Positions 1 to 64,000 of a stretch of DNA of 64,000 nt are shown here, one piece after another (positions within the stretch are counted from its first letter, which is position 1; the number at the start of each line of letters is the position of its first letter). The stretch spans positions 13,659 to 77,658 of the forward strand of contig JALNYU010000017.1 of NCBI GenBank assembly GCA_023229645.1, written 5' to 3'. This stretch comes from Nevskia sp. (GTDB taxonomy: Bacteria; Pseudomonadota; Gammaproteobacteria; Nevskiales; Nevskiaceae). Position numbers and translations under genes: made by a program. The notes beneath the pieces are model-generated. The model was not told the origin of the DNA. It did no database searches and saw only the letters and a list, made by a program, of their open reading frames with translations.

Positions 1-1272
1 AGCGGGAAGGTGCAGGGACTGCCACCGCGCCAGAATATCCGGCAGGTTGTTGGCTTCGTGCTTTGTGGCATCCAGCGGCGTGCGTTTATCGTCCAGCGAA
101 TAGCCATCGGCCTGCATGTCGTAGAACCAGACGTTGTCGGTGCCGCCGGAGTCGGTGCGGGTGAACAGCAGAATCGCGGTCGAGACGCCGGCATACGGCT
201 TGAAAACGCCGGAGGGCATTGAGACGATGCCATCCAGCTTGTGGTCCTCAACGATGGCTCTGCGCAGGGCCTTGTGCGCGTTGCTGGAGCCAAACAGCAC
301 GCCGTCCGGCACGATGACGGCGGCGCGGCCGCCGGGCTTGAGCAGGCGCAGGAACAGGGCCAGGAACAGCAGTTCGGTTTTCTTGGTCTTGACCATCGCC
401 TGCAGGTCTTTGGCGGTGCTCTCGTAGTCCAGGCTGCCGGCAAAAGGCGGATTGGCGAGGATGAGGCTGAACTGGCCTTCCACCCCGGAGTGGCCTTGAC
501 TCAGCGAGTCGCGGTTTTCAATCGCCGGATTTTCCACGCCGTGCAGCAGCATATTCATGCTGCCGACGCGGAGCATGATGTTGTCGAAGTCAAAGCCGTG
601 AAAGGTGGCGCTATTGAAGTGCTCGGCTGATGCCTTGCTCGCATACACCGCCTGCTGGTGATGCTGGAGCAGGTATTCGCTGGCGGCGACGAGGAAGCCG
701 GCGGTGCCGCAGGCGGGGTCGCAGATCGTATCCGTGGGTTTCGGCGCCATCATCTCGACCATCAGCTTGATGATGTGGCGCGGCGTGCGGAACTGGCCAT
801 TCTGTCCGGCGCTGGCGATTTTGCCGAGCATGTATTCGTACAAATCGCCCTTGGTATCCCGGTTTTCCATCGGGATCGCGTCCAGCATATCCACGACTTT
901 GGTCAGCAGTGCCGGGGTTGGGATCGTGAAGCGGGCGTCCTTCATATGCGTGGCGTAGGTGCTACCAATGCCGAGCCCCTTGATGAACGGGAAAACCTCA
1001 TCGGCAACCACGGCGTACATCGCCTTTGGATCGCCGAGTTGCCGGAACACCGACCAGCGCAGCGCGTTCTGGCTCGGTTTGAACACCGGCTTCTCAATCG
1101 GCCTCTTGAGGCGGTTGGCCTTCTTTTCCTCGACGGTGTGCAGCTCGTCCAAGCGCTTGATGAATAGCAGGTAGGTCATCTGTTCGATGACCTCCATCGG
1201 GTTGCTGATGCCGCCGCTCCAGAAGGCGTCCCAGATCCGATCGATCTGCCCCTTGATTTCGCCCGTGATCAT
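1..1272 (-). CDS. hsdM: Type I restriction-modification methyltransferase subunit M (3' end outside window)
   Basis: Manual translation from ATG at 1272: MITGEIKGQIDRIWDAFWSGGISNPMEVIEQMTYLLF. SAM motif DPACGTAGFL at 691-720, catalytic NPPF at 442-453. No stop in window, so absent from the ORF track. Confidence 0.93.
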   Translation of the reverse strand, partial: MITGEIKGQIDRIWDAFWSGGISNPMEVIEQMTYLLFIKRLDELHTVEEKKANRLKRPIEKPVFKPSQNALRWSVFRQLGDPKAMYAVVADEVFPFIKGLGIGSTYATHMKDARFTIPTPALLTKVVDMLDAIPMENRDTKGDLYEYMLGKIASAGQNGQFRTPRHIIKLMVEMMAPKPTDTICDPACGTAGFLVAASEYLLQHHQQAVYASKASAEHFNSATFHGFDFDNIMLRVGSMNMLLHGVENPAIENRDSLSQGHSGVEGQFSLILANPPFAGSLDYESTAKDLQAMVKTKKTELLFLALFLRLLKPGGRAAVIVPDGVLFGSSNAHKALRRAIVEDHKLDGIVSMPSGVFKPYAGVSTAILLFTRTDSGGTDNVWFYDMQADGYSLDDKRTPLDATKHEANNLPDILARWQSLHLPA

Positions 1273-1571
1273 CGTCCGCTGTTGGTCTAAGTTGTTATAA
1301 AACGTAATGATGCCTGCTGACGCACGACCGTGCAGGGTATGGGACACAGGTCATCTCGAATCGCCCGCCTTTGATAGGGCACGTAGTTTGCTGGCAGAAA
1401 CCTGTGCCGCCGGTGGTTTGGCCTTGAGCAGGCGCCCGAGCAGGTAACGATGAACCGTTTGCGTTCAACGGTGGTACCATTTCGGAACACCGATTAATGT
1501 AATGGGTGACCGTAGTTTTAGGTGCGTTGCTGGTGGGAATCCTATATCGCAATGATTTGTAAGCATCTTCT

Positions 1572-1796
1572 ATGAAAACGCGCTTCGTATTAAAAGGTGG
1601 GCGTTTGGCTTTCGCCGCTGGCGCATCGGCTTATTTAGCGGGTGCAAGCCAAGCTTTTAATATGTTCCCGGATCCGGGCCGGGTACGGCAGGTGCTACGT
1701 ACTTCACAGGAATCCGATGCGGTATCGCTCCAACGCGATGCCATTGCGCTGCAAAATGACGCGAAGCGAGCGATTAAAAAAGACTTTACCCGCTAA
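1572..1796 (+). CDS. Small hypothetical protein of the kind usually found upstream of DUF2335 genes
   Basis: 74-aa ORF with C-terminal SD..SL..D..AL..D pattern; same strand as the DUF2335 gene. Confidence 0.55.
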   Translation: MKTRFVLKGGRLAFAAGASAYLAGASQAFNMFPDPGRVRQVLRTSQESDAVSLQRDAIALQNDAKRAIKKDFTR

Positions 1797-1801
1797 GGCC
1801 T

Positions 1802-2121
1802 GTTATTGAGTCGGCATCAAGACATTGAACCGTACGTGCGCCATTGAAGCCTATTGCGTCCTGGCGAACGTGGTGGATGAGCCGACTCAATAACCAAAAT
1901 ACATTGATTTTGTTATTGATCCGGCCGCCGCAACATGCGCCCGAACCGATTCTTGCCGAAGCGATCAGCCTGTCAGCCGATCAATGTCAAACAGCCGGAT
2001 CAATAACGCTGATGCAGCCGCTGCGACGGCAGCCGTGAACCGCCAGTGCAACGAGGACGGCGCAGGCAATGCTGGTTCCCTTGCGCGACGACCGATACCG
2101 CAATGGCGGCTCGCGGTTCAC
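1802..2121. repeat. Three consecutive long inverted-repeat (hairpin) units
   Basis: GTTATTGAGTCGGC 1802-1815 / GCCGACTCAATAAC 1881-1894; GTTATTGATCCGGC 1912-1925 / GCCGGATCAATAAC 1994-2007; GTGAACCGC 2035-2043 / GCGGTTCAC 2113-2121. Confidence 0.85.
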
Positions 2122-2155
2122 CAGGCGGATTTTTGACTTATAACGTAGTGATCGC

Positions 2156-2656
2156 ATGACTGTTAACAGGCCCCAGATGCCGAACGACGACGCGCCGCAG
2201 ACCCCCGTCGATAAAGTTGTTGCTGAGGTTGCCCGCACAACGCACGATCTGCCCCCCGAGCGGCAGGAAGAAATCGCAAACACGATGCGTATGGCGTTGC
2301 TGGAAACGCGGTTTTCTGGCCCATTACCGCCGCCAGATATGCTGGCGAAATATCAAGAAATCATTGCAAACGGCGCCGAGCGGATCATGGCGTCTACTGA
2401 GCGCGAACAAGCGCATCGGCATTACGTGGATAAAGCGTTGGTCGATGCCGAAATTGCCACGGCAAGCCGCGGCCAAATCATGGCTTTCATATTGGCCTTG
2501 GTGTGCATCGCCGTTGCGCTGGTGCTCGGTTTGTATAGCCACGATGTGCTTGCTGGCGTGATCGGCGGCGGAACACTGGTGTCGGTTGTCACCATTTTTA
2601 TCGTCGGCCGCAAAAACAAAAACGGCAAGCCGAAAGACGATACGGAAAGCCAATAG
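2156..2656 (+). CDS. DUF2335 family membrane protein
   Basis: FSGPLPPPDMLAKYQEIIANGAERIM...EQAHRH signature plus two C-terminal TM helices. Confidence 0.88.
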   Translation: MTVNRPQMPNDDAPQTPVDKVVAEVARTTHDLPPERQEEIANTMRMALLETRFSGPLPPPDMLAKYQEIIANGAERIMASTEREQAHRHYVDKALVDAEIATASRGQIMAFILALVCIAVALVLGLYSHDVLAGVIGGGTLVSVVTIFIVGRKNKNGKPKDDTESQ

Positions 2657-2685
2657 GCTCACCTGAGCCGCGCCCATTCCGGGCG

Positions 2686-2775
2686 CTACTGGCGCATCAT
2701 CCGCAGCCGCTGTACATCGATTGAATCCGGCTTGATGAAGCCTCCACGCGTGGGCATTCGCGCGGCTTAGCGCTC
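2686..2775 (-). pseudogene. Degenerate 3' fragment paralogous to the 4575-4928 phage membrane gene
   Basis: Reads ER*AARMPTRGGFIKPDSIDVQRLRMMRQ* versus ERYADQMPAWEDFIKPDSIDVRALRKMR*; 18 bp identical at 2723-2740 and 4609-4626. Confidence 0.8.
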
Positions 2776-2916
2776 TCCAAAGCCATCGGTATCCGCGTCG
2801 GGGAGACGCGCAGGCGCCGGTCCTGCGCAACCCGCCTCCGGCGAGAAATGCGCTGCCACTTGATCAAACCCGTTCAGCGGCATTACTAATCCCGCCGGGT
2901 ATCGCAGCCGCAGCGT

Positions 2917-3294
2917 GTGGCTGGATCGCTACTGGAGGAATCGGAAACCGAAGGCGCAAAGCCCGGCCGGCGGCGGCTGAGGCGCCGCGTGCTCACCGAG
3001 CCAGCGTATCGCCTGGAAGCGCAGCAGTTTGCGCAAAACACAATGGCGCAGTATCGAGCGTTATTGCCAGCCGGCACGGCGGTACCGGCGTGGGATGCTG
3101 CAGCCGAGCAGCGGCTGGCGGATGGTTTGATCGCGGCGGTGTTGGGCGCCAACCGCTGGTTGGTGAGCGTTGATCACACCCAGCGTTTGCAGGCCACGCC
3201 GGTGCCAAGACACGCGGCGATCATCGACCCGAAGAACGCCGAAAACATGGTGATGATCATGAATGAGTACGTGCCGGTGGCGCTGCTGCCGTAG
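2917..3294 (+). CDS. Hypothetical protein or fragment
   Basis: 125-aa ORF with protein-like composition; no family recognised, start uncertain. Confidence 0.3.
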   Translation: MAGSLLEESETEGAKPGRRRLRRRVLTEPAYRLEAQQFAQNTMAQYRALLPAGTAVPAWDAAAEQRLADGLIAAVLGANRWLVSVDHTQRLQATPVPRHAAIIDPKNAENMVMIMNEYVPVALLP

Positions 3295-3474
3295 CCGGTG
3301 CAGATCGGCGGGGCGCGCTTGGCGCGGCTTGCCCGGCAAGCCGGCACGCTAGAACCTACCGCACCGAAGGTGGCAAGTCGGTAGCGGCAAGAATTGTTGA
3401 TTGATATTCGGCCGAATACGATGTTGCTGGTGACCTGTAACAATTAAGGTTGCCGATTTTTACCTGAGTTCGAC

Positions 3475-3615
3475 ATGGCCGAGCACCTGGGCGACGCGCA
3501 GGCGGTTGCCGAGTATCTGACCATTGTGACGGAAGAGAACGACCCTTCCGCGCTGGCGCACGCGCTTGATACGGTGGCACGTGCGCGGAATGGGCGTCAT
3601 CAGGAAGCTGGCTAG
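3475..3615 (+). pseudogene. Truncated putative addiction-module antidote protein (HI1420-like)
   Basis: FDMAEHLGDAQAVAEYLTIVTEENDPSALAHALDTVARAR matches the family N-terminus; stops before the HTH. Confidence 0.7.
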
Positions 3616-3712
3616 TTGGCGTGCAGTCTCGGTTTGATGCCGTAGCAGCCTGTGGACGCCCGCACTCGGCAGCCTGCGTTCCGGAGATAGTTTGCTCGCG
3701 CCGCCGCCAGTG

Positions 3713-3958
3713 CTAGGCAGCCCTAAGTATTGAATAAAACTCTTTTTTGCTTACACCGAGTTGCTTGAGCATGTAGCCCAGGAGCTTGTCGGTAAATGGC
3801 GCGTGGTGGGCATCTACCGTTACGAGCCGCCTTTGCCCGTTGTAAATACCATCCCAGTTTTCATGACTGGTGCCACTTTGCGGTCTTGGCTTGAATCCCA
3901 GTTTTACCAATACCTTTTTGAAATCCTTGGCGGTTACGGGAGGGTGCTGCCCACTCAC
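3713..3958 (-). CDS. hicA: HicA-family mRNA interferase toxin
   Basis: 81 aa; KVLVKLGF..R..GTSHE.W....RRLVTV pattern with conserved GSH-type His. Confidence 0.85.
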   Translation of the reverse strand: MSGQHPPVTAKDFKKVLVKLGFKPRPQSGTSHENWDGIYNGQRRLVTVDAHHAPFTDKLLGYMLKQLGVSKKEFYSILRAA

Positions 3959-4293
3959 ACCAAGGCCAACGGCGGGGATTCTTCGGTGAACGCTTGGTCA
4001 CCTTTATCTGCGCGCCGGTTGCCGCCGATATAGTTGAAGAACTTGATTCGGTACCAGTTAAAATACGCCCACAGCGGTGCGCGTCGACGTAATAGCGCGG
4101 AACGAAACTCTGGCGTCTCAGTAAGCGCAGTTTTTACGTAGTCTTTGATCTGCGCTTCGAGTTTCTGTTTGGCTTCAGCTAAGGAGTCGGCTTGCGCCGC
4201 GAGGCCAAATTCGAGCGACATTGCAACGTATTGCGAACCTTCTTTGGACGCAATGCAGCGAATGACTGAAGGTGAGTGCGAATGCGCAGGCAC
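3955..4293 (-). CDS. hicB: HicB-like antitoxin (short, RNase H-like fold only)
   Basis: YVAMSLEFGLAAQADSLAEAKQKLEAQIKDY motif; GTG start with AAGGAG RBS; 4-bp overlap with hicA. Confidence 0.75.
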   Translation of the reverse strand: MPAHSHSPSVIRCIASKEGSQYVAMSLEFGLAAQADSLAEAKQKLEAQIKDYVKTALTETPEFRSALLRRRAPLWAYFNWYRIKFFNYIGGNRRADKGDQAFTEESPPLALV

Positions 4294-4310
4294 TTTTATA
4301 ACTCCTTAAT

Positions 4311-4326
4311 TCCTAAAATTTTAGGA
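4311..4326. promoter_or_regulatory. Perfect 16-bp palindrome upstream of hicB (candidate operator)
   Basis: TCCTAAAATTTTAGGA, starting 18 bp upstream of the hicB start. Confidence 0.5.
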
Positions 4327-4574
4327 TTCAGCTCCGGATAAACGCTTCATCCGCAACCCAAAGCGGCGCTTCATCAAAGCTATCTTTTGTATTTTAATGA
4401 TACAACGGAATAGTACAACGGACATCTGGCGTCGAAGGTTGCAGCGTAATTACAGGCGGCAGATAGCGCGGCATAAGCCGCGAATCTGGGGCTTGGCTCC
4501 GATTAATGCGCAAAAATCAGCGTGCCGATCTGAAATTGGGCTAGATACCGGTTAGCTGCTCATTCCTCGCGGCG

Positions 4575-4928
4575 CTACCTCATCTTCCGCAGCGCGCGTA
4601 CGTCGATCGAATCCGGCTTGATGAAGTCTTCCCAGGCGGGCATTTGGTCGGCGTAGCGTTCATCGCTGGCGAGCATGGTGTGGAGGATGCGCATGGCGTC
4701 CATCATTTGGTTGATGCGTTCTTCGCAAGCTTCGTTGCGGTAGTAAAGGCGGTAGGCGAGCCAGCCGACCATCATCAGCACTAGCAGCATGAAGATGAGC
4801 GTGGATGCCGGGCTTGAGACGACGGTGGAGGCGACATCGACCCAGCCTTTTACTTGTTCGGCGGTGATCATCACGGCGGCGGCGCCGGCGCCGGCGGCAA
4901 CGGTTCCGGCGATGTTTTTCGGGTTCAT
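4575..4928 (-). CDS. Phage membrane protein downstream of the spanins (holin-like candidate)
   Basis: 117 aa with two hydrophobic segments; 4-bp overlap with the o-spanin stop. Confidence 0.6.
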   Translation of the reverse strand: MNPKNIAGTVAAGAGAAAVMITAEQVKGWVDVASTVVSSPASTLIFMLLVLMMVGWLAYRLYYRNEACEERINQMMDAMRILHTMLASDERYADQMPAWEDFIKPDSIDVRALRKMR

Positions 4929-5176
4929 GGGCGTTCCTTGCGGGTTGGGTTCTCGGGTTCAGGTTCGGCGAGCGCGGCGGCGCGGCATTTGCGGTATTGG
5001 CCAGCTACATCAACGAGCTTGGCGGTTGTGGCGCCGAAGCTGGGATCAGTGAGCGGCGTCAGGGCTGGGCAGTTAGCGATCACCAACGGGGTTGGGCTCG
5101 GTGCCGACGAGCGCGGCGTTGATTGTGCGCAGCACGTCAGGAGCGTGCAGGCACTCGCGATAAACAGGCTTTTCAC
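4925..5176 (-). CDS. Rz1-like outer-membrane spanin lipoprotein
   Basis: GTG start MKSLFIASACTLLTCCAQS (lipobox-like), Pro-rich linker, CPALTPLTDPSFGATTAKLVDVAGQYRKCRAA; partly embedded in the i-spanin in another frame. Confidence 0.72.
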   Translation of the reverse strand: MKSLFIASACTLLTCCAQSTPRSSAPSPTPLVIANCPALTPLTDPSFGATTAKLVDVAGQYRKCRAAALAEPEPENPTRKERP

Positions 5177-5414
5177 GGATTTCGGTTTCCAATTGCTGGC
5201 GAATGGTGACGTGCTTGATTTCGATTCCGGCGATCTGCGCGGCCACTGCGCGTTGGGTTTGCTCGGCTGCAGCAGTGACGATGCGCTGTTCGCGATCCTG
5301 CGCGCCGCGCTCGAGGGCGGCGCCATCGGTGCGGCCGAACCAATACGCGCCGCCGCTGCAGGCGAGCAGCACGGCGGCGGCAGCGGGTATGGCCCAGAGC
5401 GGTAGTGGGATCAC
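5073..5414 (-). CDS. Rz-like inner-membrane spanin
   Basis: N-terminal TM, helical body, KHVTIRQQLETEIREKPVYRECL C-terminus; start overlaps the endolysin stop. Confidence 0.72.
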   Translation of the reverse strand: MIPLPLWAIPAAAAVLLACSGGAYWFGRTDGAALERGAQDREQRIVTAAAEQTQRAVAAQIAGIEIKHVTIRQQLETEIREKPVYRECLHAPDVLRTINAALVGTEPNPVGDR

Positions 5415-5590
5415 AGATCCTCCGCGCCGTAGCGGAGATCGTTCGCGGCGCGGCCGGCCCAGCCGTCACCAAACTTTGGCCATGTGGGTAGGTGTCGCCA
5501 GAAGTCCAGCCGCTCGGTGATCAAGCGCATGACCACGTTGGCGGTGTTGCGGGCGCGAATGGCGGCGAGCGTCACTGGGCCGATGTCGCC
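5411..5590 (-). pseudogene. C-terminal fragment of a GH108-type endolysin (PG_binding_3 region)
   Basis: Manual translation GDIGPVTLAAIRARNTANVVMRLITERLDFWRHLPTWPKFGDGWAGRAANDLRYGAEDL*; N-terminal catalytic part missing. Confidence 0.78.
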
Positions 5591-5593
5591 GTA

Positions 5594-6031
5594 GCACCGC
5601 CCAAACTCAATCTTCTACGGATCGAGGAGGAACTGAGCGCGGCGCACCTGCATCTCTCCTTGGCATATATTGAAAACCTGCCCTGGATCGATGTCGTGAA
5701 ACGCTACGACCGGCCGCACACGCTGTTTTACTGCGATCCGCCGTACTGGCAGACTGCAGGCTATGGCGTCGAGTTTGGCTTCGAGCATTACGAAAATATG
5801 GCCCAGTACATGCGCGAGATCGACGGGACGATGATCGTGTCGATCAACGATCACCCGGATATTCGGAAGGTATTTGCTGAATTTCCGATGACGACAGTAG
5901 CGATCAACTACACCGTCGGTGGAGGGCAGAACGCGCAATCGGCCAAAGAGCTGATCATCGGTAACCGGAGTGAAGGTTGGCCAGCAGCTAAATCAATGAC
6001 CGAAACCATCGGCTTAAACCTGGATTTTTGA
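5594..6031 (+). pseudogene. C-terminal half of a phage D12-class N6-adenine (Dam-like) methyltransferase
   Basis: PPKLNLLRIEEELSAAHL...FYCDPPYW...SINDHP; SAM-binding N-terminus absent. Confidence 0.82.
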
Positions 6032-6206
6032 CAGTCCTAAAAAGCTCATTTAAATCCCAATAATTGGTGGGACAAATCAAACGTAAAAATAGGCCAAATC
6101 AAACTGCGCGCTACAATCACACTGCAGAAATTGTCAGTCCAACACGCTGACGATATTGGACAGATACTGGACAATGCGAAATTGTCTTGGGTAAGTCGTT
6201 GATTAT

Positions 6207-6228
6207 TGGTGCGAGAAGAGGAATCGAA
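6207..6228 (-). repeat. att site: copy of the tRNA-Thr 3' end
   Basis: TGGTGC-GAGAAGAGGAATCGAA versus TGGTGCCGAGAAGAGGAATCGAA at 12357-12379 (1-bp deletion). Confidence 0.88.
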
Positions 6229-6281
6229 TCGAGATATTTTGCGCAGTTAATACAGTAGGTTGAAATTATCGATGTTCGTCA

Positions 6282-6302
6282 GTACCGCCATAAATACCGT
6301 CA
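6282..6302. repeat. Integrase arm-type sites, left end
   Basis: GTACCGCCA 6282-6290 and ATACCGTCA 6294-6302; same motif as at 12203-12256. Confidence 0.65.
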
Positions 6303-6431
6303 GGCTGCGGCATTGCCCGTTGAATCTGTCGGAGACGCAGACACTTTTGGCGCCTCTGATCTTTCGTCCAACGCCGCCGAGTAAGCCGAGCTTGGGCGTA
6401 GCGTCTTGCTACTTCGGCCGCATTCCCGGCC

Positions 6432-6686
6432 CTATTCGGCCAAGTCTTGCGTTACTGCCGCGTACTTCTGCGCAAAGTTGATCAGATCGCCGCCGCATGC
6501 CTGCAAGGCTTCCTCAACGGCTACCCAATCGAGCCGGCGCTGACCGCGCTCATAGTCGCTGACGTAGCTTTGAGCACGCCCCAATTTTGCCGCCAAGTCG
6601 GCTTGCGTAAGGCCCGCATCGCATCGAACCTGCTTCAATAATTCCCGGAATTTCTCGCGCTTGGCGCTGTAGAGCCGCTTTGTCAT
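6432..6686 (-). CDS. XRE-family HTH regulator
   Basis: AGLTQADLAAKLGRAQSYVSDYERGQRRLD. Confidence 0.9.
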   Translation of the reverse strand: MTKRLYSAKREKFRELLKQVRCDAGLTQADLAAKLGRAQSYVSDYERGQRRLDWVAVEEALQACGGDLINFAQKYAAVTQDLAE

Positions 6687-6713
6687 GCAGCGACCCTAAT
6701 ATCTGCTTTACAG

Positions 6714-6732
6714 TTATCTAAAAGTCAGATAA
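6714..6732. promoter_or_regulatory. Imperfect palindrome between the divergent XRE and cargo genes
   Basis: TTATCT-AAAAGTC-AGATAA. Confidence 0.45.
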
Positions 6733-6762
6733 TTTTCTGCAATACGGACATAACGACACGAC

Positions 6763-7404
6763 ATGCATATTTACGACGTAACCGGGGCAACACTATTTGA
6801 GGGATTCGGAGGCCATACCAGCATTTGGGACGGAATTAAGGAACCGGCGGAACCTATATCGAATCCTGAACGAAGAATGCGTCTTAGTTTTCAAGTAAAG
6901 CTATCTAAGCGTTGTAGACAAACAAGGCTTACAGAAGGTACTTATCTGAATGAGCTGGAGGGGTCTATCACAATTTACTCCCCAACTGATAGTCCAGACG
7001 ATCTAAGTATGGGAATAGGCGTGATGTCCTATAGGGATGGCGAATATAGCCCGGAAGGGTACGCTATAAAGGTTCTGCTGCCATATGACCAATTTAGGGA
7101 TCTTTTAACTGCCGCTCAATTAGGTAATGTTCCTTCTGAAATTACTGTGCATGAAAGAGGCATGAAGTTATTAGATAGTGAAGAGAGGGAATGGGACAAT
7201 AAATCATCGCCTCGTTTATACGTCGCTTCTATAGATTTTTCTGTGCCTTTGGCGGGATATGGAAAACAAATAATCCAACTAGAACGGAGCCTGCGCGCGA
7301 CCACTTCACTACTTGAAAAAGCAGGTATAAGGCTTAAGAGGGCAGCAACTGGTTTAATTGTCATTTTGGTATTTGCTGTACTTTTGTTCAAGTATTCTCT
7401 TTGA
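6763..7404 (+). CDS. AT-rich hypothetical protein with C-terminal TM anchor (satellite cargo)
   Basis: 213-aa ORF, visibly AT-richer than its flanks, ends ATGLIVILVFAVLLFKYSL. Confidence 0.7.
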   Translation: MHIYDVTGATLFEGFGGHTSIWDGIKEPAEPISNPERRMRLSFQVKLSKRCRQTRLTEGTYLNELEGSITIYSPTDSPDDLSMGIGVMSYRDGEYSPEGYAIKVLLPYDQFRDLLTAAQLGNVPSEITVHERGMKLLDSEEREWDNKSSPRLYVASIDFSVPLAGYGKQIIQLERSLRATTSLLEKAGIRLKRAATGLIVILVFAVLLFKYSL

Positions 7405-7729
7405 TTGCATTGCTAGGAAGTGACGGCTTATTTACGGCGCTCGGTAGTTGATTGGCTTCGACATGAAGCCGACGCACCCGATCCGTCGCTTTGGCCAACG
7501 CGACTCCAATATCCAAATCGCTGTTCGTGTTGACTGATGCTTCTTGCGGAATCAGTCTAGCCGCGACACGGAAGTAATCGGTCGGGTTGGCCTTCGCCCA
7601 TTCGAGCAGCCAGGCTTCGCCGCCGCCTTTCTCGAAGACATTCAGCACCGCTTCCTTGAACGTTGTCGTTATTCGATTCGGCGTGCCCGCTTTTCGGCCG
7701 CTGCCGGGTGTTTTGTATCCGATTGCCAT
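7388..7729 (-). CDS. Terminase small subunit-like protein
   Basis: GSGRKAGTPNRITTTFKEAVLNVFEKGGGEAWLLEWAKANPTDYF resembles short phage TerS-type proteins. Confidence 0.6.
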   Translation of the reverse strand: MAIGYKTPGSGRKAGTPNRITTTFKEAVLNVFEKGGGEAWLLEWAKANPTDYFRVAARLIPQEASVNTNSDLDIGVALAKATDRVRRLHVEANQLPSAVNKPSLPSNAIKENT

Positions 7730-7749
7730 TTGAAATTTCCTCTAAGGGT

Positions 7750-9861
7750 CTATTTTACGCGGCTCGCAGGTGGTGGGCTGCTGGTATCAAGCCCTAAAAG
7801 ATCATTCACGCCAAGTGCGCCAAGCTCTAAATGTTGGCGTGACTGAGGTTCGTTTGGCGCGACTGATAAGGACCAGATTGCCCCGCCGCCGAAACCGTCC
7901 CTGCGGAATTCGACGCCGATCCCCGTTGCGGCGCGTTGGACTGTCCGAAATTTATGACCGGCTTCGGCTGCCGCTGCTTCCACGTCCTTTTTTTGTTTTG
8001 GCCCAGCCGCGAGAAACGACGTGAGCCAGGAAGCGGCACGGACTGCGGCGCCTTGGCCGCCTTCGCGCTTGCCCTCGTGTGTGGCTTCGGCGTCCGCGAG
8101 CAATTCACGGGCATTGCCGTCCACCGGCTCACCCCACCGCACCCTTTGCGCGAACAGCCCGGCGTGTCCGGGTAGTTCGTATTGTTCAAGCTCATAGCCA
8201 AAGCCGCCTTTGTCCGGCCCGATATTCGACTTGGCACGCACCAATAGACGGCCGCCGCCCTGTTCGTCCGGCAGCTTTGCCGTGGCGAGCACGACGCGGG
8301 CGAGCGCCCCAAATGCCACCGACCCGGTGACACGCTCAACCACGTCCCGACCGGCAGTGCCCTTGCTGAAATGCGTGATGCCGACAATCGCACAACGAAG
8401 CCGCTGCCCCAGATCGACCAGCGGCTGTAAGTTACGGCGCGTTTCAGTGTTTTTATGCGAATCGCCCGTAACAACGGATACCACCGGGTCCACAATTAAA
8501 AGCGCTGGACGGAAATTCTGTTTCCGAATTTCCTCTTCCAGTAACGGCAAGTCGGTGGCCGGATCGAATGCGCGACTCGAAGCATCCGCTTCCCAAGTCG
8601 CAGAAATAATATGCACCCGAGACAGATCGGCGCCGCAGGCTTCCAGGCGCGGGCGCAAGGTATCGGCCGGATCATCTTCGCCAGACCAAATGAGCACGTC
8701 CCCTGCATCGGCGTGCGTGCCGTCGGGCCAGCGCCCGCCGGCCGATACGACCGCCGCGAGCGCAAGCATAAGCGAGGTTTTTCCGGTCCCCGGCGCGCCA
8801 GCGACGATGTGCAACTTCCCTCGCGCAAGCCAATCGCGCCAAAGCCAAGCCACTGGCTCCGGCGTGACATCGGCCGCACGGGTGAGCAGCACGCCCGTGG
8901 AGCCGTTGCTCGCATTCGTCTTTGCGGGTGCCGAGCGTGGATTTTTCCAGCCGGCGCGTTGCGACTCGGCGAATACCGCATTGTGCCCTGTGCTCGTCGG
9001 CCGGAGGCTGTCCCAAACGCGCGCCGCGTCCGCCGCGTCGAATTTCTCGCTGGTCTGGCTCCAACTCAACCAAAGCTCGCGCCCAGTGTCATCCAGTTCC
9101 CATAGTGCGTGCGCCACACGCACCCACAGCTGGCGATCATCGGCGCGCAGATGATTCAGCGCTGACCGGAGATCGGAAACGAGTTCATTCGTTATTTCGG
9201 TGGGGTCCAGGCGAGCAAGCGGGGTGGCGTGGTTCGCAGCAGTCGTAACGCTGGGCGAGGTTGGCGGAGATGTTGGGGTAAGCCCCGCGTCCAGCGCCAA
9301 TTGCTCGAAGGCGGCTATGCCGGCCTGCGCTAGCTCGCGCGTCATTGTCGTGTGCAATTTCGCTTCGACTTGGGCCAGTTCGACGAAGTCGCCGACCCAC
9401 TGGTACGGTTGCCGCGTATCGGGATGAATGCCATAGGCGACGAACTGTTGACCGTCTCCGAGAATTTCGAGCCGGTGTTGCTGACCCGCCGCGTCGGTGA
9501 ACGCGCGGCTGGTCATCTTTTTCCAGCCCGGTTCGGATGCGCGGAAAACCAGCAGCGTTTTCGGCGCTTTTCCGGTTCTTTGGCAAGCGGTATCGACGTT
9601 GACCCGGAACCATTCGACCACCTTCGCAACCAGATCGGGATGGGTGGAGTCGATGTCCACCCCCGCGATGGGGTTGTCGCCCTGACCACAAAGTACACCC
9701 CAGCCGTGGCCGGAGAATCGGGGAATATCGGAAGCCGTCAGGCTCGAACGCTGCCATTCTGGAAGAGTCGGTCTTTTCGTCTGCGGGCGGATCGGAACAA
9801 TTCGGTAGCCATTCTCCAGCAACGCATGCGCCTTGTCGGAAAAATCGGCGGTGGCGCTCAT
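7750..9861 (-). CDS. Primase-polymerase + PriCT-2 + AAA_25 helicase replication protein
   Basis: N-terminal Prim-Pol (GWGVLCG..GVDID), PriCT-2 (WLSWSQTSEKFD), Walker A GAPGTGKT, Walker B LLIVDP. Confidence 0.9.
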   Translation of the reverse strand: MSATADFSDKAHALLENGYRIVPIRPQTKRPTLPEWQRSSLTASDIPRFSGHGWGVLCGQGDNPIAGVDIDSTHPDLVAKVVEWFRVNVDTACQRTGKAPKTLLVFRASEPGWKKMTSRAFTDAAGQQHRLEILGDGQQFVAYGIHPDTRQPYQWVGDFVELAQVEAKLHTTMTRELAQAGIAAFEQLALDAGLTPTSPPTSPSVTTAANHATPLARLDPTEITNELVSDLRSALNHLRADDRQLWVRVAHALWELDDTGRELWLSWSQTSEKFDAADAARVWDSLRPTSTGHNAVFAESQRAGWKNPRSAPAKTNASNGSTGVLLTRAADVTPEPVAWLWRDWLARGKLHIVAGAPGTGKTSLMLALAAVVSAGGRWPDGTHADAGDVLIWSGEDDPADTLRPRLEACGADLSRVHIISATWEADASSRAFDPATDLPLLEEEIRKQNFRPALLIVDPVVSVVTGDSHKNTETRRNLQPLVDLGQRLRCAIVGITHFSKGTAGRDVVERVTGSVAFGALARVVLATAKLPDEQGGGRLLVRAKSNIGPDKGGFGYELEQYELPGHAGLFAQRVRWGEPVDGNARELLADAEATHEGKREGGQGAAVRAASWLTSFLAAGPKQKKDVEAAAAEAGHKFRTVQRAATGIGVEFRRDGFGGGAIWSLSVAPNEPQSRQHLELGALGVNDLLGLDTSSPPPASRVK

Positions 9862-10271
9862 TGCCCGCCCCCGATGCGGCTTCCACGCACGGCGGGTGGT
9901 CCGAAATTTTCCTGGGCTGAGATTTCGGCGGCGGTACCGGGGTCTTGCGTCGGCGTCTCAGAATAGGGGGTGGTGGGGGTTGGCCGGTGTTTGGGTCCCT
10001 TTTTTGAGGGCGTTGGTCTGGTCAGGTCGGGATGCGCGTGCGCGGAGCCGCCTTCCGTCGATAGAACATCGCGCAAGTCGCCGACGCGCCATGTGGTGGT
10101 TCGCGGTCCGTGCTTAAAGGGCTTGGGCAACGTGCCGGCCTGTACTCGCCGCCAGACGGTGGAGGCTGAAATTCCGAAGAGGGCTTCTACAACGGGCTGC
10201 CGAACGTGGGCGGCTGCGGGCAAGGAATCGAAGTGACGCAGTGCGTCGGGAATACTGAAACTGGATTGCAT
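9858..10271 (-). CDS. alpA: AlpA-family excisionase/regulator with long C-terminal extension
   Basis: VRQPVVEALFGISASTVWRRVQAGTLPKPFKHGPRTTTWRVGDL; likely ATG at 10271. Confidence 0.82.
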   Translation of the reverse strand: MQSSFSIPDALRHFDSLPAAAHVRQPVVEALFGISASTVWRRVQAGTLPKPFKHGPRTTTWRVGDLRDVLSTEGGSAHAHPDLTRPTPSKKGPKHRPTPTTPYSETPTQDPGTAAEISAQENFGPPAVRGSRIGGGQ

Positions 10272-10313
10272 GGTGTGACTCCGTATAGGTGGAGCCCACA
10301 CAATTCCAGGCGA

Positions 10314-10346
10314 AACGGAACTGAGCCTAGCGAAGTTCCGTTTTTT
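10314..10346. terminator. Hairpin between the unknown ORF and alpA
   Basis: AACGGAACT 10314-10322 / AGTTCCGTT 10334-10342 followed by a T-run on +. Confidence 0.45.
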
Positions 10347-10980
10347 GTTCGCTTGGTGAAAAAAATTTCGCCAGATACTTACGAATCTGACGAGTGCTTA
10401 AGTCGAAGCCCCCGCCCTCGAAGATTCGCGTCGTCAGTTCGCGGCGTGCTACTCCGGCATCGAGCAATCTTATTGCTTTGAGCCAGATTTTTAGTTCTGT
10501 GCAGCTGGTCTCATGCGATTTACTTGCCGCCGTTTTGCGTCCCCCTTTTTGAGCACGATTTCTCGCGGACCGCCCATAAGCGACATCGTCCCGCAGCGCG
10601 GCAAGCGTCTTCCAATGCTGTTGGGTCCGGCCCATGAGGAGCGCGCTCTGTGCCGCAAATAAGAGAACCAGCGGCGAGGTCTTATTTACCCGTCGAAAGA
10701 GCATCGCCAGCAGCGCGTAGGCTTGTGCATCATCCAGATCATCGACCGTTTTAGGCGGCGAAGGCGGCGGACCTAATCCCCGGCGACCATGCAAACGTAT
10801 CGGCATCCATTGCACTATTGAAGGTTCGCCGCTGGCCCGCCATTGCTCGAATAGTTCGAGTGCGAACTGCGGGGCATCTGTTTCGGGAACGGCATTTAAT
10901 GCAACCACCGCCAATACCATTCCGGCGTCCGCCGCGTCCCGATACCAAGACGGGGACATATTTACCTGGTTCTGAGTCAT
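10327..10980 (-). CDS. Hypothetical satellite protein (possible C-terminal HTH)
   Basis: 217-aa ORF 9 bp downstream of int; C-terminal LSTRQIRKYL. Confidence 0.65.
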   Translation of the reverse strand: MTQNQVNMSPSWYRDAADAGMVLAVVALNAVPETDAPQFALELFEQWRASGEPSIVQWMPIRLHGRRGLGPPPSPPKTVDDLDDAQAYALLAMLFRRVNKTSPLVLLFAAQSALLMGRTQQHWKTLAALRDDVAYGRSARNRAQKGGRKTAASKSHETSCTELKIWLKAIRLLDAGVARRELTTRIFEGGGFDLSTRQIRKYLAKFFSPSEQKTELR

Positions 10981-10989
10981 AACCGACCG

Positions 10990-12198
10990 TTACGCTGCTT
11001 TAATTGACACGACCTTGCTTTCCCCTCGACGCAGGCGATCAAGATAATCCGCCCAAGCCTGCATCATCTTCCGGCGTTCGGGCAGGTGTTCAGCGTAGTT
11101 GTAGGCCGCGCGGACCTTGTTGCGCTCGGCATGCGCAAGCTGGCGTTCGATAGCATCGCGGTGCCAGCCTTGTTCGTTCAGCAGCGTGGATGCCATGCTG
11201 CGGAAGCCGTGGCCGCTCATTTCCTCGCCGCTGTAGCCGAGCCGACGCAGTGCGGCGAGTACCGTGTTTTCGCTCATCGGGTCGATATGACGACGGGCAC
11301 TGGGGAAGACGTAGCGGCCCGATCCGGTCAGCGGCTGCAGGTCGCGTAGAACGGTAACGGCTTGCTCGGACAACGGCACGATGTGCGCGGTGCGCATTTT
11401 CATCTTGGCGGCCGGAATGCGCCATTCCGATACGGCAAGGTCGAATTCGCACCATTCGGCGTGTCGGAGTTCGCCGGGGCGCACGAACACCAGCGGCGCC
11501 AGCTTGAGCGCGCAAGCGGTGACGAACGAACCCTGATAGCCGTCGATTGCTCGCAGTAGCGGGCCGATCTGTGCCGGGTCCGTGATGCTGGCGCGGTGGC
11601 GCGTCTTCGGGGTTGCCAGCGCCCCGCGCAGCGGCGCGGTCGGATCGTCGGACGCGCGGCCGGTAGCGACGGCGTAGCGAAACACGCGGCCGGCCTGTTG
11701 CTTGACGCGCTGCGCGGTTTCCAGCTTGCCCCGCGCCTCAATGCGGCGGAGCAACGCCAACATTTCGGGCGCCGTTATGGCGTTGATCGGTTTGGCGCCG
11801 ATCCAGGGAAAGGTTAACGATTCAAACATCCATAGCGCCTTGGCGCGGGTCACGTCGGCGAGGTCTTGCTTTTCCAGCCATTCGCGGGCGATGGCTTCAA
11901 ACGTATTCTTCACCGCCGCCTCGCGCGCGGTCTTTTGTTCCTGCTTGGCCGCACTGGGGTCCGTGCCATCGGCTAACTGCCGCCGGGCTGAATCCAGGCG
12001 CTCCCGAGCTTTAGCCAGGGTGATTTCAGGATAGGTGCCGAGCGCCAGCGTTTTACGCAATCCCTCGTGCCGGTAATCGAAGCGCCACAACTTGGAGCCG
12101 GTGGGTTTCACCAGCAGATAGAGCCCGCGTCCGTCGGCGAGTTTGAAGGGCTTTTCGGCCGGTTTTGCATTTTTCAGCTTGGCGTCGTTCAGTAGCAC
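10990..12198 (-). CDS. int: P4-like tyrosine integrase with Arm-DNA-binding domain
   Basis: KLADGRGLYLLVKPTGSKLW N-terminus; RPGE, HGFR, QLAH...Y catalytic motifs. Confidence 0.96.
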   Translation of the reverse strand: MLLNDAKLKNAKPAEKPFKLADGRGLYLLVKPTGSKLWRFDYRHEGLRKTLALGTYPEITLAKARERLDSARRQLADGTDPSAAKQEQKTAREAAVKNTFEAIAREWLEKQDLADVTRAKALWMFESLTFPWIGAKPINAITAPEMLALLRRIEARGKLETAQRVKQQAGRVFRYAVATGRASDDPTAPLRGALATPKTRHRASITDPAQIGPLLRAIDGYQGSFVTACALKLAPLVFVRPGELRHAEWCEFDLAVSEWRIPAAKMKMRTAHIVPLSEQAVTVLRDLQPLTGSGRYVFPSARRHIDPMSENTVLAALRRLGYSGEEMSGHGFRSMASTLLNEQGWHRDAIERQLAHAERNKVRAAYNYAEHLPERRKMMQAWADYLDRLRRGESKVVSIKAA

Positions 12199-12202
12199 GT
12201 CG

Positions 12203-12256
12203 ATACCGTCAGCACTGGGGATGTACCGTCAGTGATACCGTCAAATTTGGCGGTAC
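12203..12256. repeat. Integrase arm-type sites, right end
   Basis: RTACCGTCA at 12203, 12223 and 12235; inverted GGCGGTAC at 12249-12256. Confidence 0.7.
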
Positions 12257-12287
12257 GTCAAGCGATGGCTTGATACGTTGCGGGCAT

Positions 12288-12322
12288 GAAAAAGGCCATA
12301 AATCCTGTTGGAATATGGCCTT
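12288..12322 (-). terminator. Terminator-like hairpin downstream of tRNA-Thr
   Basis: AAGGCCATA 12292-12300 / TATGGCCTT 12314-12322 with a T-run on -. Confidence 0.5.
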
Positions 12323-12356
12323 ATGAGATGTCGTGAGACCTTGAGAAACCGGTGGA

Positions 12357-12432
<76 letters not shown>

Positions 12433-12508
12433 TGACCGGTCGCACATTATATAGGATTTACGCCGTTGTTCTAGCGATTTTGCGTGCGGTTGACCTAATT
12501 CGGCAATT

Positions 12509-13624
12509 TTAGTGCGTTTGCGGGCGCCGTGCTTCGATGGCGGTGTCGCCGTTGTCGCTGAAAACGCCGTCCACACCCAGCGCGAAGAACTGGCGGTATT
12601 CGTCTAGTGCGCGGCCGTAGAACGTTGGGTAGGCAGCGGCTGCGGCGTCGCCGACGCGTAATTCTGCCGGCAGGAAATTGTTTTCGTTACGGAATGTGTA
12701 CGGATGCACGAGCAGGCCGGCGGCGTGGGCATCGCGCACGAGGGTGGTGGCGGCGAGGGAATTGCCGGCGGCATCGCGCGGCACGATGGCGGTTTTCGGT
12801 GGGCCGATGCCATCGGCATAGCGGGCGATTTCGGCGAGGCCAGCGGGCGTTGTGAGGTCGCCGTAGGTGCGGTTAATGCCGGCGATGACGAAATCAGCCG
12901 GGCGGGTATCGGCGGCGTCGATTAACTGGATGAGGTGGACGCGCGTTTTCTGCCGCAGCGCACGCAGATTGCTGACTTCAAAGGACTGGATGAAGACCGG
13001 CGCATTGCGGCGATCGAGCCCGTTGCGGCGTAGCGTGGCGAGCAGCGGTGCTTCGAGCGAAAGGCCGATGCTGTCGAAATAGCTGGGATGTTTGGTTTCT
13101 GGGTAAATGCCGATGCGGCGGCCGGTTTCTATGCTTTTGCGGCGGGCGAGGTCGATAACTTCCTGCAGCGTCGGGATTGCGTAAAGGCCGTTGTAGAGCG
13201 TATTGCGCTGGCGTAGCTCGGGCAGGCGTTCGACGGCGCGCAGGGTTTTCAGTTCGGCCAGCGTGAAGTCTTCGGTGAACCAGCCGGTGATGCTGACGCC
13301 GTCGATCTGCTTGGTCGCGCGGCGGTCGGCGAATTCGGGATGGTTGGCGACATCAGTCGTCGCGCTGATGTCGTTTTCGTGGCGGGCGACGAGTACGTGG
13401 TCGCGCGTCGAAACCAGATCTGGCTCGATGTAGTCGACGCCGAGTTCAATCGCGAGCGCATAGCTGGCCAGCGTGTGTTCCGGCCGGTAGCCGGCGCTGC
13501 CGCGGTGGCCGATGACGATGGGTTGCGCACGCTCGGTGTCTGCGGCTTCGGCGGCAGTTGCTGCGTGCGGCGCGAGGATTGCCGCAGTTAATGCCAGGGC
13601 GGCAAATTGGATTGCAATGCGCAT
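12509..13624 (-). CDS. glpQ: Glycerophosphodiester phosphodiesterase (exported)
   Basis: Signal peptide; IGHRGSAGYRPEHT, IEPDLV, ETKHP motifs. Confidence 0.93.
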   Translation of the reverse strand: MRIAIQFAALALTAAILAPHAATAAEAADTERAQPIVIGHRGSAGYRPEHTLASYALAIELGVDYIEPDLVSTRDHVLVARHENDISATTDVANHPEFADRRATKQIDGVSITGWFTEDFTLAELKTLRAVERLPELRQRNTLYNGLYAIPTLQEVIDLARRKSIETGRRIGIYPETKHPSYFDSIGLSLEAPLLATLRRNGLDRRNAPVFIQSFEVSNLRALRQKTRVHLIQLIDAADTRPADFVIAGINRTYGDLTTPAGLAEIARYADGIGPPKTAIVPRDAAGNSLAATTLVRDAHAAGLLVHPYTFRNENNFLPAELRVGDAAAAAYPTFYGRALDEYRQFFALGVDGVFSDNGDTAIEARRPQTH

Positions 13625-13774
13625 GCGTTTCTTCTCCTTAAGAAATACGGATCGAGATCGCGGCGGCAAAATTATTGTCTATGCCCCGCGACTGAGCGCC
13701 AGACATCGATGTCGGCGACTGCGGGTACAGACTGAACGCAACAAATGAATGCGGCGTGACCGTTTTGTTAAAGC

Positions 13775-13813
13775 AAAAAAAAGCGGCAGTCGCGTAATGC
13801 CGGCTGCCGCTTT
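13775..13813 (-). terminator. Rho-independent terminator of acnA
   Basis: AAAGCGGCAG/CTGCCGCTTT stem followed by T8 on -. Confidence 0.8.
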
Positions 13814-13869
13814 CAGTATGCCCGACTGCCGTTGACGACTAGGCCGTCAACGGCGCGCGCGGTGTCGCT

Positions 13870-16539
13870 TTACGCTGCAGCCATCTGCCGCAGCATGTAA
13901 TGCAGCACGCCGCCGTTGGCGTAGTAATCCCATTCCTTCGGCGTGTTGATCCGCACCTTGGCTTTGAAGCTGACATTGCTGCCGTCGGCTTTCTTGGCGT
14001 TGACGCTGACTTCGGTGGCGCCGGCGACGAGGCCGTCGAAATCGAATACTTCAGTGCCATCAAGGCCGAGGCTGGCGGCGCTCTGACCGTCAACGAAGTT
14101 CAGCGGCAGCACGCCCATGCCGACGAGGTTGGCGCGGTGAATACGCTCGAAGCTCTCGGAAATAACGGCTTTGACGCCGAGCAGAATCGTGCCTTTCGCC
14201 GCCCAGTCGCGCGACGAACCCGTGCCGTATTCCTTGCCAGCGAGGACAACGAGCGGCGTGCCTTCGGCTTGGTACTTCATCGAGGCATCGTAGATCGCCT
14301 CGACCGGGCCGGCCATGCCATTTTTGTCGATGTACTTCGTCACGCCGCCTTCGACGCCCGGCGTCATCACGTTCTTGATGCGGGTATTGGCGAACGTGCC
14401 GCGCATCATGATTTCGTGATTGCCGCGGCGCGAGCCGAAGCTGTTGAAGTCAGCGCGCTGCACGCCGTGCTCCATCAGATACTTGCCGGCCGGGCCGTCT
14501 TTCTTGATGTCGCCAGCCGGCGAGATGTGGTCGGTGGTGATCGAATCGCCCAACAGCGCCAGCACGCGCGCGCCTTTGATCGTCGGGATGCCGGGCGGCG
14601 TTTTGGTGATGCCGACGAAGTACGGCGGGTTCTGCACGTAGGTGCTCTTGGCATCCCACGGATAGGTTTCCGACGTGGTGATTTTGATCGACTGCCAGCG
14701 TGCATCGCCCTTCAGGACATCGCCGTAGCTGGCTTTGAACAGATCGGCCGTGACCGCCTTGGCGACCAGCTCTTGGATTTCCTTGTTGGTCGGCCAGATG
14801 TCTTTCAGGAACACGTCTTTGCCGTCTTTATCCTTGCCGATCGGTTCCGACGTGAGGTCGAGATCGGTGCTGCCAGCGATTGCGTAGGCGACGACCAGCG
14901 GCGGGCTGGCGAGGTAGTTCATGCGCACGTCTTGGTGCACGCGGCCTTCGAAGTTGCGGTTTCCGGATAGCACGGCCGAAACGCTGAGCTTGTTGTCGAC
15001 GATGGCTTTGCCGATCGGCTCGTTCAGCGGGCCCGAGTTGCCGATGCAGGTGGTGCAGCCGTAAGCAACGATGTTGAAGCCGAGGTATTCCAGATCTTCG
15101 ATCAGGCCGGCTTTCGCCAGATACTCGGTTACCGCTTTCGAGCCGGGGGCGAGCGAGGTCTTAACCCAGGGCTGGGACTTCAAGCCCAACGCGCGCGCCT
15201 TGCGGGCGAGCAGGCCGGCGCCGATCAGCACGCTCGGGTTCGAGGTGTTGGTGCAAGACGTGATCGCCGCGATAACGACGGCGCCGTCTTTGAGTTGGTA
15301 GGTCTGGCCCATGTCGGTAACCGTGGCCGGGCCGGCTGACGGGCGCATTTTCTGCTCGGCTTCGAAGGCCTTGTTGTAGTTGGCTTTGACGTCGGTCAGC
15401 AGCACGCGGTCTTGCGGCCGTTTCGGGCCGGCAAGGCTCGGCTTGATCGTTGCCAGATCGAGGTGCAGCACGTCGGTGTATTCGGCTTCCGGCGCTTCTG
15501 GCGTCCACCACATGCCTTGCGCTTGGGCATAGGCTTTGACGACGGCGATCTGCTCGTCGCTACGGCCGGTCAGGCGCAGATAGTTCAGGGTTTCTTCGTC
15601 GATCGGGAAGATGCCGCAAGTGGCGCCGTATTCCGGGCCCATGTTGGCGATCGTGTTGCGGTCTGAAGCCGAGAGATTGGCCAAGCCCGGGCCGAAGAAT
15701 TCGACAAACTTCTCGACCACGCCGCGCTTACGCAGCATTTCGGTGACGGTTAGCACGAGGTCGGTGGCGGTTGCGCCTTCGGCGAGCTTGCCGGTCACGC
15801 GGACGCCAATGACTTCCGGAATCAGCATCGACGATGGCTGGCCGAGCATCGCCGCTTCGGCTTCGATGCCGCCAACGCCCCAGCCGAGCACGCCGATGCC
15901 ATTGACCATTGTCGTGTGGCTATCGGTGCCGAAGCAGCTGTCTGGGTAGAGCATGCCGTCGCCGTTTTCGAACACGACGCGGGCGAGGTATTCAATATTG
16001 ACCTGGTGCACGATGCCGGTATCCGGCGGCACGGCCTTGAAGTTCTTCAGCGCTTCCTGGCCCCAACGCAGGAAGGTGTAGCGCTCTTCGTTACGCTGGA
16101 ATTCAACTTTCGCGTTGAGATCGAGTGCTTCTTTGGTGCCGTAATGGTCGATCATCACCGAGTGATCGATGACCAGCTCAACCGGGCACAGCGGGTTTAC
16201 TTTGGAAGCATTGCCGCCGAGCGTGGTGATCGCATCGCGCATCGCCGCGAGGTCGACGACGCAGGGCACGCCCGTGAAGTCTTGCAGAATCACGCGTGCC
16301 GGCGTGAAGTTGATGTCTTTTGCCGGGACTTTCTTCAGATCAGCCGTTGCCAGCGCTTTCACTTCTTCGGTCGTCGTGTTCACGCCGTCTTCATGGCGCA
16401 ACAGATTTTCGAGCAGAATTTTGTAGGAATAGGGGAGCCGGGAAACCTTGAACTGCGATTCCAGCTTGGTCAGATCGAAGAAGGTGTAGTTTTTAGAGCC
16501 AACAGTCAGTGTTGACTTGGCCTTGAAGCTGTCCGACAT
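13870..16539 (-). CDS. acnA: Aconitate hydratase A
   Basis: [45 protein letters not shown]. Confidence 0.97.
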
Positions 16540-17010
16540 GGCGATGCGTCTCCGATCAGAATAGCAGGGCACAGCGCCCCGCAAGGGCACAATAAATGGG
16601 TCAAAAAGTATACAGTAGGGAGATTTACTGCTCGGTGAATCTTACTTAGCACGATGTTGCAGGTAACGCCGAAACAACCAGAATACCGGTATAAAAGTTA
16701 TTAAAAACATTGCGTTATGCTGTTCAGCGGCAGTTACCACAGTTTTTGCTAGCGGCTGCCGCCGGTAAAGGGCGAACTGAGAAAAGCTGGAAAATCTCTT
16801 ATTGCGCTCGCTGGCCGCGAATTTCCCGCAGCCACGGTAGATCTGGTGCCGATGGCAGGCTTACGGGTTGACGTCGGTGTAGGTTAGGGAGAAAACTTAC
16901 AGGGAAACGGCGTACGTGCGCGCTGCCGTTATGAGTTGCCCGAAACAAGAAATAGATCGAATCGGGCGATTGGCGCAGTGCCTGAAATGTAGGGCATAGT
17001 GCCACCGAAG

Positions 17011-17086
17011 TGGCGCTCCTACCGGGATTCGAACCCGGGTTTAAGCCTTGAGAGGGCTCCGTCCTAGGCCTCTAGACGATAGGAGC
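17011..17086 (-). tRNA. tRNA-Glu(CTC)
   Basis: GCTCCTATCGTCTAGAGGCCTAGGAC, anticodon loop CT-CTC-AA, CCA end. Confidence 0.92.
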
Positions 17087-17156
17087 AATGCAATGCGTCG
17101 CGTATTATAGAGGACATTCGCGGTTTCGCATCGGCGAAAAACGGATTTCCGCGAAG

Positions 17157-18500
17157 TTGATAACAAAATTTAGGTACTACACCATCACCGAACCAAACCG
17201 TATCCCGCGCGAACAGCATCCGATTTCGCGCGCCAAAATTTCCCCTGGCGCCTTAAAGGTGCTTTACGCGCTGAAAGACGCCGGCTATGAGGCGTATATG
17301 GTCGGCGGTGGCGTCCGTGACCTACTCGCCGGCATCGAGCCCAAGGATTTCGATATCGCGACCAGCGCCCATCCGGATGAGATTAAGCGTCTGTTCCGCT
17401 CCTGCCGCTTAGTCGGCCGGCGGTTCATGATTGCGCACATCCGCTCCGGCGATGAAGTGCTGGAAGTCACGACGTTCCGCGGCGCGATCACCGACAACCA
17501 CGAGCGCGACGAAACCGGCCGCATTTTGTCTGACAACGTCTACGGCACGTTGGAGGAAGACGCGTTCCGGCGCGATTTCACGATCAACGCGCTGTATTAC
17601 GACATCCGTGATTTCTCGATTGTCGACTTCGCTGGCGGCATCGACGATCTCAACCGCAGTAGCCTGCGTTTGATCGGCGATCCGGAACTGCGTTACCGCG
17701 AAGATCCAGTGCGGATGCTGCGTGCAATCCGCATCGCCAATAAGCTCGGTTTCACGATTTCGCCGGAAACCGCCGAGCCGCTGCCGCGTTTAGCTGCCTT
17801 GCTGCGGGAAATTCCGCCGGCGCGGTTGTTCGACGAAATCCTGAAGCTGTTTTTGTCGCGCGACGCCGTTGCCAACTTCGACGGCCTGCGCGCCTACGGT
17901 TTGTTCGGCGAGTTATTCCCCGGCACCGAAGCGGCGGTCAGCGCCGCCAAGCGCGACTTGGAATTGGTGCGGATTGCACTGGCCAACACCGCTGCCCGCA
18001 TCGCCCGTGAAGCCACCGTAACGCCAGCGTTTCTCTATGGCGCGTTGTTGTGGCCGCCGTATGCCGACCGGGTTTACGAACTCGAAGTCGAACAAGGCCA
18101 TCCGGAAGCGGCGGCGCAGGTGCAGGCGGCCGAGGAAATCTTGGCGCAGCAGCAACGCCGCATCGCGATTCCGAAGCGCTTTTCGCTGCCGATGCGCGAA
18201 ATTTGGACGTTGCAGCCGCGCTTCGAAGATCGTCGCCCGGGCCGCGCCAAGCGCCTGCTAACGCACCCCCGTTTCCGCGCCGCCTACGATTTCCTGTTGT
18301 TGCGCGCCGAGGCGGGTGAGCCCGGCTGCGCCGAGCTGGCCGACTGGTGGACAAAAGCGCAGACCGGGGTGTTTGCGGCGCTGCCAGCAGGCGAAGCCGC
18401 GCCGGCACCGAAAGGCAACGAGGGCGGTGCGGCACCTAAGAAACGCCGCCGCCGCGGCGGGCGTAACCGGCGCAATGGCAGCGATGCCGCAGGCGCGTGA
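17157..18500 (+). CDS. pcnB: Poly(A) polymerase I (start uncertain)
   Basis: VGGGVRDLL, KDFDIAT, LVGRRF, RRDFTINAL, FREDP-like YREDPVRMLRA. Confidence 0.94.
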   Translation: MITKFRYYTITEPNRIPREQHPISRAKISPGALKVLYALKDAGYEAYMVGGGVRDLLAGIEPKDFDIATSAHPDEIKRLFRSCRLVGRRFMIAHIRSGDEVLEVTTFRGAITDNHERDETGRILSDNVYGTLEEDAFRRDFTINALYYDIRDFSIVDFAGGIDDLNRSSLRLIGDPELRYREDPVRMLRAIRIANKLGFTISPETAEPLPRLAALLREIPPARLFDEILKLFLSRDAVANFDGLRAYGLFGELFPGTEAAVSAAKRDLELVRIALANTAARIAREATVTPAFLYGALLWPPYADRVYELEVEQGHPEAAAQVQAAEEILAQQQRRIAIPKRFSLPMREIWTLQPRFEDRRPGRAKRLLTHPRFRAAYDFLLLRAEAGEPGCAELADWWTKAQTGVFAALPAGEAAPAPKGNEGGAAPKKRRRRGGRNRRNGSDAAGA

Positions 18501-18975
18501 AGCCTACATTGGTCTAGGGGCAAATCTCGGCGAGCCAGCGGCGCAAATCGAATATGCGCTGCAGCGCATCGCCGAGCTGCCGGGTGCGGCGCGGTTTAGG
18601 CGCTCCAGCTTGTATCGCAGTGATCCGGTAGGCCCGGGCGAGCAACCGGACTACTGCAACGCGGTTTGCAGCATCGAGACCCCAGTGGCGCCCGCAGCGT
18701 TGCTCGAAGCATTGCTGGCGATTGAGCGCGACGCTGGCCGCGTGCGTGATGGTGTGCGCTGGGGGCCGCGGCGGCTTGATCTTGATCTGCTGCACATCGT
18801 CGGCTTCGCCTCAGACCACGTCAGCCTGACGTTGCCGCATCCGCATCTGGCCGCGCGCAACTGGGTGCTCGTGCCGTTGACCGAGATTGCGCCGACGTTG
18901 GAAATCCCCGGCCTCGGCCCGGTTTCAGTGCTGGCAGAACGGCTTGGAAACGAGGGCCTGCGGCGCTGGTTTTAG
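18484..18975 (+). CDS. folK: 2-amino-4-hydroxy-6-hydroxymethyldihydropteridine diphosphokinase
   Basis: YIGLGANLG, WGPRRLDLDLL, LPHP. Confidence 0.94.
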   Translation: MPQAREAYIGLGANLGEPAAQIEYALQRIAELPGAARFRRSSLYRSDPVGPGEQPDYCNAVCSIETPVAPAALLEALLAIERDAGRVRDGVRWGPRRLDLDLLHIVGFASDHVSLTLPHPHLAARNWVLVPLTEIAPTLEIPGLGPVSVLAERLGNEGLRRWF

Positions 18976-19044
18976 CCGCGCAAAAGCCGGAAAACTGCGT
19001 GCTATATTCCGCAGCTTCGATCGCCACTGAGTCTCGCTCAGGTT

Positions 19045-19878
19045 ATGACTGCGCCTAATGCTGCCCCGAGTTCAACTGTTCATGTGTCCGAGCTGCGCCG
19101 CATGCGTGCCGCCGGCGAGAAAATCGCGTGTTTAACCTGTTACGACGCCAGTTTTGCGCTGATTGAAGATCGCGCCGGCGTTGATTTAGTGCTCGTCGGC
19201 GATTCGCTCGGCATGGTCATACACGGCGGTACGACAACAACCGCCGTCACCGTCGCCGACGTTGCCTATCACTCGCGCGCGGTAGCGCCGCATTTGAAGC
19301 GCGCGTTCTTGGTCGCCGACTTGCCATTCCTATCGTTCGCCACACGCGAGCGGGCGCTCGACGCCTCGCAGCGGTTGATGCAAGAGGGCGGCGCGAAGAT
19401 GGTGAAGCTCGAAGGCGGCCGCGAGCAGGCTGACATCGTCGAATATTTGTCGGTGCGTGGCGTGCCGGTTTGCGCCCACCTTGGCCTGCAGCCGCAGCTC
19501 ATCCACAAAATGGGCGCATTCAAAGTGCAGGGCCGCGATAGCGGCGCGGCTGAAGCCATGCTGCACGACGCGCGCGTGCTTGAAGATGCCGGCGCTGACT
19601 TGCTGCTCGTCGAATGCGTGCCTTCGGAACTCGGTAAGCGCATTACCGACGCTGCTAACGTGCCGGTGATCGGCATCGGCGCTGGGCCGGATGTCTCGGG
19701 CCAAATTCTGGTGCTGCAAGATATTTTGAATATCTCGCCGATGGTCACGATTGGCCGCAAACCGCGTTTCGTGCAGAACTTCATGGCCGGTGCGGCGGAT
19801 ATCGAATCGGCGGTTCGCGCTTACGTGCAAGCCGTTAAAAGTGGCGCGTATCCGGCGCCCGAGCATTGCTTTAGCTGA
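19045..19878 (+). CDS. panB: 3-methyl-2-oxobutanoate hydroxymethyltransferase
   Basis: LVGDSLGM, VKLEGG, IGIGAG. Confidence 0.96.
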   Translation: MTAPNAAPSSTVHVSELRRMRAAGEKIACLTCYDASFALIEDRAGVDLVLVGDSLGMVIHGGTTTTAVTVADVAYHSRAVAPHLKRAFLVADLPFLSFATRERALDASQRLMQEGGAKMVKLEGGREQADIVEYLSVRGVPVCAHLGLQPQLIHKMGAFKVQGRDSGAAEAMLHDARVLEDAGADLLLVECVPSELGKRITDAANVPVIGIGAGPDVSGQILVLQDILNISPMVTIGRKPRFVQNFMAGAADIESAVRAYVQAVKSGAYPAPEHCFS

Positions 19879-20729
19879 TGCGTACCGTTTCTACAGCAGA
19901 GGAGTTGCGCGGCCAAATTGCGGTCTGGCGCGCGGCGGGGCAGCGGATTGCGTTTGTGCCGACGATGGGCAATCTGCATCGCGCGCATTTAGCGTTGGTC
20001 GCGCGCGCGCGGCAGTTGGCGGATCGGGTGGTCGCCAGTGTGTTTGTGAATCCGCTGCAGTTTGGGCCGAACGAGGATTTTGGCCGTTATCCCCGCACGC
20101 TTGCCGCCGATACGGCGCAACTCGCCGCGATCGGTACCGATTTGTTGTTTACGCCGCCGGTTGAAGCGGTTTACGTCAACGGCTTCCCGCCGGCGACGAC
20201 GATCACCGTTTCACCGCTGTCCGCGCAACTGGAAGGCGAATTCCGGCCGGGCTTTTTTACCGGCGTTGCCACCGTCGTCGCGATTCTGTTTGATCTCGTG
20301 CAGCCGGATGTGGCTTTGTTCGGCGAGAAGGATTGGCAGCAACTGCAGATCATCCGGCGGATGGTGGCCGATTTGCGCATGCCGATCGAAATCATCGGTC
20401 ATCCGATTGAGCGTGATGTCGATGGCTTAGCGTTGTCATCTCGCAATCAGTATTTGGACGCGGACCAGCGGCAGTTGGCGCCGGCGATTTATCGCGCGTT
20501 AACTGCAGTCGCCGAGGGTCTGCGCGTTGGGCGGCGTGATTACGCCGCACTCTGCGCGACACAAGCTGAGACATTACGGGCGGCAAGTTTCCAGCCGCAA
20601 TATTTCGAAGTGCGGACGCCGGATTTGGCGCTGGCGCCTGCCGACGCTCGCGAATTCGTCGTTCTGGTCGCCGCCGTACTCGGCGGTACGCGGTTGATTG
20701 ATAATCTCTACCTGCGCGTCGATGCTTGA
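19878..20729 (+). CDS. panC: Pantoate-beta-alanine ligase
   Basis: FVPTMGNLH, FVNPLQF, FGEKD, GLALSSRN. Confidence 0.96.
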   Translation: MRTVSTAEELRGQIAVWRAAGQRIAFVPTMGNLHRAHLALVARARQLADRVVASVFVNPLQFGPNEDFGRYPRTLAADTAQLAAIGTDLLFTPPVEAVYVNGFPPATTITVSPLSAQLEGEFRPGFFTGVATVVAILFDLVQPDVALFGEKDWQQLQIIRRMVADLRMPIEIIGHPIERDVDGLALSSRNQYLDADQRQLAPAIYRALTAVAEGLRVGRRDYAALCATQAETLRAASFQPQYFEVRTPDLALAPADAREFVVLVAAVLGGTRLIDNLYLRVDA

Positions 20730-20868
20730 GTGCGCAGGCTTTTTTCGGTTCTGAGCGCGTTTAAATGGTTCTAAGCTTAGGCGCAGCTGTTGGCTTAGCC
20801 CGAATGGGTCGTTACACTTGTGTCACTTGTGTGATCGAAGATTTCTATGAATTTAGATCACGTCAACG

Positions 20869-20940
20869 GGCGCATGTCTTTGTGGGCCGCCCTCGGTTAT
20901 TGAACTTTTTGACTCCTGGCGCATGTCTTTTTGGGCCGCC
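20869..20940 (+). repeat. Tandem 23-bp direct repeat upstream of panD
   Basis: GGCGCATGTCTTT(G/T)TGGGCCGCC at 20869-20891 and 20918-20940. Confidence 0.85.
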
Positions 20941-20969
20941 TGGATCAACCAGCCAGCCAGGAATAAGCC

Positions 20970-21350
20970 ATGCAACTGACTATGCTTAAGTGCAAATTGC
21001 ACCGCGCTCGTGTTACGCACGCGGAGCTCGACTATGAAGGCTCTTGTGCCATTGATGGTCGTTTGTTGGATCTCGCCGGGATACACGAATACGAGCAGAT
21101 CCAGATTTATAACGTTGGAAATGGGGAGCGGTTCACGACGTACGCCATCCGGGCCGAAAACGGCAGTGGCGTGATCTCCGTGAACGGCGCAGCGGCACAT
21201 AAGGCGCGGGTTGGTGATCGCGTGATCATCTGCGCCTACGCGGCAGTCGAGGCGGCAACGGCGAAAATTCACAAGCCGAAGCTGGTGTATCTCGATGAAG
21301 GAAACCACGTCACACGGACGGCGAACACGATTCCGGTGCAGGCGGCCTGA
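20970..21350 (+). CDS. panD: Aspartate 1-decarboxylase
   Basis: [13 protein letters not shown] cleavage site, [13 protein letters not shown]. Confidence 0.96.
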
Positions 21351-21398
21351 GTCGGTACTGGGGCAAACCCTGGTAAAAGCGCATCTTTGTGGCATATC

Positions 21399-21430
21399 GA
21401 GGCCCAAGCTGAGTAAGCTTGGGCCTCTTT
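21399..21430 (+). terminator. Hairpin terminator after panD
   Basis: GAGGCCCAAGC/GCTTGGGCCTC followed by TTT. Confidence 0.65.
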
Positions 21431-21452
21431 CGTCGATAACCATCCTTGTCTG

Positions 21453-23093
21453 ATGTCCGCATTGACCGATAGTGGTGCATGGCGAGCCCTGCAGGAGCAG
21501 GCCCGGGCTGAGGCTGGACTCACACTGAACGAACGCTTTGCCGCTGACCCCGAGCGCGCGCAGCGGTTTTCGCTCGACGCCGTTGACCTGTTTCTCGACT
21601 ACTCCAAACAGCGTGTCGGCAGCCGTACGCTGGATCTGCTGTTTGCGCTGGCCGAGCAGCAAGACCTCGCCGGCTGGATTGGCCGGATGTTTTCCGGCGA
21701 GGCGATTAACCACACCGAACACCGGGCCGTCGGCCACGTTGCCTTGCGCGCGCCACGCGGCAGCGAAATCAAAATGGCCGGGGTTAACGTCGTGCCGGCC
21801 GTTTATGAGGTGCTGGACCGGATGACGGTCTTTGCCGATGCCGTGCGCGGCGGGACTTGGCGCGGTGCTACCGGCATGGCGATTACCGATATCGTCAATA
21901 TCGGCATTGGCGGTTCGGATTTTGGTCCGCGCATGGTTTGGGACGCGTTGTCGGATGCTTCGATTAAGCCGCGAGTGCATTTTGTTGCCAATGTCGACGG
22001 CGCTCAGCTCAGCACGGTGCTGTATCGGCTGAAACCTGAGCGGACGCTGTTCATCGTCACCTCGAAGACGTTCACCACGCAGGAAACGATGGCCAACGCC
22101 CGTTCCGCGCGTGACTGGCTAACGCAGACGCTGGGTGAAACGGCGGTCGATAAGCATTTCGTCGCGGTCTCGACCAACGGCGCCGAAGTCGCGAAATTCG
22201 GCATTTCACCGGACCACATGTTCGAGTTTTGGGATTGGGTCGGCGGCCGCTATTCGTTGTGGTCGTCGGTTGGCTTAGCCAATCTCGTCGCGCTTGGTCC
22301 GCAAACGTTTCGCGCCATGCTCGACGGCGCCCACGCGATGGACGAGCACTTTCGACGCGCGCCGCTGAAAGTGAACATGCCGGTGCTGCTGGGTTTGCTG
22401 GCGGTTTGGAACACGAACTTTCTCGGTGCAGCGAGCCAGGTTGTATCGCCGTACGCGCAGCGTCTGCGCCGCTTTGTCGGCTGGCTGCAACAGCTGGAAA
22501 TGGAGTCAAACGGCAAGGGCGTGGACCGCGAAGGCCGAACGCTCGACTACGCGACGACCCTGGTTTTGTGGGGCGATATCGGCACCAACTCGCAACACGC
22601 GTTTTTTCAAATGTTGCACCAGGGCGCGGCGCTGCATCCGGTTGACTTCATCTTGCCGGTGAAGCCCTTGCATTCGCTGCCGGAACAGCAACCGCTGTTG
22701 ATCGCAAATTGTTTGTCGCAAAGTGCGGCGCTGATGCGCGGCAAAACCGCGGCCCAAGTGCGCGCAGAGTTAATCGCCCGCGGCATGCCCGAAGGCGAAC
22801 TGGATGCCGCTGTGCCGCATCGCGTGTTCACCGGCGACCGGCCGAGCAGCACGATTTTGCTGCCACAGCTCGACGCTTGGCATCTCGGCGCGCTTTGCGC
22901 GTTGTATGAGCACCGCACGTTCGTCATGAGCGTGCTGTGGAATATCAATGCCTTCGATCAGTGGGGCGTCGAACTCGGCAAGCAGCTGGCGCAGCAAGTT
23001 TCGGCGGCGCAAGGGCCCGAACCTGACGCCAATGCAGTTGCTGCGCTGGATGCCTCGACGTTGCAACTATTGGAGCGTACGCGTGGCGTTTAG
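21453..23093 (+). CDS. pgi: Glucose-6-phosphate isomerase
   Basis: IGIGGSD, TSKTFTTQE, WVGGRYSLWS, FDQWGVELGK. Confidence 0.96.
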   Translation: MSALTDSGAWRALQEQARAEAGLTLNERFAADPERAQRFSLDAVDLFLDYSKQRVGSRTLDLLFALAEQQDLAGWIGRMFSGEAINHTEHRAVGHVALRAPRGSEIKMAGVNVVPAVYEVLDRMTVFADAVRGGTWRGATGMAITDIVNIGIGGSDFGPRMVWDALSDASIKPRVHFVANVDGAQLSTVLYRLKPERTLFIVTSKTFTTQETMANARSARDWLTQTLGETAVDKHFVAVSTNGAEVAKFGISPDHMFEFWDWVGGRYSLWSSVGLANLVALGPQTFRAMLDGAHAMDEHFRRAPLKVNMPVLLGLLAVWNTNFLGAASQVVSPYAQRLRRFVGWLQQLEMESNGKGVDREGRTLDYATTLVLWGDIGTNSQHAFFQMLHQGAALHPVDFILPVKPLHSLPEQQPLLIANCLSQSAALMRGKTAAQVRAELIARGMPEGELDAAVPHRVFTGDRPSSTILLPQLDAWHLGALCALYEHRTFVMSVLWNINAFDQWGVELGKQLAQQVSAAQGPEPDANAVAALDASTLQLLERTRGV

Positions 23094-24153
23094 CGTTAAG
23101 CGCAGCGCGCTGCTGGTCATTGTTTTAGTGCTGGCAGCCTGCGCCAGCCGCAAGGTAGTGCCGGAGTCCATCGTCCTCGCTGACTACGGCGTTGGCGTCG
23201 AGCGCCTTGAGTTAACACGCACGGCGTACTTTCCGCAGGCTGAGCATTTCAGCGCGGCGGAAGCCTTGGCGATGATTCTGTATACCGAAGCCGCGCCGGT
23301 GGTGCCGAGCGAAGTCGGGGCGTTAGATGCAAGCGTCGATGCGCCTGCTTTGAAACCGGCCTTGCTTGCAGCTGCGCTCAAGCGCGGGCAGGTGCCGTAT
23401 CCGCTCGCGCCGCGGTTGCAGGACATCGTCACCGAACTCAAAGCCGAGCATCCGGTGCTGGTATTGCTGAATCTCGGCAGCGCCGATCTGCCGGCTTGGC
23501 GTTACGCCGTAGTTATCGGCTTTGAGCCGGCGACGGAGTCGCTGTTGCTGCGCGCGGGTACTGAAGGCCGTGTGCGACTCACGCCAGGGGAGTTCCTGAA
23601 AGCCTGGCATGCCGGTGGTGACTGGGCGGTGGTGGCAACGCCGCCGAGCGTGTTCCCGGCGACGGCGACGATGGAGAAATGGATCGCGGCATCGGAAGGT
23701 TTTAGCGGCGTCGGCAAGCCGCAGCTCGCCGAAACTGCAGCGCAGGCGGCACAAACCCGTTGGTCCGATCAAGTATTGCCGTGGATGGCATTGGGCAACG
23801 CGCGCTACCACCAGCTGAATTTTGAAGGCGCGCAGACGGCCTACGTCACCGCGCTCGTGCTGCGCAACGAGAATCCAGTGGCGCATCACAATCTGGCGCA
23901 GGTTCTGCTCGAACGGCGCTGTATTGACTTAGCTCAGCGTGAAGTCCATTGGTCGATAGAACACGAAACGGACGCGAAACTACGGGCGGTTTACGTCGAA
24001 ACCGAAGCCAAGATCAAGCGTGCGTCGGGCTTGTCGATTTTCTGTCCGTCGCCGACTGCTGACGTGTCAGTGCCCATTGAATATGACGTCTTGCCATTGG
24101 ATCCGGACACTCGGCCCGCGCCAAAAGCGCGGAAATCGTCGCGTCGGAAGTAG
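23083..24153 (+). CDS. PA2778-like C39 peptidase/TPR lipoprotein
   Basis: Lipobox LAAC; HPVLVLLNLG..PAWRYAVVIG; C-terminal TPR-like repeats. Confidence 0.7.
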   Translation: MAFSVKRSALLVIVLVLAACASRKVVPESIVLADYGVGVERLELTRTAYFPQAEHFSAAEALAMILYTEAAPVVPSEVGALDASVDAPALKPALLAAALKRGQVPYPLAPRLQDIVTELKAEHPVLVLLNLGSADLPAWRYAVVIGFEPATESLLLRAGTEGRVRLTPGEFLKAWHAGGDWAVVATPPSVFPATATMEKWIAASEGFSGVGKPQLAETAAQAAQTRWSDQVLPWMALGNARYHQLNFEGAQTAYVTALVLRNENPVAHHNLAQVLLERRCIDLAQREVHWSIEHETDAKLRAVYVETEAKIKRASGLSIFCPSPTADVSVPIEYDVLPLDPDTRPAPKARKSSRRK

Positions 24154-25132
24154 GCGCGTTGCCCAGCGCCACCGCGAGGTTACGCAGCCAGCGCCAGTAG
24201 CCGGCTCGGCGCAGCGCCATGCCCTCGGTTTTGCGCAGCCATTCGTCTTCGCTCCAGGCAAATAGTTCGACGAGTTTGGCCGCATCGAGGCCGTGGCGCG
24301 GCGCAAAATCGGGTTCGGCGTCGAGCCGCGCGTAGCGGTTCCACGGGCAGACCAGCTGACAATCGTCGCAGCCGAAAATGCGGTTGCCGATCATCGGTCG
24401 CAAGTCTTCCGGGATGTCGCCGTGGTGTTCGATCGTCAGATAGGAAATACAGCGGCGGGCGTCGAGCTGGTACGGCGCGACAATCGCTTGTGTCGGGCAG
24501 ACGTCGATGCAGGCGCTGCAGCTGCCGCAAAGATTTGCCGGTTCGGCGCTGGCGGTCGGCGTCAGCGGCAAGTCGGTATAAATTTCGCCGAGAAAGAACC
24601 AGGAGCCGGCTTCGCGCGTCAGCAGCAAGGTATTTTTGCCGATCCAGCCCAGCCCAGCGTTGCGCGCCAGCGCTTTTTCCAAGGCCGGGGCGCTGTCGGC
24701 AAAGACGCGGTAGCCGTGTGGGCCGATTTCGGCGCTGATTTTTTCCGCGAGCTGCTGCAAGCGCCGCCGCATCAGCTTGTGATAGTCCCGGCCTAGCGCA
24801 TAGCGCGAAACGTAGCCGAGTTCGCTGTCGGCGAGCACCGCGTCGGCGTCTTCGGCGCTCGGTCGGTAATCCAGGCGAACGCTGATCACCGACAGCGTTC
24901 CAGGATGTAGCTCTGCAGGGTTGATGCGCAGCGCGTGATTGCGCGTCATCCAGTCCATTCCACCGTGGCGGTCGGCCGAGAGCCAGCGTTCAAGGTGGGC
25001 GATGTCATCGCGATGCGCGGGTGCGCTAACGCCGGCATCAGCAAAACCGAGCGCGCGCGCCCAAGTTTGCAACTGCTCGCGTATGTTGGCGGCTAATGCG
25101 TCGGTGGGCAGAGGATTATCGCGGTCGCGCAC
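24014..25132 (-). CDS. queG: Epoxyqueuosine reductase
   Basis: YALGRDYH, CGSCSACIDVCPT, GCDDCQLVCPWN. Confidence 0.96.
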   Translation of the reverse strand: MRDRDNPLPTDALAANIREQLQTWARALGFADAGVSAPAHRDDIAHLERWLSADRHGGMDWMTRNHALRINPAELHPGTLSVISVRLDYRPSAEDADAVLADSELGYVSRYALGRDYHKLMRRRLQQLAEKISAEIGPHGYRVFADSAPALEKALARNAGLGWIGKNTLLLTREAGSWFFLGEIYTDLPLTPTASAEPANLCGSCSACIDVCPTQAIVAPYQLDARRCISYLTIEHHGDIPEDLRPMIGNRIFGCDDCQLVCPWNRYARLDAEPDFAPRHGLDAAKLVELFAWSEDEWLRKTEGMALRRAGYWRWLRNLAVALGNAPTSDATISALLARAECPDPMARRHIQWALTRQQSATDRKSTSPTHA

Positions 25133-25145
25133 TTATACTGATGAA

Positions 25146-26624
25146 ATGGATATGAAAGCCTGGGAATTGTATTCCGCAGCGCAGGTGCGCGAATTTGAAC
25201 AGCAGGCGATTGCCTCGGGCATCGCCGGCCACGTGTTGATGCAACGTGCCGCCGCCGCGGTATTTGCTGAACTTGATCGGCGTTGGCCGCAGGCGCGGCG
25301 CTACGCAGTGATCTGCGGCGCTGGCAACAACGGTGGTGATGGCTACGAAGTTGCGCGCTTGTTGCTCGCAGCAGGGCGTAGCGTGGACGTTTGGCAAGTC
25401 GGGCCGCCAGCAGCGGACGGCGATGCCGAGCTGGCGCGCGCGGCGTGGATCGCTGACGGCGGTACGACGCGCGACTGGGCGATCGACGCACCTGCGTTTT
25501 CAGATCGTGTTACGGGTGCCGTGATCATTGACGCGCTGTTCGGCATCGGCTTATCGCGCGCCGTGCAGGAGCCGTATCGCGGCGCGATTCAGGCGATCAA
25601 CGCCGCGCATGCGCTCGGTAGTAAGGTACTTGCGGTCGACGTGCCTTCGGGTTTAGATGCGAACAGCGGCCGCGCGCTGGGTGTTGCTGTCCGGGCGGAC
25701 GTCACTGTCACTTTTATCGCGGTGAAATCCGGTCTCTACTTGGGCGACGCCGCAGAGTATTCGGGCGCCGTCGTCCTTGAAAATCTGCAGCTGCCCGGCC
25801 GACTGCCGGAAGGGATGATTCGCGTGCTGGCCGAGCACGATTTGCGGCGTTGGCTGCCGCCACGTAAGCGCAGCGCCCACAAGGGCGACAACGGCCACGT
25901 GTTGTTAATCGGCGGCGATCACGGCATGAGCGGCGCCATTTTGATCGCGGCCCGCGCTGCGTTACGAGCCGGCGCTGGTTTGGTCACGGTGGCCACGCGC
26001 GCCGCGCACGCGCCGCTACTAACGGCAGCGCAGCCGGAAGTCATGTTCCATGGCGTTGAAACCGATGCCGAATTGCGTGCATTGCTGGCGCGTGCCGATG
26101 TCGTCGCCGTCGGCCCTGGCCTCGGCCAAGGCCCTTGGGGTTGGATCGGCAGTGGTTTGGCGTGGACCGCGCAGGTGCCGGTGGTGGTCGACGCCGACGC
26201 ACTGAATCTACTGGTGAAAAGGCCACTGCGGCGCGACGACTGGGTGCTCACGCCGCATCCTGGTGAGGCGGCGCGGATGCTCGGCATCGAAACTTCCGCG
26301 GTGCAGGCGGATCGCGTTGCGGCGGTCAAGGCATTGCGCGCCCGCTATGGCGGCGTGGCGGTGTTGAAAGGCGCCGGCTCGTTGGTCTGCGGCGAGTTGC
26401 TTCAGCTCTGTCCATTCGGCAATCCGGGCATGGGCGTCGGCGGCATGGGCGATGCGCTGACCGGCATCATCGCTGCGTGTATCGCCCAAGGCTTAAAGCC
26501 GGAAGACGCTGCCGCAGCGGGCGTCACCGCGCACGCCCGTGCCGGAGATTACGCGGCGCAAGATGGCGAACGCGGCCTGCTGCCGTCCGACCTGATCGAT
26601 GCGCTGCGCGCGGTGCTGAATTGA
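25146..26624 (+). CDS. nnr: Bifunctional NAD(P)HX epimerase/dehydratase
   Basis: GAGNNGGDG, DALFGIG, VDVPSG, GPGLG, LTPHPGEAAR, GMGDALTG. Confidence 0.94.
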   Translation: MDMKAWELYSAAQVREFEQQAIASGIAGHVLMQRAAAAVFAELDRRWPQARRYAVICGAGNNGGDGYEVARLLLAAGRSVDVWQVGPPAADGDAELARAAWIADGGTTRDWAIDAPAFSDRVTGAVIIDALFGIGLSRAVQEPYRGAIQAINAAHALGSKVLAVDVPSGLDANSGRALGVAVRADVTVTFIAVKSGLYLGDAAEYSGAVVLENLQLPGRLPEGMIRVLAEHDLRRWLPPRKRSAHKGDNGHVLLIGGDHGMSGAILIAARAALRAGAGLVTVATRAAHAPLLTAAQPEVMFHGVETDAELRALLARADVVAVGPGLGQGPWGWIGSGLAWTAQVPVVVDADALNLLVKRPLRRDDWVLTPHPGEAARMLGIETSAVQADRVAAVKALRARYGGVAVLKGAGSLVCGELLQLCPFGNPGMGVGGMGDALTGIIAACIAQGLKPEDAAAAGVTAHARAGDYAAQDGERGLLPSDLIDALRAVLN

Positions 26625-27127
26625 GCACGGCACAGGTCATCGTCCTCGCTGACGCCGCGGCGACCGAGCGCATCGGCGCGGCGCTGGCGCAGGCGTTGAC
26701 GGCGCGTCCGGGCACCATCGTTTATTTGCGGGGTGATCTCGGCGCCGGCAAAACCACGCTGGCCCGCGGCTGGCTGCGGGCGCTCGGTGTCAGCGGTCCG
26801 ATACGCAGTCCAACCTACACGTTGATTGAGCCGTACCGCTGCAATGAGCGCGATGTGCTGCATATGGACCTCTATCGGCTGCAAGACCCGGACGAACTTG
26901 ACGCGCTAGGCCTCGATGACTATCCGCCGCGGCAAAGTGATTGGCTGGTCGAATGGCCGGAGCGTGGGGCCGGGCGGCTGCCAGCGGCGGACCTCGAACT
27001 GAACCTGCAAGTTTTTGAGCAGAAAAGAAAATTAGAAATCGTGACGTGCGCGGAAATCGCCGCATTGTTAGCGCCGGCCCTGTTGTCTTTTTTTGAAGAA
27101 ATGTCGGGGCTCGACATAAAACATTAA
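26621..27127 (+). CDS. tsaE: t6A biosynthesis ATPase
   Basis: GDLGAGKTT, SPTYTL, HMDLYRL, EWPE. Confidence 0.95.
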   Translation: MSTAQVIVLADAAATERIGAALAQALTARPGTIVYLRGDLGAGKTTLARGWLRALGVSGPIRSPTYTLIEPYRCNERDVLHMDLYRLQDPDELDALGLDDYPPRQSDWLVEWPERGAGRLPAADLELNLQVFEQKRKLEIVTCAEIAALLAPALLSFFEEMSGLDIKH

Positions 27128-27213
27128 GTAGTGCCCTGTAGTATTTGATTAAGAAAAGAAAACGATTGAAATATAACGACGCGGGCGGTATCGTCTCTGC
27201 AGTTATCGCCCAA

Positions 27214-28638
27214 ATGGGGTCCGCTGTGCGCGTTCCGACGCTAGCAATTCTGCTTTCGCTGCCCTTGGCCTGTGCCCAGGCAACAGAGCTGCGCGACCTG
27301 CGTTTGCTCGACGGTCCCGAGAGCACCCGCGTCGTATTCGATCTCGACGCTGAAACCGCGCCGAAGATTTTCACGCTGGCGAATCCGAATCGCGTCGTCG
27401 TCGATTTTGTCGATGCCAAGCGGGCGGCTGGTCTACGCCTCGATAGCGCTGGCAAAGGCATCGTTAAATCGGTACGCACCGGCCCGCATGACAAAGGCCT
27501 GCGCGTCGTGCTCGATGTCGAGGGCGTAGTTTCGCCGCAGAGTTTCGGTCTGCAACCTAGCGGTAGCTACGGCTATCGCTTGATTCTCGATTTAGTCGGC
27601 CCTGCGAGCGCCGCACCCCCGAAGCCGACGGCGCCTGCCCCGACGCCACCCGCCAATCACGAAATCACAGCGCAAATTACCGCTGCCGTCGAAACACCGG
27701 CCGTAAAAACACCCGCTGTATCTTCACCCACACCAGCAGTGACGGTGGCGAGCGCTCCAGCGGTCGCCGCGGCGCAGCCGGTCGAGCGCGTCTCAGCGGC
27801 GCCGGAGCGCGCCGGGCAGGCCGAACGCACGTTGATCAGCGAAAAGACCATCGTCGTTGCAGTCGATGCTGGCCACGGCGGCGAAGATCCGGGTGCGCGC
27901 GGGCTCAATGGCCTGCTCGAAAAAGACGTGACGCTGGCGATTGCGCGCAAGCTTGCGCAGCGCATCAACGCTCAGCCGGGCATGCGCGCCGTGTTAACGC
28001 GTGATGGCGATTACTACGTTGATCTGCGCGAGCGCACCGTCAAAGCCCGCAAGGTGCAGGCCGATTTATTCGTATCGGTACACGCCAACGCCTACAAAGA
28101 TCGCGATATGCGCGGCACGGCGGTTTATGTGCTGTCGGATCGCGGCGTTTCGAGCGAGCAGGCACGCTGGATTGCCAATCACGAAAACGCCGCGGATTTG
28201 GTCGGCGGCGTGAAGCTGCAGAACAAGGATGATGACCTTGCTGCGGTATTGATCGACATTTCGCAATCCGCGACGATGGAAGCAAGCTTCGATCTCGGCG
28301 GCCGTTTGCTCGACTCACTTGGCAAGGTTAATTCCTTGCAGAAGCAGCAAGTGCAGCAGGCCGGTTTCATGGTGCTGAAATCACCGGATATCCCTTCGGT
28401 ACTGGTCGAAACTGCGTTTATCAGCAATCCTTATGAAGAGCGTTTGCTGCGCGACGACAGCTATCGCGACAAGCTCGCCGGTTCGATTTTCGAAGGCGTA
28501 CGCAGCTATTTCACCCGCTACCGGCCGTTGCAGCAGGTTGCCAGTGCAGCGCCTGCGTCTGAACCCGCGGCCCCGACGCAGCGGGCGGGGCAGGGGCGCG
28601 TCGTTCGGGTTAGCTTGAGCCATCCCGGTACCGAATAG
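27214..28638 (+). CDS. N-acetylmuramoyl-L-alanine amidase (AMIN + Amidase_3)
   Basis: TRVVFDL AMIN domain; VDAGHGGEDPGA, FVSVHAN, SVLVETAFISN. Confidence 0.92.
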   Translation: MGSAVRVPTLAILLSLPLACAQATELRDLRLLDGPESTRVVFDLDAETAPKIFTLANPNRVVVDFVDAKRAAGLRLDSAGKGIVKSVRTGPHDKGLRVVLDVEGVVSPQSFGLQPSGSYGYRLILDLVGPASAAPPKPTAPAPTPPANHEITAQITAAVETPAVKTPAVSSPTPAVTVASAPAVAAAQPVERVSAAPERAGQAERTLISEKTIVVAVDAGHGGEDPGARGLNGLLEKDVTLAIARKLAQRINAQPGMRAVLTRDGDYYVDLRERTVKARKVQADLFVSVHANAYKDRDMRGTAVYVLSDRGVSSEQARWIANHENAADLVGGVKLQNKDDDLAAVLIDISQSATMEASFDLGGRLLDSLGKVNSLQKQQVQQAGFMVLKSPDIPSVLVETAFISNPYEERLLRDDSYRDKLAGSIFEGVRSYFTRYRPLQQVASAAPASEPAAPTQRAGQGRVVRVSLSHPGTE

Positions 28639-28770
28639 CCGGCGCGCCGTTGGCGCGTTGTTTTATGCTGGGCGCCCTTGCCGTCGAGCACGCCGTGAAT
28701 CTCGTATTAATTCGTACTTTGCCCCCGTTGACAGTAGCAACCGCAGCTGCGGCTGTGCGGGGGTTTTGAT

Positions 28771-30618
28771 ATGGCGGTGATTCAGCTGCTGCCTGATGTT
28801 CTGATCAATCAAATCGCGGCTGGCGAAGTTGTCGAGCGGCCGTCGGCCGTCGTCAAAGAATTGGTTGAGAACAGTCTCGACGCCGGCGCGACGCGCGTTG
28901 AAATCGAAGTCGAGCAGGGCGGCTTAGGCCTGATTCGCGTGCGCGATGATGGCAGTGGTATCGGCCGCGATCAGCTATTGCTCGCGTTGCAGCGTCACGC
29001 AACGAGCAAGATCAGCAATCTTGACGACCTTGAAAGTGTTGCCAGTTTCGGCTTTCGCGGTGAGGCGCTGCCGAGCATTCTGTCGGTTTCGCGTTTCCAG
29101 CTGATGTCACGCACTGCGGCGGACGACCACGGCTGGTCGGTCGGCGGTGCCGGCGTGCTCGAAGCCGCCGGAGCACGGCCCGTTGCCCATCCGCTGGGGA
29201 CGACGATTGAAGTCCGGGATCTGTTTTTTAATACACCGGCGCGGCGCAAATTCATGCGTGCCGAATCAACCGAATTCCGCCATATCGATCAACAACTACG
29301 GCGTTTGGCGCTGACCCGTTTCGATCGCCATTTCAGCCTCAAACACAATAATCGACGCGTGTTTGAGCTGGCACCGGCCGCCGATGACGCCGCGCGCGCA
29401 GGGCGCATCGCTGAGATTTGCGGCGACGATTTTCTCGCCAATAGCATCGCCGTCGATGAAACGCGGCTGGGCCTACGGCTTTGGGGTTGGGCGACGTTGC
29501 CGAGCTTCGCGCGCGCCCAGGCTGACCAGCAATTTTTCTACGTCAACGGCCGCATGGTGCGCGACAAACTGCTCGGCCATGCGCTGCGGCGGGCTTACGC
29601 CGACGTTTTGCACTCCACACGTTACCCGGCGTTTGCGCTGTTTTTGGAACTCGATCCGGCGACGGTCGATGTCAATGTTCATCCGCAGAAAAGCGAGGTT
29701 CGCTTCCGGCAGTCGTCGCAGGTGCACGATTTTCTATTCGGCTGTGTGCACCAGTTGTTGCGGCGGGTGCGGCCAGAACCGGAACGCCATCACCACGTTG
29801 AGTTCGAGCCTTCAGCACAGCCACCACCGCTGCCGCTGCAACGCAGTTTGTATAGTCGCGAAAGCCAGCCGAGAGCATCGACGGCGCATTGGATGGCAGC
29901 GGAGCCCGCGCCTGCACGCGGCGCTTCGCCGTGGCCGCTCTACGCGCCTGCTGCCGGGCCAGAATTGCGGGTAGCGCCATCCGCGGCAGACGATGCGCCT
30001 TCTGCAACCGATTCCGAATTCCAACCGCTGGGGCGCGCCTTGGCGCAGCTGCGGGGCGTGTTTATCCTGGCCGAAAATCACCGTGGCCTAGTGCTGGTGG
30101 ATGCCCACGCCGGCCACGAACGCGTGATCTACGAGCGCTTTAAACAGCAACTCGCCGAAGGCGCCATCCCATCTCAGGCGCTGCTCTTACCGGAAAGCGT
30201 ACGTGTTGGCGAAGCTGAAGCCGATGCACTAGAAACGCAGGCCGAGTCGTTGAGCCGTTTAGGCTTAAGGCTTGATCGCGCCGGCCCCGATTCGATCACC
30301 GTGCGCGCGGTGCCGCCGTTGCTGGCTAAGACCAATCTAACGGCGTTGCTGCGCACGCTGGCCGGCCGGTCTGACGACGACGAAACCGATAGCGCACTGC
30401 ATTTCTCCGAGGCCCTCGACGCCCAACATCGCATCCTTGCCGATATGGCCTGCCGCGCCGCGATTAAAGCCAACCGCCGCCTAACGATTCCGGAAATGGA
30501 CGCATTGCTGCGTGATATGGAGCAAACCGAAAACGCGGGTCAATGTAATCACGGCCGCCCGACCTGGGTGCAGATCGATGCTGATGCGCTGGATCGGTTG
30601 TTTTTGCGGGGCCGTTAA
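28771..30618 (+). CDS. mutL: DNA mismatch repair protein MutL
   Basis: IAAGEVVERP, GFRGEAL, endonuclease-motif variant DAHAGHER, CNHGRPT. Confidence 0.96.
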   Translation: MAVIQLLPDVLINQIAAGEVVERPSAVVKELVENSLDAGATRVEIEVEQGGLGLIRVRDDGSGIGRDQLLLALQRHATSKISNLDDLESVASFGFRGEALPSILSVSRFQLMSRTAADDHGWSVGGAGVLEAAGARPVAHPLGTTIEVRDLFFNTPARRKFMRAESTEFRHIDQQLRRLALTRFDRHFSLKHNNRRVFELAPAADDAARAGRIAEICGDDFLANSIAVDETRLGLRLWGWATLPSFARAQADQQFFYVNGRMVRDKLLGHALRRAYADVLHSTRYPAFALFLELDPATVDVNVHPQKSEVRFRQSSQVHDFLFGCVHQLLRRVRPEPERHHHVEFEPSAQPPPLPLQRSLYSRESQPRASTAHWMAAEPAPARGASPWPLYAPAAGPELRVAPSAADDAPSATDSEFQPLGRALAQLRGVFILAENHRGLVLVDAHAGHERVIYERFKQQLAEGAIPSQALLLPESVRVGEAEADALETQAESLSRLGLRLDRAGPDSITVRAVPPLLAKTNLTALLRTLAGRSDDDETDSALHFSEALDAQHRILADMACRAAIKANRRLTIPEMDALLRDMEQTENAGQCNHGRPTWVQIDADALDRLFLRGR

Positions 30619-30716
30619 GAGAACTCCATCACAGTTTCGATTCAGAATCGGTTGGCGGCATCGGAGTGGCGCGTTATCTTATTGAAGGTAAAAAAATAAT
30701 TAAGGATCAGGGCCAT

Positions 30717-31928
30717 ATGGACGACGCACAACCTGCGGCAATAAGCGGTGACCTGCCGATAGAGCCGGAAACGCCAGCAATTTCGCTTCCATTTCCGCCG
30801 CAGCCAATGGCGTTCAAATTCGTCGGTAGCGGCGCTGAATATTTTCGAATCTGGATCGTTAATGTTCTATTGACGATCGTCACGCTGGGGGTCTATTCGG
30901 CGTGGGCGAAAGTACGGCGCTTACGGTATTTCTATCGGTGTACGGAGTTCGACGGCACCGGCTTCGAATATCACGGACGTCCGCTGGCGATCTTGATTGG
31001 CCGCGTCATCGCGGTGGCGCTATTTGTCGCCTATCAATACGCTGCCTATGTTTCAAAACCCTTGGGCGCGGGCGTTGGGCTTTTACTGGCGGTTGTTGCC
31101 CCGTGGTTGATGCGTAATGCGTTGCGCTTTCGCTTGCACAACAGCAGTTACCGTGGGCTGCGGTTTGGTTTTACAGGGTCGCTCGGGGACGCTTATCTCG
31201 CCACTTTTATCGGGCTAATTTTGCTGATCGTTTTAGGCATCGCGACGGCAATATTAATAGGCATCGAAAAAACCTTGCAGTTGCCGTGGCTTACCGGGGT
31301 CACGATTCTGGCAGTGGTGCTGACAGTGGCATTCGGGATCTACCCGTACTGGTATCGGGCGTTTAAGGAATATCAACATGGGAATGCACGGTTTGGTAAC
31401 GCCGCATTTCGTTTTAACAGTCGGCTCGCGTCCTTCGTCTGGATATTTTTTCAGCTACTTCTGATCTTTATCGGCATCGCAATTGTCTCGGTCGTTACGC
31501 AAGCAATGGTCGGCGATACACGGTTTCCTGGTGCTGCAACCCAGCAGAAGGAGTTGCAAGGCGTATTAAAAATGCTGCCGTTCTTGTTCGTCATTTATGG
31601 CGGCATGTTGCTCGTTATGCTGCCATTTTTTCGGAGCCGTATCGACAATCTAGTCTGGAATAGCACCGCGCTAGGTCCGCACCGCTTCGAGAATCGGCTG
31701 CGCGCTCGCGACTTGATTGTTCTGTATCTCACAAACTTCATCGGGATTGTTTGCACCTTAGGCTTTTACACGCCGTGGGCGATGGTGCGGACGGCGCGCT
31801 ACCGCGCCGAACACATGACGCTAATTCTGGCCGAACCCATCGATCAAGTTCTTGCTGCCACGGAAGCCGAAAACCTTGCGTTCGGTGATGAGGTCGGCGG
31901 GGTTTTCGATATCGATATCAGCTTGTAA
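30717..31928 (+). CDS. YjgN/DUF898 family membrane protein
   Basis: F.GSGAEYFRIWIVNVLLTIVTLGVYSAWAKVR; TLGFYTPWA. Confidence 0.9.
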   Translation: MDDAQPAAISGDLPIEPETPAISLPFPPQPMAFKFVGSGAEYFRIWIVNVLLTIVTLGVYSAWAKVRRLRYFYRCTEFDGTGFEYHGRPLAILIGRVIAVALFVAYQYAAYVSKPLGAGVGLLLAVVAPWLMRNALRFRLHNSSYRGLRFGFTGSLGDAYLATFIGLILLIVLGIATAILIGIEKTLQLPWLTGVTILAVVLTVAFGIYPYWYRAFKEYQHGNARFGNAAFRFNSRLASFVWIFFQLLLIFIGIAIVSVVTQAMVGDTRFPGAATQQKELQGVLKMLPFLFVIYGGMLLVMLPFFRSRIDNLVWNSTALGPHRFENRLRARDLIVLYLTNFIGIVCTLGFYTPWAMVRTARYRAEHMTLILAEPIDQVLAATEAENLAFGDEVGGVFDIDISL

Positions 31929-31942
31929 CGGCCGAGCCAGGC

Positions 31943-32941
31943 GTGGAAATTCCTGCGGTTTATTACGATGGCCAGACCGCTCGGCGGTATCCGATCAGTT
32001 TAGTCATTGAGCAGGGCGTCGTTTCCCTATACGGGCCGGACTTCGAGCGTCATGAGCGGGTGATCGACATCGAAGTGCCCGAGCACTTTGGCGCTGGCGC
32101 GCGGGTGCTCCGCTTCGCGGACGGGGCCTATTGCGAGGTGGCTGACCACGCCGCGCTCAACACGGCGCTTGCGGCGTCGGGCTATCGCGCGGGCGCACTG
32201 GAGCGCTGGCAACGGAGTGGCAGCATCGCGATTGCGGCACTTGTTGGGGTCGTCGTCATCAGCGTTCTGGCGTACTACGTTGGCTTGCCCGCCGCCGCTG
32301 ACGTCGTGGCGCGCAAAGTACCGATGCCTTTCGTCGCAAGCCTTAGCCGGGGCGCACTGGCGGCGTTGGACGGGAGTTCCTTGAACGCTTCGACACTGGA
32401 CGCTGAGCGCCGCGCTGCGCTCGTTCGTGGCTACAGCGCGCTCAAACTTGGTGATAACCAAGCGGTGCCGCGCATCGAATTCCGCTCCAGTCCGGCCCTT
32501 GGTGCAAATGCGTTTGCGTTGCCGGACGGTACGGTTGTGTTGCTCGACGAACTGGTTGCGATCGCCGGCAGCGATGACGAAATCTACGCGGTGCTCGCAC
32601 ACGAGCAGGGCCACGTACATTACCGGCATAGCCTGCGACGGCTGCTGCAAGGATCGGTCGTTGCAACGGCGATGACGGCTTGGCTGGGGGACGTCTCATC
32701 CATGCTGGTGTTGTTGCCGACGGTCCTGCTGGAAACACGCTATTCCCGCAGGTTCGAGACGGAAGCCGACGACTACGCGGCCGGCCAGCTGCGTGCGCGT
32801 GGCCTGAGTCCGGGTTTGCTTGCGGACGCTTTGGAACATTTGACTGCACAGCGTCATGGCGGTCCTGACATTCCAGATTATTTATCGTCGCATCCGGCAA
32901 CCGCGGAGCGGATCAAAAATTTGCGTGCCGCTGCCGAGTAG
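31943..32941 (+). CDS. M48 family metallopeptidase
   Basis: NAFALPDG, HEQGH zinc motif, ETEAD, SSHP. Confidence 0.9.
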   Translation: MEIPAVYYDGQTARRYPISLVIEQGVVSLYGPDFERHERVIDIEVPEHFGAGARVLRFADGAYCEVADHAALNTALAASGYRAGALERWQRSGSIAIAALVGVVVISVLAYYVGLPAAADVVARKVPMPFVASLSRGALAALDGSSLNASTLDAERRAALVRGYSALKLGDNQAVPRIEFRSSPALGANAFALPDGTVVLLDELVAIAGSDDEIYAVLAHEQGHVHYRHSLRRLLQGSVVATAMTAWLGDVSSMLVLLPTVLLETRYSRRFETEADDYAAGQLRARGLSPGLLADALEHLTAQRHGGPDIPDYLSSHPATAERIKNLRAAAE

Positions 32942-32999
32942 GCCGGTTGGTGAGGGCCGGGGGATTACATGCGCGCCAGACGGTAGAATTGGCGCAAAG

Positions 33000-33980
33000 A
33001 TGAAAGCCTCCGCGTTGAGCCTACCCCCCGTGATTGCAATTGCTGGCCCGACTGCGGCCGGCAAAAGCGCGTTGGCTCTGGATTTTTGGCGGCAATTCGA
33101 CCGCGGGCTTGGCGGCTGGGGCGGGGCGGAGCTGATTAGTGTTGATTCGGCACAGATTTATCGCGGTATGGACATAGGCAGCGCGAAACCCGATGCCGCA
33201 ACGCAGGCGCAGGTGCCGCATCACTTACTCGATATCCTCGATCCCAGCGAGCCGTACTCCGCCGCCCGTTTCGCCAACGACGCTTTGCCGCTGATCGCCG
33301 CGATTCGGGCGCGTAGCCGCGTGCCGATTTTGGTCGGCGGGACGATGTTCTATTTCCGGGCCTTATTTGAAGGCTTGAACGAGCTGCCGTCGGCGGATCC
33401 GGTAATACGGGCAGAATTGGTGGCCGAAGCGGCACAGATCGGCGTGTTGGCGCAGCACGCGCGGTTGGCACAGGTCGATCCCGAAAGCGCCGCCCGGTTG
33501 CATCCGAACGATAGCCAGCGCGTGCAGCGCGCACTGGAAATCTATGCGCTGCTCGGCGAGCCTGCGAACGCCTATTTCGGACGGCCGAAATCCGCAGCAA
33601 ACCTGCCAGGGCCGACGCTGCGGCTGGCCTTGGTCCCTGACGATCGTGATCGCCTCAACACCAATATCGCGTTGCGATTCAAACAGATGCTGGCGCAAGG
33701 CTTGGTCGATGAAGTGGCAGCGCTGCGCGCGCGTGGTGATCTCCATTTGGGGCTGCCATCGATGCGGGCCGTTGGGTATCGCCAGATTTGGCACTATCTC
33801 GACGGCGCGGTGAACCTCGCTGAGGCTGAAATGCAGGGCATCATCGCCACCCGGCAATACGCCAAACGGCAGTTAACCTGGTTACGCGGCGATAAAAGTT
33901 GGCGATATTACAATCTTGCGGAACCCTTTCGGCTGGCGCAGGTCTTGAGAGAAGCCATTGCGGTGCAACGGTTTTCCTAG
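33000..33980 (+). CDS. miaA: tRNA dimethylallyltransferase
   Basis: GPTAAGKS, SVDSAQIYRGMDIGSAKP, VGYRQ. Confidence 0.96.
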   Translation: MKASALSLPPVIAIAGPTAAGKSALALDFWRQFDRGLGGWGGAELISVDSAQIYRGMDIGSAKPDAATQAQVPHHLLDILDPSEPYSAARFANDALPLIAAIRARSRVPILVGGTMFYFRALFEGLNELPSADPVIRAELVAEAAQIGVLAQHARLAQVDPESAARLHPNDSQRVQRALEIYALLGEPANAYFGRPKSAANLPGPTLRLALVPDDRDRLNTNIALRFKQMLAQGLVDEVAALRARGDLHLGLPSMRAVGYRQIWHYLDGAVNLAEAEMQGIIATRQYAKRQLTWLRGDKSWRYYNLAEPFRLAQVLREAIAVQRFS

Positions 33981-34077
33981 TGCTCTTAGGGAGCGTATTC
34001 GTAATCGGTGTTACACTTCCAAGGCTATGGCATTCCCCCCAAAGCCAATCCAAAAATACTGAAAAAGGTAGCTGATA

Positions 34078-34329
34078 ATGTCTAAAGGACAGACTCTGCA
34101 GGAGCCATTCCTCAATGCCCTGCGCAAAGAGCGCATTCCGGTTTCGATTTACCTTGTCAACGGCATCAAGTTGCAAGGTCAGATCGAATCTTTCGACCAA
34201 TTTGTTGTGCTGCTAAAGAACACCGTGAGTCAGATGGTTTACAAGCACGCGATCTCAACGATCGTCCCAGCGCGTTCGGTGCGTATTGCCGAAACCGATA
34301 GCGACGAGAACGAATCATCGGGCAATTGA
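34078..34329 (+). CDS. hfq: RNA chaperone Hfq
   Basis: [19 protein letters not shown]. Confidence 0.98.
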
Positions 34330-35660
34330 GTACACCACCCGCCTACGTCCCTGCCAGCCCGTCGGCGGGTGATGCCCAGAAGACCGTGTTGGTGCATTTG
34401 GAATTTTCCGGCACCGACTACGAGGCTGATCAGGCAGAATTTATCGAGCTGGCGAACTCCGCCAAGCTCAATGTCGTGGCTGTGATTGGCGGCCACCGTG
34501 ATCGGCCGGACGCCAGCACCTACGCCGGTAGCGGTAAAGTCGATGAAGTTGCCGCTGTGGTCGCCGGTTCTGGCGCCGAGCTGGTGATTTTTAATCACGA
34601 TTTATCCCCGAGCCAAGAACGTAACTTAGAGAAGCGGCTGCACTGCCGCGTGATCAACCGCGCCGGTTTGATTCTCGATATTTTTGCTCAGCGGGCGCGT
34701 TCGCATGAAGGCAAGCTGCAAGTTGAACTTGCCCGTTTGAATCACATGGCAACGCGCCTCGTGCGCGGCTGGACCCACCTTGAACGCCAGAAAGGCGGTA
34801 TCGGCCTGCGTGGCGGTCCGGGTGAAACGCAGCTCGAAATCGATCGCCGCTTATTGCGCGGTCGCATGGGCACACTGACCAAACAATTGGAAGTTGTGAA
34901 AAGCCGACGCGCGCAAAACCGCAATGGCCGACAGCGCAACGAAATACCGACGGTTTCCCTGGTTGGCTATACCAACGCGGGTAAATCGACCTTGTTCAAT
35001 GCCTTGACCGGCGACGATACCTTTGCCTCCAATCAACTCTTTGCGACGCTCGATACCACCGTCCGCAAAGTGGCGCTGCCGAGCGGCGAAACCGCAGTGT
35101 TAGCGGATACCGTCGGTTTTATTCGCGACTTGCCGCATGATTTGATCGCGGCCTTCCGTGCAACCTTGGAAGAATCACGCGAAGCCGAGCTGTTGCTGCA
35201 TGTCATTGATGCGTCTGACCCTGAACGGAACGTCCGTATCGCGCAGGTTGAGGATGTATTGCGCGAGATCGGCGCGATCGACGTCCCGCGATTGCAAGTC
35301 TTCAACAAAATCGATCTGCGCGAAGGCGAGCTGCCGCATGTCGAAACCGATCCTGAAGGGATTCCGCAGCGGGTGTTTTTGTCGGCGCGCAGCGGCGAAG
35401 GGCTAGCGTTATTGCGCACGGCGATCGCGGCGCGGCTGTATCCAGACCTGATCGAAGACGATTTAGTGCTACCGCCGCAGGCGGCAAAATTGCGCGCGCA
35501 GCTGTTTCAATTGCAGGCCGTACGCGCAGAAACAATAGAATCTGACGGCAGTTCGCGACTCAGTGTGCGCCTGCCTTATTCCCGGCTTGAGCGGCTTTGC
35601 CGCGAAGCGGGGATCACGCCACCGGCGCGCGCGGTTGCCGTGCCGCCTGTGGCTTCCTAA
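34326..35660 (+). CDS. hflX: GTPase HflX
   Basis: [22 protein letters not shown]. Confidence 0.96.
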
Positions 35661-35740
35661 AATCCCGCGTATTTTGCGATCTTTCCACCCCGGCATCGCC
35701 GCTGTAGCGATGCGACATCATCACCCGGAGTAAATGACTC

Positions 35741-36886
35741 ATGGCTTGGAACGAGCCGGGACCCGGCCGCGACCCCTGGAACCCAAATTCCGGCGGTAAA
35801 CGCGGTGACGAAGGTCCCCCTGATCTCGACGCGCTGCTAAAGCGTCTGAAAGAGCGTTTCTTCGGTAAAGGCAGCGGGCGTGGCCCATCTGGGCGCTTCG
35901 GCGGTGGTACGCCGAAGAGCGTTATCGGCTTGATTGCCGTGCTTATCGTTGCGCTCTGGCTGCTGTCCGGGTTTTATACGATCGAAGAGCAGCAGCGCGG
36001 CGTCGTCCTGCGCTTTGGCGCCTATACCGGCACCACCGAGCCGGGCCTGAAATGGCGTTTGCCGTGGCCGATCGAGCGAGTTGAGAAAATCGACTACACG
36101 CAAGTGCGCCAAGTCACCGACCGCGCGACGATGCTGACGCAGGACGAGAACATCGTCGATCTTGAATTGTCCGTGCAGTATCGGGTGTCTTCGGCTGAAG
36201 ATTATCTGTTCAGCATGGCTGATCCGGATCGCACCTTGCAGCAGGCCACGAAAGCCTCGGTGCGCGAAGTGGTTGGCCAATCGCTGATGGATTTTATTTT
36301 GACCGACGGCCGCCAAGCGGTCGCCGATAAAACCAAAATCCTGTTGCAAGAGCGCCTGAACGAATATCACGCTGGCTTGATCGTTACCGAAGTCAACTTG
36401 CAGCAGGCGCAACCGCCAGAGCAGGTACAGGCCGCGTTCGCTGATGCAATCAAGGCGCGCGAAGACAAAGAACGCTTGCGTAACGAGGCTGAGGCCTACG
36501 CCAACGACCGCTTGCCGCGCGCGCGCGGCGAAGCGGCGCGTAACCTCGCCGAAGCCACGGCTTATCGCGATCAAACCATCGCTCGCGCCCAAGGTGATGC
36601 CGCGCGCTACTTGGCGCTGTACGAGGAATATCGCAAAGCACCGAAAATCACCCGCAGCCGTATGTATTACGACGTGATGGGCGAAGTTTATGGCGCATCG
36701 AGCAAGATTTTGATCGATGTCGACAAGAGCAACCCGACGTTCTTCCTGCCGCTGGACCAATTGCTGAAAAACGCGCAGCGCGCGGGTGATGCCGTAGTTG
36801 ATAGCTCGACCGGCAAGACCTACCGCACCGGTCCGGCGAAAGACGGTGGCGATGAAGCGGCGCGCTCGCGCGATCGCAGCCGCTGA
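35741..36886 (+). CDS. hflK: FtsH modulator HflK
   Basis: MAWNEPG, GPPDLD, SPFH domain. Confidence 0.96.
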   Translation: MAWNEPGPGRDPWNPNSGGKRGDEGPPDLDALLKRLKERFFGKGSGRGPSGRFGGGTPKSVIGLIAVLIVALWLLSGFYTIEEQQRGVVLRFGAYTGTTEPGLKWRLPWPIERVEKIDYTQVRQVTDRATMLTQDENIVDLELSVQYRVSSAEDYLFSMADPDRTLQQATKASVREVVGQSLMDFILTDGRQAVADKTKILLQERLNEYHAGLIVTEVNLQQAQPPEQVQAAFADAIKAREDKERLRNEAEAYANDRLPRARGEAARNLAEATAYRDQTIARAQGDAARYLALYEEYRKAPKITRSRMYYDVMGEVYGASSKILIDVDKSNPTFFLPLDQLLKNAQRAGDAVVDSSTGKTYRTGPAKDGGDEAARSRDRSR

Positions 36887-36900
36887 TCGAGAGCAAATTT

Positions 36901-37776
36901 ATGAATAACCGCCAAAGTTTTATCGCCGTTGGGGTCGTCATCGCGCTGTTACTGGTGCTGAACAGCGTTTTTATCGTTGATCAGCGGTATAGCAAAGTCG
37001 TGCTGTTTGAATTCGGCGAATTGCAGGGCAGCGATTACAAGCCCGGTTTGCACTTCAAGCTGCCGTTCGTGCAGACCGTGAAGAAATTCGATAGCCGGAT
37101 TTTGACGCTCGACAATCAGACCGAAACCTTCTTGACGATCGAGAAGAAAAACGTCGAAGTTGATTTCTTCGTCAAGTGGCGTATCGACGACATCGCCACT
37201 TACTACCGCTCAACCGGCGGTCAGGATTTGGTCGCCGAAGGCCGACTCGCGACGATCATCAACCCCGGCTTACGCGCCGAGTTTGGCAGCCGCACGATTC
37301 AGCAAGCGGTGTCTGGCGAACGCGGCGAGATTATGTCGGCGCTGGTGAAAACCGCCGCCGATAAAGTCAAAGAGTTGGGTATCAAGCTGGTCGATGTCCG
37401 TATCAAGAGCATCAACCTGCCGAAAGGCGTCAGCGATTCGGTCTACGAACGTATGCGCGCCGAGCGCACGCGAACGGCGTCTGACCTGCGCGCGCGTGGT
37501 TTTGAAGAAGCCGAGAAAATTCGCGCCGAGGCTGATCGTTCAGCGCAGATCACCTTGGCCGACGCTTACCGCGACGCTGAAAAGCTACGCGGCGAGGGCG
37601 ACGCTAAAACCACCGAATTGTCCGCGAAAGCCTACGGCACCGACCCCGAGTTCTACGCGTTCTACCGTTCTCTCAATGCCTACCGTGATGCCTTCAAGGA
37701 TCAAAAAGATGTGCTGGTACTCGAACCAAAAGGCGAGTTCTTCAAGTATTTCAAGCAAAGCGAGCCCGGCAAGTGA
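36901..37776 (+). CDS. hflC: FtsH modulator HflC
   Basis: GLHFKLPF, RMRAER, FYAFYRSL. Confidence 0.96.
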   Translation: MNNRQSFIAVGVVIALLLVLNSVFIVDQRYSKVVLFEFGELQGSDYKPGLHFKLPFVQTVKKFDSRILTLDNQTETFLTIEKKNVEVDFFVKWRIDDIATYYRSTGGQDLVAEGRLATIINPGLRAEFGSRTIQQAVSGERGEIMSALVKTAADKVKELGIKLVDVRIKSINLPKGVSDSVYERMRAERTRTASDLRARGFEEAEKIRAEADRSAQITLADAYRDAEKLRGEGDAKTTELSAKAYGTDPEFYAFYRSLNAYRDAFKDQKDVLVLEPKGEFFKYFKQSEPGK

Positions 37777-37805
37777 ACCTTGCCGGCATCCGCCGCTGAC
37801 TGCAG

Positions 37806-38000
37806 GTGTTGGACGATTTGCTGCGCGCGGGCGCGCTGATGCTGATTCTGGAAGGCATATTGCCGTTTCTGGCGCCAGCGCGAACCCGCCGGATTTACAC
37901 CGCGTTGGCGGGAATGAACGAACGTACGCTGCGCCGGTTCGGCTTATTCGGCATGGTCGCCGGGCTCGGCGTTCTGCAATACCTGCGTTGGATCGCCTGA
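37806..38000 (+). CDS. DUF2065 (YjeT-like) small membrane protein
   Basis: LMLILEGILPFLAP; conserved position after hflC. Confidence 0.88.
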   Translation: MLDDLLRAGALMLILEGILPFLAPARTRRIYTALAGMNERTLRRFGLFGMVAGLGVLQYLRWIA

Positions 38001-38010
38001 GGACTGCGGC

Positions 38011-39030
38011 ATGACGCGTTTTTGGATGCTGCCGGATGGCGTCGAAGAAGCGCTACCGCCGGTCTCGTGGTGGCTGGAAGACGTGCGCCGTGCCCTGCTT
38101 GATCACTATCGGGAACGGTCTTACGAGCTGATCTTTCCGCCGTTGATCGAATACCTGGACACGCTGCTCACCGGCACCGGTTCCGACCTCGAAAGCCAGA
38201 CGTTCAAGCTTACCGATCCCGTCGGCGGCCGGCTGTTGGGCTTGCGCGCCGATATGACGCCGCAGGCTTCGCGCATCGCCGCGCGTCATTTCGCCGAAGT
38301 ACCGGTCGTGCGGCTGTGCTATCTCGGCACCGTATTGCGTGCCCGGCCGGATAGCCTCGGCGGTTCGCGGGCGCCGCGGCAAGTCGGCTGCGAGATTTTT
38401 GGCGAGGCCGATTTAAGCGCCGATCTGGAAATCCTCGGTTTGATGCTGGATACGATACGGCTGGCTGGCGTGCGCGATGCGCATATCGATCTCGGCCATG
38501 TCGGCATTTACCGTGCCTTGGCGGCCCAGCTCGGTTTGGCGGCGGACGACGAAACCGCGATTTTCGATATTTTGCAGCGCAAGTCGCAGCCGGATCTGCG
38601 CGACTTCGCGTCGGCAAAAGGCTTGGAGCCCGCCGTTACGCGCGATTTATCGACGTTGATGGAGCTGAACGGCGATGTCACGGTATTGCAGCGTGCACGG
38701 CAGATGCTGGATGTCTCCAAGCCCGCGATCGGTGAAGCGCTGATGGCGTTGGAACGGGCGGCAGACGAGCTGCAACGCACGGCACCGAACACGCCACTAC
38801 ACGTTGATCTCGGCGAGCTGCGCGGTTATCGCTATCAAACCGGCTTGGTCTTTGCCGCGTTCGCGCCCGGCCACGGCCGCGATATCGCCCGCGGTGGTCG
38901 GTTTGAAGGCGTGGCGGGCGGTACTGGCAAGACGCGCACCGCAACCGGCTTCTCGGCTGACCTAAACGAGCTGCTGCATCTGGGCGCGGCCCAGTCTGCG
39001 GCAACACCGCCGGCGGTCGCCGCGCAGTGA
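38011..39030 (+). CDS. hisZ: ATP phosphoribosyltransferase regulatory subunit
   Basis: LPDGVEE, LRADMTPQ, QVGCEIFG, YQTGLVF; position before purA. Confidence 0.92.
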   Translation: MTRFWMLPDGVEEALPPVSWWLEDVRRALLDHYRERSYELIFPPLIEYLDTLLTGTGSDLESQTFKLTDPVGGRLLGLRADMTPQASRIAARHFAEVPVVRLCYLGTVLRARPDSLGGSRAPRQVGCEIFGEADLSADLEILGLMLDTIRLAGVRDAHIDLGHVGIYRALAAQLGLAADDETAIFDILQRKSQPDLRDFASAKGLEPAVTRDLSTLMELNGDVTVLQRARQMLDVSKPAIGEALMALERAADELQRTAPNTPLHVDLGELRGYRYQTGLVFAAFAPGHGRDIARGGRFEGVAGGTGKTRTATGFSADLNELLHLGAAQSAATPPAVAAQ

Positions 39031-39039
39031 ATCAAATAA

Positions 39040-40401
<1,362 letters not shown>

Positions 40402-40637
40402 CTGCGGAAGCTGTAGGGTGATTTGTTGGCAAAGTCGCTCGGTTGACCAACCGAGCGTTATGATTCAACGTTGTAGCGGCTTATCAGCCGCTGCAACCCG
40501 AGTAAGGAGTAAACACACGAAATGCCCATGATGTTTAGGCAGAGGATCGCCCAGGGTGCATAGCTGCTTAGTTTTAGCCCGCGCCGGTTGGCGTTGCGGT
40601 ACCGATCAGTCGATCAAAACGCTTGCCATCGCTGCCA

Positions 40638-40670
40638 GAAAAACGAAAAGGCCGCGTGAGCGGCCTTTCG
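40638..40670 (-). terminator. Terminator downstream of tRNA-Leu
   Basis: GAAAAGGCCGC/GCGGCCTTTCG hairpin with a T-run on -. Confidence 0.65.
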
Positions 40671-40676
40671 AAAGAC

Positions 40677-40762
<86 letters not shown>

Positions 40763-40818
40763 AGGGAGGCGCAGATTAATGATGCCGCGTTGCGGTGTCA
40801 ACATTGAACAGAAAAATA

Positions 40819-43314
40819 ATGAAAAGAAAAAGCAAAAACGGTCATCGCGATGACGCGAACGACAAGAATTTAGATAAACCCTCGGCAGCGGCAAAGCCGC
40901 GGCGGACCTTGAGCTGGGGCCGCAAGCCGGTGCTGAAAGCGGAGACGCAGGCGCCGGACGATTGGCGCGCCGCGGACCCTGATTTCGCCAATGAAGCCAC
41001 GCGCTACGCCAACCCGTTGCCGAGCCGCAACCATATTTTGCGCACCTTGGCCGAATCAGCCGAGCCGATGACCTTGGACGAACTGATCGCCCATTTCAGC
41101 TTGAATAAACTCAACGAGCAGGAAGCGTTTACTAAGCGCCTGGTGGCGATGGGGCGGGAAGGGCAGGTGCATCCGGCGGACCGCCGTGGCGCCTACCGCG
41201 CGGTGTTGACCGATGACGGTGAGCCGGTTTCGGCGCCGAGCCGCGTTAGCACGTATGTCGATGGCAAAATCGCCGCGCATCGTGATGGCTACGGCTTCCT
41301 GATCCCCGACGCCGGCAACGGCCCGGATGTATTCCTCTCGCCGCGCCAGATGGCCAGCTTGATGAACGGTGACCGCGTGCGCGTGCGCATCACCGGCACC
41401 GATAGTCGCGGCCGGCGCGAAGGCGCCTTGGTCGAAGTTTTAGAGCGCGGCACGACGCAAATCGTCGGCCGTTTGCAGGCTGGCACCGGCAACGCGGTCG
41501 GCGTGTTTACCGTGGTGCCGAGCAACCCGCGGCAATCGGAAATTCTGATTCCAGCGACCGAGCTGGGCGGTGCGCGGCACGGCCAGATGGTGGTCGCGGC
41601 CTTGGTTTCGCCGCCGGGCGAACGCACGCTGCCGGTGGGGCGGATTGCGGAAATTCTCGGCGAGCATTTGGCGCCGGGCATGGAAATTCAGGCTGCGATT
41701 CGCGCCCATAATCTGCCGTTTGAATGGCCAGAAGGCGTTGAAGCCGAGGCTGAGGCCTACGGCCCGGTGGTCCGCCCTGAGCAATGGGCAGGCCGCAAAG
41801 ATTTACGCGAGCTGCCGCTGATGACGATCGACGGCGCCGACGCCCGCGATTTCGACGATGCCGTCTACGCCGAGGCGGTGAAAGGCTGGCGTGGCGGCGG
41901 TTGGAAGCTGTGGGTCGCAATCGCCGATGTCTCCGCTTACGTGTTGCCGGGCACGGCTTTGGACGGATCGGCGACCGAGCGCGGTACGTCGGTTTATTTC
42001 CCGAACAACGTGATTCCGATGTTGCCGGAAGCGTTATCAAACGGCCTGTGCTCGCTGAATCCGGACGTTGATCGTCTGTGCATGGTCTGCGAGATGCGGG
42101 TTTCTAAGGACGGCGAAGTCAGCAAGGCCAGCTTCTATGAAGCGGTGATGCGCTCAAAAGCGCGGCTGATCTACGAAGACGTCGCGGCGATGGTGGAAAC
42201 GCCGGACGGCGAAGCCGCGCAGGCCAAGCCGGAGCTGCTGCCGCGCTTGCAAACGCTGCGCGCCGTGTTCGAGGCGCTGTTCGCGGCGCGCGAAGTGCGC
42301 GGTGCAATCGACTTCGAAAGCACCGAAACCAAGATCGTTTTCGGTACCGAGCGCAAGATCGAGAAGATCGTGCCGGTGAAACGCAACGTCGCGCACCGGA
42401 TGATCGAAGAATGCATGATCGCCGCAAACGTTGAGTCGGCGAAGCTGGTCGAGAAACACGGCATGCCGGCGCTGTATCGCGTGCACGCCGAGCCGGATGG
42501 CGACAAAGTTGCGCTGCTGCGTGAATTTCTCGCCGGGCGCAGCCTGCGCCTCGGCGGCGGCGCAACGCCCGTCGCGGGCGATTACGCCAAGCTGCTGACC
42601 AGCCTCAAAGGCCGCGACGACGCCGGGTTGATCCAAACCGTGATTTTGCGCTCGCTAATGCAGGCCTGTTACCAGCCCGATAACACCGGCCATTTCGGTC
42701 TAGCGCTGACGCACTACGCGCATTTCACGTCGCCGATTCGCCGTTATCCCGATTTGCTGCTGCATCGCGCGATCAAGCACATTTTGAAGCGCGGTAAAGC
42801 GAAATCCTTTATCTACACGCTAGATCAGATGCAGGCACTCGGCGCCCATTGTTCGATGGCCGAACGCCGGGCTGACGACGCCACGCGTGACGTCAACACC
42901 TGGTTGAAGTGCGAGTTCATGCACCACCGCGTCGGCGAGGAGTTCGACGGCATCGTCATCAGCGTTGCGTCGTTCGGTTTATTCGTTGAACTCGAAGGCC
43001 TGTACATCGAAGGCATGCTGCACGTCTCGAATTTGAAAGGCGATTACTACGAGTTCGAGCCTAAGCATCAGCGCTTGATCGGCAGCCGTAGCCGGCAGGT
43101 CTATGCGCTCGGCGAGCGGCTGCGCGTCAAAGTGATTCGAGTCAGCCTCGACGAACGCAAGATCGATCTCGACCTCGCCGGCCGCACCGAGCCAGCGCTA
43201 ACGCCGCGGCGCGATGGCAAAAAAGCGCAGCTGGAAAAGCAGGCTGGGGACCGTCAGCCGAAAGCGGCGGCGGAGCCGGACGGCCCGGCGCGTAAGAAGC
43301 GTCGGCGGCGTTAA
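40819..43314 (+). CDS. rnr: Ribonuclease R
   Basis: TIDGADARDFDDA, HFTSPIRRYPDL, C-terminal S1 domain. Confidence 0.96.
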   Translation: MKRKSKNGHRDDANDKNLDKPSAAAKPRRTLSWGRKPVLKAETQAPDDWRAADPDFANEATRYANPLPSRNHILRTLAESAEPMTLDELIAHFSLNKLNEQEAFTKRLVAMGREGQVHPADRRGAYRAVLTDDGEPVSAPSRVSTYVDGKIAAHRDGYGFLIPDAGNGPDVFLSPRQMASLMNGDRVRVRITGTDSRGRREGALVEVLERGTTQIVGRLQAGTGNAVGVFTVVPSNPRQSEILIPATELGGARHGQMVVAALVSPPGERTLPVGRIAEILGEHLAPGMEIQAAIRAHNLPFEWPEGVEAEAEAYGPVVRPEQWAGRKDLRELPLMTIDGADARDFDDAVYAEAVKGWRGGGWKLWVAIADVSAYVLPGTALDGSATERGTSVYFPNNVIPMLPEALSNGLCSLNPDVDRLCMVCEMRVSKDGEVSKASFYEAVMRSKARLIYEDVAAMVETPDGEAAQAKPELLPRLQTLRAVFEALFAAREVRGAIDFESTETKIVFGTERKIEKIVPVKRNVAHRMIEECMIAANVESAKLVEKHGMPALYRVHAEPDGDKVALLREFLAGRSLRLGGGATPVAGDYAKLLTSLKGRDDAGLIQTVILRSLMQACYQPDNTGHFGLALTHYAHFTSPIRRYPDLLLHRAIKHILKRGKAKSFIYTLDQMQALGAHCSMAERRADDATRDVNTWLKCEFMHHRVGEEFDGIVISVASFGLFVELEGLYIEGMLHVSNLKGDYYEFEPKHQRLIGSRSRQVYALGERLRVKVIRVSLDERKIDLDLAGRTEPALTPRRDGKKAQLEKQAGDRQPKAAAEPDGPARKKRRRR

Positions 43315-43919
43315 TGCGGCGATTTCAGTTCGCGGCGGCGCCAGTCGTCTTGCTCGCGGCGTGCTCCGCGCCGATAAAAACGCCGCCGCCTGCGGTGGCA
43401 AAGCCGGCGCCGGTGGTGCAGCCGCTGGGCGCGGCTTTTTGGGTTGAAGACGCAATCCCAGCGGTGCAGGCGGCGGCCGTCGCTAAAGCGATGCAGGCAG
43501 AATTACTGCAGCGGCTACCGGCCGGCGCGGTTCCGAGTGTCCAACGCATCGCGACGACTGCAGACAGCGCTCCGAGCGTGACGATCAACGCGGCGGCCTT
43601 CGAGGTCGGCAGTGCGCAGATGCGGCCGGCAACCTTAGCGCCGGTCGCCCAGTGCGCGGCCGTGGCGCAGAGTTTCGGCGCCGTTGTCGTCCACGTCCTG
43701 GGCTTGGCGGATGCGATGGCCACCGGCAAGGCCAATGGTCTTGCCGAACGCCGCGCCGCGGCGGTTGCGGCCTATCTCGCAGAACTCGGTGTTGCCGAGA
43801 CGCGCATCCGTGTCAGTCAGGCACGTACCGTTGCCGCGGCAAACGGCAGCGTTGAATTGGTATTCGAGCCGATTATCGTCGGCCGCGAGGCCCGGGCCTG
43901 GAAGCCGCCCAGCCGTTAG
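43314..43919 (+). CDS. OmpA-like domain lipoprotein
   Basis: Lipobox LLAAC; FEVGSA, LAERRAAAVAAYL. Confidence 0.7.
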   Translation: MRRFQFAAAPVVLLAACSAPIKTPPPAVAKPAPVVQPLGAAFWVEDAIPAVQAAAVAKAMQAELLQRLPAGAVPSVQRIATTADSAPSVTINAAAFEVGSAQMRPATLAPVAQCAAVAQSFGAVVVHVLGLADAMATGKANGLAERRAAAVAAYLAELGVAETRIRVSQARTVAAANGSVELVFEPIIVGREARAWKPPSR

Positions 43920-43984
43920 CGGCAGATTGCTGCAGGCGGTAATCCCGACGTGATTGATGCCGCCGCAGGCTCTAAGCTGTCGCC

Positions 43985-46777
43985 ATGAACTCTGCGCCAC
44001 AGCGTAAAACTGCGTTCCCGATCGGCTGGGTGCTGGCATTCGCCGTGCTCGCGGTATACCTGCTCAGCAGCCTGAAAGCCGCGTGGATCGGTGCGGTGAT
44101 CGGTTATCTGATCGGGCGTTTGCGGGAACTCGAACAGCAGGTTGCCGAATTGCAGGCGCAAAGCGCGGCTGCTGCGCAGCCGACGCCGTCCGTAGTCCGT
44201 TTGCCCCCGTCCCCAACCCCGACCACAACTCCGCCGACAACGGCGACTAAGACCGCGCCGATGACCGCAGCGCCGACCGTCGCGGCGTCCGTGGTTGTTT
44301 CGGCGCCAGCGGTCGCTGATCGCCCATACGCCGAGCCAATTGCGGCGACGCGCGCGCTGGGCGCCGGCAAGGCGTCTGAGACGGCTGCGCCATCGCCGTG
44401 GGCAAATACCGCTCGGTGGCAATCGTCCGAGGCTTCGGAGTCGGCCCGGTGGGGACAGTTTGAAGCGTGGCTGAAACGCGGCAATCCGCTGGCGCGGCTG
44501 GGCGTGATCATCACCTTTTTCGGTGCGGTGTTTTTGATCAAATACGCGGCGCAGGAAGGCTATTTGCCGATTGCTTGGCGTCTGGGCGCGCTTGCTATCG
44601 GCGCGCTGGCGATGGTCGGCACCGGTTTGCGTTTGCGGTACAAGGCCAGCGTTTACGCGCTGACGCTGCAGGGCGGCGGTTTGGCCGTGCTCTATCTCGT
44701 CGTCCTCGCAGCGCATCGCCTATATCAGTTGTTGCCGAATGGCTGGGCGTTGCCGCTGCTGATTGCGGTCGCCGCGGCTTCAGCTTTGCTCTCAGTGCGG
44801 CAGAACGCGCTGGCGTTGGCCGTGATCGGGTTTTCCGGCGGCTTTGCAGCGCCGCTGTTGATCGGCGGCGGCGGCAGCCACATCGCGTTATTTACCTACT
44901 ACACCGTGCTAAACCTCGGCGTATTCGCAATCGCCGCGTATCGCCGTTGGACGGTACTGAACCTGCTCGGTTTCGTGTTCACGTTCATCATCACCGCGCT
45001 GTGGCGTTACATCGTTTACACGCCGGAATTGTTCGCGAGCACCGAATTTTTTCTGCTGCTGTTCTTCGTGCTGTATGTCGCGGTCACGGTGTTGAGCGCG
45101 GACGATGCCAGCGATGATCGAGACTATGTGGTCTCTGGAACGCTGACCTTCGGTCTGCCGGCGGTTGTGTTATCGCTGCAGGCGACGATCATCCGCGACT
45201 ACGAATACGGCCTGGCCTGGAGCGCGTTTGGCTTCGGTCTGTTCTATCTGCTGCTGGCAGCGCTACTGCGTGGCATCAACCGCGCGCGTTGGGCGCTGTT
45301 GGTGCAGGCGTTTATCGCAATCGGTGTGGTCGCGCTTAGCATCGCCGTGCCCTTGCGTTACGACCCGCACGCAACGGCCGCCGTTTGGGCCTTGGAAGGC
45401 GCCGGTGCAGTCTGGTTGGGGATGCGGCAGGATTCTCGCCGCGCGCGGTTTTTCGGCGTGCTGATTCAGTTCCTGGCCGGCATTTCGCTGATGCAGGGCG
45501 TGCGCGACCACGCCGATGGCGCAGCATGGCTCGCCAACCCAGTGCCGGGCGCCGTGTTGCTGGCAATCGCCGGCGCGATTAGCGGTCTCTGGTTTCATCG
45601 TGGCCGTGAACGCTTGGAAGACTATGAAAGCACCGCCGCGCCTGCTGCGCTGCTCTGGGCAACCGGTTGGGCGGTCTATGCTGGTTTGGCGCAGATCCAT
45701 CATCTACAGCTCGCAGCGCCGATTGGTGCTGAGCTGATTTACGGCAGTGCCCTAGCCGCCGCACTCTACCTATTCGGCCAACGCGCGGCATGGGCTTGGC
45801 CGCGGCAACTGGCATTGGCGGTGTTGCTGCTGTTTGCGTGGTTTGCTGCGCCGTCTGCGATCAGGCTACATCCGTTCGCAGCCGGCGGCGTTTATGGCTG
45901 GCCGGTGTTGTTTGCCGTCGGTTATGGCTTGCTTTGGCAACGGGACCGCGACAGCGCAGTGCGGGTTGATGCAGCAACACCGCCGCTGCATCTGGGCGCC
46001 TTTTTCGCGCTTTGCGGGCTTCTGACCGGCGAAGCGCATTGGCAGCTGCGTGCCGGCTGGGCTGGCGATTGGCCGCTGCTGGCACCGTTGGTGCTGCCGA
46101 TGCTATGGCTATTCGCGGCGGCGCGCGGGCTGCCACGTTGGCCGGTCGGCGCGTATCCAGACATTTATCGACGCTGGGGCGGGGCGTTGCTCGCGGTTTG
46201 GCTGCTATTGCTGATCGTGATTCTGAGTTTGGTCGATGCCGGCAACGCCGCACCGCTGGCGACGCTGGCGCTACTGAATCCGCTGGATCTTGCGATTCTC
46301 GCTGCGTTCGGCGTGATTACGCTTTGGTGGCGCGGGCTAGACGACGACAGCCAGCAATCGCTGTCGCCTGAACGACGTTGGGCGCTGCCGCTGGCGCTGG
46401 CCGGCATCGTCTTCTTATGGCTGAACAGCGCGCTGCTGCGTGGCCTGCACTATGGCATCGGCACACCGTTATCGTTGGATGGCATTCGCCATTCGGCACT
46501 GCTTCAGGCGGCGTTCTCGATTTTCTGGGGCGTACTTGGTTTCGCGACGATGGTGCTCGCCGCGCGTCGTGCCTGGCGGCCGGCCTGGCTGGCGGGCGCT
46601 GCGCTGATGGTGGTCGTGGCGTTAAAGCTGTTTCTGGTCGACACCGCCGGGACCGGTACTTTGTCGCGCATCGCAGCGTTTTTGACCGTCGGCGTGCTGA
46701 TGCTGATAACGGGTTATCTCGCGCCATTGCCGCCGCCGCGTAATGGCGACGACGATGAACCCCCGATCAGCGCGTAA
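43985..46777 (+). CDS. DUF2339 family polytopic membrane protein
   Basis: GNPLARLGV..FLIKYA, GGFAAPLL, KLFLVD..GTLSRI. Confidence 0.88.
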   Translation: MNSAPQRKTAFPIGWVLAFAVLAVYLLSSLKAAWIGAVIGYLIGRLRELEQQVAELQAQSAAAAQPTPSVVRLPPSPTPTTTPPTTATKTAPMTAAPTVAASVVVSAPAVADRPYAEPIAATRALGAGKASETAAPSPWANTARWQSSEASESARWGQFEAWLKRGNPLARLGVIITFFGAVFLIKYAAQEGYLPIAWRLGALAIGALAMVGTGLRLRYKASVYALTLQGGGLAVLYLVVLAAHRLYQLLPNGWALPLLIAVAAASALLSVRQNALALAVIGFSGGFAAPLLIGGGGSHIALFTYYTVLNLGVFAIAAYRRWTVLNLLGFVFTFIITALWRYIVYTPELFASTEFFLLLFFVLYVAVTVLSADDASDDRDYVVSGTLTFGLPAVVLSLQATIIRDYEYGLAWSAFGFGLFYLLLAALLRGINRARWALLVQAFIAIGVVALSIAVPLRYDPHATAAVWALEGAGAVWLGMRQDSRRARFFGVLIQFLAGISLMQGVRDHADGAAWLANPVPGAVLLAIAGAISGLWFHRGRERLEDYESTAAPAALLWATGWAVYAGLAQIHHLQLAAPIGAELIYGSALAAALYLFGQRAAWAWPRQLALAVLLLFAWFAAPSAIRLHPFAAGGVYGWPVLFAVGYGLLWQRDRDSAVRVDAATPPLHLGAFFALCGLLTGEAHWQLRAGWAGDWPLLAPLVLPMLWLFAAARGLPRWPVGAYPDIYRRWGGALLAVWLLLLIVILSLVDAGNAAPLATLALLNPLDLAILAAFGVITLWWRGLDDDSQQSLSPERRWALPLALAGIVFLWLNSALLRGLHYGIGTPLSLDGIRHSALLQAAFSIFWGVLGFATMVLAARRAWRPAWLAGAALMVVVALKLFLVDTAGTGTLSRIAAFLTVGVLMLITGYLAPLPPPRNGDDDEPPISA

Positions 46778-46799
46778 TCACGATCTGTGGAGCGGCTTT

Positions 46800-47195
46800 A
46801 TGTTTATCCCAGAAGGTTTCAACACCATCACGCCGTACTTTTTCGTGCGCGATGCCGCGCGTTTCGTCGATTTTCTGAGCGCGGCGTTCGGTGGCGTTGA
46901 AATACATCGCAGCCTGCGGCCAGACGGCGCCATTGCCAACGCCCAGATTCGCATCGGTGGTTCCACGGTCATGGTCAGCGAGGCCAGCGCGCGCTATCCA
47001 GCGATGCCGGGCTCGTATTATTTGTACGTTGCCAACGCGGACGCCGCGATGGCGCAGGCTTTGGCGGCTGGTGCCCGCTTGGAGATGGCGGTTGCCGATA
47101 TGCCGTATGACGACCGCCAGGGCGGGGTGGTGGACCCGTTCGGCAACATCTGGTGGCTGTCGCAGCGGCTGGTCGATGCGCCCTATTCGGCGTAA
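46800..47195 (+). CDS. VOC/glyoxalase (PhnB-like) protein
   Basis: TITPYF, DMPYDDRQGGVVDPFGNIWW. Confidence 0.88.
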   Translation: MFIPEGFNTITPYFFVRDAARFVDFLSAAFGGVEIHRSLRPDGAIANAQIRIGGSTVMVSEASARYPAMPGSYYLYVANADAAMAQALAAGARLEMAVADMPYDDRQGGVVDPFGNIWWLSQRLVDAPYSA

Positions 47196-47283
47196 TTCGC
47201 CCGTTAAATCCGCCACGGTGCGAGGCAGCGGCATAAACTAACGGCCCTGCATCGCTTTCAAAACCCCGGACGAACTCCCCAGA

Positions 47284-48030
47284 ATGGCTGAAACTTATAT
47301 CGGCGGCTTCCACGCCGTCATCGCGGCAATCGAAGACGGCACGCCGAAGCCGCGCGAAATTTTGCTCGCCGAAACCCGCAAAGACTCGCGTGCCGAGCGT
47401 CTGTTGGAACTCGCTGCAAAGCGCAAAATCACCGTCCGCAAGGTTTCTCGCGACACGCTGGACCTGCGCGCACCGGGGCTGCGGCATCAGGGCGTGCTGG
47501 CTGAAATCGAGGCGGCCGATCTCGGCGGCGAAGAAATACTCGATCTCCAGGCGACGCCGGACCGCATGCTGCTGGTGCTGGACGGCGTGCAAGATCCGCA
47601 TAACCTCGGCGCCTGCTTGCGCACTTCGGAAGCCGTGGGCGTGAACGCGGTCATCATTCCGCGCGATCGTGCCGTCGGCGTTACGCCCGCTGTGCGGTCG
47701 GCGGCGGCCGGTTCGGCTGAGCGTGTGCCGGTGGTCGCGGTGACAAATCTAGTGCGCAAGCTGGAGCAGTTGAAGCAGCTCGGCTATTGGACGGTTGGGC
47801 TAGACGCCGAAGGCGGCGAGTCGCTGTACGACGTCGATTTAACCGGGCCGCTGGTGTTGGTCATGGGTGGCGAGGCCGAAGGCCTGCGCCGACTGACGCG
47901 CGAAACCTGCGATCGCATCGTCAAAATTCCGATGGCCAGCGAGCGCATCGAAAGCCTGAACGTCTCCGTAGCCGCCGCCGTTTGTTTGTATGAGGCGTTC
48001 CGGCAGCGCAACGGTAAGCGGAAAAAATAA
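47284..48030 (+). CDS. rlmB: 23S rRNA Gm2251 methyltransferase
   Basis: LDGVQDPHNLGACLR, GGEAEGLRRL, ESLNVSVA. Confidence 0.95.
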   Translation: MAETYIGGFHAVIAAIEDGTPKPREILLAETRKDSRAERLLELAAKRKITVRKVSRDTLDLRAPGLRHQGVLAEIEAADLGGEEILDLQATPDRMLLVLDGVQDPHNLGACLRTSEAVGVNAVIIPRDRAVGVTPAVRSAAAGSAERVPVVAVTNLVRKLEQLKQLGYWTVGLDAEGGESLYDVDLTGPLVLVMGGEAEGLRRLTRETCDRIVKIPMASERIESLNVSVAAAVCLYEAFRQRNGKRKK

Positions 48031-48977
48031 TGCGGCGCGCGGTTTTCCTGCTCGCGACGCTGCTGCTGACGCTGGCGGCGATTTATCTGCTGATTCAGCA
48101 GACGCCGCAGGAACCGGTGAGCACCCCGGTGCCGGCAGACGAGCCGCCGCCAATTGTTGCCCCACCAGTACCGGCGCCACCGCCGCCAGTGCCGGTCGCA
48201 CCGCGACAAACAGTACAAAAAGCGGTGGTTTCGGGGATTCCGCTGCGCATCGTTCGTCGCGCCGCAATCACGGTGCCGACCGGTGCGTTGGTCGCCACCT
48301 ATGCCCGGCTGGAGCAGGAAGCGCGTTCCGGCAATTCGGTTTCGCAGTACCAGCTCGGCTTGGTGCTGTACGAATGCCGCGATGTGCCGGCCGACAAAGC
48401 GGCGCTCGATGCCGAAGTGGAGTCGATCTATCAAACTCGCCGGCATCGCGGCTGGGATGTGCAATCGCCGGCCGATGAAGTGCGCGCGTTGCGCCATCGT
48501 TACGGTAATTGCGAAGGCATACCGGCCGCTGCACGCGGCCAGTTTCGCGATGAACTAAAGGCGGCAGCCGACGCTGGTGTAATCGAGGCGTTGATCAATC
48601 TGCCGTTAAAGTTGCCGGAAGCCGAGTATTGCCAGTATTTATCCGAATGCACGCCGGAACAGCGGGATGCCCAGGCGGCGCTGCAGAAAGAGGCGATCGA
48701 TTACGTCGACCGAGCGCGTGACGCCGGTTCGGTCGCCGCGTTGTGGACCATCGGCGGCTGGTACGTGCAGGGCGAGGTCTTGCCGCAAAACGATATCGAG
48801 GCCTACGCCCATTTCCGAGCTTTGGATCAAATCAACGCTGCTGCCGGCTTGCCGCAACGCTTCGGGCAGATGCTCGGCGGTTTGAAGCGACGCTTGCGGC
48901 CGATTGACTTGGAACAGGCCGAGACTCGGGCCAAAGCCTTGTTATCGAATCCAAACTGCTGCGTTATCACGCCGTAG
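48030..48977 (+). CDS. Membrane-anchored hypothetical protein with Sel1-like helical repeats
   Basis: N-terminal TM, Pro-rich linker, SQYQLGLVL..C repeat-like segment. Confidence 0.6.
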   Translation: MRRAVFLLATLLLTLAAIYLLIQQTPQEPVSTPVPADEPPPIVAPPVPAPPPPVPVAPRQTVQKAVVSGIPLRIVRRAAITVPTGALVATYARLEQEARSGNSVSQYQLGLVLYECRDVPADKAALDAEVESIYQTRRHRGWDVQSPADEVRALRHRYGNCEGIPAAARGQFRDELKAAADAGVIEALINLPLKLPEAEYCQYLSECTPEQRDAQAALQKEAIDYVDRARDAGSVAALWTIGGWYVQGEVLPQNDIEAYAHFRALDQINAAAGLPQRFGQMLGGLKRRLRPIDLEQAETRAKALLSNPNCCVITP

Positions 48978-49069
48978 CGTCATAACCGGCTAACGGCCGG
49001 CGATTGCAGGATCCGCGCCACTCCCTTACACTGCGCGCCCTTTCCGGCCAATCTCGGCGGAAAACTCTT

Positions 49070-49096
49070 GTCCCACCGCATGACGCCGCGGGGGAC
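49070..49096 (+). promoter_or_regulatory. Hairpin in the rpsF leader (candidate S6:S18 autoregulatory element)
   Basis: GTCCC-ACCGC...GCGG-GGGAC stem ending 50 nt upstream of rpsF. Confidence 0.35.
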
Positions 49097-49145
49097 TGTC
49101 CAGGCAGCTGGCATCGAGCCGGCGCCACATCCACAAGGAGACAAC

Positions 49146-49565
49146 ATGCGTCATTATGAAATCGTGGTCATGGTTCACCCTGACCAGAGCGATCAGGTTC
49201 CGGCCATGATCGAGCGTTACAAGAATATGGTCGAATCCGACGGCGGCAAAGTCCACCGTATGGAAGACTGGGGCCGTCGTCAGCTGGCCTACGCCGTTGC
49301 CAAACTGCACAAAGCACACTACGTGCTGATGAACGTGGAATGCAGCGACGCCGTGCTGAAAGAACTCGAATCCGCGTTCCGCTTCAACGACGCTGTGATC
49401 CGCAAGCTGGTTATGCGTACCGACAAGGCAGAAACTGAGCAGTCGCCGCTGTTCAAGGCGCCGGAAGAAGACAAGAAGCCGGAATACAAGCGTAATGCCG
49501 AGAGCGAAGCCGAAGCCGGCGCCGCTGAGTCCGAAGCCGCTGAAACTGAATCCGGAGAGGCCTAA
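49146..49565 (+). CDS. rpsF: 30S ribosomal protein S6
   Basis: [17 protein letters not shown]. Confidence 0.98.
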
Positions 49566-49568
49566 GCC

Positions 49569-49796
49569 ATGTCGCGTTTTTTCCGTAAGAAGAAGTCCTG
49601 CAAATTCACCGCTGAAGGCACCGTCAAGATCGATTACAAAGATCTGGCAACGCTGAAGCAATACGTTTCCGAAAACGGCAAGATCGTGCCGAGCCGCATC
49701 ACCGGTACCAAGGCGCGTTACCAGCGCCAGCTCGGTTCGGCGATTAAGAACGCGCGCTATTTGGCGCTGCTGCCGTACACCGACTCGCACGAGTAA
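49569..49796 (+). CDS. rpsR: 30S ribosomal protein S18
   Basis: [25 protein letters not shown]. Confidence 0.98.
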
Positions 49797-49807
49797 GGAG
49801 ATAAACG

Positions 49808-50260
49808 ATGGAACTGATCCTACTCGAAAAAGTAACGAACCTCGGCGATCTCGGCGACGTCGTTAACGTCAAGCCCGGTTATGGCCGTAACTTCCTGCTG
49901 CCGCAGGGCAAGGCGCTCACTGCCACCACCGGCAACAAAGAAGTCTTCGAAACGCGCAAAGCCGAGTTGATGAAGAAGTATGCCGACTCGCTGAACGCCG
50001 CGAAAATGCGCGCCGAAAAGCTGGCCGGCAAGCACGTGACGATCAAAGCACTGACCGCCGAAGAAGGCCGCTTGTACGGCTCGGTTGGTCCGGCCGATGT
50101 CGCCCGCGCAGCGGAAGCCGCAGGTCTGGGTCTGGAGAAGAGCGAAATCGATATGCCGGAAGGCCCGATTCGCGTCGTCGGTACCTATACCGTTGCGGTT
50201 CGTCTGCACTCGGAAGTGGAAAGCTCGTTGATCGTCGTCGTCGAGCAAGAAAAAGCTTGA
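49808..50260 (+). CDS. rplI: 50S ribosomal protein L9
   Basis: VKPGYGRNFLLP, LYGSV. Confidence 0.98.
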   Translation: MELILLEKVTNLGDLGDVVNVKPGYGRNFLLPQGKALTATTGNKEVFETRKAELMKKYADSLNAAKMRAEKLAGKHVTIKALTAEEGRLYGSVGPADVARAAEAAGLGLEKSEIDMPEGPIRVVGTYTVAVRLHSEVESSLIVVVEQEKA

Positions 50261-50282
50261 TTCGCGGTTTTTAGCGATGCCG

Positions 50283-50312
50283 TCGGCCCGCCCAGTGCGG
50301 GCCGATTTGTTT
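50283..50312 (+). terminator. Terminator after rplI
   Basis: TCGGCCCGC/GCGGGCCGA followed by TTTGTTT. Confidence 0.65.
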
Positions 50313-50465
50313 CTGTTCACCGTCGTCACATCGCATTTTTTGCGCCTAGGCGAGAAAATAGCGCCGCAGCGCGCCGCGCCGTGGTCGGTCAGCGTAAGCT
50401 GCGAGCAGTTGTTCCCCCGTGTCTTGGACCGCCAACAGAATTTCTCGGCGCGAGCATAACCAACC

Positions 50466-51857
50466 ATGCCGACCTATCTGCCCAATCCGCCGACGCCGAG
50501 CGCGACCAAGCTCGCCGCCAGCCCCAAGCATCCACCGCATTCGATTGAGGCGGAGCAGTCGGTGCTGGGCGGCTTGTTGCTGAATAATCGTGCCTGGTAC
50601 GAATTGATCGATCAGGTTACCGAAGAAGACTTCTACACCCACGATCACCGCGTCATTTTTCACGCGATCGGCGATTTGCTGAACGCCGGCCGGCCTTGTG
50701 ATTTCGTCACGCTGTCGGAACATCTGCGGCATCAGGACAAACTCGACGAAGCCGGCGGCATCAGCTACCTCGGCACTTTGGCGGCGGATACGCCAAGCGC
50801 AGCAAACATTCGCGCCTACGCTGAAATTGTTCGCGAACGCGCGGTACTGCGCAGCTTGATCGCGACCGGGCAAGACATCGCCGAACTCGGCTATCAGCCA
50901 GACGGCCGCGAGCCCGGCACTTTGATCGATATTGCCGAGCAGCAGGTATTCCGCATCCGCGCCCGCGGCGACCGCGGCCAGAAGCAGGCGAAAGATATGC
51001 CGATGCTGATGGACGCGATTGAGGAACGCCTAGAGCGGCTAAAAAATAATCCGGACAGCTTCGCGGGCGTGCCAACCGGCTTCACCGAACTGGACAAAAT
51101 GACCCAGGGCATGCACGAAGGCGATTTGATCATCGTCGGCGGCCGCCCCGGCATGGGTAAAACCAGCTTTGCGATGAACATCGCCGAGCACGTGGCAATC
51201 GAACGCAAGCTGCCAACGGCGGTGTTTTCGATGGAAATGTCGGCGGAGCAATTGGCGCTGCGCGTATTGTCATCATTCGGCCGGATCGACCAGCAACGCC
51301 TGCGCAGCGGCGATATGGAAGATCACGACTGGAGTCGGCTGGTTTCGGCCAGCGGCTTGTTGCGCGAGGCGCCGCTGTATATCGACGAAACCGGCTCGCT
51401 GTCGCCGCAGGAATTGGCCGGCCGGGCGCGGCGCATGGCGGCGAAACAGCGCTTGTCGCTGATCGTGGTCGATTACATCCAGCTGATGCAGGTGCCGAAT
51501 AACCGTGAAAACCGTACCAACGAAATCTCGGAAATTTCGCGTTCGTTGAAGGCCTTGGCGAAGGAGCTGAAGGTGCCGATCATCGCGCTGTCGCAGTTAT
51601 CGCGTAGCCTTGAAGCGCGGCAAGATAAGCGCCCGATCATGTCCGATCTGCGTGAATCGGGCTCGATCGAGCAGGACGCCGACGTGGTGCTCTTCGTCTA
51701 CCGCGATGACTACCACAACAAGGAATCGCCGAACCAGGGCACGGCCGAAATCATCATCGCCAAACAACGTTCCGGCCCGACCGGAAAAGTCAGAACCGCG
51801 TTCCTCGGCAAGTACACGCGCTTCGACAATTTGGCGCCGGAGTACGTTTACAGCTGA
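50466..51857 (+). CDS. dnaB: Replicative DNA helicase
   Basis: PPHSIEAEQSVLG, GRPGMGKT, DYIQLM, SDLRESGSIEQDAD. Confidence 0.97.
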   Translation: MPTYLPNPPTPSATKLAASPKHPPHSIEAEQSVLGGLLLNNRAWYELIDQVTEEDFYTHDHRVIFHAIGDLLNAGRPCDFVTLSEHLRHQDKLDEAGGISYLGTLAADTPSAANIRAYAEIVRERAVLRSLIATGQDIAELGYQPDGREPGTLIDIAEQQVFRIRARGDRGQKQAKDMPMLMDAIEERLERLKNNPDSFAGVPTGFTELDKMTQGMHEGDLIIVGGRPGMGKTSFAMNIAEHVAIERKLPTAVFSMEMSAEQLALRVLSSFGRIDQQRLRSGDMEDHDWSRLVSASGLLREAPLYIDETGSLSPQELAGRARRMAAKQRLSLIVVDYIQLMQVPNNRENRTNEISEISRSLKALAKELKVPIIALSQLSRSLEARQDKRPIMSDLRESGSIEQDADVVLFVYRDDYHNKESPNQGTAEIIIAKQRSGPTGKVRTAFLGKYTRFDNLAPEYVYS

Positions 51858-51900
51858 TGATGGCCGGCACTTCCGATTTCTCACGCCGCGGTCGTTTGCG

Positions 51901-52992
51901 ATGACGCCGCTGTATGTTCCGCGCGTCGTCGCCTACGTCGATCACGCCGCGATCCGCGCCAATCTTGCGCGGGTACGGGCGTTTGCGCCGCGGGCGAAAG
52001 TGATGGCGGCGATCAAGGCCGACGCCTACGGTCACGGCGCGGTGCCGATCGCACGGACTTTGGTCGACGCCGGGGTGGATGCGCTCGCCGTCGCCTGTTT
52101 CGAAGAAGCGTTGACGCTGCGCGAGGCGCATGTGCAAGCGCCGCTAGTTTTGCTCGAAGGCGTACTTTCGCCCGCCGAAGCCGAACTCGCCGCGAGTGAG
52201 CGGCTGCAAGTTGTCGTGCATTCCGAATGGCAGTTGGCGTTGTTAGAAGGTTTGCCGGCCGGAACGCCGCTGTCGCTATGGTTCAAGATTGATAGCGGTA
52301 TGCACCGGCTTGGCTTCGCGCCAGAGCGTGCTTCGGCATTGCACGCGCTGGTGCAGGCACATCCAGGCTGGCAGCTACAAGGCTGGATGACGCATTTGGC
52401 CTGCGCCGACGACCCCGAACATCCGCTGACCGGTCAGCAGATCCGCTGTTTCGAGCAGGCAACGGCCGGTCTGCCAGGCGCGCGTTCGATCGCCAATTCC
52501 GCCGGGCTAATCGCCTGGCCGCAGGCGCGCGCTGATTGGGTGCGGCCCGGCTTGATGCTTTATGGCGCAAGCCCGTTGCCGAATAAAACCGGCGCCGAAC
52601 TCGGGCTGCGGCCAGCGATGCGACTCGAAAGCCGGCTGATCAAAATTCAGGATGTCGAAGCCGGCGAGACTATTGGCTACGGCGGCACCTACCGCTGTGC
52701 TGAGCGCATGCGCGTCGGCGTGGTAGCGGTGGGTTACGCCGACGGCGTACACCGCGTCTTGCCAACCGGCGCGCCGGTGCTGATCCGCGGCACACGGGTT
52801 CCGATCATTGGCCGCGTTTCGATGGATATGATCACCGTCGATTTACGAACGCTGCCGCAAGCCCAAATCGGCGATACCGTGCTGCTTTGGGGCACAGGCT
52901 TGCCTGCGGAAGAGGTGGCGTCTTGGGCCGGGACGCTGGCTTACGAGCTATTTTGCGGTTTGACTAACCGCGTACATTTCGTCCATCGTTAA
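51901..52992 (+). CDS. alr: Alanine racemase
   Basis: AIKADAYGHG, DSGMHRLG, GYGGTY, GYADG. Confidence 0.94.
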   Translation: MTPLYVPRVVAYVDHAAIRANLARVRAFAPRAKVMAAIKADAYGHGAVPIARTLVDAGVDALAVACFEEALTLREAHVQAPLVLLEGVLSPAEAELAASERLQVVVHSEWQLALLEGLPAGTPLSLWFKIDSGMHRLGFAPERASALHALVQAHPGWQLQGWMTHLACADDPEHPLTGQQIRCFEQATAGLPGARSIANSAGLIAWPQARADWVRPGLMLYGASPLPNKTGAELGLRPAMRLESRLIKIQDVEAGETIGYGGTYRCAERMRVGVVAVGYADGVHRVLPTGAPVLIRGTRVPIIGRVSMDMITVDLRTLPQAQIGDTVLLWGTGLPAEEVASWAGTLAYELFCGLTNRVHFVHR

Positions 52993-53092
52993 TCACGTTG
53001 GCGCGTTTTAATCGCCAAGGCATTGCACGGCTGCGCAGGCGATTTTTTAGCTGACGTTGCCGGAGTTCGGCAACGTCAGCTTCAACTCGGCA

Positions 53093-54058
53093 TCAAGCCG
53101 CTGCGGCAGCGCGCTGTGCCTCGCTACGAGCGCTGTTTGTTCGCGCTTGCCGCGCTTCGTAGGCTTTAAGATGCGTGTAGGCAATTCGCAGCAACGGAGT
53201 CGAGATATTCTGCGCCGCACCGCGGGTGATCATATCGCCCAGCACATGATCGGCTTCCACGCGGCCGCCGCTTTCGAGATCGCGCAACATTGACGCGGTA
53301 AAACGCGAGCCGGCTTCGGTCAGCATGTTTTGCGTACCTTCCAAGACCGCCGGTCGTGGCGGGTGTCCGTAGGCTTTCGCCACTTCGCTGCACTCGTGCA
53401 GGAATTGCAGCATTAAAGCCTTGCCTTCCGGAGCGGCGACGATATCGCCGACGCTGGCACGCATCAGGCAAGTCATTCCGGCGAGGCTGGCGAGCATCAC
53501 CCACTTTTCCCACAGCGCTTGCAGGATGTCGGGGCTGGGTTTGGCGTCGGCATTGATTTCGGTAAATAGGGTTGTCAGCGCCGCGATACGCGCACTATCG
53601 CTACCGTCACGTTCGCCGAAACGCAGCACGTGCATCGGGCTCAGGTGTTCAATCGCGCCGTCTTCCGCCATCGTCACGGCGATCGAGCACAGGCCACCGA
53701 GCACGCGGCGGGCGCCGAAACGGGCATCTAAGGCCTCGTAGTGGCGAAGGCCGTTCAGTAGCGGCAGGATTGCGGTGTACGGGCCGATTGCTGGCGCAAT
53801 GGCCGTCATCGCCGATTCCAGATCGTAGGCTTTGCAGCTCAGCACGATCAGATCGAAGGTTTCTTGCAGCGAATTTTCGGTTAGCACGTGTGGCGTTAAT
53901 CGCGCCGTGCCTTGCGGACTTCGCAGCGCCAAGCCGTGCGTGCGCAATTGGCTTGCGCGCTTTTTGCGAACGAGGAAACTGACGTCACGGCCGGCTTCTA
54001 ATAAGCGGCCGCCGAAATAACCACCGGTTGCGCCTGCACCCAGTACCAAAACTTTCAT
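53093..54058 (-). CDS. panE: 2-dehydropantoate 2-reductase family
   Basis: GAGATGGYFG, LLNG, WEKWV, SMLRD. Confidence 0.88.
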   Translation of the reverse strand: MKVLVLGAGATGGYFGGRLLEAGRDVSFLVRKKRASQLRTHGLALRSPQGTARLTPHVLTENSLQETFDLIVLSCKAYDLESAMTAIAPAIGPYTAILPLLNGLRHYEALDARFGARRVLGGLCSIAVTMAEDGAIEHLSPMHVLRFGERDGSDSARIAALTTLFTEINADAKPSPDILQALWEKWVMLASLAGMTCLMRASVGDIVAAPEGKALMLQFLHECSEVAKAYGHPPRPAVLEGTQNMLTEAGSRFTASMLRDLESGGRVEADHVLGDMITRGAAQNISTPLLRIAYTHLKAYEARQARTNSARSEAQRAAAAA

Positions 54059-54200
54059 CGCATCACTCCTTTGAACACGTTGAGGTTTTGCCTACATTGC
54101 GCGCAGTATGTCCGAACGGACGCTCGGCTGGCAGCGCGCTACAAAAATAAATTCGTCGTTGTCCGCACCGTCCATCACTATTCATTGAAGAGAACATTGC

Positions 54201-54482
54201 GTGTCTCCAAGTCAGCTTGATGCCCTGGGCTATGCCGCCGCCAGTTGCACTACCTTATCCTTTTTACCGCAAGCCTTACGTGTTTGGCGCTCGCGCTCCG
54301 GCGAAGACATCTCCGCCGCGATGTACGCCGTCTTCCTGTTCGGCGTTGGTTTGTGGACGGTCTACGGCTGGATGCTCGCCGCCTGGCCGATCGTCATCGC
54401 GAACTGCGTTACCGCGCTGCTCGCAGGCTCGGTACTGTGGATGAAGCGCTATTTCAGTGCCGTCAAAACTGGGCTGAAATAA
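54201..54482 (+). CDS. SemiSWEET/PQ-loop transporter
   Basis: TTLSFLPQ, DIS..MY, WPIVIAN. Confidence 0.88.
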   Translation: MSPSQLDALGYAAASCTTLSFLPQALRVWRSRSGEDISAAMYAVFLFGVGLWTVYGWMLAAWPIVIANCVTALLAGSVLWMKRYFSAVKTGLK

Positions 54483-54593
54483 CCCACTTCGCCAATCTAT
54501 AACGTCTTCAGCCGTGATTCAAAGCCTTTTTGTCCAAACCAAGCTCGGTGCGACGAAAGGAGATAAGCCGATGTAGCGTATAGGAATACGGCT

Positions 54594-55142
54594 CTAGCGG
54601 GGTGATTTCGGGACGTCGATCCAAACAAAGCCATCGCGGTTTGGCATGCGAATTTTGGGCAGGGTTTCGGCGTTGATGTCGTCGTTTTCGCCGATTACAC
54701 CGCTGAGATTGAGCAAATAGGCGGTGACCGCGTAAACCTCATCGTTGCTGAGCGTACCCGGCGCAGTCATCGGCATTGCGCGGCGGGTGAAGTCGAACAA
54801 GGTTGTCGCAAACGGCCAGTAGTTATCGACGGCGGGGTCTGGCTCGGGGCCGGTTAACGGGCCGTGGCTAATTAACTGCCCACCGCTGCCGCCACGCCCG
54901 GCGCTGCCGTGGCAGGCAGTGCACTGCGCGTCATAGACTTTCCTGCCGTCAACGGCGTTGCCGTGGCCTGCTGGTAGGCCGCGGCCATCGGGATAAATGC
55001 TGGGATAGGGCAGCGCAGCCTCGGTGTTGGGCAGCACTTGGCCGAGATTGGGCCCGGCGATTTTGCCGCCCGCAGCGGCCGCTGGCAGCGCCAGTGTCAT
55101 CAGCAGCAACACGGCGACGTAACGGCTTTCAGGCATAGACAT
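54594..55142 (-). CDS. Monoheme c-type cytochrome (SoxD/SorB-like)
   Basis: Signal peptide, CTACH, NYWPFATTLFDFTRRAMP. Confidence 0.85.
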   Translation of the reverse strand: MSMPESRYVAVLLLMTLALPAAAAGGKIAGPNLGQVLPNTEAALPYPSIYPDGRGLPAGHGNAVDGRKVYDAQCTACHGSAGRGGSGGQLISHGPLTGPEPDPAVDNYWPFATTLFDFTRRAMPMTAPGTLSNDEVYAVTAYLLNLSGVIGENDDINAETLPKIRMPNRDGFVWIDVPKSPR

Positions 55143-56409
55143 GGCTGAGTTCTCCGTCGCTATCGAGCGCCCAGGCGACAATCGCATTGTAGTGAAAATA
55201 GCCGGCGCGGCCGCGCTCGGCGATCAATTTTGTGCGCTCCGGTTGGACGTTGCCAGCCTCATCAGTGGCGCGGCTTTTCAGCACGGCAGCTTGGCCGCGC
55301 CACTGCCACGGTAGGCGGAAGCGCGTGAAACACTGTGGTAGCACCGGCGTTTGTAATTCGGCCTGCGTCCAGGTTTTGCCGCCATTCACCGAGATCTCTA
55401 CTTTTTTGATGCGGCCGTGGCCCGACCACGCGAGGCCGCGCAGTTCGTGCAGACCTCTGCTCAGTACGGCGCCGGGCGAGGGCGTCGTGATCAGCGATTT
55501 CACGCCCATGACAAACGTAAACTGACGCGCTTTACCGTCCGGTTGTAGCTCGGTGTAGCGGCTGGTTTCATTGCGCGCCATCACCGGCTCGCGGCTGAGT
55601 TCGATGCGGCGCAGCCATTTGACGTTCAAAACGCCTTCCCAGCCGGGGACTAGCAAGCGCAGCGGGTAACCATTTTCCGGCCTTAGCCGCTCGCCGTTCT
55701 GGTACAGCGCGAGCAGGCAGTCGTCCGTCGCTTTATGTAGCGGCAGCGAGACGTTCATCGCGATTGCGTCCGCGCCTTCGAGCACCAGCCAGCGCGCCTC
55801 GGGCGCAACACCGGCTTCGTCGAGGATGGTTGATAGCGGCACGCCGGTCCATTCGCTGCACGAGGCCATGCCGTGCAAGTAGCCCGCTTTGGTCTGCAGC
55901 GGTTCCAGGTTCCAGCCGGCGTTGCTATTGCCGCCGCACTCAATGAACGCGAGGCGCGTGCGCAGCGGGTAACGGAGTAAATCGGCGATTGAAAAACTGA
56001 GCGCGCGCTGTGTTAAACCGTGCACCAGCAGGCGGTGCTGGTCGGCCGGAATCTGCGGTACGCCGTTGTGGTGGCGCTCAAAGTGTAAGCCGCTCGGCGT
56101 GATGATGCCTTCCAGTTCGTGCAGCGGCGTCCAAGACACGCCGTTGCCGGGCACTTGCCGGTTCGGCGTGATCCAACGGATGACTTTTCGCTCTTGTTCC
56201 GACGGCTGGCCGTAGTTCGTAAGCGGTGCACCCGGCGTGTGCAGCCACGGCAGCGGCGGTTCCGCAGCGCTGAGTTTGCCGCCGGTGGTGGCCGCCGTTA
56301 GTGCCAGCCCGCCCTGCAAAAAGGCGCGGCGATTCAGCCCGCTCGGGTTGGCACCCGGCGCCACCCCGGTCGGGATCGTCGGCGTTGATATTTTTTTTCG
56401 CCGTGTCAT
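55129..56409 (-). CDS. soxC: Sulfite oxidase-family molybdoenzyme SoxC
   Basis: Tat signal NRRAFLQ; ITPSGLHFERHH, ECGGN, ENGYPLRL. Confidence 0.88.
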   Translation of the reverse strand: MTRRKKISTPTIPTGVAPGANPSGLNRRAFLQGGLALTAATTGGKLSAAEPPLPWLHTPGAPLTNYGQPSEQERKVIRWITPNRQVPGNGVSWTPLHELEGIITPSGLHFERHHNGVPQIPADQHRLLVHGLTQRALSFSIADLLRYPLRTRLAFIECGGNSNAGWNLEPLQTKAGYLHGMASCSEWTGVPLSTILDEAGVAPEARWLVLEGADAIAMNVSLPLHKATDDCLLALYQNGERLRPENGYPLRLLVPGWEGVLNVKWLRRIELSREPVMARNETSRYTELQPDGKARQFTFVMGVKSLITTPSPGAVLSRGLHELRGLAWSGHGRIKKVEISVNGGKTWTQAELQTPVLPQCFTRFRLPWQWRGQAAVLKSRATDEAGNVQPERTKLIAERGRAGYFHYNAIVAWALDSDGELSHVYA

Positions 56410-56454
56410 GGTCTCTCCTCCTACTGACGCCGCCGGTGGTCCGGCGGTCACACG

Positions 56455-58869
56455 CTATACCGCAACCGGCCGCAACGAAAAGAGTCGGTATTGCCCGTAG
56501 CGCTTCGCCAGTTCGATCTCACCGGCGTATTCGGCAACAAATCGCTCGGGCGCTTCGAGTGCGAGGCGCGCCGCGAATGCCTCTGTGACGAAAATCATGC
56601 CGGGCGGCGTCACCGGTTCGATGCGCGCCGCAAACGACAGCTGCGAGCCGAAATACACCGGCGTGTTCTCAACTGGATCGATCCCCGCATAAACCGGTGC
56701 GTAGTGCGCGGCGAGGCGCAATTCCAGCTGCGCCAGCGTGCCGTCGAGCTGCGGCCGCAGCTGTTCGATCGCGGCGTGGATTTCGACCAAGAGATCGGCC
56801 GCCGACTCGGCGTCGGCGGTGACGATATGCACGGCGTCGCCCCAGGTGTGCTGGCGCAGAATTTTCGCCTGCGCGCGCTTGAGGACATCGGCAATCGCCC
56901 CAAAGTGCAGGGTCTGGAAGCGGGGCATTTCGGCCTCGCTCAAGCGGCTGAAGCCGGTGAAGTCGGCGAAGATCGTCCCCACAAATTGCCGCGCGAACGT
57001 CACCGCACTGGTTGGCGCGGGCGGGGTATTCGCGGCGCAGCGGCGGTTCAGCACGGCGTCGGCTTCTTCGTCGCTGAGCAGACGGGCATCGTCGTTTAGG
57101 GCCAATACCTGCCAGCCGCAGCCCAGCCTTTTTGCCGTGAGTTTGGATAAGCCCAGCGCGACGGTTGCGACATAGTCGGCGAGGCGGTGGCTTTCCTCGT
57201 CGAGAAAGCCATTGGCGACTGAAACCTCGTCCGCGCGCTGCAAACACCGGTGCAGGCGCTGCGCGGTGAGGTCGTCATAACGCGTGCGCCAGGCTTCGAG
57301 CAACGTTGCTTTCGGAGCTGACAAAATCAAATGCAGGCGGCTGTCGAATTTGGCGAGTGCTTCGACGACGCCGAGGTCAGCCGGTGCGATGAGGGTGGCA
57401 AATACGAACGCTGCGTGCACGGCCGGCATCACACCAACTTCTGGCGAGCAGCGCAGCGCGCAAACCACCGGCGCCAGTGTCAGGTGATCGAGTAGCGCGG
57501 TATCGATTGCGTGATGCCGGCAGATCAGCCGCAGCTGCGCGGCGGCACGGCTGCGGACGTTGACGTTGCCGCGCAGCAATTGGTTGGCGCGACGCAGGTT
57601 GGCGCCGCAGCCGTCGAGATCTTGCAGTAGCAACAGCGCTTCGGCGGCGGTGACGCAGCGGTAGTAGTCATCCGTTTCATCGGCGGGGAGGGCTGCGCGC
57701 GTTTGCGCCAACGCTGCCTGTGCCAGCGTTGCCGACTGCACCGCCTCGCCGCCGAGCAAGAACATCGTGGCCGCGTTAATCGCCGGGAAATAGCCACCGG
57801 TACGCTGAAATGCCGCGTGATAGGCGGCGCCGGAGCGCAGAAACAGTGCGCGGTCGGCACGGCGGCTCAGCGCAAGGTCTTTCAGCAATCGGCCTTCAAG
57901 CGCCAACCAATCTTCGCCCAGCTCGTGTTCGGCGAGTTGCAGCTGGTAGTAGCGTTGCAGGCCAAGTTGCGTGCTGCCGGCGTTTGCCAGCGCTAGCACC
58001 GAGAGATAGTCCAACGTTCGCGAGGTCACGCCGCTGGCTTTTGCCCTTACCGTTTGGTCGTAGGCTTGCAGGTAATTGCCGGCTTTGAGCGCCTGTCGGC
58101 ACTGCCGGATGTGTTCGACGAGTGCGTCTTCAGCGTCAGCGGCGGTCGGCATGGGCGCCGATGCGGGCGCCGGCATTGCCTGAGGATCGACGATGTGCAG
58201 CGCGCGCCGCGCGTGCCGAGCGGTTCGCAGCGCCAAGGTCGAGAATTCAGCCGGGATTAGCGACGGATTGCGTCGCCATTCAACCACCTCAGCGGTGCCG
58301 CCCGGCAGTTGCGGGCTTTGTCCGCGCAGCACGGCGAGCAGTTGCTCGGGTTGTTCCGCGAGACAGGCGGCGAGGCGGCGGTACTGCGCTTGCCGGAAGC
58401 CCTGATCCGCCAGCTCGGCGTGCGCGTAAGACGGCGGCAGCAGGTCAACCACCGTTTCGCAGGCGGCCAGCGCCGTGCTGATCGCTTTTTGCACGTCATC
58501 AAGCCCGCAGGCGTCTACCGAGACGCCATTTTCGCGTGCTTTGATCAACCAGTCGCTGATCAAGGTATTCACCGGCAACGGCAGCAATGCAACCGCCCGG
58601 TAAGCGATGCCGGCGCGGCGCAACCACGTGGCGCAGACGCGCTGAAAGAGCAAGTCGGCCCCCGGTGCGAGGCAGCTGATCAGCGTAACCGTCAGCCTAT
58701 CGCGCCCGGAAAACAACGCCGGCAGCACAGTTTTTTCGAGCTGCGTCGTAGCCTGAGCTTGTTCTTGCGCCGAAAGCAGCAAATGGCCGGTGCCGCCAAG
58801 CAAAACATGGCCGGAATCTGCGGTGGGCAAGCTGAGCAGCCAATCCGCGAGCTTGAGCTTGCGCAGCAC
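56455..58869 (-). CDS. SLOG - TPR-S (TRAFs-binding-like) - degenerate SLOG - class III nucleotide cyclase
   Basis: GTG at 58869; GGTGH, SCLAPGAD, GGTAEVV (SLOG); EGRLLKD, YFPAINAAT, TAAEALL (TPR-S); ADFTGFS, TWGDA, AARIE (cyclase). Confidence 0.8.
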   Translation of the reverse strand: MLRKLKLADWLLSLPTADSGHVLLGGTGHLLLSAQEQAQATTQLEKTVLPALFSGRDRLTVTLISCLAPGADLLFQRVCATWLRRAGIAYRAVALLPLPVNTLISDWLIKARENGVSVDACGLDDVQKAISTALAACETVVDLLPPSYAHAELADQGFRQAQYRRLAACLAEQPEQLLAVLRGQSPQLPGGTAEVVEWRRNPSLIPAEFSTLALRTARHARRALHIVDPQAMPAPASAPMPTAADAEDALVEHIRQCRQALKAGNYLQAYDQTVRAKASGVTSRTLDYLSVLALANAGSTQLGLQRYYQLQLAEHELGEDWLALEGRLLKDLALSRRADRALFLRSGAAYHAAFQRTGGYFPAINAATMFLLGGEAVQSATLAQAALAQTRAALPADETDDYYRCVTAAEALLLLQDLDGCGANLRRANQLLRGNVNVRSRAAAQLRLICRHHAIDTALLDHLTLAPVVCALRCSPEVGVMPAVHAAFVFATLIAPADLGVVEALAKFDSRLHLILSAPKATLLEAWRTRYDDLTAQRLHRCLQRADEVSVANGFLDEESHRLADYVATVALGLSKLTAKRLGCGWQVLALNDDARLLSDEEADAVLNRRCAANTPPAPTSAVTFARQFVGTIFADFTGFSRLSEAEMPRFQTLHFGAIADVLKRAQAKILRQHTWGDAVHIVTADAESAADLLVEIHAAIEQLRPQLDGTLAQLELRLAAHYAPVYAGIDPVENTPVYFGSQLSFAARIEPVTPPGMIFVTEAFAARLALEAPERFVAEYAGEIELAKRYGQYRLFSLRPVAV

Positions 58870-58874
58870 GGCGG

Positions 58875-59438
58875 CTAACGCTCGGTCTTGCCCGTCGTTG
58901 CGCGTAGAAGAACGTAGACCGCGCCCGTGCCGCCGTCGTGCGGACGGGCAGAACAGAAAGCGAGCACATCCTTGCGCCGGCGCAGCCAACCATCGAGCAA
59001 TGTTTTGATCACGGGGCCGGTATTGGGCGAGCGATTGCCCTTACCGTGGACGATGCGGACGCAGCGCACGTCGTGATCCTGGCAATCAGCGAGAAATTCG
59101 CTGACCGCCGCGTGTGCGGCATTGCGGTTCAGGCCGTGCAGATCAAGATCGGCCCGCACCCGGTACGCGCCGCGGCGTAGCCGGCGCCAGACGCCGTCTT
59201 GAATGCCATCGGCGCGGAAGCTCAGTGTGTCACCGCTTTCGATCAGCTCGGGCTCAAACATGCCGTAGAGCAATTCCTCGACCACCGCGCGTTCATCGGC
59301 CTCGGCGTTGCGCGCGCGCGGCGGCGGCGTCTTCCGCTCCGGCGGCAGGCGATCGGACGACGCCCGCGGCTGAACATCGGCCATCGCATCGCGAAAGCTC
59401 AGGTCGTTTGCCGGATCGGTTTTGGAATTCGACGCCAT
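58875..59438 (-). CDS. Smr/MutS2 domain protein (SmrA-like)
   Basis: LDLHGL, IVHGKG, GGTGAVYVLL. Confidence 0.92.
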   Translation of the reverse strand: MASNSKTDPANDLSFRDAMADVQPRASSDRLPPERKTPPPRARNAEADERAVVEELLYGMFEPELIESGDTLSFRADGIQDGVWRRLRRGAYRVRADLDLHGLNRNAAHAAVSEFLADCQDHDVRCVRIVHGKGNRSPNTGPVIKTLLDGWLRRRKDVLAFCSARPHDGGTGAVYVLLRATTGKTER

Positions 59439-59497
59439 GCGGGCATCATAGCCTGCCAACACGTAAACTAATTTGGATTTTCCAAAAGCACATTCCG

Positions 59498-60244
59498 ATG
59501 CGGATCTTATTGTCGAACGACGACGGTTACACAGCCCCCGGGCTGCTGTGCCTTGCAGAATATTTACGCCGAGAGCACCAGGTTGATGTGGTGGCGCCGG
59601 ATCGCAACCGTAGCGGCGCCAGCAACTCGCTGACGATCGTCAACCCGCTGCGTTTGCAACGGCAGCCGGACGGCACAATCTGTGTTGACGGCACGCCCAC
59701 CGACTGCGTCCATTTGGCGCTAACCGGTCTGATCAAAGAAACGCCGAATATGGTTGTTTCCGGCATCAATAACGGCCCGAATTTGGGCGATGACACGCTC
59801 TATTCCGGCACGGTTGCCGCGGCGATGGAAGGCCGCCATCTTGGCTTTCCGGCGATCGCCGTATCGTGCAATTCGCACGACCCGAAGCACTATGAAACCG
59901 CCGCGCAAGTGACATTGCGGTTGGTCGAGCGGCTGCGCCAAGAGCCGCTACCGGGCGATACGATTTTGAACGTCAACGTGCCGGACGTGCCGTTCGAGGC
60001 CTTGAAAGGCTACGAAGTAACGCGGCTTGGCAATCGCCACCGCTCCGAACCCGTTGCTGAAGCGCTAGACCCGCGCGGCCGGCCGATTTACTGGATCGGT
60101 GTTGCCGGTGCCGAGTCTGACTTCGGGCCGGGCACGGACTTCCATGCGGTTGCCAACCAGCGCGTGTCGATCACGCCGCTGCTGGTCGATCTCACACGTC
60201 ACAGCCTGCTCGACCGGCTCGGTGCCTGGGCTAAGGCACTGTGA
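59498..60244 (+). CDS. surE: 5'/3'-nucleotidase SurE
   Basis: LSNDDG, GTPTDCV, SGINNGPNLG, YSGTV. Confidence 0.96.
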   Translation: MRILLSNDDGYTAPGLLCLAEYLRREHQVDVVAPDRNRSGASNSLTIVNPLRLQRQPDGTICVDGTPTDCVHLALTGLIKETPNMVVSGINNGPNLGDDTLYSGTVAAAMEGRHLGFPAIAVSCNSHDPKHYETAAQVTLRLVERLRQEPLPGDTILNVNVPDVPFEALKGYEVTRLGNRHRSEPVAEALDPRGRPIYWIGVAGAESDFGPGTDFHAVANQRVSITPLLVDLTRHSLLDRLGAWAKAL

Positions 60245-60924
60245 CGGCAGGCGTGCATCCGCACAGCCGCGGTCTCGGTTTAACCTCCCCGGTGAGCCGG
60301 GCGCGGATGATCGACGAACTGCGGCAGCAGGGCGTTTCCGATGAGCGCGTACTGGCGGCGATGCTGAAAATCCCGCGCCACGAGTTCGTTGAAGAAGCCT
60401 GGCGCGGCGAAGCCTACCGCAGCAAATCGCTGCCGATTGGCTTGGCCCAAACGCTATCGCAACCGTATGTCGTCGGCTTGATGACGCAGCTGCTGCTGGA
60501 ACCCTCGGCGGAATGCGCGGCGCGCAAGAACGTGCTCGAAGTTGGTACCGGCAGCGGTTATCAGACGGCGGTGTTGGCGGAAGTGGTGGAGCGGGTATAT
60601 TCGGTCGAGCGTTTGAAGGCTTTGTCCGAAATCGCGCGAAACCGCCTGCAGGGGTTGCGTTACCGCAACGTGCATTTCGGTTACGCCGACGGTACCGCCG
60701 GCTGGGCGGCGCACGCCCCGTACGATGCGATCATCGTCACCGCTGCTGCCAGCGAAGTGCCCAAGGCGCTGCAGGAGCAGTTGGCGCGCGGTGGGCGGTT
60801 GGTGATCCCCGTCGGGCCGCCGAATCAGCAGGTGTTACGGGTAGTGGACCGCGTTGGCGCGCGCTTTCAAAGTCGCGATGTCGCCGCCGTTAGCTTCGTG
60901 CCGCTGCTCGAAGGCAAGGCCTGA
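60241..60924 (+). CDS. pcm: Protein-L-isoaspartate O-methyltransferase
   Basis: QTLSQPY, LEVGTGSGYQ, PYDAIIVTAA. Confidence 0.95.
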   Translation: MTAGVHPHSRGLGLTSPVSRARMIDELRQQGVSDERVLAAMLKIPRHEFVEEAWRGEAYRSKSLPIGLAQTLSQPYVVGLMTQLLLEPSAECAARKNVLEVGTGSGYQTAVLAEVVERVYSVERLKALSEIARNRLQGLRYRNVHFGYADGTAGWAAHAPYDAIIVTAAASEVPKALQEQLARGGRLVIPVGPPNQQVLRVVDRVGARFQSRDVAAVSFVPLLEGKA

Positions 60925-60935
60925 GCGCACAGCCC

Positions 60936-61526
60936 ATGCAGGTTTTTCAAGATTGGCTGGCGTTGTGGCTTGCGCAAATTGGCTACCTCGAAATTTTTCT
61001 GTTGATGGCCTTGGAGTCCAGCCTGTTTCCGGTGCCTTCGGAGCTGGTGATGATTCCCGCTGGCTATCTCGCAAAAACCGGCAAACTCGATCCGGCGCTG
61101 GCAATCGCGGCAGGTGGCGCTGGCTCCTTACTCGGCGCCAGCTGCAATTACCTGCTCGGTCGCTATGTTGGTCGCGCGTTTCTGCTCCGTTACGGCAAGT
61201 ATCTGCTGATTAATGCAGACAAATACCACGAGGCCGAGGCGCTCTTTCTGCGCAATGCCTATGTGGCTACATTCGTCGGCCGGCTATTGCCGGTGGTGCG
61301 CCATCTGATCTCCATTCCCGCCGGCGTGTTCGGCATGCAGCCGTTATCGTTCGCCGCGATCACGCTAGCCGGTGCCACGCTGTGGTCGGCAATACTGGTT
61401 GCTGCCGGTTATTATTTCGGCGAAGCCGCAGTCCAGGTATTCAGCCGCTATACCCATGAGTTGACACTCGCGGTAGTCGCCGCAATCGTCGCTTTTGGAA
61501 TCTGGTTTCTATTCCGAAAACGCTGA
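60936..61526 (+). CDS. DedA family membrane protein
   Basis: ESSLFPVPSE, GRLLPVVRHLISIPAG. Confidence 0.9.
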   Translation: MQVFQDWLALWLAQIGYLEIFLLMALESSLFPVPSELVMIPAGYLAKTGKLDPALAIAAGGAGSLLGASCNYLLGRYVGRAFLLRYGKYLLINADKYHEAEALFLRNAYVATFVGRLLPVVRHLISIPAGVFGMQPLSFAAITLAGATLWSAILVAAGYYFGEAAVQVFSRYTHELTLAVVAAIVAFGIWFLFRKR

Positions 61527-62356
61527 TGTATAGATCTGCAAGGATGCTATATACAAGGCGTCGAACAGGTGGCTTAGCGCTCGCGTGTGTGACTGCCTTG
61601 GTGCTGGCTGCGTGCAGCACCCCTGGGCCAGAACCGGCTACCGGCAAACATTCTGCAGTCGTAAGCCGGCAACCCACGCCGAGCAAGCCGACCTACGGCG
61701 AAACCTATGTTGTTTCCCGTGGCGATACGCTCTATTCAATCGCGTTCCGAAATCAACTCGACTACCACGACCTCGCCGATTGGAACGGCATCGGCCGCGA
61801 TTATCTAATCGTGCCTGGGCAAGTGCTGCGACTCTCGCCACCGGGGCGCTCGCCGTTGCCAGGCTCCGTTCCAGCGCCGACTAGCGCCAGCACCTCACCG
61901 CAGATTCGTAAAGTTTCGCCGCCCCCAGCGGCCGTAGCGTCGGCCCCCGCCGCGAAGGCGGCCACCAACGAAGCGATCAGCACGGCGTCCGGCGAATGGG
62001 AATGGCCAACACGCGGTGAGAATCTACTGCGGAAATTCGATGCCGACGGCAACAAAGGCCTCGATATCGGCGGCGAACTGGGGCAGATCGTCATCGCCAG
62101 CCGCAGCGGCAAAGTGGTGTACAGCGGCAGTGCATTAAAAGGCTACGGCGAGCTGATCATCATCAAACACGATGAAGACTATCTCACCGCCTACGGCTAC
62201 AGCCGGCGCCGCCTTGTTATGGAAGGCGACACCGTAGCCGCCGGCCAACCCATCGCCGAACTCGGCCTCGGCCCCGAACAAAGGCCGCTGCTACATTTTG
62301 AAATCCGCAATAAAGGCCGGCCGGTTGATCCGTTGGCGTTGCTGCCAAAGCGCTAA
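61526..62356 (+). CDS. nlpD: LysM/M23 lipoprotein NlpD
   Basis: Lipobox LAAC, LysM (GDTLYSIAF), M23 (NKGLDI, LHFEIR). Confidence 0.9.
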   Translation: MYRSARMLYTRRRTGGLALACVTALVLAACSTPGPEPATGKHSAVVSRQPTPSKPTYGETYVVSRGDTLYSIAFRNQLDYHDLADWNGIGRDYLIVPGQVLRLSPPGRSPLPGSVPAPTSASTSPQIRKVSPPPAAVASAPAAKAATNEAISTASGEWEWPTRGENLLRKFDADGNKGLDIGGELGQIVIASRSGKVVYSGSALKGYGELIIIKHDEDYLTAYGYSRRRLVMEGDTVAAGQPIAELGLGPEQRPLLHFEIRNKGRPVDPLALLPKR

Positions 62357-62427
62357 CAATTTGGATGAGGGTGGGGCGGTGCTATGAGAATGGCTTTTCC
62401 CTAAAATTTGGACTAACAAGAACACCG

Positions 62428-62814
62428 ATGAAGACCCGGATTTTATTTCTACTGGCCGCAATCGCACTACATGGCTGTGCTGCCCATCCAGTTGCCAATC
62501 CTCCAGCACGTAAAACAGTCGGATACTATGATCAGCTAACGCATATCATCGCAGCTGGCGTCCGCTACCCAAGCAGGGCTCTGTTGGCAAATGAGCAGGG
62601 GACTTGCATTGTAAAAGTTGCCCTGCGTCGAGACGGGACGCTGATCAGTGCTGAAATTACGCAGTCCGCTGGATATGCGGATTTAGATCGGGAATGTCTG
62701 GCGGCGTCGCGCCGTGTTGACAAGTTCCCCGCTTTTCCAGAAAGCGTCTCGACTGAAATCGAAGAATTTATATTCGAGATGCCAATGAAATTTTCATTGC
62801 CTTCCGCCAAGTAA
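62428..62814 (+). CDS. Lipoprotein with a stand-alone TonB C-terminal domain
   Basis: LHGC lipobox; YPSRAL..EQG..V....DG......SAGY..LD..L. Confidence 0.75.
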   Translation: MKTRILFLLAAIALHGCAAHPVANPPARKTVGYYDQLTHIIAAGVRYPSRALLANEQGTCIVKVALRRDGTLISAEITQSAGYADLDRECLAASRRVDKFPAFPESVSTEIEEFIFEMPMKFSLPSAK

Positions 62815-62835
62815 TAATCAAGCGATTTGTATCGA

Positions 62836-63064
62836 GGCTTGATCCGCCTAACTTGACCTCAAGTTTATTAGCAAATGCCTTGGGCGCTCCCAGGTGCCCG
62901 CTGTCGAGCTGACTCAAATGCGGTAATTCATCGGCTACGATGTGTAACGCTACTCGGATCTAAGCGGCTGTAGCATTTCACCGGCTTTTGCCTTTCGGCT
63001 TGATCACACTGATTGTTTTACGCTGAATACAAAACACTCTGCGACCCAGTGAAGGCCGTTAGAT
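62836..63064. other. Unassigned highly structured non-coding element
   Basis: At least six short hairpins, a 9-bp direct repeat, attC-like core ends; no ORF in the track. Confidence 0.45.
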
Positions 63065-63084
63065 AGCAAGATAGTGCAGCGGGT

Positions 63085-63441
63085 TTATTTTAGCGCTTCA
63101 AATAACGTAAGTTTAATCGCGCGCTGTCCGATGGAATTATCGACAGACTTGCGATAGAAAACGCATAGGGCAAGATTCTGAGTATTGGCCGCGACGTTTA
63201 AATCAGTAGCCAGATGCGACAAGAACGCCTCAACCGCAGGCGCCCCCAACGTTCGGGGATGCTGTTTTCCATGAAAGAGAATAAAACGCCGAATCCAGTG
63301 CAGGTAGGAATCTTCCGTACGCAGGCTGTAATGCAACGCCCGAATGAGTGCCCGGACCTGCTCCAGCAACCGGGGCGATTGCGCTGCTGATACGTCAGCT
63401 GACGTATAATCCTGGAATTTTGACGCGTTTTCTGGAATCAT
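63085..63441 (-). pseudogene. intI: Truncated integron integrase (N-terminal domain only)
   Basis: PRLLEQVR..HYSLRTEDSYLHWIRRFILFHGKQHP..VEAFLSHLA..NVAANTQNLAL; homology ends near YRK and the catalytic RHRY domain is absent. Confidence 0.9.
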
Positions 63442-63520
63442 AAGCTTGTTTCCAAAAGACTTTTATGTGAAGGCCAACGGATTATACGTCGAGTTTTATG
63501 TCAGAGTTATATTTCAAAGT

Positions 63521-63541
63521 GATATCTAATTGGCGTTAGCC
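63521..63541 (+). other. attI site (core GTTAGCC at 63535-63541)
   Basis: ATCTAATTGGC-GTTAGCC upstream of divergent intI; core complementary to the cassette R'' GGCTAAC. Confidence 0.75.
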
Positions 63542-63544
63542 ATT

Positions 63545-63892
63545 ATGAATGATCGGCCACCCCTTAATGGGGCTGAAGCTGAGGCAAGAAAATCACTTGT
63601 CGCCACCGTCCGCGCAATGCTTTCTGGAGAGCTTCCGTATGTTGAGGGCGCAGTTCAGGTGCTTCGCCTTAAAGCTCAAGTCGGCGGCGTCGGGGATCAC
63701 GATAAGGACTTCAACGCCTTTGTTGCTATCGCGTCAGAGACTGATCACCTACCTTTGGAAGCTCAGCGTCATTTGTGGGCACCCGAAGCGCTAGCGCGTT
63801 TGGAGCCGGAACTTGAAAAAACACAGAAGTGGGCAGCGTCCTTTGCCCCTGCAGCATGCGCAAAACTTGCTGCTCGGTTCAGCCATGGCTAA
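63545..63892 (+). CDS. Integron cassette ORF, DUF2489-like
   Basis: RAMLSGEL..VEGA..V....F..IASETDHLP...R..W; stop lies inside attC R''. Confidence 0.65.
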   Translation: MNDRPPLNGAEAEARKSLVATVRAMLSGELPYVEGAVQVLRLKAQVGGVGDHDKDFNAFVAIASETDHLPLEAQRHLWAPEALARLEPELEKTQKWAASFAPAACAKLAARFSHG

Positions 63893-63973
63893 CCCGGCGC
63901 TCAACCCCGCTCCTTTCAGTCGCTGGACGCTGCGCGATAAAGCCGCGCATCGCCGGTTAGCTCTACGTTGGGC
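63887..63973 (+). repeat. attC site (87 bp); the second cassette begins at 63968
   Basis: R'' GGCTAAC, L'' GCTCAACC, L' GGTTAGC, R' GTTGGGC. Confidence 0.93.
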
Positions 63974-64000
63974 ATCCAAAGCAGCGAGTTCCGGAGTTCA

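Follow-up and report, generated by a model that had tools for sequence, protein, structure and literature searches.

The textbook precedent for a bacterial MITE (a small non-autonomous transposon) tied to an IS630 transposase is RUP with IS630-Spn1. RUP is a small non-coding intergenic repeat of 107 bp, present in 108 copies, that inserts at TA, often within other mobile elements; at its termini it has inverted repeats like those of IS630-Spn1, an insertion sequence (IS) of the IS630 family (PMC2229807). The Correia or NEMIS elements of Neisseria, ~107-155 bp in length and present in many copies, have inverted-repeat ends and a terminal TA, and their transcripts form long stem-loops (PMC2229807). 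In the IS630 family itself, an N-terminal domain with two helix-turn-helix motifs binds the terminal repeats, and movement is by cut-and-paste via double-strand excision, with duplication of TA (PMC2170065).

The locus considered here lies in a stretch of 64,000 nucleotides from Nevskia sp. (the window), which is part of contig C10 in a 4.26-Mb draft assembly with 59% G+C and 42 contigs. Adjoined by hsdM and a gene for a DUF2335 protein, the region very probably consists of two nested MITEs of the IS630/Tc1-mariner superfamily, here called family 1 and family 2 (Table 1). Like RUP with IS630-Spn1, family 1 is a small MITE with IS630-type ends and a TA target that nests in mobile elements (PMC2229807). 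It is set apart from RUP by its preference for a TTAA context and by its mostly two-unit, four-site build, RUP being described as a single unit. Going by the published description of RUP, the ends of the two are unrelated in sequence, and the host of RUP is Gram-positive, whereas family 1 is found in Gamma- and Betaproteobacteria. Family 1 also resembles the Correia elements, which are short and multi-copy, with inverted-repeat ends and TA termini; the review names no cognate transposase for Correia (PMC2229807), whereas family 1 has an identified parent IS. In addition, Correia elements fold end to end, while each family-1 end pairs with its own inner arm, and no IHF site or promoter was found in family 1. 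In comparison to IS630-family ISs, the window copy of family 1 has no gene and comprises only ends and inner repeats, the latter being absent from the IS. Family 1 is ordinary in kind, and its conserved two-unit, four-site architecture is a modest variant of a known theme.

Table 1. Features of the two nested elements, in window coordinates
Feature	Position	Strand	Evidence
Family-2 left TA target duplication	1794..1795	.	Other family-2 copies read C-TA-GGGCCTGTTAAC...GTTAACAGGCCC-TA-G
Family-2 element (probable MITE) AGGCCTGTTA...GTTAACAGGCCC, ~175 bp of own sequence, split by family 1	1796..2173	.	End-to-end alignment with 7 genomic copies
Family-1 element (probable MITE) including split TTAA target	1803..2006	.	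Six other full genomic copies, 84-95% identical; paralogous empty and filled sites
Family-1 element proper, TTGAGTCGGC...GCCGGATCAA	1806-2003	.	Lies between TA duplications 1804-1805 and 2004-2005
Outer arm o1, full-length terminal inverted repeat TTATTGAGTCGGCATCAAGACATTGAAC, NN = GT	1803..1830	+	Matches right end (IRR) of parent-type IS
Inner arm i1, GCCGACTCAATAA, complements first 13 nt of o1; closes unit 1 (1803-1893)	1881..1893	-	Inverted-repeat search; arm covariation in 79 units
A/T-rich linker CCAAAATACATTGATTTTG, 19 nt; with i1 and i2 forms a 45-nt central hairpin	1894..1912	.	Inverted repeats and folding
Inner arm i2, TTATTGATCCGGC, opens unit 2 (1913-2006)	1913..1925	+	Inverted-repeat search; unit type also solitary at two contig C7 loci
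Outer arm o2, full-length terminal inverted repeat (reverse complement TTATTGATCCGGCTGTTTGACATTGATC, NN = TC)	1979..2006	-	Matches left end (IRL) of parent-type IS
Third hairpin, conserved internal inverted repeat of family 2, GTGAACCGCCAG...; unrelated to family 1	2035..2121	.	Family-2 alignment; nine genomic matches to 2021-2116

In the proposed sequence of events, a family-2 MITE would first have entered a CTAG site between a small ORF and the DUF2335 gene. A family-1 MITE of ~200 bp would later have entered the TTAA within the family-2 left inverted repeat, duplicating TA. Its outer inverted repeats of ~28 bp are homologous to the right and left ends of an IS630-family IS that is intact in other Nevskia. 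The element consists of two ~93-bp units, and what closes each unit on the inner side is a 13-16-nt copy of that unit's outer end. The transposase would presumably be supplied in trans, with its N-terminal helix-turn-helix domains binding the ends; it would excise the element, which would then be pasted into TA, probably with a preference for T-TA-A.

The motif GTTATTGA(GT/TC)CGGC occurs exactly four times in the window, at 1802(+), 1881(-), 1912(+) and 1994(-), against 0.42 expected from shuffles, none of which (0 of 100) holds four or more. The four motifs in alternating orientation that an earlier, sequence-only reading of this DNA had described are thus real, as are the two units that they were said to bound, each closed by a 14-nt inverted-repeat pair with 100% complementarity (1802-1815 with 1881-1894, and 1912-1925 with 1994-2007). 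The repeat finder also recovered the 27-nt outer arms of that reading (1802-1828 with 1981-2007, 74% complementary), the mirrored one being o2, and its linker hairpin (1881-1898 with 1908-1925; 18 nt, 83% complementary). Folded as single-stranded DNA and compared with shuffles, unit 1 reaches -27.7 kcal/mol (z -6.8), unit 2 -19.1 kcal/mol (z -3.3) and the linker -10.8 kcal/mol (z -6.2). For the region as a whole, the fold of lowest energy has the two unit hairpins side by side, together with the third hairpin. This third unit had been counted as a member of one array with the other two. Its 12-nt inverted-repeat pair is present (2035-2046 with 2110-2121, 92% complementary), but its fold of -20 kcal/mol (z -1.2) is matched by 24 of 200 shuffles and alone is no better than chance, and the hairpin belongs to a different repeat family, family 2.

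Homologues, for which the same reading had suggested a search, place family 1 as a dispersed repeat in the source genome and in other taxa. The repeat is ~205 bp long and carries TTATTGA-NN-CGGC four times in the order + - + -. Exact copies of the motif TTATTGANNCGGC number 230 in the genome, against ~1.4 expected, and the genomic motifs group into 57 four-motif (+ - + -) elements of ~205 bp and 16 lone + - units of ~93 bp, small, non-coding and dispersed as near-identical copies. With ~70 copies in the genome, a one-off fold-back duplication is refuted. Start-to-start spacings in the four-motif elements are ~80/31/82, and the spacers between motifs alternate between long (~65 nt) and short (~19 nt). 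The linker gap of 10-25 nt was set by the search pattern, and linkers in other taxa are ~14-24 nt. ORFs across family-1 elements are short ones only, mutually overlapping and on both strands. With a crude ORF caller used for intergenic context, 54 of 72 family-1 elements were left unclassified.

The main family-1 subfamily has 47 full copies, with a mean identity of 97.9% to the consensus and orientations of 24 versus 23, while the subfamily of the window copy has seven full copies with a mean identity of 92.9%. Copies that are 98% identical indicate a recent burst of family 1, and the 47 near-identical copies indicate that the whole element is what moved most often. Eight lone units occur without the linker, all of one unit type and at unique sites. 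Because one unit type is also found alone at unique sites, the inner arms appear to function as transposon ends. At two loci (C17:47208-47302 and C22:257445-257539), a single unit with the linker is found beside a restored TTAA, inside a minimal family-2 palindrome; one reading is a clean loss of the other unit, and alternatively these could be one composite copied by a family-2 transposase. The element at C19:15016-15221 is chimeric, its first 124 nt belonging to the window copy's subfamily and its second unit to a different one, which suggests that units have been exchanged.

Beyond the source genome, the distribution of family 1 is patchy, near-absent among relatives yet present in distant orders. 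The central hairpin is counted 55 times in the source genome, 0-4 times in each of 18 congeners and 0 times in 12 genomes of the same order. The + - + - layout also occurs in Solimonas, Hydrocarboniphaga, Panacagrimonas, Stenotrophobium, Thiobacillus/Thiobacillaceae, Sulfuricaulis and 'Muproteobacteria'. Plasmid and phage collections, searched as possible carriers of family 1, gave no match. In the library of papers searched, the family-1 motif strings matched only unrelated gene-expression studies in zebrafish and other fish and one cancer paper, and the repeat appears to be unnamed so far. The earlier suggestion of an unnamed miniature element is supported and made specific as two nested IS630-derived MITEs, so that a widespread, apparently unnamed repeat of the Nevskiales, Thiobacillaceae, Sulfuricaulis and 'Muproteobacteria' is tied to a concrete IS630 lineage.

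Family 2 has ends that read CTAG|GGCCTGTTAAC. Positions 2021-2116 match nine other genomic loci without family 1, where the ends read CTAG|GGCCTGTTAACAC.TATGCG, and with family 1 removed, 1792-2177 aligns end to end with seven family-2 copies at ~72-87% identity; on the right, the TA duplication (2174-2175) is now a decayed CA. Family 1 occupies exactly the TTAA of the family-2 left end. Intact family-2 ends read CCTGTTAACAC, and the window reads CCTG-TTA[TTGAG...ATCAA]TAA-CGC. Paralogous sites show the same relation in ~15 cases, with CCTG-TTAA-CAC when empty versus CCTG-TTA[...]TAA-CAC when filled. In all, ~15 of 72 family-1 copies split a family-2 TTAA, in left ends, right ends or minimal 24-bp family-2 palindromes. 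The simplest reading of these junctions is that family 1 inserts at T-TA-A with duplication of TA. The sequence-only reading had seen no obvious target duplication, but one of TA is present within the TTAA target (1804-1805 and 2004-2005). The evidence for this duplication comes from paralogous sites, congeners being too divergent (79-86% in coding flanks). When 4.5 kb of joined flanks from 15 elements were searched in 30 relatives for orthologous empty sites, only coding flanks were matched and no junction was spanned. Together, the paralogous pairs form a clean natural record of how a target (TTAA) is chosen and of how one MITE comes to nest in another.

The size of family-2 elements varies, with forms of ~30 bp (the two ends only), ~60, ~170 and ~285 bp, of which the short ones are near-perfect palindromes; size variants lie at C32:20962-20991, C6:71722-71782, C22:240265-240323 and C42:16450-16508. 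Similar to the family-2 ends is the inverted repeat TGGCCTGTAACAATT found in a complete IS of the IS630 family that resides in this genome and has a CTAG target. At C23:3980-5085, outside the window, an IS630-family IS is present in full, and further copies of it lie at many contig ends; it is ~1.1 kb long, encodes a transposase of 344 aa, targets CTAG and has ends that read TGGMCTGTAACAATT. This IS is likely related to the enzyme that moves family 2.

For family 1, the parent IS was sought by a search for transposase relatives in the genomes that carry the repeat. Nevskia sp. GL93 has two intact IS copies (L147 and L150), whose transposases of 340 and 344 aa score 214-218 bits to NF033545 'IS630 family transposase' (cut-off 100) and whose ends read TA|TTGATACGGCATTTAGACATTGAAC and TA|TTRAGTCGGCATTTAGACAATGAAC. 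The outer arm o1 is identical to the IRR of these copies at 25 of 28 bases, and o2 to their IRL at ~22 of 27. A related multi-copy IS of 1134 bp, with ends TTATTGACTCGGCATTAAAATATACGAAC and TTATTGATTCGGCCTTCAAATAGTAGAAC, is found in Nevskia sp. C18, and its transposase has HTH_33, HTH_32 and DDE_3 domains in Pfam. The presumed parent resembles ISY100 and other IS630-family ISs in having one transposase gene with N-terminal helix-turn-helix and DDE domains, inverted repeats of ~24-29 bp, cut-and-paste movement and TA duplication (PMC2170065). The base before the flanking TA varies across IS copies (A, C or T, and also C...G in a third lineage), and therefore the TA is the duplication, while the extra T and A around the MITEs reflect target preference. 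From these matching ends, both families are best regarded as MITEs, which IS630 transposases would mobilise in trans and insert with a duplicated TA. In the IS of Nevskia sp. C18 (L140/L135, at ~470-500), the transposase frame is broken by what looks by eye like a near-palindromic insertion of ~19 nt, GCCGGAGCATGTCTCCGGC, where relatives read HWGDE(S/T)GLRSDD; a tiny inserted hairpin may be the cause, or an artefact of assembly.

In the source assembly, the search for an intact cognate IS returned only a decayed relic at C11:9422-10190, alongside a different IS630-family IS; the 42-contig draft breaks at several IS copies, as seen from its contig ends. The different element, 'IS-B', has ends that read TTACTAATAAGTCAG and TTAA-type junctions, and is seen as 14 contig-end matches that represent at least seven copies, the interior being missing from the draft (contigs C4, C5, C6, C8, C11, C12, C17, C18, C36, C38, C39, C40 and C42). 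One copy of 'IS-B' lies inside a family-1 element, at the TTAA of that element. The ends of 'IS-B' and family 1 have in common only the outermost TTAYTRAT and the inner ..TAG..GAAC block. As a partner of family 1, 'IS-B' was rejected: the middle block of its inverted repeats differs, it is absent from relatives, and a close homologue (E <= 1e-10) is found in only 4 of 20 other family-1 genomes. Lone motifs in the source genome were also considered as IS ends, and the candidates are decayed MITE copies.

Neither the inner arms nor their covariation with the outer arms would be expected under the classical MITE model. Covariation was assessed in 79 units from ~22 genomes, with 38 four-motif elements from other genomes compared with the two source-genome subfamilies. 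In those 38 elements, 89-95% of units have an NN in the outer arm that is complementary to the one in the inner arm, and none of the elements (0/38) has the same NN in both of its units. All 79 units are paired at position 8, where three pair types occur, and 73 of them at position 9, where there are four types; pairing decays from 60 of 79 at position 14 to 34 of 79 at position 16. Cells in which both sides have changed number 174, against 68 +/- 6 in shuffles, and 0 of 500 shuffles reach 174. The covariation that the sequence-only reading had proposed to look for is accordingly found across lineages in the arms, while the unit interiors show no compensatory change (covariation term +2.77). 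Parent IS left and right ends already differ at NN (TA versus GT, and CT versus TT), which explains why the two units of an element differ there. The match within a unit, on the other hand, has no simple source, as the IS has no inner arms (none were found in L147 and L150) and, of the family-1 arms, only the outer ones have the full 28-nt repeat. The match may have arisen through physical pairing of the arms at some stage, with selection or conversion keeping them complementary, or else each type of unit was copied from one IS end. This raises the question of why each end keeps a covarying inner complement that is missing from the parent IS.

One answer would be that the hairpins are the selected feature, with each end folded on its inner complementary arm in single-stranded DNA or read-through RNA, and this is considered unlikely, though more probable than the other alternatives. 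Such a fold may regulate transposition, or may process, stabilise or terminate host transcripts; that the element is a structured module and only incidentally mobile is similarly doubtful. The arm covariation described above argues for selection on pairing, as do the conservation of the + - + - geometry across orders and the absence of inner arms from the parent IS. Furthermore, an NN that is never common to both units (0/38) favours side-by-side hairpins over a central or whole-element fold, in agreement with the minimum-energy fold. Against this, the interiors of the units have no compensatory changes, no Rfam family matches, no promoter- or terminator-like site rises above chance within the element, and copies are found equally in both orientations. 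In addition, the NN difference between the parent IS ends is sufficient to explain why the units differ, and the shuffle control does not correct for relatedness among units. It is correspondingly improbable that family 1 represents an undescribed structural class of bacterial MITE, with ends base-paired to inner arms in two ~93-nt modules around an A/T-rich linker. If it did, selection in both Gamma- and Betaproteobacteria would act on an 'end-masking' fold of single-stranded DNA or RNA, which could time the availability of the ends to the IS630 transposase or shape read-through host transcripts.

REP units are imperfect palindromes of 20-40 nt with a conserved GTAG-like head. A REP/BIME-type system, in which short palindromes in alternating orientation are spread by a RAYT (Y1, IS200-like) transposase, is brought to mind by the alternating motifs with spacers of ~65 and ~19 nt, which are like the regularly spaced, alternating REPs and two alternating spacer lengths of BIMEs (PMC2817692), and by the Y1_Tnp homologue at C40:226-555 in the source genome. 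Nevertheless, such an origin is very unlikely for family 1. The 13-nt motif TTATTGANNCGGC is no palindrome and lacks a GTAG-type head, in agreement with the earlier statement that there is no GTAG REP foot, and the Y1 gene has no family-1 motif in its vicinity, the closest ones on C40 being at 22103-22226. Neither a palindromic GTAG-headed unit nor a RAYT gene flanked by the repeats was found. Unlike BIMEs, family 1 duplicates TA on insertion, and its ends match IS630 inverted repeats over 28 nt. The gene at C40:226-555 (PF01797, 52.6 bits, IS200/RAYT-like) lies beside a third repeated contig-end sequence and may point to the presence of a separate REP-type system.

Of the readings proposed from the sequence alone, that of recombinase sites, by which the 65-68-bp segments or a 152-bp span would invert as a phase switch, has hardly any probability left: the 14-27-bp inverted repeats do allow several nested pairings, but these repeats are transposon ends, the ~70 copies at unrelated loci are all collinear with the consensus (among them the 47 + 7 full-length copies, and likewise a copy from another species), and the neighbouring genes are hsdM and DUF2335, with no adjacent recombinase gene. 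The proposed conformational-switch RNA is not supported. The Rfam search of the region returned as its sole match a chance miRNA, which scores 22.7 bits where the gathering score is 80, and compensatory changes are confined to the terminal arms, the unit interiors (+2.77) having none. Neither a promoter- or terminator-like site above chance nor an IHF site was found in the element. Integron attC sites have the consensus cores R'' RYYYAAC and R' GTTRRRY and lie in cassette arrays beside intI. As a candidate attC, the central hairpin TCAATAAC...GTTATTGA was rejected, with only one of three purines in the R' core and copies dispersed at ~70 loci without a cassette array.

For annotation, the region is to be regarded as transposon debris rather than as a switch or riboregulator, and a false lead is thereby removed. 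MITE sequence includes the stop of the ORF at 1572-1796 as well as the first ATG in the DUF2335 frame. The TAA stop of this 74-aa ORF, which has no Pfam match, is made up of the TA duplication (1794-1795) and A1796, the first base of family 2. In the DUF2335 frame (2156-2656), the first ATG (2156) lies inside the family-2 right inverted repeat, which makes the ATG at 2177 the probable true start.

Follow-up and report, generated by a model that had tools for sequence, protein, structure and literature searches.

The window, a 64,000-nt stretch of bacterial DNA, carries a discrete island inserted in tRNA-Thr(CGT). The island measures 6,151 bp as a unit and 6,173 bp when both flanking repeats are counted, in agreement with the ~6.15 kb at tRNA-Thr given in an earlier note on this DNA. 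Seven ORFs lie between the repeats, all open and intact (Table 1). The exact 17-nt att repeat CGAGAAGAGGAATCGAA occurs only twice in the window (expected 0.02), and even with 2 mismatches tolerated the 4.26-Mb genome contains no further copy. Allowing one 1-nt indel, the repeat grows to the longer spans listed in Table 1, and the outer 5 nt of the distal copy are the same as the tRNA end save for a 1-nt deletion. The 9-nt arm motif RTACCGTCA was matched exactly 4 times in the 64 kb against an expected 0.42, and 0 of 100 shuffles reached 4 matches. All of the exact copies sit at the ends of the island, three on the integrase side (12203, 12223 and 12235) and one at the far end (6294), and one-mismatch copies were found at 6282 and 12248. 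The att repeats and the matching arm sites at both ends that the earlier note described were therefore both recovered. Together the unique repeat pair, the arm motif confined to the ends, the open ORFs and the full-length integrase bear out its description of an apparently intact satellite-type unit, and show that the island is a real, discrete, apparently intact element with a satellite-type gene set.

Table 1. Features of the island and its borders, with positions in the window.
Feature	Position	Strand	Evidence or remarks
Spanin-like remnant	5073-5414		outside repeats
Distal att repeat	6207..6228	.	exact 17-nt core 6212-6228
Distal arm-type sites	6282..6302	+	GTACCGCCA (1 mismatch) and ATACCGTCA
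XRE-family HTH regulator, 84 aa	6432..6686	-	HTH_31 E 3e-13, HTH_3 E 1e-9, PHROG transcriptional regulator families
Palindrome	6715..6733	.	TTATCT-N7-AGATAA, inside 76-bp gap between xre and orf213
orf213, cargo gene	6763..7404	+	without family match; AT-richer, GC 0.44-0.49
113-aa small-terminase-like gene	7388..7729	-	phrog_11043 E 2.5e-7; homologue synteny with TerL
Replicase, 703 aa, Prim-Pol + PriCT_2 + AAA_25 helicase	7750..9861	-	Pfam, PHROGs domain matches
AlpA-like HTH regulator/excisionase	9858..10301	-	PF05930 19.2 bits (cut-off 21), phrog_66 E 1e-4
orf217, ORFan between int and alpA	10327..10980	-	without family match
int, P4/CP4-57-type tyrosine integrase, 402 aa	10990..12198	-	Arm-DNA-bind_3, Phage_int_M, Phage_integrase
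Integrase-proximal arm-type sites	12203..12256	+	three exact RTACCGTCA and one inverted 1-mismatch copy
Proximal att repeat	12357..12379		3' end of tRNA-Thr(CGT); exact 17-nt core 12363-12379
tRNA-Thr(CGT)	12357..12432	-	ARAGORN; Rfam tRNA 76.9 bits

Besides its three domains, the integrase also matched phrog_1 and PRK09692 (288 bits). Downstream of it, orf217 found only itself among 5.8 billion proteins, matched no family in Pfam, PHROGs or NCBIfam, and gave an AF2 model with a pLDDT of 46. The true start of the AlpA-like gene is likely at 10271, giving a product of 137 aa, and a 137-aa gene is called in loci L048 and L049. Placing alpA in the core, as the earlier note did, held in part. Taken from the island's own sequence alone the assignment is weak, with the PF05930 score falling short of the cut-off, but the protein matches phrog_66 and its homologue in locus L052 (60% identity) clears that cut-off at 22.4 bits. 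The alpA and replicase genes overlap by their stop and start codons (ATGA), and the 113-aa gene starts 20 nt past the pri stop codon, with a GGAAA ribosome-binding site. The cargo gene orf213 converges on the 113-aa gene with a 17-nt overlap, encodes a hydrophobic C-terminal tail and had no match in Pfam, PHROGs, NCBIfam or PADLOC. The palindrome upstream of it is a candidate XRE operator. The order and strand of the proposed co-oriented core of int, unknown gene, alpA, Prim-Pol and terS were confirmed, but the XRE gene is oriented with the core as well and only orf213 runs opposite. Searches of the seven ORFs with Pfam, PHROGs and NCBIfam returned no capsid, tail, portal, TerL, lysis, Sid or Psu families, in line with the original claim that capsid, tail and Sid/Psu genes are absent. 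Likewise, none of the seven ORFs encodes a relaxase, oriT-type protein or coupling protein, and no iteron-type origin was found.

The 113-aa protein had no Pfam or NCBIfam match, a profile search against PDB sequences gave 0 matches and Foldseek against PDB and BFVD returned nothing significant; its AF2 model reached a pLDDT of 83. The protein belongs to a large family of ~100-aa proteins with 2,080 cluster representatives, and in each of the ~18 phage or viral contexts inspected the gene for a family member immediately precedes, on its upstream side, that for the large terminase. This arrangement was seen in Xfas53 and three Sulfitobacter podoviruses, in metagenomic phage contigs (L035, L037, L023, L022 and L036) and in prophage contigs from the same bacterial family as the host (L043 and L045). 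In 8 IMG/VR contigs the gene downstream of the homologue is TerL (phrog_2, 979 or 38). There is no rival TerS candidate in L043 because the homologue opens the late operon, and some phages carry an additional small ORF before TerL (an HTH_8 protein in L035, gp29 in Xfas53). Membership in DUF5681 (PF18932) was considered and rejected, as the 113-aa protein gave no match even at E <= 10. Only 5 of 72 family members matched DUF5681, and hhalign against the genome's true DUF5681 protein aligned only an 18-residue basic arm; by these comparisons DUF5681 is a neighbouring family, not its own. The conserved synteny, on which the assignment rests, makes the 113-aa protein a credible small-terminase homologue, and the terS-like label it had been given is kept here.

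The closest relatives of the 113-aa protein in bacterial genomes were found in 5.0-11.8-kb islands with tRNA-end repeats. The islands surveyed (L050-L054, L056, L058, L059 and L044, from Nitrospira, Nitrosospira and others) carry AlpA, a CHC2 primase, a DUF3631 or AAA_25 helicase, a TerS-like gene, XRE and int, and have no TerL or portal within 10 kb. Their replicases are non-orthologous and the TerS slot after the replicase is retained. Mapped onto the family tree, the satellite/phage label has to change 5 times, a pattern that indicates several independent captures of terS from phages, and the island's TerS falls nearest to phage copies, one of them from the same host family. In L027-L034, which hold the closest relatives of the island's primase (51% identity), pri is followed by a non-homologous gene that is Zn-finger-like, and TerS is therefore a swappable module rather than a fixed core gene. 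Two other sequencing samples hold the island, one as an identical copy and one as a 99.67% variant, both in integrated form. The variant differs by 13 synonymous and 3 non-synonymous changes, pointing to purifying selection, and its 113-aa gene by 3 synonymous and 0 non-synonymous changes. No close relatives of the island were found in IMG/VR.

We favor, with moderate confidence, the reading that the island is a minimal PICI-like phage satellite in tRNA-Thr(CGT) that is packaged by a helper via TerS, and it most likely spreads by helper-phage hijacking. No cognate helper resides in the host genome, where neither a TerL nor a portal of the associated types was found, and the only prophage noted in the helper search was a Mu-like prophage on contig C36. 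For this island we infer excision, induction, replication, packaging and the kind of helper from sequence, as follows. An infecting, non-resident helper phage would turn on the alpA-pri-terS operon, and Int, aided by AlpA and possibly orf217, would cut out a 6.15-kb circle via the 17-nt core and the RTACCGTCA arm sites. The Prim-Pol/PriCT_2/AAA_25 replicase would then turn the circle into concatemers, and the TerS homologue would bind a satellite pac site and bring in the helper's large terminase for headful packaging of the concatemers into full-size helper capsids. As there is no capsid-resizing gene, a ~40-kb capsid would hold six or seven copies; multi-copy packaging in full-size capsids has been shown for PICMI and VEIMEs (PMC10803314, PMC9618062). 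In the next host the DNA would circularise and integrate at tRNA-Thr. The XRE/orf213 pair is a cargo slot, perhaps for defence or exclusion.

Helper packaging is the step on which the first alternative differs. The island could instead be a self-replicating, phage-independent islet, a plasmid-like circle moved by vesicles, transformation or mobilisation by a conjugative element, with the 113-aa protein a small DNA-binding regulator that merely shares phage ancestry. The int-alpA-pri chassis is indeed widespread with unrelated genes in the position behind pri, neither family nor fold searches matched the 113-aa protein to a characterised TerS, and the host genome lacks a helper. However, the mobilisation proteins sought among the seven ORFs (relaxase, oriT-type, coupling) are absent, the 113-aa family accompanies TerL in all phage contexts seen, and it recurs in several non-orthologous mini-islands, which is hard to explain without selection for a packaging role. 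We consider this alternative unlikely. We regard as improbable that the island is a phage-defence island in which the XRE/orf213 cargo is the selected function, mobility is incidental and the TerS homologue is a decoy that blocks an invader's packaging. An AT-richer, membrane-anchored orf213 under an XRE regulator with a candidate palindromic operator would fit such a role, as would the neighbouring region, which is a defence island (type I RM and HicAB), and helper interference is common among satellites. Interference is nevertheless compatible with transfer, as PICI TerS does both, the integration and replication kit is complete and orf213 has no PADLOC match. Phage debris abuts the distal repeat in the form of the spanin-like ORF and a truncated Dam-type methylase with 96% identity to a copy on C36, and related Prim-Pol domains are known in phages such as BPP-1, but a decaying prophage whose early region kept int, regulator, primase and terS while the late genes were lost is very improbable, given that this debris lies outside the repeat, that the att copies and two-end arm sites frame exactly seven genes, that the phage TerS-like gene belongs to the late operon beside TerL and not after a primase, that several independent 5-6-kb islands with complete tRNA-end repeats share the layout and that the variant copy is under purifying selection.

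If the satellite reading is true, a terS-based satellite needs only ~6 kb and five functions (to integrate, to switch on, to replicate, to recognise its own DNA for packaging, and one cargo slot), near the lower size bound set by PICMIs. It would also give a functional handle on a large unannotated family of small phage proteins in the TerS position, with 2,080 cluster representatives, and point to satellites in lineages without catalogued ones (Nitrospira, Nitrosospira and the host's family). Profile-based satellite finders would miss such elements or demote them to 'Type C' because their TerS has no profile. More tentatively, the island and those of Nitrospira, Nitrosospira and others might form a class of 5-6-kb 'TerS-only' satellites that spans phyla and has no name yet, although we do not lean towards this. 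Members of the class would share a tRNA-integrating int/AlpA/replicase chassis in which the slot after the replicase repeatedly captures a ~100-aa TerS from local podoviruses or siphoviruses, and would be packaged as concatemers of several copies into the unmodified capsids of helpers that are not resident and may be virulent. Such a class would be the terS-bearing counterpart of PICMIs and would include satellites of environmentally important nitrifiers.

We compared the island with the named satellite families. It is not a cfPICI, as its own capsid, protease, portal, head-tail adaptors and TerL are all absent. P4 satellites share the P4/CP4-57-type integrase, the AlpA/Vis-type regulator and a primase-helicase, but the replicase architecture differs and the island has no Sid, Psu, Delta or Epsilon homologues. 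P4 itself relies on the cos system of its helper and so lacks a TerS. A P4-like assignment was rejected since the psu-delta-sid operon and epsilon are absent in Pfam and PHROGs searches and at least 4 of 7 core components are missing. VEIMEs, the virion-encapsidated integrative mobile elements of marine plankton, are likewise small and integrative without capsid genes, often have a tyrosine integrase, AlpA and primase/helicase, and sometimes carry a TerS whose closest match is in co-occurring phages (PMC9618062). However, VEIMEs are defined as concatemers inside virions, and IMG/VR contained neither a copy nor a close relative of the island. PICMIs lie beside fis in Vibrionaceae and are about 6 kb (PMC10803314), as the earlier note had stated. 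The island resembles them in its size of about 6 kb, its 6-7 genes, its 17-bp direct repeats, its non-resident helper and its core of int, small gene, alpA and primase, with int, alpA and prim colocalised in about 6 kb. Neither carries a capsid remodelling gene, and the expected packaging is therefore as multi-copy concatemers in full-size capsids. The island is nonetheless not a PICMI, as it sits in tRNA-Thr(CGT) and not beside fis and has a Prim-Pol, PriCT_2 and AAA_25 replicase rather than a DUF3987/DUF5906-type primase. It also carries a TerS homologue, while the PICMI paper contains no mention of a terminase gene (PMC10803314).

The closest agreement was with PICIs of the Gram-negative alpA type. 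The SatelliteFinder PICI model has five components, namely int, an alpA/stl-type regulator (alpA, merR or stl homologue), pri-rep, capsid morphogenesis and terS, and forbids tail, holin and cfPICI portal or connectors (PMC10085698). Elements with four of the five components are 'Type B', which accounts for 1,061 of 1,436 PICIs (PMC10085698). The island has the integrase (402 aa, Arm-DNA-bind_3, Phage_int_M and Phage_integrase) and, by its domains (Prim-Pol, PriCT_2 and AAA_25), the primase-replicase, none of the forbidden components lies inside the repeats, and the capsid-morphogenesis gene, a feature of Type A only, is absent among the 7 ORFs. With at most four of five components it is therefore Type B at most. 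Published profiles may miss its TerS because the family has no Pfam match, and the island would be Type B if a profile sees TerS and Type C otherwise. The suggestion that the satellite may not fit the named families was thus overstated, as its gene content and order, with the putative AlpA and TerS counted, match PICI Type B. In PICIs, accessory genes can lie in the interval from int to the regulator and behind terS (PMC10085698); orf217 occupies the first of these places, where PICMI carries iolg. The whole order of int, accessory gene, AlpA-like regulator, primase-replicase, putative terS and accessory genes is shared with PICIs, as are the specific att site, the lack of structural and lysis genes and a satellite-borne TerS of phage origin. 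In contrast, the original PICI size criterion is typically 12-15 kb (PMC6092414) and the PICI median is 9.5 kb with 15 genes, against 6.15 kb and 7 genes here. The island also differs in lacking a capsid-morphogenesis gene, in its Prim-Pol/PriCT_2/AAA_25 replicase and in drawing its TerS from an uncharacterised ~100-aa family without a Pfam match. PICIs are defined functionally, by helper-phage induction, specific packaging into phage particles and high-frequency transfer (PMC6092414), whereas all copies of the island seen here are integrated. Judged by composition, the island is a very small PICI-like element, an unusually small and uncatalogued form of a type of element already known.

The element was delimited by a 17-mer, CGAGAAGAGGAATCGAA, which occurred twice in the window with no third copy (0.02 expected) and had no further copy in the whole 4.26-Mb host genome with up to two mismatches allowed. 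Admitting one single-base indel lengthened the repeat, and its right-hand copy was the 3' end of tRNA-Thr(CGT) (Rfam 76.9 bits), giving a unit size of 6,151 bp measured from repeat start to repeat start. The motif RTACCGTCA had four exact matches against 0.42 expected in 64 kb and all four lay at the element ends, where the Arm-DNA-bind_3 domain of the integrase is the counterpart of these arm sites. Just outside the exact 17-nt core the distal att (6207-6212) was one base short compared to 12357-12363 (TGGTGCGAG vs TGGTGCCGAG), so that precise excision would give a tRNA-Thr(CGT) with an acceptor 3' strand shorter by 1 nt. The shortened tRNA would be harmless if excision occurs in cells doomed by the helper phage.

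Seven ORFs lay between the repeats. None matched capsid, portal, tail, TerL, lysis, Sid or Psu families. The AlpA-like protein fell below the Pfam cut-off, which its 60%-identical homologue from a Nitrosospira element clears. No homologue of orf217 was found among 5.8 billion proteins and its single-sequence AF2 model was unusable (pLDDT 46), while orf213, which forms the cargo pair with the XRE regulator, matched no family including those of the defence library. The palindrome in the 76-bp gap between these two genes could be the cargo gene's operator. No iterons, tandem repeats or Rfam RNAs other than the tRNA were found, and the promoter and terminator scan performed no better than chance. 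The att repeats at tRNA-Thr, the matching arm sites at both ends and the absence of capsid, tail and Sid/Psu genes described in the earlier note were all recovered by these analyses, and its reading of an apparently intact minimalist satellite of ~6.15 kb held as a candidate, on the basis of the unique att pair, the arm sites confined to the ends and the full-length int.

Features of the element and its distal flank, in window coordinates
Feature	Position	Strand	Description
Spanin-like remnant	5073-5414		in the ~15-kb island, outside the element
Truncated Dam-type methylase	5492-6031		96% identical to a copy on host contig C36; outside the element
17-mer copies	6212-6228; 12363-12379		exact
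Longer repeat	6207-6228; 12357-12379		with one single-base indel
Arm sites, exact RTACCGTCA	12203, 12223, 12235; 6294		first three beside int, last at the far end
Arm sites, one mismatch	6282, 12248
XRE regulator	6432-6686	-	76-bp gap to orf213
Palindrome	6715-6733		TTATCT-N7-AGATAA, in the xre-orf213 gap
orf213	6763-7404	+	AT-richer, hydrophobic C-terminus; convergent with the 113-aa gene
113-aa gene	7388-7729	-	20 nt downstream of pri
Replicase (pri)	7750-9861	-	Prim-Pol/PriCT_2/AAA_25; start overlaps the alpA stop
AlpA-like HTH	9858-10301	-	PF05930 19.2 bits against a cut-off of 21; phrog_66 E 1e-4
orf217	10327-10980	-	no family match
int	10990-12198	-	402 aa, full length; Arm-DNA-bind_3, Phage_int_M, catalytic domain
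tRNA-Thr(CGT)	12357-12432	-	3' end is the right-hand repeat copy

That the element is itself a prophage remnant is argued against by the position of the phage debris, which sits outside the att repeats. Beyond the distal repeat, between argA and the element, lay an integrase-less island of ~15 kb (window 1-6200; C10:4,500-19,860) encoding a type I RM system (HsdR, HsdS, HsdM), HicAB, a PIN-like pair and a 619-aa protein without assigned function. It probably inserted earlier into the same tRNA-Thr.

Two further public assemblies hold the element, L048 as a 100% identical copy on a 6,331-bp contig corresponding to window 6074-12404 and L049 as a copy with 99.67% identity across 4.8 kb. Both ran into the same tRNA, and therefore both copies are integrated. 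The L049 copy had 16 differences, 13 synonymous and 3 non-synonymous, a variation that indicates purifying selection. Fifteen of the 16 substitutions fell within 7619-8704 (the 3' half of pri plus terS) and one in the other 3.7 kb, a cluster that is possibly a recombination patch spanning the pri-terS junction. Same-genus genomes (~76% identical) offered no clean empty site; synteny around tRNA-Thr/GDPD/acnA was not kept.

The 113-aa protein was assigned mainly from the position of its homologues in phages. In every phage context recovered the homologue lay directly upstream of the large terminase gene, mostly overlapping it. These contexts were Xylella phage Xfas53 (gp30), three Sulfitobacter podoviruses, metagenomic phage contigs (L035, L037/L038, L023, L022 and L036), two prophage-type contigs from the bacterial family of the host (L043 and L045) and eight IMG/VR contigs. 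The downstream gene was TerL (phrog_2, 979 or 38) in 10/10 tested, usually followed by the portal gene. On L043 the homologue was the first gene of the late operon, leaving no competitor for the TerS role there. Because the homologues sit immediately upstream of TerL, synteny strongly supports the 113-aa protein as a putative small-terminase homologue, in agreement with the earlier TerS-like reading of the gene.

The protein had no Pfam or NCBIfam match even at E <= 10. Scanning 1.84 billion cluster representatives in full with HMMER returned 2,080 relatives at E <= 1e-3, almost all of 80-130 aa, and their alignment delineated a family-wide N-terminal domain of ~65 residues consisting of a basic G-x-G-R-x-x-G-T-P-N arm followed by FKEAV...GG...WA..NPTEFY.IAARLIP. 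Membership of DUF5681 was rejected as marginal, with this Pfam family touched by only 5 of 72 family members and an hhalign alignment to the genuine DUF5681 protein of the host genome limited to the 18-residue arm. Judged from these alignments, the family is an unnamed neighbour of DUF5681. The AF2 model was confident (pLDDT 83) and consisted of a disordered basic arm, a three-helix bundle and a long helix, a predicted fold compatible with a DNA-binding, oligomerising TerS. Neither PDB nor BFVD yielded a significant Foldseek match to this model, and a profile HMM run against PDB sequences gave 0 matches.

The nearest replicase homologues (51% identity) were found in int-AlpA-pri islands in which the gene after pri was unrelated and Zn-finger-like; from such comparisons the int-AlpA-pri chassis is seen to be modular. 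Among genomes, the 113-aa protein had its nearest relatives mostly in other mini-islands and never adjoining TerL. In Nitrospira, Nitrospiraceae and Nitrosospira genomes (L050-L054, L056, L058 and L059) the gene order was AlpA, CHC2 primase, DUF3631 helicase, 115-aa ORF, TerS-like, XRE, int and tRNA, with edges formed by 17-48-nt repeats of the 3' end of tRNA-Leu(CAG), tRNA-Gly(CCC) or tRNA-Arg(CCT) and sizes of 5,044, 5,824, 5,996, 6,800, 8,056, 9,902 and 11,822 bp. These islands of nitrifiers are, in our view, candidate phage satellites. One genome from the host's own family has a comparable element (L044), located at tRNA-Thr(TGT), with int 60% and AlpA 43% identical, in which a TerS-like gene accompanies a CHC2 primase and an AAA_25 helicase. 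In a tree built from 35 members of the 113-aa family, for which the domain is short and support modest, the satellite/phage label required five changes and the Nitrospira-type copies formed a single clade (SH-aLRT 94), with the copy from our element outside this clade amid phage copies (top identity 46%, to phage contig L036). The picture, with modest support, is one of phage TerS captured repeatedly into the post-replicase slot.

The IMG/VR replicase search returned only two contigs of 6.3 and 8.0 kb (L046 and L047), both capsid-encoding and not related elements. They carry int, an HK97-type major capsid protein, a prohead protease and a helicase that shares 59% identity with the AAA_25 portion of pri, and they resemble either cfPICI-type elements or fragments of prophages sharing the replicase module. 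The host genome also has a small island between tRNA-Arg(TCT) and tRNA-Ser(TGA) (C41:48,175-57,223; L024/L025) whose genes encode a tyrosine integrase, an HTH_17 excisionase-like protein, an AAA_25 helicase and a type II restriction-modification pair, together with the genuine DUF5681 protein of 157 aa (46 bits); the island may be a second satellite-like element.

When 13 TerL and 12 portal sequences from the associated phages were used as BLAST and phmmer queries against the host genome, nothing matched, and no resident cognate helper was recognised. The sole evident prophage was Mu-like (C36:93,700-125,600; transposase, MuB-like genes, tail genes and a terS/terL pair) and its TerL bore no relation to the TerL proteins that accompany the 113-aa family. 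The helper is therefore predicted to be incoming, and would be a pac-type phage carrying the same TerS family, as exemplified by L045 from the same host family, whose TerS is 48% identical. TerS-based hijack is the best-supported mechanism, one that we favour with moderate confidence and whose dynamic steps we infer throughout.

Of the known satellite families, P4-like elements and cfPICIs were rejected because the element has the gene content of neither. Assignment as a PICMI was rejected on site, as the element does not adjoin fis, on a differing primase family and on its TerS-like gene, the PICMI description mentioning no terminase gene (PMC10803314). VEIME membership would require virion evidence (PMC9618062). 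SatelliteFinder models a PICI from five components, namely int, a regulator, pri-rep, capsid morphogenesis and terS; Type B, with four of the five, makes up 74% of SatelliteFinder PICIs and Type C has three, and the same source describes accessory genes downstream of terS as well as in the interval from int to the regulator (PMC10085698). The TerS of the element is probably missed by the SatelliteFinder profiles. The element shares PICI composition and gene order and is therefore PICI-like, so that the earlier suggestion that it may not fit the named families was not supported. At 6.15 kb it is very small compared with the PICI median of 9.5 kb and the 12-15 kb of the original criteria (PMC6092414). 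Together these data point to a genuine satellite candidate, minimal, PICI-like and apparently intact, which is a new variation on an already known satellite type.

What the first reader, a model, noticed from the sequence alone, without database searches (positions are those of the whole stretch)
56455..58869. SLOG - TPR-S - SLOG' - class III cyclase with non-canonical base-specificity residues
Seen: an N-terminal SLOG-like domain (GGTGH, SCLAPGAD, GGTAEVV), a TPR-sensor/TRAFs-binding-like helical domain, a second eroded SLOG-like segment, and a cyclase retaining both metal Asp residues (ADF, WGD) and the catalytic Arg (AARIE). It has His (HTWGD) at the position that is Lys in adenylate and Glu in guanylate cyclases, and Phe in place of the usual Asn (SFAAR). 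Knowledge: SLOG and TPR-S domains belong to nucleotide-centred conflict systems, and Pycsar shows class III cyclases can make cCMP/cUMP for immunity. Inference: a single-chain sensor-cyclase making or processing an unusual nucleotide signal. The extra N-terminal SLOG makes the architecture more elaborate, and no cNMP-binding effector gene is adjacent.
Basis: partly seen in the sequence, partly recalled or inferred. Interest (0 to 1): 0.75.

Follow-up and report, generated by a model that had tools for sequence, protein, structure and literature searches.

The report
TIR-linked SLOG/TPR-S sensor nucleotide cyclase
This gene encodes a four-domain enzyme that probably senses an NAD-derived alarm molecule made by membrane TIR proteins encoded elsewhere in the genome and answers by making a cyclic nucleotide; this two-messenger relay is widespread in bacteria and appears never to have been tested.

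Summary
The architecture is real: an 804-aa protein (56455-58869, minus strand) with a YpsA-like SLOG domain, a TPR-S scaffold, a degenerate second SLOG and a class III cyclase. The metal Asp residues (D636, D678) and Arg749 are kept. One detail was wrong: Ser745, not Phe, replaces the catalytic Asn.

The protein is not self-contained. In 151 genomes of the same order, the cyclase and one TIR subfamily co-occur almost perfectly: 40 have both, 2 only the cyclase, 1 only the TIR, 108 neither. The two genes are adjacent or near in 17 of 42 carrier genomes. In Actinomycetota, 69 of 80 loci hold a TIR gene within 8 kb and 38 of 80 a cNMP-binding gene.

Here the partners are unlinked: two TIR-TM-TPR genes lie on another contig. 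This gene is the genome's only class III cyclase hit.

The best reading is a Thoeris-like relay: a TIR-made NAD derivative binds SLOG/TPR-S, the cyclase makes a cNMP, and cNMP-binding proteins read it. This lineage eroded the internal SLOG and keeps a replacement copy, fused or adjacent.

The product, the ligand and any defence role are untested. I class it as a new variant of a known kind.

The parts
56455..58869 (-). Whole gene: 804 aa, GTG start at 58869, stop at 56455-56457
   Evidence: ORF and translation. Homologue N-termini coincide with this start. It is the only PF00211 hit in the genome.
58174..58869 (-). N-terminal YpsA-like SLOG domain (residues 1-232). It carries the invariant or near-invariant G28-H29, G70-x-D72, D106-W107 and G190-G191-x-x-E194.
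   Evidence: AF2 pLDDT 94.9. Foldseek match to 2nx2 YpsA, E 1.6e-5. Weak YAcAr/YpsA Pfam hits in family members. Conservation. In relatives the domain occurs as a separate upstream gene or at the C-terminus.
57478..58107 (-). TPR-S / MAP3K-TRAF-binding-like helical scaffold (about residues 255-464; the Pfam core is 275-369)
   Evidence: PF20308 E 1.6e-8; PF13281 weak. The family profile hits ASK1 5ulm and 8qgy.
57031..57477 (-). Degenerate second SLOG-like Rossmannoid domain (about residues 465-613). It lacks the GH, GxD and GGT motifs.
   Evidence: AF2 pLDDT 90.2 with alternating strands and helices. hhalign to the N-terminal SLOG: 93.6%; intact orthologous domains: 89% over 146 columns. Motif comparison. 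Foldseek found no significant match.
56458..56991 (-). Class III nucleotidyl cyclase domain (residues 627-804)
   Evidence: PF00211. phmmer and profile hits to PDB cyclases.
56962..56964 (-). Codon of D636, first metal-binding Asp (FADF)
   Evidence: Aligned to the metal Asp of 3et6 and 1y10. Asp in 67/67 full-length and 53/54 short homologues.
56836..56850 (-). H674-T-W-G-D678: His at the Lys(AC)/Glu(GC) position, followed by the second metal Asp
   Evidence: D678 is Asp in 67/67 full-length homologues. The H674 position is His in about half of the family and otherwise Arg, Ala or Asn.
56623..56658 (-). V738 at the Asp/Cys specificity position, S745 at the catalytic Asn position, and R749, the transition-state Arg
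   Evidence: Ser in 62/67 and 50/54; Arg in 67/67 and 52/54.
58875..59462 (-). Upstream Smr-domain gene. Its stop lies 5 nt before the cyclase start. This synteny is conserved in the genus.
   Evidence: Pfam Smr E 1.2e-26. Synteny in L002, L011-L017, L019 and L120.
55129..56451 (-). Downstream SorA-like molybdopterin oxidoreductase gene (followed by cytochrome c at 54594-55187). Its start lies 3 nt after the cyclase stop.
   Evidence: Pfam Oxidored_molyb and Mo-co_dimer. The same order is seen in L002.

Best explanation
The gene encodes the receiver and output enzyme of a two-part, Thoeris-like signalling system whose signal-making half is encoded elsewhere in this genome.

Step 1 (inferred). 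Two tandem single-pass membrane proteins, with a cytoplasmic TIR domain, one TM helix and TPR repeats outside, lie at contig C7:257466-262276. They respond to a cue and turn NAD+ into an ADP-ribose-derived messenger.

Step 2 (inferred by analogy). The messenger is bound by the N-terminal YpsA-like SLOG domain and/or the TPR-S scaffold of this protein. The analogy is the ThsA SLOG domain, which binds 3'cADPR, and ThsI, which carries a TPR domain and is activated by cADPR.

Step 3 (the anatomy is shown, the activity is inferred). Ligand binding brings the C-terminal class III cyclase domains into an active dimer. D636, D678 and R749 are intact, Ser745 replaces the usual Asn, and His674/Val738 occupy the base-specifying positions. 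The dimer makes a 3',5'-cyclic nucleotide of unknown base.

Step 4 (inferred). The cNMP is read by cNMP-binding proteins. There are eight candidates in this genome, and Crp-type regulators are encoded next door in many relatives.

The internal SLOG of the ancestral TPR-S-SLOG-cyclase has decayed in this lineage. A second, intact SLOG has been kept since then: fused at the N-terminus (as here), fused at the C-terminus, or encoded as an adjacent gene.
For: Anatomy.

Partner link in the same order (151 genomes):
- The cyclase is present in 42 genomes.
- A TIR subfamily 45-63% identical to this genome's TIR-TPR proteins is present in 41.
- The overlap is 40 with both, 2 with only the cyclase, 1 with only the TIR and 108 with neither. 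Fisher p = 5.8e-33.
- Presence and absence are mixed within several genera.
- The TIR gene lies within 300 bp of the cyclase gene in 14 of the 42 carrier genomes, mostly divergently transcribed, and within 1.6 kb in 3 more.

Partner link in Actinomycetota:
- 69 of 80 loci of the intact short form hold a TIR ORF, mostly about 950-1050 aa, within 8 kb and mostly abutting the cyclase.
- One homologue carries a fused C-terminal TIR (P0235).

This genome's TIR proteins:
- Their TIR domains are 47-58% identical to those encoded next to the cyclase in other genera.
- They keep the WxxEE Glu (sequence).
- They have one strong hydrophobic segment directly after the TIR domain.
- No effector-like gene lies beside them.

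Output:
- cNMP-binding ORFs occur in 38 of 80 Actinomycetota flanks. These include a Crp-like regulator and an ABC-ATPase with a cNMP-binding domain.
- One homologue is fused to a cNMP-binding domain (P0240).

Precedents in the literature:
- The type VIII Thoeris effector ThsI carries the TPR domain that Aravind and colleagues predicted to take part in TIR signalling, and it is activated by cADPR (10.64898/2025.12.03.692087).
- The YpsA-like SLOG clade includes cADPR sensors (PMC9503650).
- GxD/E is the substrate-binding signature of the YpsA clade (PMC6459960). Here G70-A-D72 is invariant or nearly so.
Against: - Nothing has been tested biochemically.
- In this genome the TIR genes are on another contig, so the link rests on co-occurrence. 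Co-occurrence among related genomes is not fully independent.
- The direction of signal flow is inferred only from domain types.
- The catalytic Asn is replaced by Ser and the specificity residues are non-canonical, so activity could be low or the substrate unexpected.
- The gene sits in a stable, housekeeping-looking smr-X-sorAB arrangement. The flanks of relatives show no enrichment of defence genes, so a defence role is not established.
- There are no PADLOC or NCBIfam hits.
Confidence: 0.6

Rival explanations
1. This is a physiological sensor cyclase that works independently of TIR proteins in this genome. SLOG/TPR-S bind an endogenous metabolite, such as NAD+, ADP-ribose or another nucleotide. 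The protein then supplies the cell's cAMP or cGMP for Crp-family regulation, perhaps tied to the smr-sorAB operon in which it is embedded.
For: - It is the only class III cyclase hit in a genome with eight cNMP-binding proteins.
- It is tightly packed between smr and sorA, and this synteny is conserved in the genus.
- Crp-type regulators, not killing effectors, are the recurring third gene in relatives.
- Flanking genes are ordinary and varied.
Against: - The co-occurrence with one TIR subfamily is near-perfect even where the genes are unlinked, including 16 of 17 genomes of this genus.
- Adjacency to TIR genes holds across two phyla.
- Presence and absence are patchy within genera, which is not typical of a core regulator.
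Confidence: 0.15
2. The signal flows the other way, as in Pycsar or Pucsar. The SLOG/TPR-S cyclase would be the sensor that makes a cNMP, and the TIR-TM-repeat protein would be the NAD-degrading effector that the cNMP switches on.
For: There is published precedent for cyclase-made cGMP, cCMP or cUMP activating TIR effectors (10.64898/2026.08.12.744502). The two genes are co-inherited.
Against: - The TIR partners gave no cNMP-binding domain hit in Pfam. Pycsar/Pucsar TIR effectors do have one.
- SLOG and TPR-S are receiver-type domains for NAD-derived ligands.
- The cyclase gives no PADLOC hit, so no Pycsar model matches it.
- Separate cNMP-binding proteins recur next to the pair.
Confidence: 0.1
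3. The N-terminal SLOG is an enzyme rather than a sensor. It could cleave an N-glycosidic bond as LOG does, or degrade the ADPR-derived signal. It would then generate or terminate a signal, with the cyclase acting as a secondary or regulatory module.
For: - Some SLOG clades are N-glycosidases, and viral YpsA-like SLOGs are proposed to degrade cADPR (PMC9503650).
- The polar residues H29, D72, D106 and E194 are strictly conserved.
Against: - The closest structure is YpsA, and the YpsA-like clade includes known cADPR sensors rather than LOG-type enzymes.
- The PGGTAE motif differs from the LOG catalytic motif PGGxGTxxE (my own knowledge of the LOG family).
- The cyclase catalytic core is as strictly conserved as the SLOG.
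Confidence: 0.08
4. The cyclase domain is catalytically dead, because Asn is replaced by Ser and the substrate pair is non-canonical. The protein would then act as a nucleotide-binding scaffold or a dominant regulator.
For: - Ser745 replaces the Asn that positions the ribose.
- Inactive cyclase domains are known in conflict systems (PMC7159879).
Against: - Both metal Asp residues and the Arg are invariant in the full-length homologues and conserved in 51-53 of 54 short ones.
- The Ser is itself conserved (62/67 and 50/54), which suggests a working variant site.
- cNMP-binding proteins are recurrent neighbours.
Confidence: 0.05

Closest known systems
Type VIII Thoeris (ThsB TIR + ThsI effector; bioRxiv 10.64898/2025.12.03.692087)
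   Same: A TIR partner is paired with an effector that carries the TPR scaffold of the TPR-S / ASK1 type. That scaffold was predicted to perceive a TIR-made NAD derivative, and ThsI is activated by canonical cADPR.
   Different: The output domain is a class III cyclase rather than a CMP-hydrolase-like domain. One or two SLOG domains are added. The TIR partner is a single-pass membrane protein with TPR or WD40 repeats. Here the two halves are unlinked. No phage phenotype is known.
Type I Thoeris effector ThsA (SIR2-SLOG)
   Same: A SLOG domain serves as the receiver of a TIR-made cyclic ADPR isomer and controls a fused enzyme through oligomerisation.
   Different: The output here is a second messenger (a cNMP), not NAD+ depletion. 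TPR-S is present. PADLOC Thoeris models do not match the cyclase.
Pycsar / Pucsar (PycC or PucC cyclase + effector with a cNMP-binding domain)
   Same: A class III-type cyclase acts in a conflict-type context, and in relatives its product appears to be read by proteins with cNMP-binding domains.
   Different: PycC and PucC are mostly standalone cyclases with no SLOG or TPR-S. Their effectors are proteins in which a cNMP-binding domain is fused to TIR or TM domains and encoded next door. Here the TIR protein gave no cNMP-binding domain hit and is more likely upstream. PADLOC gives no hit.
Animal ASK1 (MAP3K5) N-terminal region
   Same: It has a homologous TPR scaffold (PF13281/PF20308; 5ulm hit) preceded by a Rossmannoid nucleotide-type domain. 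In animals it acts downstream of the TIR protein SARM1/TIR-1 (literature titles).
   Different: Its output is a protein kinase, not a cyclase. It is eukaryotic. Ligand sensing by the ASK1 TPR is itself unproven.
YpsA (B. subtilis SLOG protein, PDB 2nx2)
   Same: The fold of the N-terminal domain matches, and so does the GxD/E-type motif.
   Different: YpsA is a standalone regulator of cell division. Sequence identity is only about 10%, and no Pfam YpsA or YAcAr hit reaches threshold.

Membership tests
Class III nucleotidyl cyclase (PF00211) | Profile match above the curated threshold | tested here: met
   25.3 bits against a cut-off of 21.9. The family profile against PDB cyclases reaches E 1.4e-14.
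Class III nucleotidyl cyclase (PF00211) | Two metal-binding Asp residues and the transition-state Arg | tested here: met
   D636, D678 and R749 align to the corresponding residues of 3et6 and 1y10 and are conserved in 67/67 full-length homologues.
Class III nucleotidyl cyclase (PF00211) | Transition-state Asn, and a canonical Lys/Asp (AC) or Glu/Cys (GC) specificity pair | tested here: not met
   Ser745 stands for the Asn. His674 and Val738 occupy the specificity positions.
Class III nucleotidyl cyclase (PF00211) | Cyclase activity and identity of the product | not testable with these tools
   This needs an enzyme assay with LC-MS.
SLOG superfamily, YpsA-like clade | Rossmannoid fold that superposes on a known SLOG structure | tested here: met
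   The N-terminal model (pLDDT 94.9) matches YpsA 2nx2 at E 1.6e-5, probability 1.0. This is the only significant PDB hit.
SLOG superfamily, YpsA-like clade | A sequence-profile match to a SLOG Pfam family at threshold | tested here: not met
   The query gives no hit. Only 6 of 32 relatives give weak YAcAr hits (best E 0.01) and one a weak YpsA hit.
SLOG superfamily, YpsA-like clade | The GxD/E substrate-binding signature and Gly-rich loops | tested here: met
   G70-A-D72, G25/G28-H29 and G190-G191-T-A-E194 are invariant or nearly so. The motif definition comes from PMC6459960. Residue-by-residue structural equivalence was not checked.
SLOG superfamily (second, middle copy) | Homology to a bona fide SLOG domain | tested here: inconclusive
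   hhalign to the N-terminal SLOG gives 93.6% and 89%, and the motifs are shared in intact orthologues. Foldseek of the middle-domain model gave no significant hit.
TPR-S (PF20308) | Profile match above the curated threshold | tested here: met
   35.4 bits against a cut-off of 27.6. ASK1 TPR structures are hit by the family profile.
Thoeris-type TIR signalling system | A TIR-domain signal producer genetically coupled to the effector | tested here: met
   The genes are adjacent or near in 17 of 42 genomes of the order and within 8 kb in 69 of 80 Actinomycetota loci. Co-occurrence is 40/2/1/108. In this genome the two are unlinked: the TIR genes are on contig C7.
Thoeris-type TIR signalling system | The effector carries a domain known to bind TIR-made ADPR derivatives | tested here: met
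   A YpsA-like SLOG and TPR-S are present by homology. Ligand binding itself was not tested.
Thoeris-type TIR signalling system | A match to known Thoeris effector models, or location in a defence island | tested here: not met
   The cyclase gives no PADLOC hit. The window context is housekeeping. The flanks of relatives are varied. Only the Hydrocarboniphaga copy lies next to a Wadjet-like system.
Thoeris-type TIR signalling system | Anti-phage protection that depends on TIR and effector | not testable with these tools
   This needs phage challenge experiments.
Pycsar | A PycC-type cyclase encoded next to an effector with a cNMP-binding domain | tested here: not met
   There is no PADLOC Pycsar hit and no adjacent cNMP-binding gene in the window. 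No PycC structure appeared among the listed PDB hits of the profile.

The most novel reading that the evidence does not exclude
This may be a bacterial outside-in pathway with Toll-like-receptor geometry and two chained second messengers.

1. Membrane receptors (repeats outside, one TM helix, an enzymatic TIR domain inside) turn an extracytoplasmic cue into an NAD-derived messenger.
2. A SLOG/TPR-S-gated cyclase converts that messenger into a cyclic nucleotide.
3. Crp-type regulators read the cyclic nucleotide.

In this genome the pathway would work entirely in trans from unlinked loci. It would use a pair made of one live SLOG and one dead SLOG, forming a single-site pseudo-dimeric sensor.
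Probability: 0.35. Interest if true: 0.85.

Novelty: new variant of a known kind. Interest (0 to 1): 0.65.

Why it matters
If the relay is real, TIR-derived NAD messengers in bacteria do more than trigger cell-killing effectors. They can be converted into a classical cyclic-nucleotide signal that feeds transcription factors. This would join two major second-messenger systems.

It would also give a prokaryotic counterpart to the animal SARM1-ASK1 axis, because the same TPR scaffold sits downstream of a TIR protein in both.

This particular locus adds two practical points:
- The partners stay co-inherited even when unlinked, so neighbourhood-based surveys of defence systems would miss them.
- The lineage offers a natural experiment. 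The internal SLOG decayed and a replacement SLOG is present as a fused or a separate gene. This could show which domain actually binds the ligand.

Tried and rejected
- NCBIfam and PADLOC scans of the protein gave no hits.
- Sequence-profile searches of the N-terminal domain and of the intact middle domains against PDB found nothing meaningful. Only the fold search identified YpsA.
- The Foldseek search of the middle-domain model gave no significant match. Its SLOG identity therefore rests on profile-profile homology.
- The broad alignment A4 was too diverse for the search for related loci. I replaced it with A5.
- All-against-all clustering of flank ORFs was noisy, because shadow ORFs in high-GC DNA cluster with real genes. 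I used it only to pick candidate third genes, which I then checked with Pfam.
- Pycsar membership was considered and rejected.
- The DUF1883-TIR integron cassette about 5 kb away was considered as the partner and set aside. Its TIR domain belongs to a different subfamily: it is only 26-38% identical to the cyclase-associated TIRs, against 47-58% for the C7 genes. It also looks truncated.
- The exclusivity between a fused extra SLOG and an intact internal SLOG (84/0 against 0/71) is not independent evidence. The tree shows a single origin.
- Burroughs & Aravind 2020 (J Bacteriol e00365-20), which defined the TPR scaffold, is not held in the library. What I say about it comes from the citing preprint and from memory.
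Full report
**Observation**

The ORF lies on the minus strand at 56455-58869 (804 aa). The longer TTG-initiated frame overlaps the upstream Smr gene. The GTG at 58869 sits 5 nt after that gene's TAG, and homologues start at the same residue. Pfam places TPR-S (PF20308, E 1.6e-8) at residues 275-369 and Guanylate_cyc (PF00211, 25.3 bits against a cut-off of 21.9) at residues 630-788, with a weak MAP3K_TRAF_bd match. NCBIfam and PADLOC give nothing.

**Cyclase residues**

phmmer alignments to sGC-beta (3et6) and Rv1264 (1y10) give these assignments:
- D636 (FADF) and D678 (WGD) are the metal ligands.
- R749 (AARIE) is the transition-state Arg.
- His674 sits at the Lys/Glu position.
- Val738 sits at the Asp/Cys position.
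- Ser745, not Phe746, aligns with the catalytic Asn.

Across 121 homologues (67 full-length, 54 short), the two Asp residues and the Arg are invariant in the full-length set and conserved in 51-53 of the short set. Ser745 is conserved (62/67 and 50/54). His is the commonest residue at position 674 but not the only one. A family profile hits many class III cyclase structures (best E 1.4e-14) and the ASK1 TPR region (5ulm, E 3.2e-4).

**N-terminal domain**

No Pfam SLOG model reaches threshold, and a profile search against PDB sequences found nothing. An AlphaFold2 model built on a 32-sequence alignment is confident (pLDDT 94.9). Its single significant Foldseek match in PDB is B. subtilis YpsA, 2nx2, a founding SLOG protein (E 1.6e-5, probability 1.00). 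Six of 32 relatives give weak YAcAr hits. G28-H29, G70-x-D72, D106-W107 and G190-G191-x-x-E194 are invariant or nearly so. GxD/E is the substrate-binding signature of the YpsA clade (PMC6459960), and the YpsA-like clade includes cADPR-sensing members (PMC9503650).

**Middle domain**

Residues about 465-613 form a confident alternating strand-helix model (pLDDT 90.2), but Foldseek found no significant PDB match. In distant short homologues the same region carries the motifs CGH, GSLAxGADIL, LHVVLPF and QLAVWDG..GT..D. These mirror the N-terminal domain's GTGH, GLAPGADLLF, LLPVP and PGGTAEVVxW. hhalign links the N-terminal alignment to the middle-domain alignment (93.6%, E 2e-7). It also links it to the intact middle domains over 146 columns, with those motifs in register (89%, E 2.3e-6). 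In this protein the GH, GxD and GGT motifs are gone.

**The core family and the extra SLOG**

- A HMMER search of 1.84 billion representatives finds 524 proteins at E<=1e-30. Most are forms of about 590 aa with TPR-S, SLOG and cyclase and no N-terminal extension.
- All 84 proteins with a fused extra SLOG (82 at the N-terminus, 2 at the C-terminus) have an eroded internal SLOG.
- All 71 proteins with an intact internal SLOG lack the extra one.
- A tree of the core region puts every extra-SLOG form in one clade (support 100). Erosion plus acquisition therefore happened once, followed by at least six switches between fused and split states.
- The split state is real. A 236-aa gene 54% identical to the N-terminal domain lies 4 nt upstream of a 589-aa core at the same smr locus in a Nevskia MAG. 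A 253-aa gene lies upstream of another core.
- Separate SLOG ORFs precede the core gene in several genomes of the order.
- There are 56 clusters of standalone homologues.
- P0133, P0137 and P0150 carry the domain after the cyclase.

**Context in the window**

The neighbours are Smr, a SorA-like molybdoenzyme, cytochrome c, surE, pcm, a VTT protein, an NlpD-like protein, dnaB, alr and panE. This is a housekeeping setting, and it is syntenic in the closest relatives. The gene is the only PF00211 hit in the 4.26-Mb genome, which has eight cNMP-binding-domain hits on other contigs.

**The TIR partner**

- The Hydrocarboniphaga homologue lies next to a 989-aa TIR-WD40 gene and a Wadjet-like JetC cluster.
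- A Solirubrobacterales homologue lies next to two TIR-WD40 genes.
- In 151 genomes of the same order, 42 carry the cyclase.
- In 14 of those 42, a TIR domain starts within 300 bp of the cyclase gene, mostly divergently. In 3 more it lies within 1.6 kb.
- In 80 Actinomycetota loci of the intact short form (470 loci were found in the species-level genome collection), 69 have a TIR ORF, mostly about 950-1050 aa, within 8 kb and usually abutting the cyclase.
- This genome has two tandem TIR proteins of 731 and 719 aa at C7:257466-262276. They have N-terminal TIR_2/ThsB_TIR domains, and the 731-aa copy also gives TPR Pfam hits. They lie between tag and glcD-like genes, with no effector beside them.
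- Their TIR domains are 47-58% identical to the TIRs encoded next to the cyclase in other genera.
- Searching that TIR domain across the same 151 genomes gives 41 carriers. The overlap with the cyclase is 40 with both, 2 with only the cyclase, 1 with only the TIR and 108 with neither (Fisher p 5.8e-33). Presence and absence are mixed within several genera.
- Each partner protein has one strongly hydrophobic 19-residue segment directly after the TIR domain. This implies a cytoplasmic TIR, one TM helix and external repeats.

**Output**

The only recurrent third genes in the Actinomycetota loci encode cNMP-binding domains. One is a 257-aa Crp-type regulator immediately downstream of the cyclase (20 loci). 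Another is an ABC-ATPase with a cNMP-binding domain (18 loci). In all, 38 of 80 loci carry such an ORF. Apart from these, 109 flanking ORFs fall into 120 different Pfam families with no sign of a defence island. Fusions point the same way: P0240 joins a DNA-binding regulator (Trans_reg_C + BTAD) and a cNMP-binding domain to the core, and P0235 adds a C-terminal TIR.

**Interpretation**

The most economical reading is a Thoeris-like relay: TIR-TM-repeat receptor, then an NAD-derived messenger, then SLOG/TPR-S, then the cyclase, then a cNMP, then cNMP-binding proteins. The precedents are ThsA, whose SLOG binds 3'cADPR, and the type VIII effector ThsI, whose TPR domain of this kind is thought to perceive cADPR (10.64898/2025.12.03.692087).

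Shown here: the domain anatomy, residue conservation, gene linkage, co-occurrence and the fission/fusion history.

Inferred: TIR activity, ligand identity, which domain binds the ligand, the cyclase product and the biological role.

Defence is possible, but the stable chromosomal contexts and the Crp-type readers fit regulatory signalling at least as well.

**Literature and earlier notes**

Searches of the held library found no paper describing a TIR plus TPR-S-SLOG-cyclase system. The Pucsar preprint describes cNMP cyclases in 'less-understood predicted immune systems' without detail on this architecture. The paper that defined the TPR scaffold could not be read.

Earlier AI notes of this scan report the same family next to TIR genes in at least 13 other genomes, with the same reading. 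I treated them as leads. I re-tested the membrane anchoring, the Asn-to-Ser change and the cNMP-binding neighbours here. They are not independent evidence.

**What is specific to this locus**

- The receiver is unlinked from its TIR partners, yet the two are co-inherited.
- The internal SLOG has decayed and a new copy is fused at the N-terminus.
- The gene is wedged into an smr-sorAB gene string.
- It is the genome's only class III cyclase hit.

**Verdict**

I class it as a new variant of a known kind (TIR/Thoeris-type signalling with a cyclase output). Interest is moderate to high.

Noticed in passing
Just beyond the window end: L010 668-1315 (+) = G000:C10:77667-78314, about window position 64009-64656: A 215-aa DUF1883-TIR protein lies in the integron cassette array that starts near the nlpD locus. 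The TIR_2 match covers only profile positions 1-73 of 122, so the TIR looks truncated. PADLOC matches PDC-S66 and ThsB models. The next cassette ORF carries DUF4145.
   Followed up: partly
G000 contig C7:257466-262276 (L009 7467-9665 and 10115-12277, minus strand): Two tandem paralogous TIR-TM-repeat membrane proteins of 731 and 719 aa (the first gives TPR Pfam hits) lie between a 3-methyladenine glycosylase gene and a GlcD-like FAD oxidase gene. No effector gene is adjacent. They are the candidate trans-encoded partners of the cyclase.
   Followed up: yes
L003 8550-14487 (Hydrocarboniphaga contig): Four genes of 458, 246, 927 and 396 aa lie directly downstream of the homologous cyclase. Their sizes resemble JetABCD. 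Only the 927-aa protein matches PADLOC JetC models (E 1e-22), so this may be a divergent Wadjet-like system.
   Followed up: partly
P0240 and P0235 (homologues from the representative library): P0240 fuses Trans_reg_C, BTAD and a cNMP-binding domain in front of the TPR-S-SLOG-cyclase core. P0235 adds a C-terminal TIR_2 domain. In each, one polypeptide combines two tiers of the proposed relay.
   Followed up: partly
window 60241-60924 (+): The pcm gene (protein-L-isoaspartate O-methyltransferase) matches the PADLOC model mad2 (E 2.6e-16). This is almost certainly a generic methyltransferase-fold cross-hit, not a defence gene.
   Followed up: no
window 54594-59462 (-): smr, the cyclase, sorA and the cytochrome c gene lie on one strand. 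The first two gaps are 5 nt and 3 nt, and sorA overlaps the cytochrome c gene (as listed by the ORF listing, from the first possible start codon). This suggests co-transcription of functionally unrelated genes. In a Nevskia MAG the same slot holds a split SLOG gene plus the core gene, with ispD downstream instead of sorA.
   Followed up: partly

Follow-up and report, generated by a model that had tools for sequence, protein, structure and literature searches.

Strain-specific DNA in place of most of an integron integrase gene at the nlpD locus of Nevskia sp.

The most likely reading of a 229-bp stretch beside a truncated integron integrase gene (intI) in Nevskia sp. is that it is ordinary non-coding DNA, from the end of an 808-bp patch that is specific to the strain and lies over most of intI. 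The stretch occupies positions 62836-63064 of the window, by which we mean the whole 64,000-nucleotide piece of contig JALNYU010000017.1 that was analysed, and a preliminary description had singled it out as an unexplained multi-hairpin element located where intI is cut short. A discrete element of that kind is not a real feature of this DNA. Very probably, the 229 bp are the middle of a 350-bp non-coding tail belonging to a foreign patch of lower GC content, which replaced the spacer next to nlpD together with codons 93-340 of intI. The replacement and both of its breakpoints are observed in the comparison with a closely related metagenome contig that retains the intact gene.

Replacement of intI codons 93-340 at the nlpD locus

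The genes in this part of the window are arranged in the order surE, pcm, a DedA-family gene, nlpD (+ strand), a lipoprotein gene (+ strand), a 350-bp spacer, the intI remnant (– strand), attI and the cassettes. The features that the argument needs are the following.

61526-62356, + strand: nlpD, encoding a lipoprotein with LysM and peptidase M23 domains (Pfam); the last gene common to relatives, with its stop codon at 62354-62356
62357-63164, no strand: 808-bp strain-specific patch, which replaces 1058 bp of the metagenome contig L038; GC about 49%, against 60% for the window
62428-62814, + strand: orphan small lipoprotein gene with a TonB_C domain (Pfam TonB_C, 2.6e-12); signal peptide ending LHGC; alternative start at 62365
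62815-63164, no strand: tail of the patch, 350 bp, GC 47%, between the convergent lipoprotein gene and intI remnant
62836-63064, no strand: flagged stretch, 229 bp, with short stems, a single 9-bp direct repeat and a pair of heptamers resembling attC cores, none of them beyond chance level
62850-62865, + strand: hairpin AACTTG-ACCT-CAAGTT followed by TATT, present in the MFE and centroid structures, 36 nt past the stop of the lipoprotein gene
63085-63441, – strand: open reading frame of the intI remnant, 118 aa, matching Pfam PF13495 (N-terminal SAM-like domain) alone
63442-63537, + strand: attI region as far as the G|TT crossover (GTTAGCC at 63535), conserved in at least seven copies in the genome, which diverge right after it
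63887-63973, + strand: genuine attC of the first cassette, used as positive control; 58.3 bits with the covariance model R1; covarying R''/R' and L''/L' pairs

The 118-aa frame is a fusion. Codons 1-92 (63165-63441) are true IntI, positions 63088-63164 are read as 26 foreign codons (93-118) joined to them, and the stop lies at 63085; the catalytic domain is absent, and the NCBIfam integron-integrase model TIGR02249 is matched at its positions 1-79 only. When a longer copy of this IntI was used as query, full-length relatives of 340 aa were found at 96-97% identity. An intact IntI of 340 aa with both domains, P0003, is encoded on the 3.6-kb metagenome contig L038 (JGI 3300073658, Ga0633753_018105) together with pcm, the DedA-family gene and nlpD, and the remnant in the window is 92% identical to it over residues 1-92, with no identity thereafter. 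Neither the 118-aa fusion nor the lipoprotein has an exact-product record.

Comparison of L038 with the window by BLAST gave two aligned blocks, with 96.0% identity over 60187-62356 and 97.1% over 63165-63547. Between these blocks L038 carries 1058 bp, made up of a 312-bp spacer between nlpD and intI and of intI codons 93-340 (the last 248), and the window carries 808 unrelated bp (62357-63164). On the left, the homology with L038 stops exactly after the stop codon of nlpD; on the right, the homology of intI is lost at 63165 (codon 92), both against L038 and in the alignment of the intI copies of this genome. The preliminary description had placed the flagged stretch at the truncation of intI, but the break lies about 100 bp to the right of 63064, and the intI frame itself runs on to 63085. 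The unexplained DNA is therefore 62815-63164 and not 62836-63064, and the 229 bp are not a bounded unit but a part of this 350-bp non-coding stretch, in which positions 62815-63084 contain stops in all six frames. The loosest of the earlier suggestions, a link between this DNA and the loss of the 3' end of intI, does hold, in that the 808-bp segment stands where L038, 96-97% identical, has the spacer and intI codons 93-340; the more specific parts of the same interpretation (a non-coding RNA, a cassette or attC, an insertion into an attC) all failed, as detailed below. Searching the rest of the genome for the lost spacer and the 3' third of this intI gave nothing, so the two were deleted and not translocated. 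We also looked for leftover 3' sequence of intI within the patch, and this candidate was rejected: TBLASTN with the IntI of contig C14 gave nothing past residue 94, and BLASTN against the ancestral segment of L038 gave nothing in the patch.

The left junction is backed by L041, an independent metagenome contig of the same strain that spans it and is 100% identical over window positions 60361-62639, and the right junction (63164/63165) is known from this assembly alone. The right junction could in principle be an assembly chimera, formed where integron copies of 98-99% identity collapse, so that the tail would not truly abut intI. The genome does contain at least seven near-identical copies of the intI 5' end with attI, nearly all of them 0-5 kb from contig ends, which indicates that the assembler struggled there. 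However, the sequence enters the shared repeat at a unique position, 63165, and differs on both sides of it; chimeras usually form at the boundaries of repeats and not inside a repeat at a position that no other copy shares. With the left junction independently confirmed and the genome rated 100% complete with 0.27% contamination, the right junction is almost certainly not such an artefact.

Two further metagenome contigs, L039 and L040, are like L038 in carrying an intact 340-aa integrase of the window's intI family at this nlpD locus. The sequence of L038 breaks off about 10 bp beyond the attI crossover, which would fit a population whose members differ in the first cassette. On the retained side of the break, at 63392-63410 and within intI codons 11-17, a TATAAT without mismatch on the + strand, directed toward attI and the cassettes, shares positions with a perfect 14-nt palindrome, ACGTCAGCTGACGT. 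Of the six other aligned copies, all keep the TATAAT intact and five the palindrome, which has one mismatch in the C41 copy. Judged by this sequence, the two are candidates for a cassette promoter and its operator; a –35 element matching the TATAAT was not found, and the promoter scan made no call there.

Where the patch came from was approached through searches for copies and for a donor. Its GC content falls from the 61% of nlpD to 51% in the lipoprotein gene and 47% in the tail. The preliminary description had proposed BLASTn for dispersed copies; none turned up. Neither the tail nor the complete patch has a second copy in the genome (BLASTN at word sizes 7 and 11, TBLASTX); the tail had no match in 40 relatives or in a set of 187 genomes of the order; and the plasmid and phage collections matched neither patch nor tail. 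An exact 27-mer of the tail had no match among metagenome contigs, a probe that misses copies of about 96% identity roughly two-thirds of the time. A search of 5.8 billion proteins with the lipoprotein at E≤1e-10 returned itself only, and its best relative in the genus is 44% identical and encoded at other loci. Scanning genome contigs with the lipoprotein gene gave one irrelevant partial match, and scanning metagenomes gave L041 only, which ends inside the gene. We also considered that the tail might be an rpoS leader or another conserved remnant downstream of nlpD, and rejected this: in the two annotated genus relatives, G014 and G006, nlpD is followed by unrelated genes, for RND efflux and for a TonB-dependent receptor. 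In front of the lipoprotein gene, in 62358-62418, CTAAC+AATTTGGA (62353-62365) recurs with the order swapped as AATTTGGA+CTAAC (62405-62417); the left junction of the patch falls within the first of these, and the recurrence may be chance.

As for the mechanism of the replacement, we infer the following course. The ancestral state would have been that of the close strain, with an intact 340-aa intI 312 bp from nlpD at the pcm-dedA-nlpD locus. The 808-bp patch, carrying the orphan TonB_C lipoprotein gene and the DNA downstream of it, would then have taken the place of the spacer and intI codons 93-340, most likely in a single illegitimate replacement (deletion plus insertion) or else by insertion followed by deletion, and probably not through the integrase's own recombination chemistry. 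The flagged stretch would be non-coding 3' flank brought in with the lipoprotein gene, and the right-hand 80 bp of the tail supply the intI remnant with 26 chance codons and a stop. No GTT, the signature of the integrase, was seen where the patch meets intI on the right, nor where the other truncated copies break off. On the left, the – strand reads G|TTAGCG across the junction, with no attC beside it. Inspection by eye showed neither inverted repeats at the two ends of the patch nor a duplicated target site. With no integrase signature, no inverted repeats or target duplication, and no second copy of the patch, an illegitimate replacement is the simplest reading. A two-event alternative, in which the ancestral order was nlpD-lipoprotein-intI and separate deletions occurred in two lineages, is less parsimonious and leads to the same conclusion about the tail. 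Because the catalytic domain was lost, the cassette array can be rearranged only by an integrase supplied from elsewhere.

The tail might instead derive from a mobile element, as an IS end or a MITE left behind after an insertion with an adjacent deletion had removed the 3' end of intI. Another truncated intI copy, on contig C13 at about position 4789, directly abuts an IS3-like transposase fragment, so that IS-mediated damage to intI appears to happen in this genome. But the tail and the patch are each present once by both BLASTN and TBLASTX, the inverted repeats and target-site duplication that such an element should leave were not seen by eye, and the patch has no transposase-like frame. 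We regard this origin as very unlikely.

Motifs and folding of the flagged stretch

The individual motifs reported for positions 62836-63064 are real. All six stems lie at the coordinates that had been listed, the 9-bp direct repeat is GGCTTGATC and occurs at 62836 and 62997, the heptamers GCCTAAC and GTTAGAT, which resemble attC cores, lie at 62846 and 63058, and no ORF of 40 aa or more is contained entirely within the stretch, as claimed. What did not stand is the step from these motifs to an element: their counts do not exceed chance, and their location at the truncation was wrong. Five perfect stems of at least 5 bp were counted in the flagged stretch, compared to 2.84±1.66 in shuffles, and a fraction of 0.16 of the shuffles reached five. 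A direct repeat of 9 bp or more was seen in 19% of shuffles of the 350-bp spacer. The one mildly unusual item is the RYYYAAC...GTTRRRY pair, which appeared in 3.5% of the shuffles of the same spacer. The lesson is that a run of 5-7-bp stems together with two attC-like heptamers lies within chance for 230-350 bp of DNA.

Folding gave the same picture when measured against dinucleotide shuffles. For the 229 nt, the + strand MFE had z = -0.76 and the – strand MFE z = -1.69, and for the 350-bp spacer (62815-63164) the values were -0.78 and -1.59. Both strands are thus within the range of the shuffles, the comparison that had been proposed as a way to refute a structured RNA, and in 100-nt windows slid along both strands the lowest z was -1.93, with none reaching z<-2. 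The MFE structure of the + strand has an ensemble frequency of 0.0007, and its centroid retains just a few small hairpins. We further ran Rfam 15 (cmscan with permissive filters, E≤10) on both strands of 62300-64000. The Infernal search on both strands, another of the checks proposed earlier, matched no family in the flagged stretch; the single match in the region, at 62665-62690, lies outside it and is a chance match.

These results bear on whether the stretch is a lineage-specific structured non-coding RNA or ribozyme, as the earlier interpretation had it. There is some material for this idea: several short stems, including a GNRA-type tetraloop on the – strand, the – strand z of -1.69, which is on the low side, and a position between convergent genes, where small RNAs can reside. 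Against this, the stretch matches no Rfam family on either strand, its folding is like that of shuffled sequence in every window, the + strand ensemble is not dominated by its MFE structure, consensus scans for promoters and terminators found no signal bracketing it, and no collection searched contained a homologue in which conservation or compensatory changes could show. For a lineage-specific RNA, this lack of homologues counts only as absence of evidence. Two of the three outcomes that the preliminary description had named as refuting its reading, no homologues or covariation and folding like shuffled controls, were thus observed. Taken together, the absence of Rfam matches, the shuffle-like folding and the absence of homologues make a structured RNA or ribozyme here extremely unlikely. 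Ordinary non-coding DNA remains the preferred reading, and within it one small structure deserves mention: the hairpin at 62850-62865 with its T-rich run is the only candidate, and at most a weak one, for a terminator of the lipoprotein gene transcript, although it fails the criteria of the terminator scan. The tail (62815-63164) has no demonstrable function of its own; we infer that it lacks one, and any function it does have would be incidental at most.

The ribozyme-like lead can also be set against group IIC-attC introns, which are structured RNA elements found at integron recombination sites (PMC7923331). They are what that lead would correspond to, but the flagged DNA has no group II intron match in Rfam, is too short at 229-350 bp, and offers no attC for such an intron to enter.

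Comparison with attC sites and gene cassettes

The two heptamers had been noted as fitting attC cores 219 bp apart (62846-63064), longer than typical attC sites. They do fit the R'' (RYYYAAC) and R' (GTTRRRY) consensus and are placed in the inverse orientation that an attC requires, GCCTAAC at 62846 and GTTAGAT at 63058. The likeness ends there. Attempts at scoring attCs by gapless scans overlooked real sites that carry bulged bases, and gapped arm scoring and a covariance model were therefore used instead. The candidate arms are complementary over CTAAC/GTTAG only, with a gapped arm score of 5, compared to 9 for the attC of the window and 7.5-13 for attCs of other arrays. The bipartite R''-L''/L'-R' palindrome with extrahelical bases that defines an attC is missing, and the ends at 62846 and 63058 are unpaired in the MFE structure. 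The flagged stretch also lies on the wrong side, beyond the 3' side of intI and opposite to attI (63442-63537) and the cassettes. At 219 bp, it is longer than attC sites usually are (57-141 bp).

The covariance model, R1, was built from eight aligned attCs out of the arrays of this genome, and its alignment has the canonical R''/R' and L''/L' helices, an extrahelical position and six pairs with compensatory changes. With filters off, R1 gave at most 6.5 bits (E about 3) anywhere in 62815-63164 on either strand, and no match there spanned both cores. The same model gave 58.3 bits for the attC of the window at 63887-63973, and on other arrays it recovered 21 attCs at 23-71 bits, 13 of them outside the training set (23-54 bits). 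The sites outside the training set include seven beside the different, intact integrase on contig C14, as well as sites 102-123 nt long. Since 13 attCs outside the training set were recovered, R1 is not over-fitted. On three of four defining features, then, the assignment of 62846-63064 to the attC sites is rejected: the core consensus is present, and the pairing of the arms, the model score, which is at the level of noise, and the position in the array all speak against it. An ORF-less cassette or oversized attC falls on these same points, and the suggested insertion into an attC falls with it, there being no attC to interrupt.

ORF-less cassettes and cassette-borne small RNAs share with the flagged DNA a few hundred bp of non-coding sequence in the neighbourhood of an integron. 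The flagged DNA differs from them in that it is not bounded by attCs, does not lie downstream of attI in the array, and has no sign of structure or conservation.

The patch as a whole might nevertheless be a gene cassette, consisting of the lipoprotein ORF and a decayed or oversized attC at 62846-63064, that the integrase inserted in or beside its own gene, with a deletion thereafter. The patch is cassette-like in having one small orphan ORF, a lower GC content and a size of about 0.8 kb; the core-like heptamers are correctly oriented, begin 32 nt past the stop codon and, as a pair, are the 3.5% event of the shuffles; and the left junction reads as a G|TT site on the – strand. Some attCs of this genome are indeed long, 102-123 nt when measured with the model and 153-190 nt when judged by arm pairing, and the insertion of cassettes outside att sites is documented (bioRxiv 10.1101/2022.09.11.507474). 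On the other side, the arms pair over 5 nt only, scoring 5 where real attCs score 9-13; R1 stays at or below 6.5 bits on either strand, without a core-spanning match, though it recovers 13 attCs on which it was not trained; and the MFE structure leaves the two ends unpaired with each other. Between the supposed R' at 63058 and the right boundary of the patch, which has no GTT, lie a further 106 bp, and there is no attC at the left end. The capture of a cassette at such a non-canonical site is very improbable here. A fuller version of it, in which a lipoprotein cassette was captured inside intI and thereby inactivated the integrase, and the 219-bp stretch is a long attC that decayed once it could no longer recombine, is extremely improbable. 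If it were true, capture of a cassette by an integrase in its own gene might exemplify the process that left at least nine intI remnants in this genome cut at different points.

Sites longer than usual were met elsewhere in these arrays. A long attC-like site lies beyond the end of the window on contig C10 (about C10:78970-79160), where GGCTAACCCTTCC...GGAAGGGTTATCG are about 190 bp apart with 13-nt perfect arms, and two paralogous arrays have 153-nt attC-like sites with well-paired arms (C13:351449-351601 and C42, about 125806-125958). This genome thus holds attCs that are either oversized or interrupted, with sites of 153-190 nt by arm pairing. The second cassette just past the end of the window (C10:77770-78560) encodes a protein that appears TIR-like by the motif DVFISHASEDKEEIVRPLAQAL... 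(by eye).

Inactivated integrons and intI remnants in this genome

With an IntI-specific N-terminal domain beside attI, a missing catalytic domain and genuine attCs downstream, the locus has the make-up of an inactivated chromosomal integron. Inactivated integrases of sedentary chromosomal integrons, truncated or pseudogenised, have been catalogued with IntegronFinder (PMC4889954) and described in Xanthomonas (bioRxiv 10.1101/2025.06.18.660453), and the integron of the window is an ordinary member of this group. It resembles them in having an intact attI, genuine attC cassettes and an intI without the catalytic domain, with an array that is frozen barring an integrase from elsewhere. It differs in that the ancestral state is directly visible, in the 96-97% identical contig L038, and in that the damage is a replacement of 1058 bp by 808 bp with an orphan lipoprotein gene rather than a frameshift, stop codon or inserted IS.

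The window copy is one of about ten integron front ends (the 5' part of intI with attI) in a genome of 4.26 Mb, in which one intI is intact and at least nine are remnants. Every one of these copies retains attI and no fewer than 39 intI codons. The intact gene (C14:44246-45190) belongs to a different family, 47% identical to that of the window. The remnants lie at C13:4785-5557, C13:348695-348907, C29:5244-5534, C42:1029-1299, C42:128783-129028, C41:133716-133933, C35:23077-23361, C1:124137-124427 and C31:199740-199931, with the window copy at 63165-63537. Among the copies of the window's intI family, seven could be aligned; they have attI in common up to the same G|TT crossover, followed by different cassettes, and keep about 39 to 215 intI codons, each cut from the 3' end at a different point. 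Three further remnants (on C35, C1 and C31) are more divergent and match the intI model from position 1 to between 64 and 97. The copies adjoin different housekeeping genes, almost all at 0-5 kb from a contig end, and three of them are 98.4-99% identical to one another, closer than the 97% between the window copy and L038. No fragment consisting of the 3' part of intI only was seen in the genome, and similar fragments with the N-terminal part only occur in three other species of the genus. The longest remnant, with about 215 codons, abuts what by eye is an IS3-family transposase fragment (C13:4600-4790; ...DLHARRVVGWSMS...); if the identification of that fragment is right, one or more of the intI truncations in this genome are associated with an IS.

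For the biology of this organism, the flagged stretch itself matters little, being unremarkable junction DNA, and the multiplied integron front ends that surround it in the genome are of more interest. The useful result is the reconstruction of how an integrase was lost: a related strain keeps the intact gene, and here a clean replacement of 1058 bp by 808 bp has taken its place.
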